Virus record (IMG/VR): IMGVR_UViG_3300033067_000656 | Location: 1 to 42,331 of that record | Length of the DNA stretch: 42,331 nucleotides | Strand: one strand, 5' to 3' | Origin: a virus | Taxonomy: Duplodnaviria; Caudoviricetes | Shown here: positions 1-42,331 of the stretch, piece after piece | Position numbering within the stretch: position 1 is the first letter of the stretch | Layout: every line of letters starts with the position of its first letter | Notes under the pieces: model-generated | What the model saw: only the letters and a program-made list of their open reading frames with translations | What the model was told of the DNA's origin: nothing | The model's database searches: none | Made by a program: the position numbers and the translations under genes

Positions 1-2
1 CC

Positions 3-152
3 TGGGCGGACCTGACCGAGGCGAACCTGACCTGGGCGAACCTGTCCGGGGCGGACCTGACCAAGGCGAACCTGACCAAGGCGGACCTGACCAAGGCGGA
101 CCTGACCAAGGCGGACCTGACCAAGGCGGACCTGACCGGGGCGAACCTGACG
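3..152 (+). repeat. 15-bp tandem repeat (gcggacctgaccaag-like) encoding the pentapeptide units
   Basis: About 10 near-identical 15-nt units, several exact. Confidence 0.9.
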
Positions 153-287
153 CGCATAACGCTCTGCGGCGCCACTATCGACGGCGCGTGCGTCCGAACA
201 AATGATATCGGCGGCCCCGGTAACATTCTGTACGCGCTCACCGATGCTGAGGCCGAGATGATCCGCAAGGGGCGCGGCAATGTGTGA
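3..287 (+). CDS. Pentapeptide-repeat protein (5'-truncated at window edge)
   Basis: Frame 3 reads W-ADLTE-ANLTW-ANLSG-ADLTK-ANLTK-ADLTK...ADLTG-ANLTR, the canonical A(D/N)LXX repeat. Stop TGA at 285-287 overlaps the next ATG. Not in the ORF track because it has no start. Confidence 0.9.
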   Translation, partial: WADLTEANLTWANLSGADLTKANLTKADLTKADLTKADLTKADLTGANLTRITLCGATIDGACVRTNDIGGPGNILYALTDAEAEMIRKGRGNV

Positions 288-513
288 GCGCCACAGCTAC
301 AAATGGGAAGAGGCCGAGTTCCACCCCGCGCATCATGGGCGGATCGGCCAAGGGGAAAACGGCGCATGGGCGCTGCGCTGCGCCATCTGCGGCGAAATCG
401 TCCTGGCCGAAACCAAGTCGGCGGGGGGCACACCCTGGCGCCACACGTTCACGCAAAATATGCAGTGGGCGGCGCGGGTTGAACGGGAGATGCAGAAGCG
501 GAGGGCGGGATAA
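280..513 (+). CDS. Hypothetical protein, possible zinc-binding (CxxH...CxxC)
   Basis: 77 aa, coupled to both neighbours. Confidence 0.65.
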   Translation: MCERHSYKWEEAEFHPAHHGRIGQGENGAWALRCAICGEIVLAETKSAGGTPWRHTFTQNMQWAARVEREMQKRRAG

Positions 514-734
514 TGCGCATGACGACGCTACAGGAAGACATGGACATTCGGAACTTTGCCGCTGAGGCGGCCTGCCACTTCAAAGACCACCCCGAACACC
601 GCACCTTCGGCGATGAGTTCCCCGAACCCGGCAGTCTCCTGGCCCTGCGATGGGGCGGCGGGGATGACTGCGTTCTGGTAGTCAAGCTCGACCCCGATTT
701 TGAAGCGGTCAACTTCCAGCAGGCGATCCGATGA
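513..734 (+). CDS. Hypothetical protein
   Basis: 73 aa, GGAGG SD, TAATG overlap. Confidence 0.7.
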   Translation: MRMTTLQEDMDIRNFAAEAACHFKDHPEHRTFGDEFPEPGSLLALRWGGGDDCVLVVKLDPDFEAVNFQQAIR

Positions 735-952
735 CGCGCCCCCTCCAGCCCGGCGACCGGGTGAAGTACTCGGCCGAGTTCCTGCGGTCGGCTGGCCTGT
801 TTACCGGCGCGGCGGCCTATCGGCGCGGCACGGTGCGGGAGATCCTGACCGGCTACGTCACGGTGGCCTGGGACGATCACCTGGCGAACGAGGAACCGGC
901 CCCGGTCAACGCCGGGGCGCTGCACCTGATCGGCACGCCCGAACCGGCCTGA
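731..952 (+). CDS. Hypothetical protein, SH3/KOW-like
   Basis: LQPGDRVKY...RGTVREI...VTVAWD pattern, ATGA overlap. Confidence 0.7.
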   Translation: MTRPLQPGDRVKYSAEFLRSAGLFTGAAAYRRGTVREILTGYVTVAWDDHLANEEPAPVNAGALHLIGTPEPA

Positions 953-959
953 CCGGCCA

Positions 960-1007
960 ATAGGCCCCGGCTATGGGTCAACCGACCGGCCCATAGCCTC
1001 GGCCTAT
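960..1007 (+). terminator. Long imperfect hairpin after the first gene cluster
   Basis: ataggcc/ggcctat and ggctatggg/cccatagcc arms. The U-run is 13 nt downstream, so terminator function is uncertain. Confidence 0.45.
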
Positions 1008-1012
1008 CGAGG

Positions 1013-1030
1013 TGGTAAATTTTTTACCAG
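1013..1030. promoter_or_regulatory. Palindromic operator-like site TGGTAAA-ttt-TTTACCA
   Basis: 7-bp arms, AT-rich. Exact reverse-complement copy at 17824-17841. Confidence 0.65.
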
Positions 1031-1065
1031 CCAACAAAAGTGTCGACAGAAATCCATCAAATGTG

Positions 1066-1094
1066 TTGACAAAAGCGCCGCACTATCGCACTGT
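1066..1094 (+). promoter_or_regulatory. Sigma70-type early promoter TTGACA-N17-CACTGT
   Basis: Perfect -35 at 1066-1071, AT-rich upstream element, 17-bp spacer, upstream of ORF 1137. Confidence 0.6.
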
Positions 1095-1136
1095 CCGGTC
1101 ACGGCGAGGAAAGCCGGGAACCTGGAGGTCGATGAG

Positions 1137-1412
1137 ATGGCATTGAAGCCCTACGTCGTGGAAGTCTTCGAGCCCAACTATATCCGCACGGTCATCAGCT
1201 ATCGCGGGAGGTTGGGCGCGGGGAGTTACCACTTCAACCAGATGTGTGACAACGAGGACGACGTGAAGATCCTGCTCCAGGTCATCGGGCGGGCGATTGC
1301 ACAGCACACCGGCCAGCCCGTGGAGTGGAAGGCCGGGCACGGGGGGCGCCTGCGGTCGCGCCCGACCGTGAGGAAGACATGGGGACCGCCTACCGTAGGG
1401 AAGGGCGAATGA
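1137..1412 (+). CDS. Hypothetical protein
   Basis: 91 aa, GGAGG SD, high-GC codon usage. Confidence 0.75.
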   Translation: MALKPYVVEVFEPNYIRTVISYRGRLGAGSYHFNQMCDNEDDVKILLQVIGRAIAQHTGQPVEWKAGHGGRLRSRPTVRKTWGPPTVGKGE

Positions 1413-2071
1413 ATGAGTTGACAGTCCAGTTGGAAGCCGACTGCGGCGAACTCCTGGCGCAGGTGGCGAGCTTCACGCTGCACCCCGGCGAGTTGGAGAT
1501 CACCACCATCGACGAGGCCGAACTTGCGGCCGACACGCGCAAGCGGCTGAAGACGATGGCCGCGCAGATCGAAGAGGCACGGAAGGCCAAGAAGGCCCCG
1601 TACCTGGCCGCCTCCCGCGAGGTTGACCAGTACTTCGCCCCGGCCGCGCAGCGGTTGGAGACGATGGCCGGGCAGATCGGTCAGCCCCTTCTGCGCTGGC
1701 AGGCCGCCGAACGCGCCCGCGTGGCCGAGGAGGAGCGACAGGCCCGGCTGGAGGCTGAGCGCATCCGGCAGGAGGCCCTGAAGCTCATGGCGGCCCCCGT
1801 TCAGGATGAGGCGACGGCCGACACGGCCGACATGCTCCTGGCGCAGGCCGAGGTGGCGCAGTACGTCCCGCCGCCTGCCAAGATCGACAACTTCGGGTCG
1901 CGGTCGAACTGGAAGATGCGCGTCGTCGACCCGGACCTGTTCTACCGCACGGCTCCGGCCGAGTACAAGATGCCAAACGAATCCGCCCTCAATGCCGAGG
2001 CGCGGCGCACCAAGGGGAAAGCGGTCATCCCCGGCTGCGAGTGCTATGACGACCGCATCGCTACCAGCTGA
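1409..2071 (+). CDS. Coiled-coil protein of the recombination module (Gp157/DUF1351-like)
   Basis: Start at ATGA overlap (MNELTVQ). IEEARKAKKAPY...VDQYF coiled coil and C-terminal WKMRVVD...P...IPG motif. Directly upstream of ERF. Confidence 0.65.
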   Translation: MNELTVQLEADCGELLAQVASFTLHPGELEITTIDEAELAADTRKRLKTMAAQIEEARKAKKAPYLAASREVDQYFAPAAQRLETMAGQIGQPLLRWQAAERARVAEEERQARLEAERIRQEALKLMAAPVQDEATADTADMLLAQAEVAQYVPPPAKIDNFGSRSNWKMRVVDPDLFYRTAPAEYKMPNESALNAEARRTKGKAVIPGCECYDDRIATS

Positions 2072-2079
2072 GGGCGAAG

Positions 2080-3018
2080 ATGAGCGAAGATATGCAGAAG
2101 CCTGATGATTACGACGAAGGCCCGCCTCCAGGCTACAGGAAGCTGTACAGCGGATATGTGCCTGTGGTGGCGAATCCTCCCCGCTACGACATCAGCAAGG
2201 CAGGCCCCGAGTTCTTCGCCGCGCTTTCCAAGGCGCAGTCCGAGGGCCTGGCCGCCTCGAAGGACAGCTTCAACCCGTTCTTCCGCAGCAAGTATGCCGA
2301 TCTCGGAAGCGTGTGGGATGCCATCCGTGAGCCGATCATCGCCAAAAACGGGTTCAGCGTCCTTCAGTTCCCGTCGACGGTGCTGGACGGCAAGGGCGGG
2401 TCGGTCGTGACGCTGGACATGGTACTGGCGCACACGAGCGGCCAGTACGTCACGGGGTCGATCAGCGCCGTGCCCTTCCGCGAGGTCAAGGAGAAGGGGC
2501 GCGTGCCGACTGACGACGCGCCGGGCATCGGTGCCTGCAACACCTACCTGCGGCGCATTCTGCTCGGGACGATCATCGGCGCGACGGCCGAGGATGACGA
2601 CGACGGCAACGCTGCGGCAGGTCGCCCGCAGGTCCAGCAGCAGCAGTACCAGCCCACCCAGGAGCCGCGCCGCGCCGCCACCCCGGCACCCGCACGCTCG
2701 GCCCCGCCTCCAACGCAGGCACCGATGGCACCCGATCCGAACGACCACCTGCGCAAGCTCTGGGCGGTCGCTGGCAAGCTGAACATCAAGGGCAAGGTCA
2801 AGCGTGACGGCGGCGAGGTGTCGTCGATCAACGTGAACGAGGCGCTGTGGCCCATCGTCGAGAAGATCGGCTGCGGCTACTACGGCGAGAAGGATGGCGT
2901 CGGCCGCTACATCGTCGTGCGCGAACTCGAACCCGACCAGATCGAGAAGCTGGCGAACTCGCTGTCCGCGTACCTCCAGGAGTTGGACGCGGGCGCGGCG
3001 CTGGAACCCAAGGCGTAA
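2080..3018 (+). CDS. erf: ERF-family single-strand annealing protein
   Basis: KDSFNPFFRSKYADL...GACNTYLRR...DDDDGNAA signature followed by a Pro/Gln linker. Confidence 0.9.
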   Translation: MSEDMQKPDDYDEGPPPGYRKLYSGYVPVVANPPRYDISKAGPEFFAALSKAQSEGLAASKDSFNPFFRSKYADLGSVWDAIREPIIAKNGFSVLQFPSTVLDGKGGSVVTLDMVLAHTSGQYVTGSISAVPFREVKEKGRVPTDDAPGIGACNTYLRRILLGTIIGATAEDDDDGNAAAGRPQVQQQQYQPTQEPRRAATPAPARSAPPPTQAPMAPDPNDHLRKLWAVAGKLNIKGKVKRDGGEVSSINVNEALWPIVEKIGCGYYGEKDGVGRYIVVRELEPDQIEKLANSLSAYLQELDAGAALEPKA

Positions 3019-3022
3019 GACC

Positions 3023-3487
3023 GTGAGAACAAAGGATAGGTTCCTCACTCCGCTTGAGATAGTGATGGAGCGTGTGTTTGTCGCACCGTCTGGTTGTTGG
3101 GAATGGATTGCGTCCACTGCAAGTGGCGGCTATGGCCAACTGAGGTACAAGGGCAGCAACAAGATGATGGCTCACAAGGTCGCTTACGAGAGCGTTTACG
3201 GGCTTACTCCAGAGGGCCTTGAGTTAGATCACCTGTGCAGGAACAGGAGGTGTTGCAATCCAACCCACTTGGAGGCCGTGACCCATATCGAAAACTCTCG
3301 GCGTGGCGATGTCGGGAAACACTTGGCGTCACGAACGCACTGCCCTCACGGACATGAGTACACTGAGGCGAACACATATCGACACCCACGCGGAGAAAGG
3401 CAATGTAGGGCCTGCCGATCTGCCGCTGAAAAGAGACGCAAGCCAAGGCCCTACAAACCAAGAAGGGCGAAAGCATGCCAATCCTAG
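3023..3487 (+). CDS. HNH endonuclease (HNH_3 plus C-terminal HCxxGH/CxxC zinc module)
   Basis: GCWEW...GYG...AHKVAY...LDHLCRNRRCCNPTHLEAVTHIEN; lower GC. GTG start inferred. Confidence 0.9.
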   Translation: MRTKDRFLTPLEIVMERVFVAPSGCWEWIASTASGGYGQLRYKGSNKMMAHKVAYESVYGLTPEGLELDHLCRNRRCCNPTHLEAVTHIENSRRGDVGKHLASRTHCPHGHEYTEANTYRHPRGERQCRACRSAAEKRRKPRPYKPRRAKACQS

Positions 3488-3726
3488 AGAGATGGGGGTT
3501 TTCGTATCCCCCCGGCGTCTCCGGCTTCGAGCCCGAGATCGCGGGCTATCCCGACCCCGACCTGATCGAGAAGCGCGAAGTTTCCTGCCCCATGTGCGAG
3601 TACGAGGGCGAGGTCGATGTCAGCGTTTGGCTTCGCACCGAACGCGACGAGGATGGCGCGTACCAGGTGGACGACGGCACGTTCTACACCTGTCCGAAGT
3701 GCGGAGCGGAGGTGGCGGGTGGATAG
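3475..3726 (+). CDS. Zinc-ribbon protein (CPMC...CPKC)
   Basis: 83 aa with two CxxC pairs. Confidence 0.7.
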   Translation: MPILERWGFSYPPGVSGFEPEIAGYPDPDLIEKREVSCPMCEYEGEVDVSVWLRTERDEDGAYQVDDGTFYTCPKCGAEVAGG

Positions 3727-4081
3727 CTACGCCGGGCTTTTCGAGCCCACCGTTACGACCACCTCAGACTACGGCGTCGCTGGAGGGTGGTTCCAGATCA
3801 TCACGCCCGTTCGGACGCCAATCCCTACAGGCCCAGGAGTCGGTCGCGGCTGGCACGACGCCGATCCGCTACCCCCGCCCATGATCATGCCCGACCTCTG
3901 TCCTTCGCTCAAGGGTAGCGGACTGACGTTGGGCGACGTGTCGCAGGCCATCTACGAGGTTCACGCCATCCTGAAGGCGGCCGGTCCCGACTACGATGGC
4001 GAAGACGTGCGCCGGGCGATGATCCTGAACAGGCTGGAGGCCCGCCTGCACGAGGCGCGGCCCGAGGCGCCGGTGTCATGA
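3719..4081 (+). CDS. Hypothetical protein
   Basis: GTG start overlapping the upstream gene end, coupled to the downstream ATG. Confidence 0.55.
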   Translation: MDSYAGLFEPTVTTTSDYGVAGGWFQIITPVRTPIPTGPGVGRGWHDADPLPPPMIMPDLCPSLKGSGLTLGDVSQAIYEVHAILKAAGPDYDGEDVRRAMILNRLEARLHEARPEAPVS

Positions 4082-4245
4082 GGCTCAAGACGCTGGCATC
4101 CGGCCTGATTGCCGCGTCGGCGTGCTGGATGTGCCTGGCGATCACGCTGGCGATATGCGGGCAGACCTTCAGCTTCGTCCTGTTCCTTGGCGCAGCCTGC
4201 CTTGTTGTCGGCCTGATCGCAGCTTTTCTAGACGAGTACCGATGA
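4078..4245 (+). CDS. Small two-TM membrane protein (55 aa)
   Basis: MRLKTLASGLIAASACWMCLAITLAICGQTFSFVLFLGAACLVVGLIAAFLDEYR; ATGA overlap; below the ORF-track cutoff. Confidence 0.65.
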   Translation: MRLKTLASGLIAASACWMCLAITLAICGQTFSFVLFLGAACLVVGLIAAFLDEYR

Positions 4246-4249
4246 TGTT

Positions 4250-4317
4250 ACCGGCCGGGGAATCCTTGGCGGGAGTCAGCGAGTGGGAAAACGTGAGCCC
4301 AATCGCACCCGGCCGGT
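4250..4317 (+). ncRNA. Structured RNA element copy 1 (multi-stem junction)
   Basis: Closing stem accggccggg/cccggccggt, tggc-ggga-gtca hairpin, gcga...tcgc arm. Confidence 0.55.
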
Positions 4318-4325
4318 CCTTGTTG

Positions 4326-4385
4326 CCGGGTGGGTCGTGGCGGAAAGTCAGCGCGGGAACGCAGACCGAAGTCGCACCCACCCGG
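4326..4385 (+). ncRNA. Structured RNA element copy 2
   Basis: Closing stem ccgggtgggt/acccacccgg (compensatory changes vs copy 1), tggc-ggaaa-gtca hairpin, gcg...tcgc arm. Confidence 0.55.
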
Positions 4386-4412
4386 TTGTTCTTCTGAACG
4401 TGGAGGTGTGAA

Positions 4413-4610
4413 GTGGCTGGAACGAAGCGAGCCCCGAAGGACGTGGTGATTGAACTGGTGGCGCAGGTGTTCGAGCGCACGAGCAAGATCGAGCGGTACT
4501 GGAGGCACCTGACGCCGGAGCATCGGGCGAAGGTGCTGGCCGCCTACCGCAACGAGATCACGCGCCTTGAGGACACGGACAACCGCAGCAACAAGTTCAC
4601 GCTGGACTAG
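4413..4610 (+). CDS. Small helical hypothetical protein flanked by structured RNA elements
   Basis: 65 aa, GTG start, GGAGGT SD. Confidence 0.75.
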   Translation: MAGTKRAPKDVVIELVAQVFERTSKIERYWRHLTPEHRAKVLAAYRNEITRLEDTDNRSNKFTLD

Positions 4611-4619
4611 GTTCTTTGG

Positions 4620-4705
4620 TCTGCGGCGGCGGGTCCGAGGCGGGCTACGCGGAGTTGTGTCTCAGCGCAAGCCGGGGCCACACACACGCCGCCGCAGATC
4701 TTTTC
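4620..4705 (+). ncRNA. Structured element 3 / terminator-like
   Basis: 12-bp stem tctgcggcggcg/cgccgccgcaga enclosing two hairpins (one GCAA loop), followed by tcttttc. Confidence 0.5.
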
Positions 4706-4758
4706 ATTCGCCCGGCCGATGAGCGGCGCGGGCATGGGCAACAGGTTGAGGAGAGACG

Positions 4759-5115
4759 ATGAAAGAGACATCCGAAACGATCCAGGCCGCCCTCCACGAC
4801 CTGAAGCGGCAGACCGCAGCGGTGGAAGCCCGCGTGGCGGCGTTCGAGAAGGAGCAGAGGGAGGAAGAGGAACCGCCCGCGCTGGATAGCCTTGCGCTCG
4901 TCTGCCTTGAAGCAAAGCACGACATGGCCGCCCGCCGCCTCCGCTACGTCGAGCGCGAACTGGCGCGGCTGCGGGAGGGGTTGAAGGTGCAGCCGGATGA
5001 CAGGACCAACGCCACCATTGAGTGGTACGCAACGTCCAGTACTACTGCGGTAGGCGATGATATCCAGGGCATGGCCCGCGAGATCCAGCGCCACCGAAAG
5101 CTGGTGGCGAAGTGA
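4759..5115 (+). CDS. Hypothetical coiled-coil protein
   Basis: 118 aa, GAGGAG SD. Confidence 0.75.
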   Translation: MKETSETIQAALHDLKRQTAAVEARVAAFEKEQREEEEPPALDSLALVCLEAKHDMAARRLRYVERELARLREGLKVQPDDRTNATIEWYATSSTTAVGDDIQGMAREIQRHRKLVAK

Positions 5116-5426
5116 GCGCCCCCGAGATGAAGCCGCGCATCGGCGGCGACGGTGTTCCTCGTTGCAGCGAGAATGAGTGTCCAGCCTACGATGGAAAGCG
5201 TTGCCAACTGCTTGGCTGCCGACCGTCCGTAATCTGCGAGCCCGCTGTTATTGACATGGCAGACCGACTCCGCGCCCCCAGCGCGGCCGAGATGCGGGAG
5301 GCGGCGGCGAAGGTAGCAGAGGAGGGGCGATTCCTGCACGACGACTCGCCCGAGGCCCGATGGGGCAAGGCGTGTGCCGCCGCCATCCGCGCCCTGCCCC
5401 TCCCCGCGCCGGAGGTGCCGGAATGA
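5112..5426 (+). CDS. Hypothetical Cys-rich protein
   Basis: GTGA overlap; C-terminal MREAAAKVAE...CAAAIRAL module typical of phage early proteins. Confidence 0.7.
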   Translation: MSAPEMKPRIGGDGVPRCSENECPAYDGKRCQLLGCRPSVICEPAVIDMADRLRAPSAAEMREAAAKVAEEGRFLHDDSPEARWGKACAAAIRALPLPAPEVPE

Positions 5427-5647
5427 AAACAAAGCGTGTGGCGCGACTCACGGAGGCTTCTGCCGAAGTGGAGCGCGATTCATTCACGAGCACAGTGACG
5501 ATTACCCTCTCCGATTGGAAGGGGGCCACTGAGCGGATCGTTCTGGTTGAAATGGATTGGACTGATGCGGCGGGGCTTGCCCGCGACATTCGCGCACAGA
5601 TCAAAGAGAAAGCCCAGCGGCTGCTCGCATCCCTGGAGGAAGCATGA
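5423..5647 (+). CDS. Hypothetical protein
   Basis: ATG at 5423 (MKTKRVARL), GGAGG SD, ATGA overlaps at both ends. Confidence 0.65.
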   Translation: MKTKRVARLTEASAEVERDSFTSTVTITLSDWKGATERIVLVEMDWTDAAGLARDIRAQIKEKAQRLLASLEEA

Positions 5648-6420
5648 CCCGCGCCGCCGAAGTAGCCGCCGCGCTGGAGCGGTGGACAGCCGTGACGAAT
5701 CCTGTGGACGGCCCCGGAGACATCAGCCAGAAGGATACGCTTCAGGCCGGTGACGCCCTTGCCGCTCTCCTCCGCGAGTCGCAGCCCGAGCCCGCGACGG
5801 TTATCGAAGAGAGCCCGACGCTGACCGAACCGGACTGGCGCGAAGCCGCGCAGCCCGAGCCCGCCGCCGTGGGGGGCGACGATGGGGCGCTGTTGGCGAA
5901 CGCGGTGCGGATAAGGTCTGAAGCCGATGAAGTTATTGCGGAGTGGCACGCACTTACGAGTCAAACGATCCCTCACTGGACAGGAATCATGCGGCATGGC
6001 GATAAGCTGGTTGCTGCGCTCCGGCTGGCGGAAGATGCCTACCTGAACGAACGTGAGGCCCACGAGATAGAGATGAAGGCACACAGCGCCGCCCTGGCCG
6101 ACGTGGCGCGGCTGACGGAGGAACTAGACAGCGCACGGTCCCGCATCGGGCCGCTAGATGCACAAGTCGAGATGGCCCGCGCCAATACTGCGCGAATGAC
6201 GGATGAGCGAGACAGTGCATGGGCCGAAACGCGCAAATTTTGTGCCCTATTCGATAAGGCGAACGCCGCGCTCGCCGCTGCGGAGAAGATGCTGCGCTTC
6301 GCCGCTGGCCGGATAAGCACCGAGCCGGAGTGGGCATCGAAGCACCCGGAGGAAGTGCTGGCGTGGCTCCGCGAAGAGTGCGAGCGCGATAGCGCCCGCG
6401 CCGGGAGGAACGATGGATAA
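5644..6420 (+). CDS. Hypothetical mosaic coiled-coil protein
   Basis: 258 aa; internal QPEPA duplication; lower-GC middle part. Confidence 0.7.
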   Translation: MTRAAEVAAALERWTAVTNPVDGPGDISQKDTLQAGDALAALLRESQPEPATVIEESPTLTEPDWREAAQPEPAAVGGDDGALLANAVRIRSEADEVIAEWHALTSQTIPHWTGIMRHGDKLVAALRLAEDAYLNEREAHEIEMKAHSAALADVARLTEELDSARSRIGPLDAQVEMARANTARMTDERDSAWAETRKFCALFDKANAALAAAEKMLRFAAGRISTEPEWASKHPEEVLAWLREECERDSARAGRNDG

Positions 6421-6766
6421 GCCGAGCCTGAAGGCGCTGCGGGAGTCTCGCAAAGCCGCTGGCGATGTCGTGGTGTCCGCACAGGGGCCGCTTCGCCCCG
6501 ACGACCCGGCCATCACACTGAAGGCGTTGATGGTGTTTCGCGCTTCGGAAACCATCGCGCTGGCCGAGTTCGTTTCCCCACTGGAGCGCGACTACCTGGT
6601 GGCCTTGCGTAACGCAGCCCCCGCCCTGCTCGCCATAGCCGAGGCGGCGCGGGATGTCGAGAGGCTACTGAACGAGCATGGGGCGGCCATCGTCCCGCAC
6701 TTGCTGGACACCGACGAGAACGCCGGGCAGCGGCTCCGCGCCGCCCTTGCGCTGGTGGAGGAGTAG
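6413..6766 (+). CDS. Ead/Ea22-like early protein
   Basis: LKALRE...DYLVALRNAAPALLA motif. Confidence 0.55.
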   Translation: MDKPSLKALRESRKAAGDVVVSAQGPLRPDDPAITLKALMVFRASETIALAEFVSPLERDYLVALRNAAPALLAIAEAARDVERLLNEHGAAIVPHLLDTDENAGQRLRAALALVEE

Positions 6767-7351
6767 ATGCCGGATAAGCCGAGCGAGTTGAAGCCGTGCT
6801 GGTGGGATCGTTTCGCTGCAAAAGTGGACACGAGTTCCAGTCAATGCCACGTTTGGATTGGCAGCAAGACTGCAAAGGGGTACGGGCAGTTCTACCTTGA
6901 CGGCCGGATGCAGATGGCTCACCGCGTTGCGTTCACGTTGGGCCACCACCCAATACCTGACGGGATGCAAGTAGATCACCTGTGCAAGAACAAGTCGTGC
7001 GTGAACCCTAAACACCTTGAGGCTGTTACGCCACAAGAGAACACCCTGCGCGGTGATGGGCCGTCTGCCCGAGCCGCACAGGCAACACACTGTCCGCAGG
7101 GCCACCCCTATTCAGACGAGAATACGTTTCACACCCATACCGGCGGACGCAGATGCAAGATCTGCCAGAGCGCACGATGCAAGGCTCTGTACGCCAAGAA
7201 GAAGCACGATGCCCTGCGCGCCGCGCTGGTCGAGGTGGCGAAGCGGGCGCTGGAAGATGGTCGCATGAATCGTGTGCCCGGCTCGCAGGAAGAGGCCGAG
7301 CGCATCGTCACCGAGTACCTGGCCGAGCAGGCCGGAAAGGATGCCGAATGA
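6767..7351 (+). CDS. HNH endonuclease domain protein
   Basis: CHVWIG...GYG...AHRVAF...VDHLCKNKSCVNPKHLEAVTPQEN...THCPQGH...CKIC. Confidence 0.9.
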   Translation: MPDKPSELKPCWWDRFAAKVDTSSSQCHVWIGSKTAKGYGQFYLDGRMQMAHRVAFTLGHHPIPDGMQVDHLCKNKSCVNPKHLEAVTPQENTLRGDGPSARAAQATHCPQGHPYSDENTFHTHTGGRRCKICQSARCKALYAKKKHDALRAALVEVAKRALEDGRMNRVPGSQEEAERIVTEYLAEQAGKDAE

Positions 7352-7440
7352 AACTATTGATCCTGTGGCTCCTGAACTACTGGAGCATGTGGCAAATGAT
7401 CCACGGCGAACAGAACTGGCCGTTCGAGAGGAACCCGTGA
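7348..7440 (+). CDS. Small Trp-rich hydrophobic peptide (30 aa)
   Basis: MKLLILWLLNYWSMWQMIHGEQNWPFERNP; ATGA/GTGA overlaps at both ends. Confidence 0.45.
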   Translation: MKLLILWLLNYWSMWQMIHGEQNWPFERNP

Positions 7441-7643
7441 AACGCACTGCCTTCAAGAAGCCGGGCGACTACGGCATCACCTACCGCAGCGCCAAGAAAG
7501 CCGAGGCTCGCAAGGCGATCGCCTCCCGCCAACTGGCGGGGTATACTGAAGATGGCACACCGATCTACCGGGTTCCCCCAGGCGCGGGGAGCCTGCTCGA
7601 AGTGAGGTTACAGGACAAGGAGGCCACCGATGACTACGAATAG
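7437..7643 (+). CDS. Hypothetical basic protein
   Basis: GTG start after GAGAGG; an alternative start at 7341 is possible. Confidence 0.5.
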   Translation: MKRTAFKKPGDYGITYRSAKKAEARKAIASRQLAGYTEDGTPIYRVPPGAGSLLEVRLQDKEATDDYE

Positions 7644-7842
7644 CTGGCAGGCATACCACCCCGTCGCCATCAAGAACGACGACCACTGGTTCGCCCTGTG
7701 TACCATCGAGCAGCCCAACGGGACCATCTCGACCGAGATGCAGTTCGGCATCTCCGAACTCGCCGCGCAGACCGCCCTCCAGATCCTCGTGCGGTTCAAG
7801 TACGACTGCACCATCAACCAGCACCGCATCCCGCAGGTATAA
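7630..7842 (+). CDS. Hypothetical protein
   Basis: 70 aa, AAGGAGG SD, strong codon bias. Confidence 0.8.
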   Translation: MTTNSWQAYHPVAIKNDDHWFALCTIEQPNGTISTEMQFGISELAAQTALQILVRFKYDCTINQHRIPQV

Positions 7843-7845
7843 GCC

Positions 7846-10800
7846 GTGGCGAAGCTCCAGCGAGCGATCACCTGCTACAACTCGGCGGCCCTGTCCAGCG
7901 GGATCAGGGCACAGTTGGTGGCGATGGCACCAAAGTATCTCGACGGGTGCATCGACGCGGATGGCACCTACTTCATCGACAACCTGCCCGCCAGCTTCCC
8001 GCTGCGCTACTTCAACCTGACCGACCTGCCGAACAACGGGGCGCAGATGACATGGGGGCTGGCCCGCGCCGCCACGAACGGCATCGCGGACCCCGAGAGC
8101 ATCATGCTCCACTTCCTTGCCGACACGGTGGTCAACATCCTGGGGGTCGACTACCTGGTCAAGGGGTTCGGCGTCGGGACGGCGGCTACCAAGGCGGCCT
8201 CCCGCGTGCCGGTCTACTACGCCCCGGTGTCGGGCACGTTCCCCCGTGTGCTGACGAACTTCTCCTCCTCGGCCATCCGCACCGTATGGCAACAGTACGT
8301 CATTGAGCAGGTATTGACCGTCCCCTACTCGGCCGGGCACTACCCCCTCGGGGTGTGGCTCGACAACGCCACCGACACGACCTTCAACGTAGACGCCGTG
8401 AGCATGAGTCAGGCCGGGCGCGGCGGGCGCGACGTGTGGAACGTCAGCGTGATCGCAGGTGGCGGATCGTGGGCGGCGACCGGGGCCTACGACTACCGGG
8501 TCGTCCCGTCTACCGCTCTCGGGGACGGAATCTCGTCCACCGACTACGCGGCGACCATCGCCTCGGCCACGCAGCACGTCCAACTCGACTGGTCGGGCAG
8601 CGGGACGGGCACCTACAAGATATACCGGAAGCCGCACGCCTCGTCGTGGACCTCGGGCGACTGGCGCATCGCCACAGTGACGGGTGTCACGACCTACATC
8701 GACAACGGGCAGGCCCCCATCGCAGGCAGCGGTGGCCCGAGCCGGGCCGGTGAACTCATCGAGGCCCCGAACGGCACGCGCTTCCTGTCACCGGAGTATG
8801 ACGACTGGAAGTGGAACAGCGGGCACGGGCTCTGGATGAAGGAACTGAAGGATCTCATCGCCACCGCCCCGGCCTGGCTCTCCGGTCGGGCCTGCAAGGT
8901 CGTGGCGAACGTGGCGAACCACCCGGCTACTGGAAGCGGTTGGACCGCCCGCTACTCCAACTTCAACTCGACCGGCGCATCCGTCTGCCACGGCGTCTTC
9001 CGCGAGTTCTCCGGCGCCCCCATCCGAGAGACGGGCATCGACGAGCCGAATAATATGTACACCACCTGGGCTGCGGCCGGTTCGGCCAGCCTCGACGTGT
9101 GGGACACCGGCTACAACAACAACATCTCCTACCCTTCCGGCACGACGGTCGTCGGCGGGTCGACGTTCACCGCCTTCGAGGTGATGTCGGGCATCATCGG
9201 GACGGCGTGGCTCGTGAAGGGCTCGACGACGATGATCCAGGGGTACGCCAACACCTGGGCACCCGACGATGCGGCGTGGCAGTTCAACGCCGACGCCATC
9301 TGGAATATCGACCTCGGGACGCCGGTCGGCGCCCCGTCCGTTCTGGCCTCCGGCACGGTGGGCGGCCGGAACTACAAGGTGTGGGGGCGTGAGTATACGC
9401 AGGGCTACGTCACCGTGCGCTTCCGCAACGACTCGGCCGAGCCGTGCGGGACGACGATGGATGTCAGCGTGACGCTGCCTGCCGGGACGTGGAACCAGGT
9501 CACGGCGCTGGACGGGACGACCTCGGGGTCGGCCACGACCACGTTCACGCACGGGAACGCTCGTGCGTTCATCTTCAAGAAGTCCGGGGCGCCGCCTGTC
9601 GACTCGACCGCCCCTTCTGCGATTTCCACCCTCGCCACCGGAGCGGCAACGTCATCGTCCGTCGCGCTTACATGGACGGCGGTCGGTGACGATGCCGGGA
9701 CGGGTACGGCGACGAGCTATGACGTGCGCTACTCGACCTCGACGATCACCGCAGGCAACTTCAACTCGGCCACCGTCTTCCCGCAGACGATCTCGCCGCA
9801 GGCTTCTGGTGGTTCCGAGTCCCTTACCGTGACGGGTCTACTCCCGTCCACCACCTACTACTTCGCCGTCAAGGCGGGAGACGAGGTGCCGAATTGGGGC
9901 GCGATCTCGAACGTGGTGAGCAAGGCGACGACGGCAGCAGCGGATGTGACGCCTCCGGCCGCGATCTCTACCCTGACGGCAACGAACGTGGCGGGGAGCG
10001 CAAGTTCTGGCGGGTCGCCTCAAGTGCTGCTGTCATGGACCGCACCGTCCGATGCTTCGGGTTGTGTCGAGTACGACATCCGAATCGGCACCGCCACTAT
10101 TACCTCGGGCAACTTTGGTACTCCGGGGTACGGGTCGGTCGCTGATCCCAACAACCACATCCTGAATGTCCCCGTCCCAGGGACGGCAGGGCAGGTCCAG
10201 TCGTTCCTGATCCCCGGTCGCTACAAAACGGACAGCGGGAACATTATTTTCCCGTCCATCCCCGACTTGACCACGCTCTACTTCGCCATCAAGACGAAGG
10301 ATGCGGCGGGCAACTGGTCGGCCATCTCCAACGTGGCGTCGGTCACGACGGGAGCCCTCGGTGATTTTGTCGCACCGAACGCCATCGCGGACCTCGCCGT
10401 GGTGTCATCGACGGACACGACCGTCACGCTGCGCTTCACGAACCCCGGAGACGACACGGGTAACTGTGCCTCATACGAGGGGCGCTACGCCGTCAACACG
10501 TTGACGGCCGGGTCGTATGCAGCCTCTCCGACCATCGCTGGACTGCCCACCCCTGGACCGGCGCAGTCCACGGAAACGGCGGTCGTGCGCGGCCTGAACC
10601 CGGCCACTATCTACTCGTTCGCCATCAAGGCGGTCGATGCGGCGGGTAATGCGTCGGCCATCTCGAACGTCGTGTCCGGTGCGACGAAGGCGTCGGCCCC
10701 CGATCCGGTGGTGGCGACGGCTGTCACGGTCAGGACGCCGGTTGTCTACATCCCACTGACCGCACGAGATGGGACGAAGCCGCTACTCAAGGACTTCCCG

Positions 10801-12075
10801 CAGTACTGCAACCTCTACTGGAACGACAATTGGGGAGCCAACGACGACACGACGCCGGGGCGCGACCAGATCCTTCGGGCGCTGGCGAACCACAAGGTCG
10901 TCATCCTGAACGAGTCCACCACGAACCCGGCCACATCGCTCGGGCACGAGCTTGGAGTACCGGATGCCGCGTCTCGCCTGCGGGCCATGAACTCGGAGAT
11001 CATCGTCGGCATCGCTGGTAACGCTTGGTCGACGAACGCGGCCGATTCGGTCTACTGGCCGTTCCGCTCGCAGCTTCGCACGCTGGCGATTGCGAATGAC
11101 TGGTGGTTGCGCTTCGACAACAACGCACAGGTCTACTCGGACGGCGCAGCGGCGCAGTACCCGATGATCGACATTACCCATCCGGGGTGCCGCAACTGGT
11201 TCGCGGACAACGTGCGCCGGTACTTTATGAACCTCGGCTACGATCAGTACTCGTTCTGGTTCGCGGACGAGATGCAGGCGTCACTGACTGCCGTACCGTC
11301 GCAGGGCGGGAAGGGGCCGTCGAACATCTACCTGTACAACGGGTCCACCACGTCGCGCTCGGCACCGGCCGATGCGACGGCGCGTGACGCGGCATGGGTG
11401 GCGGCCAACACCGCCCTCATGGCGCGGATGCCCGACGTGCTGGTGATGCCGAACGGGACGACCTCGCCCACGCCGACGACCATCGGGCGCATGTGTCAGG
11501 GGATCTACCCGGCCACGAAGCCCGACAACGAACTGGACAACATCTACGCCCACTTCGCCAACACGCGCCGGGCGAACCGGCTCATGTACTACCACACCGA
11601 ATGGGGTAGCGCGATGGCGCAGTGGTTGAACCAGGTCAACCTGACCGACGATCAACTGGTGGCGATGGGGCTGATCTCCGCGACCGGGGCCTATCTGGCG
11701 CAGGGGTCGTGGGCGACGTACCGGACGGCGTGCCAGAACATCGCGTGCTTCGCCTCGGTCTTCGACGGGGTGGCGCATCTGGAGAACGCTCTGATCGGCA
11801 ACTTCCTGCACCCGTGGCAGTACTTCGGGTACGCACCGGGGGCGTTCGGCATCCCGGTCGAGTACGTCGACGGGAGCGGGCGCGAGTTCCCGCAGATCAT
11901 CCCCGAGAAGATCAACCAGGGCAACACGAACAAGTCGGGAATCTACTGGCGTGAGTTCACGAAGGCGACTGTGGCGTTCAACTGGCAGTGGAACGGTGGA
12001 ACGCCGACCGCCCTGACGTGGAGCAAGACGGGCAACTCGATTGCGGCCAATGCGGGCGCGGTGGTGTTCAAGTGA
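7846..12075 (+). CDS. Large modular protein: putative glycoside-hydrolase-like domain, 3x fibronectin type III, second GH-like domain
   Basis: FN3 repeats start at DSTAPSAISTL (~9601), DVTPPAAISTL (~9943) and DFVAPNAIADL (~10363), each with a YYFA(V/I)K..D...N..AISNV-type motif. The flanking domains carry GVWLDN / FWFADE and end in WGREYTQGYV / YWREFTKATVAFN, resembling GHL15-type TIM barrels. Confidence 0.75.
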   Translation: MAKLQRAITCYNSAALSSGIRAQLVAMAPKYLDGCIDADGTYFIDNLPASFPLRYFNLTDLPNNGAQMTWGLARAATNGIADPESIMLHFLADTVVNILGVDYLVKGFGVGTAATKAASRVPVYYAPVSGTFPRVLTNFSSSAIRTVWQQYVIEQVLTVPYSAGHYPLGVWLDNATDTTFNVDAVSMSQAGRGGRDVWNVSVIAGGGSWAATGAYDYRVVPSTALGDGISSTDYAATIASATQHVQLDWSGSGTGTYKIYRKPHASSWTSGDWRIATVTGVTTYIDNGQAPIAGSGGPSRAGELIEAPNGTRFLSPEYDDWKWNSGHGLWMKELKDLIATAPAWLSGRACKVVANVANHPATGSGWTARYSNFNSTGASVCHGVFREFSGAPIRETGIDEPNNMYTTWAAAGSASLDVWDTGYNNNISYPSGTTVVGGSTFTAFEVMSGIIGTAWLVKGSTTMIQGYANTWAPDDAAWQFNADAIWNIDLGTPVGAPSVLASGTVGGRNYKVWGREYTQGYVTVRFRNDSAEPCGTTMDVSVTLPAGTWNQVTALDGTTSGSATTTFTHGNARAFIFKKSGAPPVDSTAPSAISTLATGAATSSSVALTWTAVGDDAGTGTATSYDVRYSTSTITAGNFNSATVFPQTISPQASGGSESLTVTGLLPSTTYYFAVKAGDEVPNWGAISNVVSKATTAAADVTPPAAISTLTATNVAGSASSGGSPQVLLSWTAPSDASGCVEYDIRIGTATITSGNFGTPGYGSVADPNNHILNVPVPGTAGQVQSFLIPGRYKTDSGNIIFPSIPDLTTLYFAIKTKDAAGNWSAISNVASVTTGALGDFVAPNAIADLAVVSSTDTTVTLRFTNPGDDTGNCASYEGRYAVNTLTAGSYAASPTIAGLPTPGPAQSTETAVVRGLNPATIYSFAIKAVDAAGNASAISNVVSGATKASAPDPVVATAVTVRTPVVYIPLTARDGTKPLLKDFPQYCNLYWNDNWGANDDTTPGRDQILRALANHKVVILNESTTNPATSLGHELGVPDAASRLRAMNSEIIVGIAGNAWSTNAADSVYWPFRSQLRTLAIANDWWLRFDNNAQVYSDGAAAQYPMIDITHPGCRNWFADNVRRYFMNLGYDQYSFWFADEMQASLTAVPSQGGKGPSNIYLYNGSTTSRSAPADATARDAAWVAANTALMARMPDVLVMPNGTTSPTPTTIGRMCQGIYPATKPDNELDNIYAHFANTRRANRLMYYHTEWGSAMAQWLNQVNLTDDQLVAMGLISATGAYLAQGSWATYRTACQNIACFASVFDGVAHLENALIGNFLHPWQYFGYAPGAFGIPVEYVDGSGREFPQIIPEKINQGNTNKSGIYWREFTKATVAFNWQWNGGTPTALTWSKTGNSIAANAGAVVFK

Positions 12076-12260
12076 TCGCCAAGGAAACGTGGGACAGGAT
12101 CGACGCCATAACGAACAAGGTGGTGGCGCGTACCGAATCGTCCGAGATGATTCCAGAGATCGACCGCCAGATCGTCGCGTGGTACGCACTCATGCTTGCG
12201 ATGGAGTGCCTTCGTTCCAAGTGGCAACAGCGCGAGGATGCGCTCGTGTGGGGGGAGTGA
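12072..12260 (+). CDS. Hypothetical protein
   Basis: GTGA overlap with the upstream stop; 62 aa. Confidence 0.55.
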   Translation: MIAKETWDRIDAITNKVVARTESSEMIPEIDRQIVAWYALMLAMECLRSKWQQREDALVWGE

Positions 12261-12667
12261 TGATAAGAGTCTGGGTGCCTGGAACCCCGATTCCGCAGGG
12301 CAGCAAGAGCGTGTCGAAGTCGGGGCACGCCTACGAGTCGAACAAGAAGACTCGACCGTGGCGTGCAATCGTGGCCGACTGTGCCGCAGAGGCTCGTGCC
12401 TCCGGTGAGGCCGAGATGCTGGAAGGCCCGGTCGCCGTCTCCATCGCGTTCTACTTTCAGAAGCCCAAGAGCGCGAAGAAGTCCGCCGTCTACAACGAAA
12501 AGAAGCCCGACATAGACAAGCTATGCCGGGCCATCTTCGACTCAATCACTGGCATCTTGATACCAGACGACTCCAGGGTGGTCTGCCTGACCTGTGTGAA
12601 GTACTACGCTGGCGGGCTACTGTTTCCTGGTACGAGGATCGAGATAAGCCGCGCCGAGAATCCGTAG
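12260..12667 (+). CDS. rusA: RusA-family Holliday junction resolvase
   Basis: VPGTPIPQGSK...GPVAVSIAFYF...KPDIDKLCRAIFDSITG...DDSRVV. Confidence 0.9.
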   Translation: MIRVWVPGTPIPQGSKSVSKSGHAYESNKKTRPWRAIVADCAAEARASGEAEMLEGPVAVSIAFYFQKPKSAKKSAVYNEKKPDIDKLCRAIFDSITGILIPDDSRVVCLTCVKYYAGGLLFPGTRIEISRAENP

Positions 12668-12668
12668 C

Positions 12669-13046
12669 CTACTGGCAGATCCGGTCGTTCGGCCCGTGAT
12701 GCGGGTTGAAGTGCTTCTTCGTCACCACGGCATCCATGCTGATCGGGATGCACGGGTTCCCCTCGTCGTCCTTGAGCAGAGGGATGATGGATGACGTGTC
12801 CATGTCGGTCTTCGTCGCCGCCTTGACGACCGCGATGATGTCCTGCGGGGTCATGGCGACCAACTGCTGAACGGGCGCCGCCGCCTCTTCCTTCACGGGG
12901 GGAGCCGGTGGCGCCTCTTCCTTTGCGGGGATGGCGACCGGCCCGGCCGAGGCCACGGGCTCGACGGTGATCGGGGCGGGCTCGGCCTCCACGGGAGGCG
13001 GCTGGATCACGATGTTCCTGCTCGGGGTGTTCGGCTGCTGCGCCAC
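12669..13046 (-). CDS. Pro/Ala-rich hypothetical protein, last gene of the late operon
   Basis: 125 aa; its stop meets the rusA stop tail-to-tail. Confidence 0.7.
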   Translation of the reverse strand: MAQQPNTPSRNIVIQPPPVEAEPAPITVEPVASAGPVAIPAKEEAPPAPPVKEEAAAPVQQLVAMTPQDIIAVVKAATKTDMDTSSIIPLLKDDEGNPCIPISMDAVVTKKHFNPHHGPNDRICQ

Positions 13047-13049
13047 GGA

Positions 13050-13274
13050 CTAGCCCTTCTTTCCACGGAAAAGGATCACGACGAAGCCGCCGATCATGTA
13101 GGCCATGTCGACGACCGGGCCGATCTTCGATTCGATGTCGGCCGGGAGAAGATGGAAACCGAAGGTCGACTCGGCCAGCCGCTCGGCGGCGATGATCGCC
13201 ATGATGAGGCCGGTGATCTTGGTCTTGGACGGACGATCCACGCCAGACGGCGCGACGACATTCAGTGGGCTCAC
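13050..13274 (-). CDS. Putative holin (2 TM, basic C-terminus)
   Basis: SKTKITGLIMAIIAA...MAYMIGGFVVILFRGKKG; GTG start after GAGGAGG; in the lysis cassette. Confidence 0.6.
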   Translation of the reverse strand: MSPLNVVAPSGVDRPSKTKITGLIMAIIAAERLAESTFGFHLLPADIESKIGPVVDMAYMIGGFVVILFRGKKG

Positions 13275-13351
13275 TTGTCTACCTCCTCTTTGACGACCAT
13301 GAGCAGGAAGCTCACGATCTTCTTGAACCAGGACTTCTTGAAGATGCTCAT
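13271..13351 (-). CDS. 26-aa cationic amphipathic peptide in the lysis cassette
   Basis: MSIFKKSWFKKIVSFLLMVVKEEVDK; GAGG SD; overlaps the endolysin stop and the holin start. Confidence 0.55.
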   Translation of the reverse strand: MSIFKKSWFKKIVSFLLMVVKEEVDK

Positions 13352-13863
13352 GGCCTCTTCCCCGCTTTCGCATCGGTCACGGACAGGCCGATGGGCTGGA
13401 TGTGGAGCGGGTCGTAGCCGATACGTTCGACGGCCGACCAGTCTCCGCTCTTGCACGCTGCCACGATGGCAGCCTTCTCAGCCTCGGTCAAGCGGATTCC
13501 CTTCCGATTCGACCAGAGGATGCCGGTCATAAGACCGAACGCGCCGACGATCTCGTTGACCCTGTGAACGAACAGGGGGCGGGCCACCGAGGGCGAGTCG
13601 TCGTCGATCAGGTCCACGGCCAGCGCCTCTTTCTCTCCATGTATTCCGGTGGCATTGTGAAGCCCCCAGAGCAGGTCGGAATGGCCTGAATGGTAGGCTT
13701 GCGCCTGGGCCACCGGGTCACGCCACGCGCCGCCCTCGTTGATGCGCGGGCGGAACGCCTGCTGCTCCAGCGTGAAGATGAGCCGCGAGACGAGCGCCGC
13801 GAATGGGGGCCAGCACGTCCTGAGTTGATCCCGGTTGCGGGCACGACGTTCCTGCTCGTTCAT
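13348..13863 (-). CDS. Endolysin, M15-like Zn peptidase
   Basis: WRD..AQ...GLHN...ALAVDL...DPLHIQ (H-D-H zinc ligands); start MNEQ at an ATGA overlap. Confidence 0.75.
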   Translation of the reverse strand: MNEQERRARNRDQLRTCWPPFAALVSRLIFTLEQQAFRPRINEGGAWRDPVAQAQAYHSGHSDLLWGLHNATGIHGEKEALAVDLIDDDSPSVARPLFVHRVNEIVGAFGLMTGILWSNRKGIRLTEAEKAAIVAACKSGDWSAVERIGYDPLHIQPIGLSVTDAKAGKRP

Positions 13864-14240
13864 CGCCCACCGATCCTCCCCTGATCTTGGTAGGGATTGA
13901 TCTCGGGGAGCGGGGCCAGCCCGATCTTCCGGCGCTCCTCGTTCAGGGCCATCCTCATGCGGACAGCCTCGGACTTGGCCCACGCCTCGTGGTCGGAGAG
14001 CCGTTCCTGTGTGCTCTGCGCGGCCTGCGATGCGGCGGCCACGGAGCCCTTCAGTTCGACGACGAGTTCTTCAAGACGCTGCGCCCTGGACTCCAGGCGT
14101 GCCTGCCCGTTGGTGATCCAGATGGCAGCGCCGATGATGGTGACGATCATGCCTATGGATACCCCCGTGTTCGGCGTGAGGGTGATGGAGCTATTCCCGT
14201 TCCCCACTTCGACATCCTCGTGTGTTCCATGCTCTACCAT
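13860..14240 (-). CDS. Membrane-anchored coiled-coil protein (holin/antiholin/spanin-like)
   Basis: One TM (IGMIVTIIGAAIWI) followed by a coiled coil; first gene of the lysis cassette. Confidence 0.6.
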   Translation of the reverse strand: MVEHGTHEDVEVGNGNSSITLTPNTGVSIGMIVTIIGAAIWITNGQARLESRAQRLEELVVELKGSVAAASQAAQSTQERLSDHEAWAKSEAVRMRMALNEERRKIGLAPLPEINPYQDQGRIGGR

Positions 14241-14309
14241 TCACGCCTCCATGATCCACGACCCCTTGCCAGCGGCGGCGCTGGTTCGGGATGACGGAGT
14301 AGTCGTGGG

Positions 14310-17300
14310 TTACGGTCGCTGTGCCCGTTGCCTGCGGTACTCTTCGAGCTTCTTCTTCATCTGTTCAGTGAACCGCTTGCGCTCCTCGGGCGATACGGGG
14401 GGTACGCCTTCGCCACGCTTGCGGTTGCGGGACAGGATCTCCTTCACGGCCGGGGAATCGAAGTTGACTCGCCCGTCCTTGAAAGGGGCCATGTCCTGCG
14501 CTTCCTTCTTCAACTTCCGCCCTTCAATCTGGTAGTTCCTCTCGAAGTCCACGTCGTAGCTGCGGAGCCCGGCCAGGTTCTTGAGAATCGTCTCGGCGTT
14601 CTGGGCGGCCGTGGTGTCAGCCTCGGTGTCCTTCATGGTCGAGTTCATGAACGAGATGGCACGCATGTTCTGGAGCGCGTGCGTCGTCCGTTCCGGCAAC
14701 ATGATGAGCCCCTTGCCGGGGGTGTTCTTGAACCAGTCGACGAGCGGAACCTTGTTGAGTGCCGCCGAGGTGGGGGCGACAAGCCCTTCGGGCAGGTGCA
14801 GCGGGCGAGTACGGCCCTCCACGTCGAACAGGGGGCGACCCGTCTCCAGGTCACGCTTGAACGCCTGCTCGCCCGTTTCCTTGAGGATGGGGTTCAGAGC
14901 CCCGACGCCGTAGACGGCCGGGCCGAGGAGTCCGTGCTGGCCGATGTCCTGCCCCAAAGCCATCACGTCGCTGACGGGCGACATCTTCCCGGCGACCGCC
15001 GTCACCTTGGGCTTGTCCTTCCGGTTCTTGTAGAGGATCGGGAGCATCGGCTTCAGCCAGTCGGGCAGGTTGGCGAACTGCTCCGGCGTCAGATCCTTGC
15101 CGTTCACCAGCCCCGAGACGGCGTGCTGAATGTCGCGGGAGACGGACATCGTGGCGGGTTTGGAGAGGATCTGCTCGACCTGAAGCGGGATGTTCTTCCG
15201 CATCCAGGCGTAGAAGGGGAAGACGCCACGCAGGAAGTCCCGCTCGAAGCGCGAGAGTTCCGAGTAGTCGAAGAGGAACTTCTTGACCATCATCGACGCG
15301 GCGTAGGGCGAGTAGCCCTGCTTCAGGTAGTGGGCGAACCCGGCGATACGGGCGTTCTCCTCGACGAAGCGACCCATGTCGCGGCCATAGGTGATGTATG
15401 CGGCAGGGCTCAAAGGGCTCGACTGGAGAAAGCCCTTGACGCGCCCGACGCGCCCGCCCTTGCGCGGGTCGAGAAGCTCCTGCACGTCCGACCCGAAGTA
15501 GCCGTGCCCCGCCACGCCCGTCTTCTGGGCGAGGCGCATGACCTCGGCGTGGGTCAGGACGGAGCCGTCGTCACGCAGGAGGGCGCCGGGGATGCCAAGC
15601 TGAATCTTCCGCGCCTGCCAGTAGATCGCCGGATCGTCGATCCCCGCGTAGACCTGGAGCTGGTACATATTCGTCAGCCAGTTCCGCAGGTGGAACTCGG
15701 GGAAGATGGTGGTGACGGACTGCTTCCAGATGTTCGTCGCGCCGTGGTAGAAGCGAGCGAACAGGTTGCGTGGACCCGAGTCATCGAGGAAAGTGCGGAC
15801 ACCACCGTTGATGTGGTTCGCCAGTTCCTCGGGGATGAGGAAGTAGTTGGCGCCGAACTTGTCGAGTTCCTTGAAGTTCGGGATGGTCGACGGGTCCAGG
15901 TTGACCAGCGTCCTCCAGTCGCCCGCCATGTCGGATGCCCGCAGCCCCTTCGCCACCGACAGCACGTTCACGAAGTCGGGCGCGTCGGCCAGCCGGGCGA
16001 GTTCGCCCTTGGTGATGAACAGCTTGAGCGGCGGGGCCAGCGCATCCCGATCCTTCATGGTGCGGCGGATCTTCTTCAGGATGGCGGCGGCGGTGCCTTG
16101 CAGACGCCCATCGGTGTTGTTCGCCGGGTTGGCGAGGTCGGCATCCTCGGTCACGCCGAGCGCCTTCTTGAGCAGGTTCTTCACCCCATCGGGGAGGTCG
16201 ACCGTCTCGGGCGCTTCCTTGGACGCCTTGGACATGGGGACGGTCCCGTTCCTGACGATGGCGGCGAGGCGGTCGGCCACGCCTTCGGCCGCCTGCACGT
16301 CGGACGGGCCGCCGCCCGTGCGCCAGACGCCGAGGTCGATGAGCGACTTGTTCAGCGCCTCAACCTTCTTGATCGCCTCCTCCGGGTAGCCCATCTTCCG
16401 CATCCAGTAGTGCGAGTTCACGATGTTCGCGGCGGCGCGGGCGTTCGGGATCTCGGTGATGCCTTCAGCCTTCAAGGCATCGAGGATCTCCTTGCCCGAC
16501 AGACCCATCGAGGAGAGCATCCCGTTGAGCATGTCGTTGTGGACCTGGAACTGGATGGACGAGGCCACGCGGTTCATCAGCGTCGTCACCACGTCGTCGA
16601 CGAGGAGCGGCTTGCCGTTCACCAGCTTGTAGGACCGCTGGATGTCGTCGAACGTGTCCTTGAACTTGCGGGCGTTGGCGAAGCCGGGCGTGCGAAGACC
16701 GCCCTTCGGCGGGCCGCCGAGGACGTAGGCCAGCGGCTTCGAGTAGGCGGCCACGTTGTCGGAGACGTGGGGGAAGTACTCGGGCATGGCGTGGACGATG
16801 GCCTGCCTGCCGTCTTCCGTCCAGATCAGCCCGTCCACGAGGTCGCGGATCGCCCGCCGCTTGGCCCACCCCTCCTTCGAGAGCTTGACCAGATTGTCGG
16901 CAACCTCTTTGGCGAGGTCGTCCCCGATCTCGGGGGACTCACCCAGGGTCTTGCTGACCCACGCCTGGTACTCGGGCATGGACATGCCACCGGGGCCGGG
17001 CGGCCCGCCGTCGATGGGGGGCAGGCCCCCGTGCATGTCCTGTCCGCCCGTGAGCAGGAGCCCGACCGTCGAGCCGCCAGCCTCCCGGTTGGCGATGAAG
17101 TCGCGGGTGGTGGGCGGATTGTTGGCGCCGAAACTGGTCTTCTCGATGGCCGAGGTGGTGGGCCGGTTGGACGGCACGGGCAGGCCCGACCCCTTCAGGG
17201 GGACGCGGGGCTTGCCGATGGCCGGGCGGTTCGGCTGGACCGTCTTCTTTTCGACGACAAAAGCCTTGGACATGAACTCCTGAGCCGTGACCCCCGACTT

Positions 17301-20300
17301 GGAAATCTTCGTGTCGATGATGTTCTCCTTCGGAACATCAGAGGTGACTACCGCATCGCTTAACGAGATGGCATCGCCGGGGGATTTCGTCCCAAGCGTA
17401 AGCTGCTCGGGGGAGGCCTGGATGCTTCCCTTCTTGACCTTGAGGGCCAGGATTCGCCTGCCGTAGCCGTCTACGTTGAGCGGATCACTCCCGACGTACA
17501 GGTGCGGGCTCAGACCTTTGCCCGGCCCGAACGATGCCATCTTGCCCAGAGCGTAGTTCTCCTGAGCCAGCGTTGACGGCTTCTCCCCGGCCTTGATCCC
17601 TTCCTTCAGGAACTTGTCTGCTGTCGCGTCGTCCATCGCCGTGAAGACCCAGACATCGGCGTCTTCGGGAAGGGCATCGAAAGCCTTGGCTCTCGACTCG
17701 TTCGTGTAGCCGGGATGCCACCAGTGGGGGTTCTGCTTCGGTGTTGCAGAGTTGGCTCTGAGCATCGCCTCGCTTGACGCCTTTGGCGACCCCATCTTGA
17801 GCCCCTGCGCCGCCGCCTCCTCCCTGGTAAAAAATTTACCAGTGGCGTCGACCCATCCCGTTTCGACCCCCTCGCCCCCCTCGATGCGGGCCTGGATGTC
17901 GGGCGGGTGGAGTGTGAAGTCGTGCCAGGTCTTGCCGGGGGCGGTGATGATCTCCTCGGCGGCGTCCTTGGCGGCGGGAAAATCCCCAAGATCCCTGACG
18001 ATCACGGCGGGGAACTTGTCTACCCCCAGAAGGTCCAGCGCATCGAAGCGGTGGCCGCCCTCCAGAATGTAGGGGCCGTCCTTGTCGATGGCGACGATGA
18101 GCGGGGTGATCTCCCCGGACTTTCGGATCTCATCGGCCAGCGCAAGGGCGCGATCCCGGCCGTCGACGGTCGTCGCCTTGGACGGGTCGTACTTCGGCGC
18201 GGTGAACTCGGAGCGGCTGATCTCCCTGATCCCGCCAAGCTCCTCGTAGTCGTCGAGCGAGGCGCCGATGGAACTCGTGTTGTCCACCTTCGGGCGGACC
18301 TTGAGCCCGCCGACAGTCTCACCGGCCTTCGGATATCTGGCCCGCAGTTCGTCCACCGCAGCGGCCGGGTCGACGGCCGGAGTCTTCAGCCGCCACGCCG
18401 GGGCGGCGAGGGACGGGGGCTCGGGCGCGGCCGGTTCGGCTTCCCGCGCCACCGACCGCAGCCCCTTGGCCGCCGCCTTCTCGGACTTGGCCGCACGGGA
18501 CTTGAAGACCGAGCGGTCGTAGGCCGCCGCCCGCTTCTCCAGCATGGCCTTGTAGTCTTCAGGATCGTCCCCGTAGCGGGCCTTCAGGAACTCCCCGACC
18601 TTCTGCTCCTTGAACGCCTCGAACTCGTCCCTCGTGAGCCGGGAACGCTCGTCCCGTACCTCCTTGAGGGAGCCCGCAGGCCGCTTCATGGCGGGGTGGG
18701 CTTCGAGCCGGGCGATCTCCTCGGCCGTGTCCGTCTCGTGCGCCTTGTCGAGCCCGGCCTGCACCTTCTGGACCATGCCGTCGATTTCCCCCTCGGCGGC
18801 CAGACGGTCCTGAAGCCGCTGGATCTCGGCGGCCCGCTGCTGCATCTGGGCCTGGAGGGCGGCGGCCCGCTGGTTCGCCCGCTCCAGCCGGGCCAGCGTC
18901 TCGTTCGTGACCCCCTGCGTGGGGGGCGCGGCTTCCAGGGAGCCCGCCAGGGCCCTCTGTTCGGCGGCGACCGACTGGAGATCCGCGTCGAGCCCTTCGG
19001 CCGCCGCCTGCGCGATCCTGAGCCGGTCCTGCGTGGGCTGGAGCATGGGGCGACGGGGCATTTGCGGGGGGACGGGAGCCTCCGGCGCCGGGCCAATGTG
19101 GATCATGGACTTACCGAAAATCTTGCGGTAAGTCTGATCCCACAGGTCGGCGGACTTCTCCAGTTCGTCGGCCTGCTCCTTCAGCCGGGCGGCGTCCCTG
19201 GCGTCCCCTGAGTAGGCGGCCTGCCGCTCCGCGTTGCGGAGGGAGGCCACGTCCATCCGGTGCTGGTTCAGCCGCTTTTCAAGGGTCGAGATGCCCTGCA
19301 CCATCTCCCGCTTCGAGGTGTCATCCCAGGCGCCCGCGATGGCCTCGCCCGCCTGCCGCTGGATCTGGGCCGGATCGTTCGTCCCGAAGTGCCGCAGTTC
19401 CCACTCATCCGGCAGGGCACGGTCGGCCACGACCACGCGGGGCGCCTCCTCCAGCGAGGACCGCACCCGCGCCCACTCCTCCTGCGCCATCGGGGAGGAC
19501 ATCGCCGTCTCGGCCGCCCGGTAGGTGTCGGGCATCGCCTTGTCCACCTTCAGGTGTCGCATCAGCTTCAGGATGGCGTTCTTGTCGCCCCCCTGCGTCT
19601 GGAGGTCGAAGAGGGCATCAACCGCCTCGCGGGACAGGTCGCCCTTCTGGTTCATCGCCATGCGGAGCCAGCGCACCGTGCCGTCGTAGATGCGCGGGTC
19701 GCCCATCTTCCCCTCGATGATCTGCTGCGGGTACTTGTGGAACGCCTCGTCGAGCCCCTGCATCAGGGACGACGAAGCCTTCCGCAGTTTCCCGTAGGCA
19801 CCGGGGATCGCCCCGACGCCCGGCTTCAGCAACTCTGGGTTGAACTCCCGCAGGTAGCGGTTGCCCTTCGTCATCAGCCGGGCCGCGCCCTCGGCCAGCG
19901 GCTTCGGTAAAACCTGCGCCTCGGCCACCGGGTTGTGGATGTCGGGGAACGGAATCGTGACGGGACGGATCTTCGTCTCGGGGTGCAGCGTGACCATCTT
20001 GAAGGCGTCGTCCTTGTAGGCGTCGACGAGCTTCTTCATCACGTCCTTCGGCAGCACATCGCCGGGCTTGTACTTGCCCATGATGCCGGGGTGATCTTCC
20101 ATCACCTTCGCCCACGTCGCATCGTCCATCGCCCACTTCATCTTGCCGACGTTGATGCGCTTCATGCCGGGAAGCTGGACGCCGGGGAAGAGGTACTGCC
20201 CCCGCTCGACCTTCTCGGCCAGCGTGACGCCCATGTTCAACTTGTCTTCCTGCCCCGACTTCAGGAGTTTCACGATGGTCCGCGCCTCGCGGTTCCCGTT

Positions 20301-21044
20301 CTTCGCCATCGCCTCCCAATTCGGCATGGCCGTGCCCGCCATCTGCTCCTCGGTGCGGGCCTGCGTGAACATCTCGGCCGCCTTGCCGATCTTCGAGAGC
20401 CCGGCCCCCTTCAGGATGTTGTAAGGGTTCGCCGCCAGGTCGAGCGCGAACCCGGCCGGGTAGGCGATCCACGGGTTCTTGACGCCCATCTCCTGCAAGG
20501 CTTCTGCGTTGAACGTGCGCGTGTCCTTGCCGGGGCCAACACCGAACAGCACCTCGGGACCGGACAGGACGCCCTTGTGGATCAGGTCGCGGAAGTTGCC
20601 CTCACCCTTCAGGAGTCTCGCCAACTGGAGGGCCGTGCCCGCTTCCGAGTACGTCCCGGCCGCCATCGCGTCCATCGCCTTCTGGGCGAAGAAGCGGGAC
20701 TTCTCCAGCTTGGGGTCGAAGTGTTCGATGACCGACTTGAAGGCGTCGACGGCATCCAGCATGTGCGGCGTGGCGATGCGGGCCAGCTTGTGGAACGGAT
20801 GCTCGTTTTGAGGCGTGGACTCGATGGACTGGTAGATCGGGTTGGCTTCCCGCTTCTGGCGGTGGAAGGCCATGTTCTTGCTGATGAACTCCCCGGTCGG
20901 TGCCACATTGACCGACTTACCGAGCAGGCGGGCGTTCTGGTCGGCATGAGGAGTCTCGGCATCACCACTAAATGGAGGGATGCCGTTGGTGTACTCGTCC
21001 TCCCCGGTGTAGGCGGGGATGCCGTCCGTGTAGGTGTCGGTCAT
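14310..21044 (-). CDS. Large internal virion / DNA-ejection polyvalent protein with ParB-like and ADP-ribosyltransferase-like inserts
   Basis: 2244 aa from MTDTY (ATGA overlap). C-terminal EENARIAGF...FDYSELSRFER...FPFYAW motif typical of LPD38-type ejection proteins. ParB ITPLIV...ILEGGHRFDAL at ~17995-18320; ART-like segment at ~17316-17660. Confidence 0.75.
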   Translation of the reverse strand: MTDTYTDGIPAYTGEDEYTNGIPPFSGDAETPHADQNARLLGKSVNVAPTGEFISKNMAFHRQKREANPIYQSIESTPQNEHPFHKLARIATPHMLDAVDAFKSVIEHFDPKLEKSRFFAQKAMDAMAAGTYSEAGTALQLARLLKGEGNFRDLIHKGVLSGPEVLFGVGPGKDTRTFNAEALQEMGVKNPWIAYPAGFALDLAANPYNILKGAGLSKIGKAAEMFTQARTEEQMAGTAMPNWEAMAKNGNREARTIVKLLKSGQEDKLNMGVTLAEKVERGQYLFPGVQLPGMKRINVGKMKWAMDDATWAKVMEDHPGIMGKYKPGDVLPKDVMKKLVDAYKDDAFKMVTLHPETKIRPVTIPFPDIHNPVAEAQVLPKPLAEGAARLMTKGNRYLREFNPELLKPGVGAIPGAYGKLRKASSSLMQGLDEAFHKYPQQIIEGKMGDPRIYDGTVRWLRMAMNQKGDLSREAVDALFDLQTQGGDKNAILKLMRHLKVDKAMPDTYRAAETAMSSPMAQEEWARVRSSLEEAPRVVVADRALPDEWELRHFGTNDPAQIQRQAGEAIAGAWDDTSKREMVQGISTLEKRLNQHRMDVASLRNAERQAAYSGDARDAARLKEQADELEKSADLWDQTYRKIFGKSMIHIGPAPEAPVPPQMPRRPMLQPTQDRLRIAQAAAEGLDADLQSVAAEQRALAGSLEAAPPTQGVTNETLARLERANQRAAALQAQMQQRAAEIQRLQDRLAAEGEIDGMVQKVQAGLDKAHETDTAEEIARLEAHPAMKRPAGSLKEVRDERSRLTRDEFEAFKEQKVGEFLKARYGDDPEDYKAMLEKRAAAYDRSVFKSRAAKSEKAAAKGLRSVAREAEPAAPEPPSLAAPAWRLKTPAVDPAAAVDELRARYPKAGETVGGLKVRPKVDNTSSIGASLDDYEELGGIREISRSEFTAPKYDPSKATTVDGRDRALALADEIRKSGEITPLIVAIDKDGPYILEGGHRFDALDLLGVDKFPAVIVRDLGDFPAAKDAAEEIITAPGKTWHDFTLHPPDIQARIEGGEGVETGWVDATGKFFTREEAAAQGLKMGSPKASSEAMLRANSATPKQNPHWWHPGYTNESRAKAFDALPEDADVWVFTAMDDATADKFLKEGIKAGEKPSTLAQENYALGKMASFGPGKGLSPHLYVGSDPLNVDGYGRRILALKVKKGSIQASPEQLTLGTKSPGDAISLSDAVVTSDVPKENIIDTKISKSGVTAQEFMSKAFVVEKKTVQPNRPAIGKPRVPLKGSGLPVPSNRPTTSAIEKTSFGANNPPTTRDFIANREAGGSTVGLLLTGGQDMHGGLPPIDGGPPGPGGMSMPEYQAWVSKTLGESPEIGDDLAKEVADNLVKLSKEGWAKRRAIRDLVDGLIWTEDGRQAIVHAMPEYFPHVSDNVAAYSKPLAYVLGGPPKGGLRTPGFANARKFKDTFDDIQRSYKLVNGKPLLVDDVVTTLMNRVASSIQFQVHNDMLNGMLSSMGLSGKEILDALKAEGITEIPNARAAANIVNSHYWMRKMGYPEEAIKKVEALNKSLIDLGVWRTGGGPSDVQAAEGVADRLAAIVRNGTVPMSKASKEAPETVDLPDGVKNLLKKALGVTEDADLANPANNTDGRLQGTAAAILKKIRRTMKDRDALAPPLKLFITKGELARLADAPDFVNVLSVAKGLRASDMAGDWRTLVNLDPSTIPNFKELDKFGANYFLIPEELANHINGGVRTFLDDSGPRNLFARFYHGATNIWKQSVTTIFPEFHLRNWLTNMYQLQVYAGIDDPAIYWQARKIQLGIPGALLRDDGSVLTHAEVMRLAQKTGVAGHGYFGSDVQELLDPRKGGRVGRVKGFLQSSPLSPAAYITYGRDMGRFVEENARIAGFAHYLKQGYSPYAASMMVKKFLFDYSELSRFERDFLRGVFPFYAWMRKNIPLQVEQILSKPATMSVSRDIQHAVSGLVNGKDLTPEQFANLPDWLKPMLPILYKNRKDKPKVTAVAGKMSPVSDVMALGQDIGQHGLLGPAVYGVGALNPILKETGEQAFKRDLETGRPLFDVEGRTRPLHLPEGLVAPTSAALNKVPLVDWFKNTPGKGLIMLPERTTHALQNMRAISFMNSTMKDTEADTTAAQNAETILKNLAGLRSYDVDFERNYQIEGRKLKKEAQDMAPFKDGRVNFDSPAVKEILSRNRKRGEGVPPVSPEERKRFTEQMKKKLEEYRRQRAQRP
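17824..17842. promoter_or_regulatory. Intragenic copy of the palindrome CTGGTAAA-aaa-TTTACCAG
   Basis: 18/18 reverse complement of 1013-1030; forces rare codons (ggt aaa ttt ttt). Confidence 0.65.
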
Positions 21045-22006
21045 TGACTCACGGGCCTGTTCTTCTTCTGCCACCCGATAGCGGCCATCGTGAACGCCTT
21101 GTTATAGGCGTTGGAGCCCGGCGTGTAGCCCTTGGCGACAAGTTCCTTGTGGATACCTGACTGGACATCTGGAGGGATCGGGCCGGGTTCATGCCCAGAG
21201 GTGGCTCCCATCGCCGCGCCGAGCGTAGGCGTCATGTACCCCTGACCACCGCCCTGCATGGACGAACCGAGAGTCGGAGCGGGCGACACGGGGAACGAGA
21301 CCCCCGGCCCCTTCTGGTACGGAGCGGCGGGCGTCTCGATGGCATCGTCGGTCGCACCGGGAACGTCGGGTCCGTCCTCTTCACCGGGCGCGACAGGCAT
21401 CGGCGGCGCCGTTCCGGGGTCGTAATCGAGGACTCCCGTGGCCCTCTGGAACAACTCGGGCACCTGAGACTCCAGAGAATCCTTCTGCTCGCGCAGGCTG
21501 TTGATCTCGTCGATGGCCTTGGCCTGCTCCTCGGGGGAGAGGAAGTCGAGCCCATTCTGAAGATCCGACATGCGAGACGCGATGCTCCGCGCCATCGTGC
21601 CGACCTCGCGCCCCTGGGAGGCAAGGATGTCGGCACGCTGCCGTTCGGTCAGGCCCCTCTGGTTCAACAACGCGGCCTTGAGCGTGGTGTACGAAGACAG
21701 AGATCCGAGGTACTTCCTGATCTCCCTGTCCGCAGCACTGCTTTTCAGCTTCGCATCGAGGGCGTTCTTCCGTTCTTCTGGCGTGGTCTGGTGAAGCACG
21801 GAATCACGGTAGGCGTCGTTCTTGACGCGCTCGTTGTCCAGTCGCAGCTTGTTGTACTGATCCTCGATGGCCTGCCGACTGCGCTGGTAGGCCACCTGGT
21901 CTTCGTACCGGCGATCCGCTTCGCGCTTCTCGCGGTTGGCGTTGAGCCCCTTGAACAGGCCGCTTCCCGCAGCGAGAAGCCCCTCACCCAGAGTGATGTT
22001 AGCCAC
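21041..22006 (-). CDS. Internal virion / ejection protein
   Basis: Gly-rich amphipathic N-terminus, coiled coil, position before the largest ejection gene. Confidence 0.6.
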   Translation of the reverse strand: MANITLGEGLLAAGSGLFKGLNANREKREADRRYEDQVAYQRSRQAIEDQYNKLRLDNERVKNDAYRDSVLHQTTPEERKNALDAKLKSSAADREIRKYLGSLSSYTTLKAALLNQRGLTERQRADILASQGREVGTMARSIASRMSDLQNGLDFLSPEEQAKAIDEINSLREQKDSLESQVPELFQRATGVLDYDPGTAPPMPVAPGEEDGPDVPGATDDAIETPAAPYQKGPGVSFPVSPAPTLGSSMQGGGQGYMTPTLGAAMGATSGHEPGPIPPDVQSGIHKELVAKGYTPGSNAYNKAFTMAAIGWQKKNRPVSQ

Positions 22007-22803
22007 TACGGGCCTCCCCTGTAGGTGTCGGGGTAGTCGACACCCCCGCTATTGGACCCACCGCCGCCACCGCCTGACGAGCCGCCGCTACCGCCGCCGC
22101 CGAAGTACTGCGCCGCACCGGAGATCAGCGAGTCGATGATGCCGAGCAGGTCGCTGTGTCCCTGGCTCGCCAGTTGCGTCTTGAGCAACTGAAGCTGGTA
22201 CTGGAAGTTCTTGTCCGCCATGCCCGACTGGAACTGTTGGTTCTGCGCGTTCTCGATCCGACGCTCGCGGGCGGCGAACTGGTTGTTCTGGATGTTGCCG
22301 AGCGCATCCGCCAGTGACGAGCCGTAAGCCTGCGAGATCTGGCCCGCACCACGGGCCACCTCGGACGACTGGCCGAATCCGCGAGCGTTCAACGCATCGT
22401 AGAGGTTCGACGTGGTGGACCTCTGACGCGCCGCGAGGATGCGCGATACGTTACCCATCTGGCGGTTGTAGTACTCATCCTCGCCGGGGAGCGACTGGCC
22501 CGCCGCACGCACGGGGTCGCGGTTCTTCCACCAGTCGAAGATGTTGTCCACGCCCTGCTGTGCGTTCCCGACCTGCTGCGCGGGGCCTTGAGACGAATTC
22601 CCGCCGTACTGACCCGGCGTGCGCGCCCCGATGCGCCGGTTGTACTCCGTCAGGAGGCCGCTGTACCAGTCCGGGTTCTTGTAGCCCGTGTCGCCTTCGC
22701 GCATCCCCTGGTTGCGCTGGTACTCCTTGTAGTACTTACCAAGGCTGGCGTCATCTTGCTTCGACCAGTCAATCCCCTGGTAGGGGTTAAATGCCATTCC
22801 CAT
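22006..22803 (-). CDS. Internal virion / ejection (pilot-like) protein
   Basis: LNARGFGQSS motif, Gln-rich helix, Gly-rich hydrophobic C-terminus. Confidence 0.6.
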   Translation of the reverse strand: MGMAFNPYQGIDWSKQDDASLGKYYKEYQRNQGMREGDTGYKNPDWYSGLLTEYNRRIGARTPGQYGGNSSQGPAQQVGNAQQGVDNIFDWWKNRDPVRAAGQSLPGEDEYYNRQMGNVSRILAARQRSTTSNLYDALNARGFGQSSEVARGAGQISQAYGSSLADALGNIQNNQFAARERRIENAQNQQFQSGMADKNFQYQLQLLKTQLASQGHSDLLGIIDSLISGAAQYFGGGGSGGSSGGGGGGSNSGGVDYPDTYRGGP

Positions 22804-22806
22804 TCG

Positions 22807-23178
22807 TCACCCCACGATCAAGATGTTGCACTTGCGGCCCGCCGCGCTACACGACAGGTACACGTTCAGGTCGTCAGGCTCGGCACACTGCTGAATATCC
22901 GTCGTCAGCGTCGTAGCCGTGGCAATTACCGGGATCTGGCAACAAAACTTTGGCACAACGCCGAGCCGGTGCGGTATCGCCGTCTTGTAGTCCGCCTTGC
23001 TGAACGTGAAGCCCTTGATGACGACCGCCTTCAGCCTGTCCAGAGTGATACCGGCGTTCGGAGCCACGTCGGCGTTGACGATCCCCGACCCCACCGTGGC
23101 GAGCAGGTTGTTGACCGCCGTCTCCATCTGCAAAGCGTTGCCAGGGGCCACGCGCCTGACTATCGTCCGACCAGACAT
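22807..23178 (-). CDS. Small tail-associated protein
   Basis: Start MSGRTIV at a TAATG overlap; IVNADVAPNAGI fibre-like motif. Confidence 0.55.
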   Translation of the reverse strand: MSGRTIVRRVAPGNALQMETAVNNLLATVGSGIVNADVAPNAGITLDRLKAVVIKGFTFSKADYKTAIPHRLGVVPKFCCQIPVIATATTLTTDIQQCAEPDDLNVYLSCSAAGRKCNILIVG

Positions 23179-25277
23179 TAGTAGTCCCCATCCGGCACGA
23201 GATTCCCGATCCCGTCCCAATCTATCGCAACGCTGTCGATCTTGAAAGCCGCCCCGTGCTTGGCGCTGGCATCCGTGATCGTCAGCTTGATAGACCGCCC
23301 CCTCGCCGCGTCAGGCAGGGAGATTGCAATTGGCCTGCGGTAGGCGCTGGTGTACGGGCTGCCCGTGGCCCCCGTCCCGGTGTACCGCTCGGCGGGCAGG
23401 GAGTAGGTCGTCGTCCCCGTGTTGCTCCCGTCGTCGACGCTCCAGGCCAGCGTGATCGCCGTCCCGAGTTCGTCGTAGTCGATGACCACGGCGCGGAATT
23501 GCTTGTCCTCATCGGGCTCGCCCATGTCCAGCCAGCGCGAGGTCCACGAAGCGAATATCTGAACATCCGACCCGCCGTTCGTCGCCACGTCGTAGAACGA
23601 GTTGTCGATGATGTGCAGGCGGCTACCTGTCGCGTTGCCGTACCCGCCCGCGTAGAAACGAGCGTTGTCCACCTGCTCGTCGCACGCGATGAAGATGTTG
23701 GGGTAGCACCCTGCCACCTGCCATCCATGCCACGTCCCCGGCTGCGCGTAGCTCTCGTCGTAGACAAACACGTTCCACTGGTTCGTGAAGTCCTTGGGGT
23801 GAGCAAGGAAGTAGCGACCCTGGTAGTACCCGCCACAACAGTCCGTCCGTTTCGTCCGCGACACGCCGATCATATCGGGCCGGATGTCGTCCGTGATGCG
23901 CTTGAAGTTGTAGCCGTCCGTCAGGTACACGCCGTCGTTCCCACGGTAGTAGATGCCGTCCTTCCCCGTGGCAATCGACTTGCCTGACACACACCCGAAC
24001 CCTCGTCCCGTCTCGATGATCTGGAGGTTGCCAAGGTTCGTCCCGTTCGGCGGCGTGTCTCCCGTGATGAGGAAGACGGTCGAGTTCTTGAAGACGACCA
24101 GGTTCTCCCTCCAAACGGCGAGGCCGGTGATCTGATCCTGCGGGCGCGGGTCCACGTCCACGAACCCAAGGATGCGGTCGGGCATGTACGCCTCCGACCA
24201 GTACACGCGGTTCTGGTAGGGTGTGTGCGTCGACGCCGCCCGGTCATAGATGTTCGCGTACCACATTCGATTGTGAATCCACTCCAGAAACGAGGCGGCC
24301 ATGAGCTTCGCCCCGCTGTCCGGGTTGCTCACAAACAGGGGGTCGCCCTGGTATTCGTCCCCTAGTTCCGTGTCGTTGTACACGTCGACGTAGGTCGTCG
24401 TGTTGTGCCCGGCCGTCAGGGAGGCGACAGGGATCTCGGTCACAAGGAACCACCTGCGCGTCACGTTGGGCTGGCCGGGGTTGTTCAGGGTTCGGTAGAT
24501 GCGGAGGGCCGTGGCGTCTGTGTACTGGACCGACCCGGCAGTCGGGCCAAGGTCACTCTTTCCGGCGAGAAGGGCAAGCGTGATCTGGCCCGTGGACGCC
24601 GCCGCCGTTGAGCCAAGCGCGTTCGTCAGCGGCGTAATGGCACTCTCGCCAAGGCCACCGTAGAGGACCGTGGTGGCGTACTCATACTCGTGCAGCGTCC
24701 CGCCGACGAGCGTCGTCTCCATCCGACCACCGGCCGCCGCATACGTCACCGTCACGCCACTCGGGGCGTCCATCGGTAGCCCGGCGTACTGGAGAGTCGT
24801 GCCGTTGTAGCGGTACGTACCGCTCACCGAGTCGTCACCAGGCACGGAGAAGTAGATCCACTCGTTGATCTGGCGGAAGTAGATCGGGAACGCGCTCGGG
24901 TTGATGCCGGATGACCCGGACAGGTCGACGCTGAACGACATCGAGGTCGGGCTGGTGATCGTGATTTTGCTGATCCCGCTCGTCGCTGCACCGTGCCGCT
25001 TGTAGCAGACGAGCAGGTACGGCGTCCCGCTGGCGGGGCGATAGACAGCCGCCCCGTGGAACGTGGCGTCGCTCGACCACGCAGCGGGCTTCGACCCGGA
25101 GGAGATCACGTCCTGCCATCCGCCACGACGCTCCATGAGCCCCTGGAATGAGCAGGACGTGTTGTACTCCAGGCCGTCGTAGGAGGCGGTTGGGCTGCCA
25201 CCCTTGCGACCGCTGTTCGTCTGGCGCCCCCCCGAGATGGCGGGGATGCGATACCGTCGACTCAACGGCGACTCCAC
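23178..25277 (-). CDS. Tail nozzle / tubular protein B (P22 gp10-like beta-propeller)
   Basis: NRVYWSE...ITGLAVWRENLVVFK...GCVSGKSI...GIYY..DGVY...W.S.WLDMG.P...KQF. Confidence 0.75.
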   Translation of the reverse strand: MESPLSRRYRIPAISGGRQTNSGRKGGSPTASYDGLEYNTSCSFQGLMERRGGWQDVISSGSKPAAWSSDATFHGAAVYRPASGTPYLLVCYKRHGAATSGISKITITSPTSMSFSVDLSGSSGINPSAFPIYFRQINEWIYFSVPGDDSVSGTYRYNGTTLQYAGLPMDAPSGVTVTYAAAGGRMETTLVGGTLHEYEYATTVLYGGLGESAITPLTNALGSTAAASTGQITLALLAGKSDLGPTAGSVQYTDATALRIYRTLNNPGQPNVTRRWFLVTEIPVASLTAGHNTTTYVDVYNDTELGDEYQGDPLFVSNPDSGAKLMAASFLEWIHNRMWYANIYDRAASTHTPYQNRVYWSEAYMPDRILGFVDVDPRPQDQITGLAVWRENLVVFKNSTVFLITGDTPPNGTNLGNLQIIETGRGFGCVSGKSIATGKDGIYYRGNDGVYLTDGYNFKRITDDIRPDMIGVSRTKRTDCCGGYYQGRYFLAHPKDFTNQWNVFVYDESYAQPGTWHGWQVAGCYPNIFIACDEQVDNARFYAGGYGNATGSRLHIIDNSFYDVATNGGSDVQIFASWTSRWLDMGEPDEDKQFRAVVIDYDELGTAITLAWSVDDGSNTGTTTYSLPAERYTGTGATGSPYTSAYRRPIAISLPDAARGRSIKLTITDASAKHGAAFKIDSVAIDWDGIGNLVPDGDY

Positions 25278-26413
25278 TGCGGGTACGCCCGCTTGCGGAT
25301 CTGGTAGTAGGTGTCACCCTCGGCGGGCTGGTTCCACGCGATGGCTTCCTTGATGCCGTTCTCGTAGCGAGCTGTGTACTGGCCCGCCACGTTCGGCTTG
25401 AAGCGCATGAGACACTTGGCGATGATCCCATCGGCAAGGTACTGGTGGAACCCGTCAGGGATGTTCGGTACGTCGGTCACAACGAACGTGTCACCGTCAG
25501 CCGGGGCGGCGGGAAACTCGGGGTAGACCGTCAGTTGCGTCTGTCCTGCGCTCGACCCCTTGCTCCGGCTGGCGGTGACACGAGCCTTGAAACCATCGTT
25601 CGCTCCAGACGTGAAGCGAACCTCACACCCGTTCCAGAAATTGCGGGGCCGGTCAGGGAGACTCGTAGCCGAGAAGACTCCCGGTAACGGGTCCGCGTAA
25701 CCACCCCCCGCGCTATTCTCAACCGTAGCCAGCGTCGGCTTCACCGAGTACTCATTCCCCGCCCGCACATACTCGATGATGAGCGAGTCCGGGTAGACCT
25801 GAAACCGGACACCGGCCTGGATCGTGTTGCTGAACGCCGACGACACGGTGATGTCGTTCAGCGTGTTCGACGAAATCGTCCCCGTCTCACCCTCGCACGC
25901 GCCATCCATGATCCTGACCGTGAGCCCGGCGTACATGTTGACCGTGGAGGCCACGCTCGTCTTGTTGATGACGGTGGTCGACCCAGAACTGGAAGTACGG
26001 CCGTCGAACCCACCCAGAGGGGGCGCCGGGTAGAGGCCGATGTTCTTCCGGTCCTGGGTCAAGTAGTAGAGGTACGGGATGCCCGACTGGATCGTCATAA
26101 TCCCGATCTGCACCGACTCCGGCTCGCGCCACGGGAGGTTGCGAACCGCCGTGAAGCCGGGATAGTTGAACGCCACCTTGTTGACGTGCAGGCAGTCTTC
26201 AGGGAGCGCGTGCAGCGTGGCCCCTGCCACCAGCACGTCGGAGGCCGTGCCACGCACCGTCTCGGTACGGCGGGCGAAGTCCCGGCACACGTCGGCGGCG
26301 TAGGCCGCCATCACGCTCGGCGGGAACTCGTGCATCCCGAGGTCGCGGATCTGTGTCGACGCGGAGGAGATCACGTCCGCGAACGACATGAAACTCGGGG
26401 CGCCGTAAGGCAT
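25262..26413 (-). CDS. Head-tail adaptor / tail ring protein paralog 4
   Basis: LPEDCL...IGLYPAP...IPDGFHQYLADG; two inserted W/YxG..VR..G domains. Confidence 0.7.
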   Translation of the reverse strand: MPYGAPSFMSFADVISSASTQIRDLGMHEFPPSVMAAYAADVCRDFARRTETVRGTASDVLVAGATLHALPEDCLHVNKVAFNYPGFTAVRNLPWREPESVQIGIMTIQSGIPYLYYLTQDRKNIGLYPAPPLGGFDGRTSSSGSTTVINKTSVASTVNMYAGLTVRIMDGACEGETGTISSNTLNDITVSSAFSNTIQAGVRFQVYPDSLIIEYVRAGNEYSVKPTLATVENSAGGGYADPLPGVFSATSLPDRPRNFWNGCEVRFTSGANDGFKARVTASRSKGSSAGQTQLTVYPEFPAAPADGDTFVVTDVPNIPDGFHQYLADGIIAKCLMRFKPNVAGQYTARYENGIKEAIAWNQPAEGDTYYQIRKRAYPQWSRR

Positions 26414-27396
26414 CAGGCCCCCTCAACCAGCGAGCGGCGCGTCCCCGTGGGGATCTGCCCCTGCACGTTGGCCTGGATGTTGTTCAGCCACTTGGAGCGG
26501 ATCGCCTCCATCTCCGTCTCGAACGTGTCCATGAACTGCCCCGGATCAATCTGGGCTCGCGGAGCGGCCAACGCCGCCGCGTAGTAGCAGATGAGCGGAT
26601 GGAACTGCTCGGGGACGATGGACACCTTGGCAATCTCATAGGTGTCCCCGCTGCCCGGCTCCAGCGGGAAGTCGGGCGTGACCTGGATCAGGCCGTAGCT
26701 CGGGCCGCTGGTCGCCACGAAGCTAGCCACGCGACTTGCCAGACCAGACAAGATGCCCGTCTTCCATCGCACCTGGGCGCCGAGCCATGCGTTGTCGATG
26801 CCCGTCTTTGTGGCCGATCCGGCAAAGTAGGCGGTCGGATCGTAGAACGAGTTTCCTGTCCCCGTCGCATTACCACCCCTTGAGCCATCCCAGATGTCCG
26901 TGGACTGGAACTCAGCCGGGCGCTGGTAGTAGCGAACCGTCACCACATCGTTCGTCAGCGGCGACGGATAAAGCCGGATGCGCGACTTCCCCGGCTTGTA
27001 GGTCACGGTGGCGCTGATCTGTCCGCCCAACTCCACGAAGAAGTGCTGCGCCCCTCGCATGGGCCTGTGGTGCGTGGAGTAGGTCAGGGCGGCGATGTCG
27101 TGCGCCGGGAACTTCTGGTAGTGGACCAGCGGGCCGGATGCGCCGCCGAGGTTTACCGTGGCGCCGATGAGTTCGCGCATGTCGGTCGGGAGGTCGTACT
27201 CCTGCGTCCCGGTGGCAATACCGGAGATGGTCGCCGTCTTCTGGTAACGCTCGCGCTCGATGTTGACGAGAAGGCCAGCCACAACGCTCTGTCCCATGTT
27301 GATGTAATTGATGACGGCGGCCGGGTTCACCTTATCGCCCTGCGGGTCGCCAACCAACTGCATCACCATCGACCGCATTTCCTTCAGGTTCATCAT
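26413..27396 (-). CDS. Head-tail adaptor / tail ring protein paralog 3
   Basis: MNLKEMR...YINMGQ...YDLPTD...RLYPSP...VPEQFHPLICYYAA. Confidence 0.75.
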   Translation of the reverse strand: MMNLKEMRSMVMQLVGDPQGDKVNPAAVINYINMGQSVVAGLLVNIERERYQKTATISGIATGTQEYDLPTDMRELIGATVNLGGASGPLVHYQKFPAHDIAALTYSTHHRPMRGAQHFFVELGGQISATVTYKPGKSRIRLYPSPLTNDVVTVRYYQRPAEFQSTDIWDGSRGGNATGTGNSFYDPTAYFAGSATKTGIDNAWLGAQVRWKTGILSGLASRVASFVATSGPSYGLIQVTPDFPLEPGSGDTYEIAKVSIVPEQFHPLICYYAAALAAPRAQIDPGQFMDTFETEMEAIRSKWLNNIQANVQGQIPTGTRRSLVEGA

Positions 27397-28316
27397 CGCG
27401 CCACCGCCTGCTTGTAGGGGTTCGTGTTACCCCAATTCATGCCCGGCATCGACGGGCTCACGTTCTGCTCCCACTTGTAGCGCATCATCTCAAGCTCCCT
27501 CATGTACTGGCGCTTGTAGATGCCGCTCTGGTTCCCTAGCTTGCGGCTGGCAAGGTCGGCTGCGTACAAGACGACGAGGTGGTGGTACTGCTGCGGGAGA
27601 GGGCACACCTGGTCGAGTTCGTAGGTGGTGTTGACCAAAATCGAGTTCGGGAACGGGTCGGAAGTGAACCCGCCCGTCGCGGGGGTGAACGACAAGATAT
27701 TCCCGCGCATGTGGATGTTGTTCAGGCTGGTGAAGCGCACCTGGGAGTTGAGCCCCCAGAAGTCGAGCCCGCTCCCGTAGAACGGTGCGTTGATGTCGAT
27801 CCACGCCGATACACTACCAGCCGCAGTCGTCACGCTCCCGTTGTAGATCCCGCGCTCGTGCAGTTCGGTGGTCTTCTTGTAGTACCAGACCTCGATGGAT
27901 GTGACACCAAGGCCGTTTGCCGTGGCAGGCGTCGGGTAGATCGTCACCTGTGCCTGCCCCACGTTGTCGTTTCCCGCCTCGGACCAGAAGTGGTACTGAC
28001 CGTAGACGGGGCGGAAGTCCGAGTTGTAGTTGATCGCCTGGAGTTCACCGAGGGCGATCTGGTTGCACACGACGCCGTTGAAGATGACGACCGCGATCTC
28101 GCGCACGTCGTTCGCCACGGTGTAGGTGGCCGTACCGTCGACCGCCGTGATGTAGCGGCGGACGAGCCACTTGTCCTTCTCCACGTCGTAGATCTGCCCC
28201 TCAAAGAAGTTCTGGCCCCAATTGAGGTACTGGACCTTCTCTCCCCACCCGAGGCGACCGTTGCCCGTGTCCCCGATCATGCCGTCGAGGGCGGCCCGCA
28301 TTTCTCGGAGCGTCAC
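27393..28316 (-). CDS. Head-tail adaptor / tail ring protein paralog 2
   Basis: MTLREMR...YLNWGQ...IYPTP...LPQQYHHLVVLYAA. Confidence 0.75.
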   Translation of the reverse strand: MTLREMRAALDGMIGDTGNGRLGWGEKVQYLNWGQNFFEGQIYDVEKDKWLVRRYITAVDGTATYTVANDVREIAVVIFNGVVCNQIALGELQAINYNSDFRPVYGQYHFWSEAGNDNVGQAQVTIYPTPATANGLGVTSIEVWYYKKTTELHERGIYNGSVTTAAGSVSAWIDINAPFYGSGLDFWGLNSQVRFTSLNNIHMRGNILSFTPATGGFTSDPFPNSILVNTTYELDQVCPLPQQYHHLVVLYAADLASRKLGNQSGIYKRQYMRELEMMRYKWEQNVSPSMPGMNWGNTNPYKQAVAR

Positions 28317-29203
28317 CTTTGCCCCTCCATCTCGTTCAGGACACGCCCGCGAATCGGGGTGCCAACGGCATACCGCGCATTGATGGACGACACCGACCGC
28401 TCGAAATGGGCCAGCGCCGACTCGGCGCGTTCAGGAAACTTCTTCAGGAATCCCCGGTAGGTGGCGTAGGCGATCCACGCGGGCATACACTCGGCAGGTA
28501 GCGATGAAATCTCACCCACGTCCACGCTGTTGCCGCTGCCGCTCGTGGCGCCGAGCGATGCCACCGTGAATGTCCCGGTGCCCGTAGCGAACGCCGACAC
28601 CACCTGCTCGACGGACGCGGCGGCGCCGGTCCTCATCCGCAGGTTGCACCCGACGAACCAGGAGTTGGCGTAACCGCCAGCCCCGGATGCGACGACCGAT
28701 GTGGAGCTACCAGCCCCCGTCGTCAGGCCGCCGAAGAACTTGGCCCTCTGCGTCGGTCGGGGCAGGTAGCGCACGACACAGGCGGACACGCCGGGCATCG
28801 AGTAGACGCGCACCGTCTGGTAGTCGACGGTGGCGTAGGCCACTTCCTGGTCCACCGAGCCCGCCCACTTGCCCTTCCTCGCGTTCCAGAACTCCTGGGG
28901 CGAGAGGAGGATGCAGCGCATGGACAGGCTCGACTTCGTGACGTACACCCCGAGAACACGCGACCAGTTGACCGTGGCGTCCGTACCCGACGTGAGCCCT
29001 TCGGCACCTGTAAGGGAGATGCTGCTGGAGTCCACGGCCATGTTGGCGAGTGCCCGGTCGTCCAGTGCATCGTAGGCGGCCTGCTCGCCCATCGTGATCC
29101 ACCGCACGCAGTCGTCGTCCGTGACGAACGCCGACGAGGCGACGGTGCGATAGGGCTCGGCCAAAGCCGACCGGACTTCAGTGATCTCGGTTTGGAGGTT
29201 CAT
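28313..29203 (-). CDS. Head-tail adaptor / tail ring protein paralog 1
   Basis: MNLQTEITEVRSAL...WITMGE...VRYLPRP...LPAECMPAWIAYA. Confidence 0.7.
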   Translation of the reverse strand: MNLQTEITEVRSALAEPYRTVASSAFVTDDDCVRWITMGEQAAYDALDDRALANMAVDSSSISLTGAEGLTSGTDATVNWSRVLGVYVTKSSLSMRCILLSPQEFWNARKGKWAGSVDQEVAYATVDYQTVRVYSMPGVSACVVRYLPRPTQRAKFFGGLTTGAGSSTSVVASGAGGYANSWFVGCNLRMRTGAAASVEQVVSAFATGTGTFTVASLGATSGSGNSVDVGEISSLPAECMPAWIAYATYRGFLKKFPERAESALAHFERSVSSINARYAVGTPIRGRVLNEMEGQR

Positions 29204-29593
29204 CTAGCCGCCAGCATAGATCCAGTGCCCCACCATGAAAAGCTGGTGAGTCCCGGCTCCAGGGTTTGACGTAGTGAACGTGATGACAGGCGAAGCGGCC
29301 GTCCCGTCGGTCTTGAAGATAGGCAGCCCGTATGGAGGAACGGGGTTGAGAACGAAACCGGATTGGCGAAGGATCATGTACATAGTAGCCGCCCCGTCTA
29401 CGCTAATCTGAATGTCCTCCGTAATCCCTCCGCTCCCCTGCGTCGAAGCGACCCAAATCGAGTCGATGATGAACGCGAAGGCGTCGGAAGGAATATCCGT
29501 GCCCCATGTCACCGTGAACGAAAGCGCACCGCTACCAGACGACGACTTCTTTCTGACTACCCTCTTGATCCTCTCGACTTCTTCGTGAAGCAT
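29204..29593 (-). CDS. Putative virion beta-sandwich protein
   Basis: 129 aa in the structural operon; lower-GC codon usage. Confidence 0.55.
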   Translation of the reverse strand: MLHEEVERIKRVVRKKSSSGSGALSFTVTWGTDIPSDAFAFIIDSIWVASTQGSGGITEDIQISVDGAATMYMILRQSGFVLNPVPPYGLPIFKTDGTAASPVITFTTSNPGAGTHQLFMVGHWIYAGG

Positions 29594-29595
29594 GG

Positions 29596-29910
29596 TTACT
29601 GCCCAATCACGATCACATCGAAGGCGCTGGTGATAGTTCCAGCGAATTGCGCGGTCGTTCCGGGGACGTAGAGATAGATCTTCGGAGTGGCCCCTGCCAC
29701 GCCACGGACGAAGATCGCCTGGTTGGCTGGCGGGAGGCCCGACTCCATCGGCTGGAAGATGATGTAGTCGACCTGCTTGAACCCAAACACCGCCGGGTCC
29801 ACATTATCACCACCAGACGTGTACGTCCCAGACCCGGTGATGCGGCAGATGACGGCCTTCCGGTCGCCCCAAACCGTCTGGACTACGTTTGAAGCTGCGT
29901 AAGCTCCCAT
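29596..29910 (-). CDS. Putative virion protein (paralog of 29914..30342)
   Basis: ITGSGTYTSGG.....FGFKQVD...VIG matches its neighbour. Confidence 0.65.
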   Translation of the reverse strand: MGAYAASNVVQTVWGDRKAVICRITGSGTYTSGGDNVDPAVFGFKQVDYIIFQPMESGLPPANQAIFVRGVAGATPKIYLYVPGTTAQFAGTITSAFDVIVIGQ

Positions 29911-29913
29911 GTA

Positions 29914-30342
29914 TCAGTACCCCATCGCCTCAAGGCGAGTAGTGATGGTGGAGAGATTCGTGCCCGTCGTCGCTTCGATCAACGGGCCGGTCTGGATCGT
30001 CTGGTCCGTGGTCGGGCTCATCGTGCCCTCGATCTTCGGGTTCGGGTTGCCACCCGTCCTGACCTGGATGTTCTGCGCCGTGACCGGCGACGACTGCTGG
30101 TAGACCGTGAGTGCGGCCGATTGCATCACCTTGACGTAGCCCGTCGTGTAGTCGTACTCAAACGAATAGCCGCCCTTGGGCTGGATGTGGAGCGAGTCCA
30201 CGCGAGCCAACCCAAGGGCGTCCGCTGAGATCGCCTCCGACGAACCACCGTTGACGTAACTGCCCGAGAAGGTCACGTCAGCGATGACGCTGTACGCGCT
30301 ACCCACGGAGTTCCGCTTCCTGTTTGAGATCGTGGAGGCCAT
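29914..30342 (-). CDS. Putative virion protein
   Basis: VTFSGSYVNGG.....LGLARVD...AMGY. Confidence 0.65.
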   Translation of the reverse strand: MASTISNRKRNSVGSAYSVIADVTFSGSYVNGGSSEAISADALGLARVDSLHIQPKGGYSFEYDYTTGYVKVMQSAALTVYQQSSPVTAQNIQVRTGGNPNPKIEGTMSPTTDQTIQTGPLIEATTGTNLSTITTRLEAMGY

Positions 30343-30348
30343 GTTCTG

Positions 30349-31203
30349 CTACCCCGTGCAGGCCACGAGCGTACCGGAAACCGAACCAACACTGGTGATG
30401 CCGGTGAGATAGGTCGGGTCCATCACCGCAAACGGGAAGTGGTGAACCGTGCTCGTCGTGACCCACTGAACCGCCTGCCCCGCCGCGTCGGAAGCCACAA
30501 GGCCCGCCGACTGGTTGGCACCAGCGGTAGCCGAGTTGCCCTTGTAGTTGATGCGCGAGCAGTGCCCGCCCGTCTGCATCCACCCGAAGTAGCTGACGCC
30601 ACCGTTGTACTGACCGTTGGCTGCCGTCGCCGCCGTGATCGTCCCGTAGCTGACGCCGTGGACCGGCTGACCGCCAGTAAGGCCAGCGGGCAACTTCTTG
30701 ACACGGTAGGGGTGGTAGGCGATGACCGTGGCCGAAGCCAGGGGCGTGCCGAACGCACGCTCCAGGTAGAACGTGACCGAACCCGAAACCGTCGCCGTGT
30801 TGCCGACGATGCGGCGCGTCTGGCCGATACCCGTACCAGCCGTGCAGGACAGGTAGCCGCCGCGATACTGATTCGCCAGCACCGACGCCATCGTAGCCGT
30901 CACGATGGTCGAGTCGGTCAACGACGTAGCCGCCGACGTGCCCGACGCCGAGTTGGTGTACGGGATGATGAGGTCGCCTTCAGCCAGCGCCGTCGTGTCC
31001 GCCAGTTCGACGTACTTGAACGTCTTGCCGTCGTAGGTCGTGAACACCGTGCCCAACTGGAGGGGCGGCGTGGTGCCGCTCGACCCGTCAGACGCGACGT
31101 TCTGGAACTCCGAACTGGACAGGTTCGCTCCGATGACGCGGGGAGGAGCCGAGTTGAAGTCGAAGTTGCCGAGGATCTGAGATCCGCGAGTGTTATACGG
31201 CAT
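30349..31203 (-). CDS. Capsid decoration/cement-like protein with inserted domain
   Basis: LGT...DGKTFKYV...YFGWMQTGG motif right after the MCP; GGAGGTG SD. Confidence 0.65.
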   Translation of the reverse strand: MPYNTRGSQILGNFDFNSAPPRVIGANLSSSEFQNVASDGSSGTTPPLQLGTVFTTYDGKTFKYVELADTTALAEGDLIIPYTNSASGTSAATSLTDSTIVTATMASVLANQYRGGYLSCTAGTGIGQTRRIVGNTATVSGSVTFYLERAFGTPLASATVIAYHPYRVKKLPAGLTGGQPVHGVSYGTITAATAANGQYNGGVSYFGWMQTGGHCSRINYKGNSATAGANQSAGLVASDAAGQAVQWVTTSTVHHFPFAVMDPTYLTGITSVGSVSGTLVACTG

Positions 31204-31219
31204 GTCTAGTTCACCTCCC

Positions 31220-32179
31220 CTACTGCGTGATGCCCGACATCACGACGTTGAAGCGACGATTCTTCCCGACGAGGTTCCCCGTCCAGGTCAGCTTGTTCGT
31301 CTTGAACATCTGGTCGTGCGGCGACATCCAACCCCACAGCTTGAGGTTGTCCATCTTGTGGGAGATGAAATCGAACACGTCCTTGTAGATCATGTACAGG
31401 TAGCCGGTCGGACAGTGCGAGTCGACCTGCATCGCCAACTCCTCGAAGGCGATGTCGCTCGACACGTCCCCGTTTCCGAACCCGCCCGTCGCCTTGCCCG
31501 GCGAGGTGAACCGCTGCATCGGCTGGAGGGTCGCGTAGTACAGGTCGTGGATAGCCTGCGTGGTCAGGATCACGTTCGGGCGGCGCGAGCCCTGCGTGGC
31601 GAGGCCACGGGCCTGACGCAGCTTGAACGTGTTGATCGGCACGCCGGTCATGTCCACGATGATGTTGCGCCACCAGGTATTCGTGGACGCCGAGATGCCA
31701 CCGACCACGATGCTCGTGGTGGTGGACACATGCGCCCCGAGCCCGGTGATGCGGAGAGGGTCGGTGCCGTCATGGTAGAGGTCGCGGCCCAACTGCTGGC
31801 GCATCGACTCCTCCATGATGTTCATGCGCGTCTCCAGAGCGGAGCCGAGCTTTGCCGCACCGTTGTTCTTCAGTTCTTCGAGCCACGCGATGGCAGCGCC
31901 AGCGTAGTACTGCTTCCAGGTGTACTGGTACTGCGTCACGATGTCAGCGATGGAGAGGTCGAGCGGCGTGGTGCCCGAGTACGGACCCGAGGGGCCTTCG
32001 CCGTAGACGACGCCGCCCGTCAGGAACGTACCGCCATCCTCCTTGGACCCGGAGGTGTACATCTCCTGAAAGGCCGTGTTCGTGCCGAAGATCTGCTCCT
32101 GCACGCCGGGAAGCCAGTTACGCTCGGTGAGCGTATTGATGGTATCCCAATTGATTGTGGTGCTATACGGTCCCGCCAT
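31220..32179 (-). CDS. Major capsid protein (HK97 fold)
   Basis: 319 aa after the scaffold; WKQYYAG...LY.DGT...GL...VGGIS...WWRN...PNVILTT; AAGGAGG SD. Confidence 0.85.
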   Translation of the reverse strand: MAGPYSTTINWDTINTLTERNWLPGVQEQIFGTNTAFQEMYTSGSKEDGGTFLTGGVVYGEGPSGPYSGTTPLDLSIADIVTQYQYTWKQYYAGAAIAWLEELKNNGAAKLGSALETRMNIMEESMRQQLGRDLYHDGTDPLRITGLGAHVSTTTSIVVGGISASTNTWWRNIIVDMTGVPINTFKLRQARGLATQGSRRPNVILTTQAIHDLYYATLQPMQRFTSPGKATGGFGNGDVSSDIAFEELAMQVDSHCPTGYLYMIYKDVFDFISHKMDNLKLWGWMSPHDQMFKTNKLTWTGNLVGKNRRFNVVMSGITQ

Positions 32180-32200
32180 TTCTGGGGGCCTCCTTGTAGG

Positions 32201-33004
32201 TTAGGTTCCGGCCTGCCGGATGATGTCCGCGAAGGACATCCTCGCCGGTTTGCCGTTCTGTTCAGGCTTGGCCTGGGCCGGGACGATGATGGTGCGCCGA
32301 CCCTTCTCGGCTGCCTTGTCGAGTCCCACCTTCTCTGCCTTCTTGATCCCTTCCGTGGCGACGTGACGCAGAACGGCGACCTCGTAGTCGCGGAAGTCGA
32401 ACTTGGGACCGAGCGCCTTGATGCCCTCGGCTTCGATCTTGTCCAGCACGGCGTCATCCACGATGCCGGAGAACTTGGCCTTGTTCTCGGCGCGGAACGT
32501 GTCGCGCTGCGCCATGACCTTGCTGCGCTCCTGCTCAATGAGCATCGGCTCGACGACCTTGAGCAGCTTGTCCACGCGGGGGTCGGTGATCTTGGATGTG
32601 TCGAGCTTTCCGCCGTCGGGCTTCAACTCCGCAGGAGGGTTCGCCTCCAACTCCTCGATCAACCGCTGGACCTTGGCGCGGAACTCGGGCGCAACATCCA
32701 TGAGTGCGGTCAACGTGCGGGCTGCTTCCAGCCCTTCCTCTCGCGTCTGAAGGTCCGCGATGAGGGCCTGAGTCTCCTCACGCTTGTCTCGCGCTTCCTT
32801 CATCTCGCGGATTTCGTCCAGCGTGAACTCTCCCACGCCGGGTATCTCGAACGCCTCGACCTTCTCCTCGCCCTCTTTCTCGGGCTCGGGGTCGGGCGTG
32901 GTTTCCTCGGTCGTCTCTTCGGTGGCCGGTTCGGCGTCGGGGGTCTTCTCCTCGACGATGATGTCGGCCATGTTCTCAGAGATCATGTTGCTGAAATCAC
33001 TCAC
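32201..33004 (-). CDS. Capsid scaffolding protein
   Basis: Acidic N-terminus, helical, directly upstream of the MCP. Confidence 0.75.
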   Translation of the reverse strand: MSDFSNMISENMADIIVEEKTPDAEPATEETTEETTPDPEPEKEGEEKVEAFEIPGVGEFTLDEIREMKEARDKREETQALIADLQTREEGLEAARTLTALMDVAPEFRAKVQRLIEELEANPPAELKPDGGKLDTSKITDPRVDKLLKVVEPMLIEQERSKVMAQRDTFRAENKAKFSGIVDDAVLDKIEAEGIKALGPKFDFRDYEVAVLRHVATEGIKKAEKVGLDKAAEKGRRTIIVPAQAKPEQNGKPARMSFADIIRQAGT

Positions 33005-33198
33005 AGCGAGCCTCCAGGGTTTCGGTCCAACAACTGCCGCGCCGCAAATAGCCTGCGGCGGTACTCTTCTTCGTCAAAGCCCGTGTTCTGCGTGGGCTGG
33101 TAGGGCTGGAACTGCGCGAACTGCTGCGGCTGTTGCTTCTTCCTTGCCCCAAGAAGCGCCGAGCCAAGGCTGATCGCCATTGGAATCCAGAACGCCAT
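33001..33198 (-). CDS. Small virion-associated protein
   Basis: 65 aa, hydrophobic N-terminus AISLGSALLG, Gln-rich. Confidence 0.55.
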   Translation of the reverse strand: MAFWIPMAISLGSALLGARKKQQPQQFAQFQPYQPTQNTGFDEEEYRRRLFAARQLLDRNPGGSL

Positions 33199-33199
33199 G

Positions 33200-33343
33200 C
33201 TACTTCGCTCGCTTCCGCATGATGGGCTTGCGCTTGACCAGCGTGCGCTTCATGTTGGCCGACGACTTGGCCTGCATGAACGACGCCTTGTTTCCGCCAC
33301 CCTTGCGCCCGTGCATCATCGCCATTCCGAGACTCATCTTCAT
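33200..33343 (-). CDS. Small very basic Met/Lys-rich protein (47 aa)
   Basis: MKMSLGMAMMHGRKGGGNKASFMQAKSSANMKRTLVKRKPIMRKRAK; ATGA overlap; no acidic residues; not in the track. Confidence 0.6.
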   Translation of the reverse strand: MKMSLGMAMMHGRKGGGNKASFMQAKSSANMKRTLVKRKPIMRKRAK

Positions 33344-33621
33344 GGCTTCCTCTTGATCTTGCCGATCTTCTTCATCGTGGGGAAGTCAGGATTCTCCATT
33401 TTCATCTTCATGCCGGTCCTTGTCGCCTCGGCAGAGTCCAGGGCTCGCGTCATCCTTTTCTCCATGATGACGCCAGCGGCTACGTCGTCTCGCATCCCCG
33501 CTCCACTACGCCTGTCGACGTATGGGCCTTGAGACGCCAGCTCGTCAGCCAGCTTCAACTCCCCAACGCTACTGCTGCCGCGCTTCAGCTTCTTCGTCAT
33601 CATCGCCGCGCCGAGCTTCAT
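33340..33621 (-). CDS. Small basic protein
   Basis: 93 aa, ATGA overlap with the portal stop. Confidence 0.65.
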   Translation of the reverse strand: MKLGAAMMTKKLKRGSSSVGELKLADELASQGPYVDRRSGAGMRDDVAAGVIMEKRMTRALDSAEATRTGMKMKMENPDFPTMKKIGKIKRKP

Positions 33622-35525
33622 CCCTGGTATACCCCCTCGCCGCCCGGTCCTGATTGGACGGGGGCTCCGCTTGCGTCGACGGGACCGGACGGGGCGCCCG
33701 GCCCTGGAGGCCCACCGCCAGGCGGACCACCGGGCGCCCCACCGGCCGAAGCCTTCGCCTGCTCGATAGCCAGCATCATGCGATGCTGCTGCTCCTCCTG
33801 CATCCGCATCCGCTTCAGCGCACGTTGGGCGAGCGGGAGGCGGATCTCTTCAAGCGCCGTCTGCCGGTCGATCAACTGGACCTTGACCATCTCCATCGCC
33901 AGCTTGACCCGTGCTTCACGGTTCAGCGGCACCGAGGAACCGATGACTACCTTGACGCCCCACCCCTTGCGGATCATCTCGGCCGTCATCACGCCCGTCT
34001 TCGTCTTCCCGGTGAGCGGGTCCGTCATCACCACCTTGCGGTCTTCCTCGTTGTACTGCTGGAGGAGCGCCAGCCACATCTGGGCCAGCCGCTTCATCGT
34101 CTGATCCATGTTGCCGATCATAAACGCCGTCGTCACGTTGACCGTGTTGAGCAACGTCTCGATGGCGACACCGGACATCTGCCTCTGCTGAACGCCCTGC
34201 GCCACGGCGGGCACGTTGCTGATCCGCTCCATGCTCCCCTGAAGGAGCCCGAAGATGTCCGCGATGTACTGCGGCAGCGATGGGGGCTGGAGGCGCTGGA
34301 AGTCTGAGAGTTCCGTCACGGGGATGCCAAGGCCCGGCTCGGCGGTGATCTTCTTCGGGTCGAGCCCCGACTTCTTCGTGTAGAGGAACTGCGCGTTGCC
34401 CGCCAGATTGCGGTTGTCGATGAGGTGCGAGAGCGTCTTGTTCACCTCGTCCTGCGGAGAGATGAGATCCTGCACGACGCCCTTCGACCAGAAGCGGCCG
34501 GGCACCCTGTAGCAGTGCTGCTCAACGAACGGGAAGCGCCCGTGCGTGTACGGGTTCTTCTCGTCCAGAATGATTCGGTTGTCCGCGACGACGATGTGGC
34601 GGCCACCGGGATAGAGGAGGTGCTGCGAGTACTGCTCGTCGCCCGATTCGAGGTCGCGCTCCTTGACGTGCAACGTCGACAGGTCGCGCACCCAGAACTC
34701 CAACACCTGGATCTGATCCTTCGACGGGTCGGGCATCCCGCCCGGCGTCTTCATGTACTCGACCGCCTGCGTGCGGTCGGCCTGCCCCGCCGTGTCGACG
34801 CGGTAGGCGTACTGCGGGATCTGCCGCGCACCGGGGGCGTCCTGCGTCGTGTCGGTGAGGTACTGGTCCTGGTTCTTAATCATGGACGCACCGACCCCGA
34901 CCTTCGTCGCCGCCTCCGGGTATTCGAGCAGGAGTTCCGGCAGGGTCATCTTGCGCTCGAAGATGACGTAGCGGGCGTCGAGCAACGACTTGGCGCCCGG
35001 CGCCACGCGGAAGTCGTGCGGGACGTGAGCCGAAACCTTGACTTCCTTCTCGAAGTCGCACCAGCGGATGTAGTAGAACGAGTTTCCGAACGTGAAGGCT
35101 GCCTTGTCGGCGTCGGCCTTCTTCTCGTCCATCTCCTCGCGTTCCCACTCCTCGTCGAAAAGCTGCTGCATGTGGTCGGCGTAGTCGTCCAGATCGTCTT
35201 CCTCGGGCTGGAACTCGGGGCGCGGGCGCTGCTGATTCGTCAGGGCCAGCAACGTCTCGACCTTCGACTGGATCTCGTTCGCCACGATGTCGGCTTTCCA
35301 GTCGGGCATGGGCTCAAGCTGCTTGCCCATCATGTACTCGAAACAGGTCTGCCACGGGGCGGTCTGCGTGTCGCGGATCTTCTGCGCGTCATCGAGCAGA
35401 CCGAACAGGTGGGCGAGCAGGTATCGCTCGGGTTCAGGGACGTTCCGGTCGATGGGCTTGCCATTGACGCCCCTGTCACCGAACCGCCCCCGGAAGGCGT
35501 TGCTCAAGAAATCGACTACGCTCAC
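33618..35525 (-). CDS. Portal protein (podovirus type)
   Basis: 635 aa after the terminase; N.IQSKV...RPRP...DFRVAPGA...FPFV...GVVQDLISPQDEVNK. Confidence 0.9.
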   Translation of the reverse strand: MSVVDFLSNAFRGRFGDRGVNGKPIDRNVPEPERYLLAHLFGLLDDAQKIRDTQTAPWQTCFEYMMGKQLEPMPDWKADIVANEIQSKVETLLALTNQQRPRPEFQPEEDDLDDYADHMQQLFDEEWEREEMDEKKADADKAAFTFGNSFYYIRWCDFEKEVKVSAHVPHDFRVAPGAKSLLDARYVIFERKMTLPELLLEYPEAATKVGVGASMIKNQDQYLTDTTQDAPGARQIPQYAYRVDTAGQADRTQAVEYMKTPGGMPDPSKDQIQVLEFWVRDLSTLHVKERDLESGDEQYSQHLLYPGGRHIVVADNRIILDEKNPYTHGRFPFVEQHCYRVPGRFWSKGVVQDLISPQDEVNKTLSHLIDNRNLAGNAQFLYTKKSGLDPKKITAEPGLGIPVTELSDFQRLQPPSLPQYIADIFGLLQGSMERISNVPAVAQGVQQRQMSGVAIETLLNTVNVTTAFMIGNMDQTMKRLAQMWLALLQQYNEEDRKVVMTDPLTGKTKTGVMTAEMIRKGWGVKVVIGSSVPLNREARVKLAMEMVKVQLIDRQTALEEIRLPLAQRALKRMRMQEEQQHRMMLAIEQAKASAGGAPGGPPGGGPPGPGAPSGPVDASGAPVQSGPGGEGVYQG

Positions 35526-35932
35526 AGTGGCTTCCTGTCGAACTCGCGCTCAATGCTTTCCCCGGACGCCCCGAGGACTTCCTTCGTGATCGTCTTGCAG
35601 AACTCGCGGGTCGCCTTCTTCCGCTTCGTGATCGCCTCGGCCTGTTGCCTCTCGTTCAGCTTGCGGAGCGCGTCGATGTCGTTGCCGATCTCGATACGGT
35701 TCTGCTCCTTGGCCCATCGGGCGCGGGCAGCCGGGCCGCCGAACGTGATGCGGCCCGGCCCCTGTTGACCGCCGTTGCGGTCGTTGGCATATACCGTGGG
35801 CCGCGCAGGCAGACTCACGGCCAACCGAGCCCTCTTGTGGCATTGAGGGCATCTGACGGGGTTCTGGCGTTCCGCCACCCTGCGCTCCCGTTCAGTCCTG
35901 TGTCCGCTGGAACACTCGTACTCGTAGATCAT
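35522..35932 (-). CDS. FmdB-family zinc-ribbon protein
   Basis: MIYEYECSSGH...CPQC...RLAVS; such genes are common between terminase and portal. Confidence 0.75.
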   Translation of the reverse strand: MIYEYECSSGHRTERERRVAERQNPVRCPQCHKRARLAVSLPARPTVYANDRNGGQQGPGRITFGGPAARARWAKEQNRIEIGNDIDALRKLNERQQAEAITKRKKATREFCKTITKEVLGASGESIEREFDRKPL

Positions 35933-35939
35933 GCGCCCC

Positions 35940-37658
35940 TCACAGTTGCTTCCAGTTGAGGCCCTGGCACCCGCGATGGTACGGGTCGGAGGGGCCAATG
36001 TTCAGACGCGCCTGGTGTTCCTTCCACGCCGCCTCAATGTCGCTCGGGAAGATGATGCGGTTCATGCCGTTCATCTCCTTCTTCTCTTCGACCTCGCGCT
36101 CGCTCGGCGCGTAGGCCATGTCCAACTGGTAGGCCAGCGCATCGAGCCGGTCCTTCGTCTTGGCTCGCGGGTAGCGCACCATCTCGTTCTCCAGCGACTC
36201 GTGCCCGCGACGGAAGTGCAGGCGCCCGGCCCGCGCCACCGGCTCAAGGCCGCCGATACGCATGTCCTTCGAGCGCATCCGCGTCTCCAGATCCTTGAAC
36301 GGCGGCCACTCCTGCAAGAGTTGGGACTGCTGGTTGGCGTAGAACATGATCGCCTTCTGGAGCTTGTCCTTCTCCACGCCGATCTGGAGCGGGCGCCACA
36401 CGCGGTTGTGGCGGAAGAGTTCGTCGATGAAGGCGCCGGGTGACGGGCCGCGCTCCGCGAACATATCGAGCGTCCAACAGTGCCCGTTCTTGTCCCACCC
36501 ACAGGTGAGAATCACGGCGTCACATGCCTCGCGCTCCTCGCTGATCGCCGGGTCGGCGGTGGTCAGGATGACCAGGGAACGCAACCACTCGTCCAGTTGC
36601 GGGCCGACCGGCAACTCGAAGTAGGCGTCCTTGAAGTAGGACGGCTTGAACATGGCCGTCTCTTCGTCGATGGGCTCGTTCAAGTACTGGCACGAGAAGA
36701 GACTCGGGCGCATCGTCGTGCGCTTGTCCTCAAGGATTTCGGGGCCGAGGCGTTCAGGGAAGAAGTACCGCGCCTTGCCAGCCGCGACCTCGGCATCGCT
36801 TCGGATGGCCGACTCCTTCTGGATGCACCACTTCCCGCGCTCCTCTTCCGACTCGATGAAGTATCCGTAGAGATCCTTGTCGTCCCATCGCGTACCGACG
36901 AAGATCATCAGCGACGGGTTCTCGGCAATCGGGATCAGGCGCCGGTAGAAGTCGATGGTCGACTGGTTGCCCTCGGTCGAGCGGGCCTGCTGCTCACCGA
37001 AGATGTCGTCCATGATGAGGATGTCGGCGTGCGTCGAGTTCGCGGCGGACTTCAGCGAACAGGTGCCGATGTTGTAGTCCTTCGTGCGGTAGTCCTGACG
37101 CCACGAGATGTTGATGGCCTGGTTCGTCCACTTCAGCCGGTTGCGATTGTCGTTCGTCGGCCCGATCTGCCCGAACAGTTCGATGAACATGGGGCAGTTG
37201 GCGATTAGTTCCTTGATCGCTGCGAGGAACTTCTCGACGTTCTGGTCGATCTCCTGGCCGAGCAGGATGCGCTGGTCGTAGCCCTTCTTCCCGTTGAAGG
37301 AGCGCGGCGGGGACCACGCGGGCTTGTAGTGGGGGTCGAGTGGATCGGGCGGCTCGTCCTGCGTCAAGATCCAGAGCGGCCACGCTTGCGTGATGACCGA
37401 TGTCTTGAACGACCCTCGCGGCATGAGCTTCAGGTGACGGTCGATGCCGCCCGAAATCGCGTGTTCGCCCTGGCCCCAATAGGCCAACTGGAGCGACTTG
37501 CAGAGTTCGCCGTGAACGTGGGGCAGGAGGTCGTACCCCAGGCAGTACTTGGCGAAGTCGAAGAACGAGGAGCGGAAGCGTCGACGCAAGGCTTCGTGGG
37601 CGGTCTGGATGGAGTCGAGGAAGTGTTCGCGGGTAGGCTCGGCGCCGATCAGGCTCAC
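35940..37658 (-). CDS. terL: Terminase large subunit
   Basis: Walker A MPRGSFKTS, Walker B ILIMDD, GTRW, SCQYLNEP, nuclease TTADPA...DRLDAL. Confidence 0.95.
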   Translation of the reverse strand: MSLIGAEPTREHFLDSIQTAHEALRRRFRSSFFDFAKYCLGYDLLPHVHGELCKSLQLAYWGQGEHAISGGIDRHLKLMPRGSFKTSVITQAWPLWILTQDEPPDPLDPHYKPAWSPPRSFNGKKGYDQRILLGQEIDQNVEKFLAAIKELIANCPMFIELFGQIGPTNDNRNRLKWTNQAINISWRQDYRTKDYNIGTCSLKSAANSTHADILIMDDIFGEQQARSTEGNQSTIDFYRRLIPIAENPSLMIFVGTRWDDKDLYGYFIESEEERGKWCIQKESAIRSDAEVAAGKARYFFPERLGPEILEDKRTTMRPSLFSCQYLNEPIDEETAMFKPSYFKDAYFELPVGPQLDEWLRSLVILTTADPAISEEREACDAVILTCGWDKNGHCWTLDMFAERGPSPGAFIDELFRHNRVWRPLQIGVEKDKLQKAIMFYANQQSQLLQEWPPFKDLETRMRSKDMRIGGLEPVARAGRLHFRRGHESLENEMVRYPRAKTKDRLDALAYQLDMAYAPSEREVEEKKEMNGMNRIIFPSDIEAAWKEHQARLNIGPSDPYHRGCQGLNWKQL

Positions 37659-38380
37659 TGCACCACCCCGGTATCCTGCGCGTTGACGATCTTCAGGAGC
37701 TTGTAGGCTTCCTTCAGCTTGTCACGCAACTGCTCGGCGTTCATCTCGCCCACCTTGAGACGCCCGCCACCCTTGATCGCCTTGCTCATGTCGGTCGCCA
37801 GCTTCAGCGACACCTGCATCAACTTGATCTGCTGCTCCGGTTCGAGCGCCTGGATGTTGTCGAGCAGGAGGTCGTGCGCCCTCATGCCGGTGCGGTAGAG
37901 GGCGTTGACCATCGTCGAGATGCCCGCTTCGCGGGCGGCGTCGACACTCTTCTGGTCGATGGAGGAGAGCGCCATCTGCTCCTCGGCCGTGTCGCCCGTG
38001 GCGTTCGTCAGGGCGAACAGGGCCTCGGCCTTGTACTGAGCGATGTTGAGCAGCGAGGCGAACTGCTTGTAGTTGCAGCGGTGGTAGAGGCGCATGGCCT
38101 TCACGAGTTCGCGCATGACGATCTGCTCGTCGGGGAGCAGGTTGATGTACTCGGATTCGAGCATGGCGCGACCCTGCATGGTCGGCATCATCGTCTCGCG
38201 GTTCAGGTAGTGACGCGCCAACTGACGGTTGAAGTACCCCTCGTAGTCGGCGGTCGCCGCGATGCGCCCGGTCGTGAACGACTGGATCGCCTGTTTCGGC
38301 TCCTCGATGGTGACAAGCGGGATGTCGGGCGGGAGTTCCCCGGTGAGGTCGTCGTCCAGATACTCGACTTCTTCCTGCAT
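37655..38380 (-). CDS. Putative terminase small subunit
   Basis: Directly upstream of terL (GTGA overlap); helical, HTH-like middle region. Confidence 0.5.
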   Translation of the reverse strand: MQEEVEYLDDDLTGELPPDIPLVTIEEPKQAIQSFTTGRIAATADYEGYFNRQLARHYLNRETMMPTMQGRAMLESEYINLLPDEQIVMRELVKAMRLYHRCNYKQFASLLNIAQYKAEALFALTNATGDTAEEQMALSSIDQKSVDAAREAGISTMVNALYRTGMRAHDLLLDNIQALEPEQQIKLMQVSLKLATDMSKAIKGGGRLKVGEMNAEQLRDKLKEAYKLLKIVNAQDTGVVQ

Positions 38381-38381
38381 G

Positions 38382-38603
38382 TCACGGCCTCACGCGGAAG
38401 AAGGCGTCGTCGTAGTGCGGGTGCCGGGCAGGTTGGGCGACGTTGGAGGGGGAGTAGGGGATGGGTTCGGCGCCGGAGGCGGCGCGTTCCTGCTGGCGCA
38501 GCGTGAGGGCGCGAGGCTTCGATGAGAGGCGCCCGAGAGCGAACCCCATGATGACGCCACCGATCAGCGTGCCGAACTGAACCGCCGCCATCTCTGCTGA
38601 CAC
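38382..38603 (-). CDS. Small single-TM protein, first late gene
   Basis: GTG start after GGAGGGTG; FGTLIGGVIMGFALG TM segment. Confidence 0.55.
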   Translation of the reverse strand: MSAEMAAVQFGTLIGGVIMGFALGRLSSKPRALTLRQQERAASGAEPIPYSPSNVAQPARHPHYDDAFFRVRP

Positions 38604-38625
38604 GTCACCCTCCCAGGTCGCACTC

Positions 38626-38654
38626 ACGCTACACCCAAGGATCGTGCCACGCAA
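38626..38654 (-). promoter_or_regulatory. Candidate late promoter TTGCGT-N17-TAGCGT, with nested sigma54-like TGGCACG-N4-TTGG
   Basis: Lies between the terminator and the first late gene. Confidence 0.5.
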
Positions 38655-38674
38655 CCGGCAAATTTCTATCCGGT

Positions 38675-38716
38675 AAAAAATTAGCCGCCCCCTCCCGACT
38701 GGCGAGAAGGGGCGGC
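38675..38716 (-). terminator. Rho-independent terminator
   Basis: Minus strand gccgccccttctcg-ccagt-cgggagggggcggc followed by taatttttt. Confidence 0.75.
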
Positions 38717-38787
38717 CGACCACCGGCGAAGGGCGAACGACACCGATGGGTTGAACCTACACGGGTCGGGCTGGCCCCGTCAAGGGA

Positions 38788-39093
38788 TCAGTTGACCACC
38801 TTGAGCCCGGCTTGCGCGGGTGCCACGACGAGCGGGGACTTGGGCGGCGCCGGGGGCTGCATGGTCTGGAGGAGGACGCGCTGGACACCGAGGGACGCGA
38901 TCCAGTGGACTTTCGCGGCGTCCCCCGCACCGAACATCGGGGCGAAGCCCTGGCCCTCGCTGGTGAGGATTTCCACCGTGCAGAAGCCAGCACTGCCGCC
39001 CAACGCCTCGATCTTGGCCCAGAACTCCTCCCACGCCTTCGCCGTGCCTTCCGCACGCTCCTGCATCGTGAGGTCGTCAAAGCCTTCAGCCAC
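38788..39093 (-). CDS. Hypothetical protein
   Basis: 101 aa, GGAGGTG SD. Confidence 0.7.
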   Translation of the reverse strand: MAEGFDDLTMQERAEGTAKAWEEFWAKIEALGGSAGFCTVEILTSEGQGFAPMFGAGDAAKVHWIASLGVQRVLLQTMQPPAPPKSPLVVAPAQAGLKVVN

Positions 39094-39337
39094 GCTGGAT
39101 CACCTCCGTTCCGTTCATGCAGATCGTGTGCCCGGCGATGTAGGTCAACTGGAAACAGCGGGCCATGTCGCCGCGCACCGTCTGGTGGCCGAACACGCGG
39201 TCGTTGATCTCGAAGTCGAACACGAGGACGGCGTGCTGCATGTTGTACTGGTCGCGCAGCCGATCCAGAAACTCGTCGATCTCCTGGTTCATGTTCTGGT
39301 TCATCGTCTTCGCCTGGTCCTGCACTTCGTCAGACAC
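39086..39337 (-). CDS. Hypothetical protein
   Basis: 83 aa, GGAGGG SD, downstream of the leftward promoter. Confidence 0.7.
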   Translation of the reverse strand: MSDEVQDQAKTMNQNMNQEIDEFLDRLRDQYNMQHAVLVFDFEINDRVFGHQTVRGDMARCFQLTYIAGHTICMNGTEVIQRG

Positions 39338-39364
39338 CTTGCCCTCCGTCGAATGAGAAACACC

Positions 39365-39393
39365 TTGATGTAGTACAACCTCTCAGTTATTCT
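39365..39393 (+). promoter_or_regulatory. Rightward sigma70 promoter TTGATG-N17-TATTCT
   Basis: Upstream of the RHH gene. Confidence 0.55.
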
Positions 39394-39417
39394 GCCAGCG
39401 AGGGCGCAGGGTGTCAA
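39389..39417 (-). promoter_or_regulatory. Leftward sigma70 promoter TTGACA-N17-CAGAAT with extended -10 TG
   Basis: Perfect -35; its -10 overlaps the -10 of the rightward promoter. Confidence 0.65.
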
Positions 39418-39438
39418 CGGGAAAGTGGAGGGTCATTG

Positions 39439-39675
39439 ATGAAGCCGACCGAGATGTTCGACGACGCGCCGGTATCGACCTGGCGGCCGGGCGACTCGCC
39501 CAAGCTCGCCAAGCGGTACACCGATCACGTCTGGATTGATCCGCTGTGGAAGAAGAAGCTGTGGGGTATCGTGGCCGCACACAAACAGGGGGGCGACAGC
39601 CGATCCTCCCTGCGGCGACTTATCGAGGCCGCCCTGGCTGAGAAGTACGGGCCGCTCACGGAACCGGAGGAGTGA
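39439..39675 (+). CDS. Putative ribbon-helix-helix (Arc/CopG-like) regulator
   Basis: Beta strand TDHVWID, helix LWKKKL, then SRSSLRRLIEAALAE; first gene after the promoter pair. Confidence 0.55.
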   Translation: MKPTEMFDDAPVSTWRPGDSPKLAKRYTDHVWIDPLWKKKLWGIVAAHKQGGDSRSSLRRLIEAALAEKYGPLTEPEE

Positions 39676-39878
39676 TGCCGGAAGACGATGACGCGCTGGC
39701 TCGGGTGCTACAACGAGACGCCATCAAGTACGGCGCCCGGTCGGTTGAGTACCGGATGGGGTGGGCGATGGGGCGAGTGCTTGATCGACTGTGCCTCATG
39801 GGGATGGAAAAGTCCTGGCTCGTGCTGAGAGAACTGCTCGATGAGTATGTGACGGACTGCAAAGGTAGGGAGGAGTGA
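39672..39878 (+). CDS. Hypothetical protein
   Basis: 68 aa, coupled to neighbours. Confidence 0.6.
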   Translation: MMPEDDDALARVLQRDAIKYGARSVEYRMGWAMGRVLDRLCLMGMEKSWLVLRELLDEYVTDCKGREE

Positions 39879-40252
39879 TGAGAGCCATCGTGTGCGGAGG
39901 GCGGACACTGGCCCCACCGGGTAGCACGAGCGAAGATTACATCTGGAGGAAGCTGTCGTCGCTGCGACCTGACTCTATCGTGGTGGGCGACAATGGCGAC
40001 GACTACGAGGACGGCACGGATGCCGCCGCGTTTCGGTGGGCTATCGCCAAGGGTGTTCACGTCGCCCATTGTCCCGCGCTGTGGCGTGCGAACGCCAAGG
40101 CGGCTGGTCCGCTACGCAACGGGTTTATGGCAACGCTGAACGTCGACACCTGCATTGCCTTTCCGGGCGGGCGCGGCACGGACGACATGATAGGCAAGGC
40201 TCGCGCGTTGGGCTTGAACGTCATCGAAGTTCGATTCGACGAGGAGGGATGA
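39878..40252 (+). CDS. SLOG-superfamily protein (DUF2493/YspA-like)
   Basis: RAIVCGGR...GTD...AAGPLRNGFM...CIAFPGGRGTDDMI. Confidence 0.85.
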   Translation: MRAIVCGGRTLAPPGSTSEDYIWRKLSSLRPDSIVVGDNGDDYEDGTDAAAFRWAIAKGVHVAHCPALWRANAKAAGPLRNGFMATLNVDTCIAFPGGRGTDDMIGKARALGLNVIEVRFDEEG

Positions 40253-40509
40253 TGTCACGAGACTGCCCGAAGGGCGGACACTGCACGCCGGAGGTGGCCG
40301 GGGCAACCCGATCTCCGCAGTTCGAGTTCGATAACAAGACAGGCCAGCACTACGAGCGCGGCGTGCGCTGGACGAGCAAGTGTCGCAAGTGCGGGGCACT
40401 CATGGCGTGGGCTGTCGGTGAGGTGGATGAAGCCACGGTCAAGGTTCGTCGTGAGCGCAAACGCGAGTCGAAGCGCGACGCGGCGGCGCGGCAGGAGAGC
40501 CTGCTGTGA
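40249..40509 (+). CDS. Zinc-binding hypothetical protein
   Basis: CPKGGHC...CRKCG; ATGA overlap. Confidence 0.6.
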   Translation: MMSRDCPKGGHCTPEVAGATRSPQFEFDNKTGQHYERGVRWTSKCRKCGALMAWAVGEVDEATVKVRRERKRESKRDAAARQESLL

Positions 40510-40522
40510 CAGGTGACGCACC

Positions 40523-41899
40523 ATGACCACTGCGCCCGTCCGCGTCCTCCCCGTCACCGATCTCGACATCGCACGCTGCTTCGCTGAGAAGTTCAAGGGG
40601 AAGCTGTATCACGTCCACGCCTGGAAGTCGTGGGTGTCATGGGACGGGACTCGTTGGGCACGCGACCCCGACGAGAAGGTCGTGCGCTATGCCATGTCCC
40701 TTGCCGACGACTACGAGAAGGAAGCACGCGACGAGGCGATCCCTGATCGTCGCGCCAAGCTGTTCAAGATGGCCGGGCACCTGTCCAAGGGCAAGACCAT
40801 CCGCGAGATGATTACCCTCGCTCGCGCCATCATGCCGAAACCGTCCGAAGACTTCGACCGCGACCCGACCCTGCTCAACACCCCGCTGGAAACCGTGTCG
40901 CTCAACTCGGGCTGGCACTACCCGAACGACCCGAACGACGACATCTCCAAGTCAACGAGCGTGGCGTTCGACCCCGAAGCAACCTGCCCCACCTGGGATC
41001 GCTTCCTGCACACCATCATGGGCGGCAACACCGCCTTGATGGAGTTCCTGCAACGAGCGGTCGGCTACTCCCTGACCGGCTCAACCAAAGAGCGCAAAGC
41101 GTTCATCCTGTACGGCAGCGGCCGGAACGGGAAGTCGACGTTCCTGCGGACGATCCAGACGGCCCTGGGGGACTACGCGACGACGGCCTCGTCGAACCTC
41201 ATCATGGCCGGGAGGGACGAGAAGACGTACAACGACCTGGCCGCCCTGCGAGGCACCCGGTTCGTCGCCGCTTCCGAGTCGGGCAAGGGGAAGGCGATGG
41301 ACACGGGGATCTTCAAGCTCATCACGGGCGACGAGAACATCAGCGCCCGGTTCCTGTACGGGGAGTGGTTCACGTTCCGCCCTCAGTTCAAGCTGTGGCT
41401 GGCGACCAACCACCGGCCCGACGTGGACGCCGACGACCAGGCCCTCTGGGATCGCATCCGGCTCATCCCGTTCACCGTCCGCATCCCCGACTCCGAAGTC
41501 GACGACGACCTCGGGAAGAAACTGGAAGCCGAACTCCCCGGCATCCTGCGGTGGGCCGTCGACGGTGCCGTCGCCTGGTCCAGGGACGGGCTCGGCAACT
41601 CCGAAGCCGTCAACGCCGCCACGAACGAATATCGTCACGACGCCGACCTACTAGGCCAATGGCTCGACGAGTGCTGCGAAACATCAGCCCTAACTCGCTA
41701 CCGGACCGGATTGCTGTTCGATTCGTGGCGGATGTACTCCAAAAAGCACGCCCCGAACATGCCAGCCGGAAGGCAAAACGAGTTCGTCGATGCGATGCAA
41801 CGCAAGGGCTACGAACGCATTACAGCGACAGGCAACAAAAGCTACATCGTCGGAGTGCAGTTGCGGCAGACCGCCGACGACGACGAAGATCCACGGTAA
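40523..41899 (+). CDS. D5/P4-type SF3 replicative helicase (D5_N plus ATPase, no primase domain)
   Basis: WDGTRW, CPTWDRFL, LQRAVGYSLTG, Walker A GSGRNGKST, ITGDENISARFLY, ATNHRP. Confidence 0.92.
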   Translation: MTTAPVRVLPVTDLDIARCFAEKFKGKLYHVHAWKSWVSWDGTRWARDPDEKVVRYAMSLADDYEKEARDEAIPDRRAKLFKMAGHLSKGKTIREMITLARAIMPKPSEDFDRDPTLLNTPLETVSLNSGWHYPNDPNDDISKSTSVAFDPEATCPTWDRFLHTIMGGNTALMEFLQRAVGYSLTGSTKERKAFILYGSGRNGKSTFLRTIQTALGDYATTASSNLIMAGRDEKTYNDLAALRGTRFVAASESGKGKAMDTGIFKLITGDENISARFLYGEWFTFRPQFKLWLATNHRPDVDADDQALWDRIRLIPFTVRIPDSEVDDDLGKKLEAELPGILRWAVDGAVAWSRDGLGNSEAVNAATNEYRHDADLLGQWLDECCETSALTRYRTGLLFDSWRMYSKKHAPNMPAGRQNEFVDAMQRKGYERITATGNKSYIVGVQLRQTADDDEDPR

Positions 41900-41904
41900 A
41901 AGCC

Positions 41905-42021
41905 GGTGAGGGCAGTAGGCATAGGTAGGGCCAAATCGCATCTCAGCGCTCCCCACTCTTTCCCACATTTCTACTAAGAAAAGGGAGCCTTTCAGCCCTA
42001 CCCTAGTCCTACTGCCCTACC
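41905..42021. repeat. Inverted repeat with GTAGG iterons, candidate replication origin
   Basis: ggtgagggcagtaggcataggtagggc (41905-41931) vs gccctaccctagtcctactgccctacc (41995-42021), with an AT-richer centre. Confidence 0.65.
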
Positions 42022-42035
42022 TCGGGAGCAGTCCA

Positions 42036-42299
42036 ATGTCGGCCAAAAAGTCCAACGTCAGAGAAAAAATCCTGCGGAAAAATTTAGAGAACGTCCAAAA
42101 CGACCTCGACGCCCTCCACGGGGCCACCCCACCCCCAGGCCCCGCCGCCCGCCTCCACTGGCTCGGCAAACGTGCGGCCTCCGAAGGTCGCATCCTGCTT
42201 GCACTTACCTACTACGCCGAAGCACAGGCCGCCGAGGATGAACTGCCCGATGACCTGTGGGAAAAAATTACACGGTTGGGTAATACGAACGAACGCTGA
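42036..42299 (+). CDS. Hypothetical protein
   Basis: 87 aa, GGGAG SD. Confidence 0.6.
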   Translation: MSAKKSNVREKILRKNLENVQNDLDALHGATPPPGPAARLHWLGKRAASEGRILLALTYYAEAQAAEDELPDDLWEKITRLGNTNER

Positions 42300-42331
42300 G
42301 AGTTATAGGGGAGACTGGGGAGAGGGGACCA

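Follow-up and report, generated by a model that had tools for sequence, protein, structure and literature searches.

Structured RNAs of several kinds are known from bacteriophages. Stable, stem-closed small RNAs of unclear function, which are processed from polycistronic transcripts, are encoded by T4 (rnaC and rnaD) and T5, and structured elements at gene boundaries are represented by the intercistronic RNase III sites of the T7 early mRNA and by ribozymes clustered in phage operons. The HK022 put element lies just downstream of the early promoter and is an obligate pair of adjacent stem-loops, the loops of the P1 c4 and P4 CI RNAs can pair with conserved targets that the phage itself transcribes, and CsrA/RsmA sponges carry several ANGGA motifs in their loops. 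In the T-box antiterminator the UGGN sequence is flanked by helices similar in make-up to those of the RNA described here. This UGGN pairs with the NCCA end of a tRNA (PMC7778990). Furthermore, phage small RNAs acting as mimics have a precedent in the RNA anti-CRISPRs (Racrs), which are described as solitary CRISPR repeat mimics (Camara-Wilpert et al. 2023, PMC10651486), and variable phage arrays, whose units are gained or lost between close relatives, are reported for the non-coding RNAs of the UG27 reverse transcriptase (bioRxiv 10.64898/2026.09.22.753630).

The stretch of DNA analysed here, in the following called the window, is a complete virus record of 42,331 nt with a GC content of 63.9%. 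Profile searches of its ORFs place portal, terminase and capsid genes on the minus strand and exonuclease, ERF-like annealing protein, HNH, RusA and primase genes on the plus strand, and the number of tRNA genes is 0. The best match of the terminase to a cultured relative is 27%, so the virus is without a close cultured relative, and among cultured phages and plasmids BLAST found nothing meaningful. At 955-1095 strong hairpins are followed by apparent divergent promoters (minus-strand site 1046; TTGACA at 1066-1071), which enclose an inverted repeat. A protein of 2254 aa encoded on the minus strand (14310-21074), with a weak match to a ParB-like nuclease near residues 950-1037, is probably a virion ejection protein.

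Two structured units lie next to each other on the plus strand, unit 1 at 4250..4317 (68 nt) and unit 2 at 4325..4386 (62 nt), separated by a U-rich linker of 7 nt (4318..4324, plus strand) which is a candidate nuclease entry site. A U-rich spacer (4246..4249) connects the stop codon of the upstream ORF, encoding 55 hydrophobic amino acids (4078..4245), with unit 1, and a U-rich 3' flank follows unit 2 (4387..4396). Downstream are an ORF for 65 aa of an unknown family (4413..4610) and a different stem-closed unit with U-rich flanks and a U tail (4618..4700), all on the plus strand. The presence of two adjacent units in this gap was already proposed in an earlier reading of the letters (the sequence-only reading), and they were recovered as such, including the 10-bp stem closing each of them, the inner pairs of which have probabilities of 0.97-1.0 when folded in context. 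By itself, a closing stem of 10 bp is no rarity, as 26 such segments of 50-124 nt exist in the window. The likeness of both units is nevertheless beyond chance, since unit 2 is recovered with a covariance model of just unit 1 on searching both strands of the 42-kb window (27.3 bits, E 0.0017) and since the folding z-scores are −3.4 for unit 1 and −4.7 for unit 2 (300 dinucleotide shuffles each). The compensatory change claimed between the copies was confirmed by two double changes at stem pairs 6 and 7. A leader tgtt(a/g), on the other hand, is not conserved; the conserved feature is U-richness only.

The same fold is predicted for all three full copies, namely unit 1 and one copy in each of two other phage sequences (G003 and L343, see below). 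It is a three-way junction composed of the 10-bp closing stem P1, the arm P2, one purine, the 4-bp stem P3 capped by an internal loop and an outer hairpin, and one A. A core of 18 nt (4260..4277, plus strand) is invariant in the three full copies and forms the predicted arm with the loop UGGC at 4267-4270, and the outer hairpin differs completely between them. For P2 two alternative folds were obtained in the full copies, UCCU[UGGC]GGGA with a probability of 0.84-0.94 and UGGC[GGGA]GUCR with 0.05-0.15 (loop in brackets); because the P2 sequence is invariant, covariation cannot choose between them. The sequence of a tggc-GGRA(A)-gtca hairpin, as proposed before, is indeed present in units 1 and 2, but other folds are predicted to be favoured: its probability is about 0 in unit 2 and 0.15 in unit 1, against 0.84 there for UCCU[UGGC]GGGA. 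Likewise, the stretch GGGAA..CG..GA..CC..AA is common to both units but not conserved in the homologs from G003 and L343. According to these predictions the window units are copies of a three-way-junction RNA, with unit 2 as a degenerate paralog, because little of the core's 5' half is left in unit 2, whose predicted structure is an unbranched rod of 16 bp, a 5x4 internal loop and 6 bp. The plus strand folds 3-6 kcal/mol better than the minus strand in all three full copies, which agrees with the direction of the operon.

G003 is a 47-kb viral genome and a distant relative, with a capsid protein 52% identical to that of the window. It was found by a capsid-protein alignment which led to three viral loci, the others being two near-identical close contigs (G001 and G002) that do not reach the motif region. 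The single copy of G003 (L237, 1501-1566) is detected by the model from unit 1 only with 64 bits (E 6e-11). In a whole-genome BLAST of the window against G003 the unit appears as an island (80% over 69 nt, E 4e-8), with no DNA alignment in either of the flanking genes. The G003 copy is located upstream of a homolog of the 65-aa gene; both versions of this gene share 25 of 65 residues as protein and 100 of 195 positions as codon-aligned DNA. The copy in L343 (1484-1545; 66.8 bits, E 2.9e-9 with a model built without that copy) is the 1 true copy among the 80 hits that a pattern gave in 185,579 prokaryote genomes, and it resides in a prophage. It begins 3 nt after a RecT-like gene on an unrelated 10-kb contig of a lambdoid-type prophage with integrase and DnaB-like genes (names from translations by eye). 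Within the first 33 nt the G003 and L343 copies are identical to unit 1 at 30 and 32 positions, respectively, and the three full copies among themselves at 29-32. A contig of the RNA run X19 contains a diverged unit 1 (7 letters, 2 gaps) and skips unit 2. Four full sequences of the family (unit 1, unit 2, G003 and L343) plus one partial view are available.

The tandem arrangement as such, regarded earlier as the motif, did not hold: the conserved unit is the single module, which exists in single copy in X19, G003 and L343. Downstream of the module, the window and G003 have the same small gene, and L343, which contains no homolog of it, has four other structured units and a different gene; the module is independent of the downstream gene. 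With three phage sequences of two kinds it is also mobile between phage types. In an alignment of the four sequences, which was fitted to the model and is with n=4 too small for a rigorous test, 98.8% of 86 cells pair compared to 27-44% in slid controls, and 7 of 22 pairs show double-sided changes (3 in P1, 4 in P3 and the loosely aligned outer hairpin).

A selected RNA structure outside Rfam, as the sequence-only reading had it, is borne out by the homologs with compensatory changes in two other phage sequences. Rfam 15 gave 0 hits in the window at the gathering threshold, the best local hit having E 1.2, and nothing at E 5 or below was obtained for the units in L383 or L237. In the literature no description of the motif was found, and the exact 18-nt core occurs in none of the papers searched. 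The core is absent from seven supplementary files on candidate viral structured RNAs, which represent a part of the supplements of PMC10690425 and one of which is perhaps incomplete, and the part of PMC5737381 that was covered contains nothing relevant to the motif. Judged by sequence comparison, this phage RNA family is real, selected and uncatalogued.

The designation of the gap as non-coding needs a restriction, since a frame of 51 codons (4242-4397) overlaps the upstream stop as ATGA. The ATG at 4242 and a frame through the core that is open in all three phage sequences would suit a gene for a small, internally repeated protein (4242-4397 or 4122-4397). However, this frame is not conserved as a coding sequence. 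Six codons of the core show no synonymous change, though the neighbouring gene is about 51% identical in DNA across lineages; the G003 copy is 2 nt shorter, which puts its 3' part in another reading frame; no start codon of the candidate frame is common to the phage sequences; and the substitutions in the units are paired across stems. Coding was therefore rejected after a conserved coding signal in the ORF of the gap, which would have spoken against an RNA, was looked for, and a small protein gene or a chance duplication is extremely improbable.

The family is rare in the collections searched. Three core-based patterns applied to IMG/VR yielded only the G003 copy as a true one (1 of 62, 1 of 4 and 1 of 16 hits). 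Two patterns derived from the window copies, which would miss the G003 variant, gave 0 true copies among 25 hits and 0 among 118 hits (60 of 64 parts) in viral contigs, and among 88 hits in metagenome contigs there was no true copy with window-copy patterns that predate the G003 homolog and would miss its variant. There was no motif match in 60 relatives of bin G004, to which the prophage contig is assigned, a search with the ERF protein gave no related loci, and a representative search no additional copies. A look-alike upstream of the scaffold gene of freshwater phages (L151, L252 and kin; 2 such loci among 25) was rejected because it is without the conserved closing stem and has no score with model R2. 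In this freshwater phage family (L151 at 2100-2190 and some 40 loci like it among L241-L302) the scaffold gene is directly preceded by a hairpin and a conserved sequence of the extended −10 type, opposite tRNA-Thr, possibly a site of translational autoregulation.

The HK022 put element, the P1 c4 and P4 CI RNAs and the CsrA-binding sRNAs are structured RNAs of similar size, but their defining features are missing in the units described here, and the module belongs to none of the known RNA families tested. GC-rich stems followed by U-rich runs within a long operon could point to a control of elongation, by terminator-like stems with U tails or by put-like antiterminators for the 11-kb operon. 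A terminator scan, however, lists no site at either unit. A put site is a two-hairpin element close to its promoter, but some 3.2 kb separate the units from the likely early promoter (near 1066), provided that no internal promoter of unusual type serves them, and in the prophage the module comes about 2.7 kb after the start of the operon; relatives with one copy exist as well. The put-like antiterminator among the earlier suggestions thus found no support, and a role in elongation is improbable. Still less probable is an antisense regulator of phage transcripts of the P1 c4 or P4 CI type. It would be in line with the size and the processed, stem-closed shape, but there is no Rfam match, the core is self-paired in the predicted fold, and no complement longer than 10 nt is present in the three phage sequences (two of them partial genomes), the longest ones having 9-10 nt at unrelated and unshared places. 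A decoy for CsrA-type proteins, also suggested before, is not supported, as the A-N-G-G-A context occurs at 0 of 11 GGA trinucleotides in the four copies. Complementarity to the T-arm of tmRNA was dismissed: the tmRNA of G004 ends differently, and the 11-mer in question occurs 4 times in the bin, the motif included.

The units do not stand alone. In the window, single or paired units are found at gene boundaries, 3-5 nt after stop codons; in G003 a different unit precedes the module directly and another one follows the small gene; and in L343 a row of five unlike units (62-116 nt, all with a GC-rich closing stem) starts with the module. The four further stem-closed units of L343 (1560-1903, corresponding to G004:C87 8459-8802) have no Rfam or cultured-phage match. 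In the segment 1715-1776 two helices, of 6 and 9 bp, can form that cross each other, and the last unit (1788-1903) has a multi-branch fold with AGUA/GAA-like strands. A pairwise comparison of 11 units, the four family members aside, showed just one 10-mer in common. Their flanks are U-rich: U makes up 32 of 55 nt on the 5' side and 38 of 77 nt on the 3' side, the background being 13-16%; the boundaries were drawn by hand from the stems and short linkers were counted on both sides. The neighbouring modules are swapped between relatives: one relative carries unit 1 without unit 2, and in all four runs compared another unit or a shortened one stands in the place of 4618-4700. Wastewater, river and activated sludge are the labels of the sequencing runs that contain a part of 3500-5200 (runs sharing few words did not count towards the habitat), and the four compared runs cover the region. 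Two other intergenic segments of the window are an 83-nt one at 39333-39415, with a 10-bp closing stem in the late-strand region, and a 110-nt one after the primase gene (41909-42018), with a long closing stem and nested hairpins, which could be another unit or a replication origin.

Such a gain and loss of units between close relatives is reminiscent of the UG27 arrays. The UG27 units, however, are described as about 135-167 nt long with one fold, and they template cDNA for an adjacent reverse transcriptase (bioRxiv 10.64898/2026.09.22.753630), whereas the units here are 62-116 nt long and have unlike folds. No reverse transcriptase was detected among 55 ORFs with PHROGs and 30 with Pfam, nor by eye in the prophage fragment L384.

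As the best explanation, held tentatively and with somewhat less than even confidence, the modules would be cut out of the early message as small RNAs that bind a host factor. The units would be transcribed within the early operon of the plus strand, and a host single-strand nuclease of the RNase E type may cut this transcript in the U-rich linkers. Trimming would halt at the closing stems, so that each unit persists as a small RNA, and the freed unit would act in trans, its invariant core being the part that contacts a host protein or RNA. In a general sense this takes up the processed small RNA or decoy of the sequence-only reading. A junction and an arm that stay constant while the stems next to them vary freely look like a binding surface, and for mere cutting, five different folds in one gap would be more than is needed. 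The position 3-5 nt after stop codons at gene boundaries, on the other hand, fits a cis signal equally well.

A cis function is rather unlikely but clearly the more serious of the remaining possibilities. The units would then punctuate the early message, as a cut site (for RNase III or a ribozyme of an undescribed class) or as an exonuclease-blocking stem, and give the cistrons upstream or downstream a stability of their own. In all three phage sequences they are situated at cistron boundaries just after stop codons, and the size, the invariant core and the dispensable outer hairpin fit small self-cleaving ribozymes. Moreover, the rod of unit 2 with its 5x4 internal loop resembles the RNase III sites of phage T7. 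With regard to the roughly two turns of near-continuous double helix typical of such sites, unit 1 offers 10 bp plus the arm stacked at the junction, and unit 2 the rod of 16 bp, 5x4 loop and 6 bp. Against this stands that no ribozyme family of Rfam matches even at E 10, that neither a hammerhead nor an HDV core is recognizable by eye on either strand, and that RNase III sites usually keep their shape and not an invariant sequence of 18 nt. Five unlike folds in a row in L343 are also hard to reconcile with one cutting function. In comparison with the T7 sites and the operon ribozymes, the units described here differ by the invariant core, the branched fold and the several unlike folds per gap, and in comparison with the T4 and T5 RNAs by their position between early genes without tRNAs, the exchange between relatives and the missing Rfam match.

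For a release as small RNAs acting in trans, the Racrs are the nearest parallel, as they are small non-coding RNAs of phages, encoded in accessory regions, that occupy a host protein in trans, which is the mode proposed here (PMC10651486). They differ in being mimics of a solitary CRISPR repeat in contrast to a three-way junction of 62-68 nt, and a host RNA mimicked by the core was not found in the scan of 185,579 prokaryote genomes described above.

A particular partner could be the tRNA end. In the manner of the T-box bulge, the loop UGGC together with the GGGAG after it would pair with uncharged G73 tRNAs (e.g. tRNA-Asp) at their free 3' end, and during infection tRNA ends would be hidden or held by the RNA. 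All four copies have UGGC, which is a predicted tetraloop in 3 of them, and like the UGGN of the T-box antiterminator it would be exposed and able to pair with a tRNA NCCA (PMC7778990). In the proxy genome G137 (Gemmatimonadota group) the core is exactly complementary to the tRNA-Asp 3' end over 9 nt, more than for any other of the 46 tRNAs compared (of 47; one was dropped as too short), a length that 96 of 16,924 phage windows of 25 nt (0.6%) reach for any tRNA. But the resemblance was found post hoc among many, and G137 is a proxy for the real host. Of the 201 genomes sampled for that phylum, 13 have the tRNA-Asp end of the G137 type; in a second phylum sample 23 of 81 genomes had a match, 0 of those with the 9-nt end. 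Co-folding of unit 1, unit 2 and the G003 copy with tRNA-Asp was not favourable, in a model that does not cover loop-end pairing. In contrast to the T-box as described in PMC7778990, there is no Stem I or specifier loop and no terminator switch, and UGGC is placed in a predicted hairpin loop instead of a bulge; units of 62-68 nt that start 3-5 nt after a stop codon show no Stem I and no Rfam T-box match. Pairing with tRNA ends is thus a doubtful proposal with little probability.

Just a few leads point to the hosts. In a protein of 1409 aa (window 7846-12075) the fibronectin-III repeats are like those in surface proteins of Ca. Zixibacteria and Ca. Eisenbacteria, the groups in which the clusters resembling this region are commonest, and this resemblance may serve as a lead, and no more, to a host of that type. 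Its gene sits in the early operon of the plus strand, away from the tail genes, and is conserved in part in G003. The contig of the prophage copy has a GC content of 70% compared to about 47% for bin G004, so it is probably mis-binned and G004 not its host. This prophage contig (C87) and the tRNA-rich contig C1, which has a second tmRNA-like match, give the 47%-GC genome a contaminated look.

If the units act in trans, as preferred here, they would resemble the Racrs or the stable small RNAs of phages, and if they act in cis the T7 RNase III sites. As a processing signal only, the module would still be a new motif family, of ordinary significance. A far-reaching version, speculative and with a low probability, is that the early operons of phages with an uncultured host lineage contain an exchangeable arsenal of small folded RNAs, an RNA counterpart of anti-defence cassettes. 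The family described here would in that case be a free-standing, T-box-like binder which grips the CCA end of uncharged tRNAs via UGGC and thereby blinds starvation or anti-phage sensors that read tRNA ends. Host takeover and counter-defence by phages have been described almost wholly in terms of proteins. A sequence-invariant RNA module that is common to a podovirus-like phage and a lambdoid-type prophage, and that stands among others which are swapped, points to a toolkit under selection at the level of RNA.
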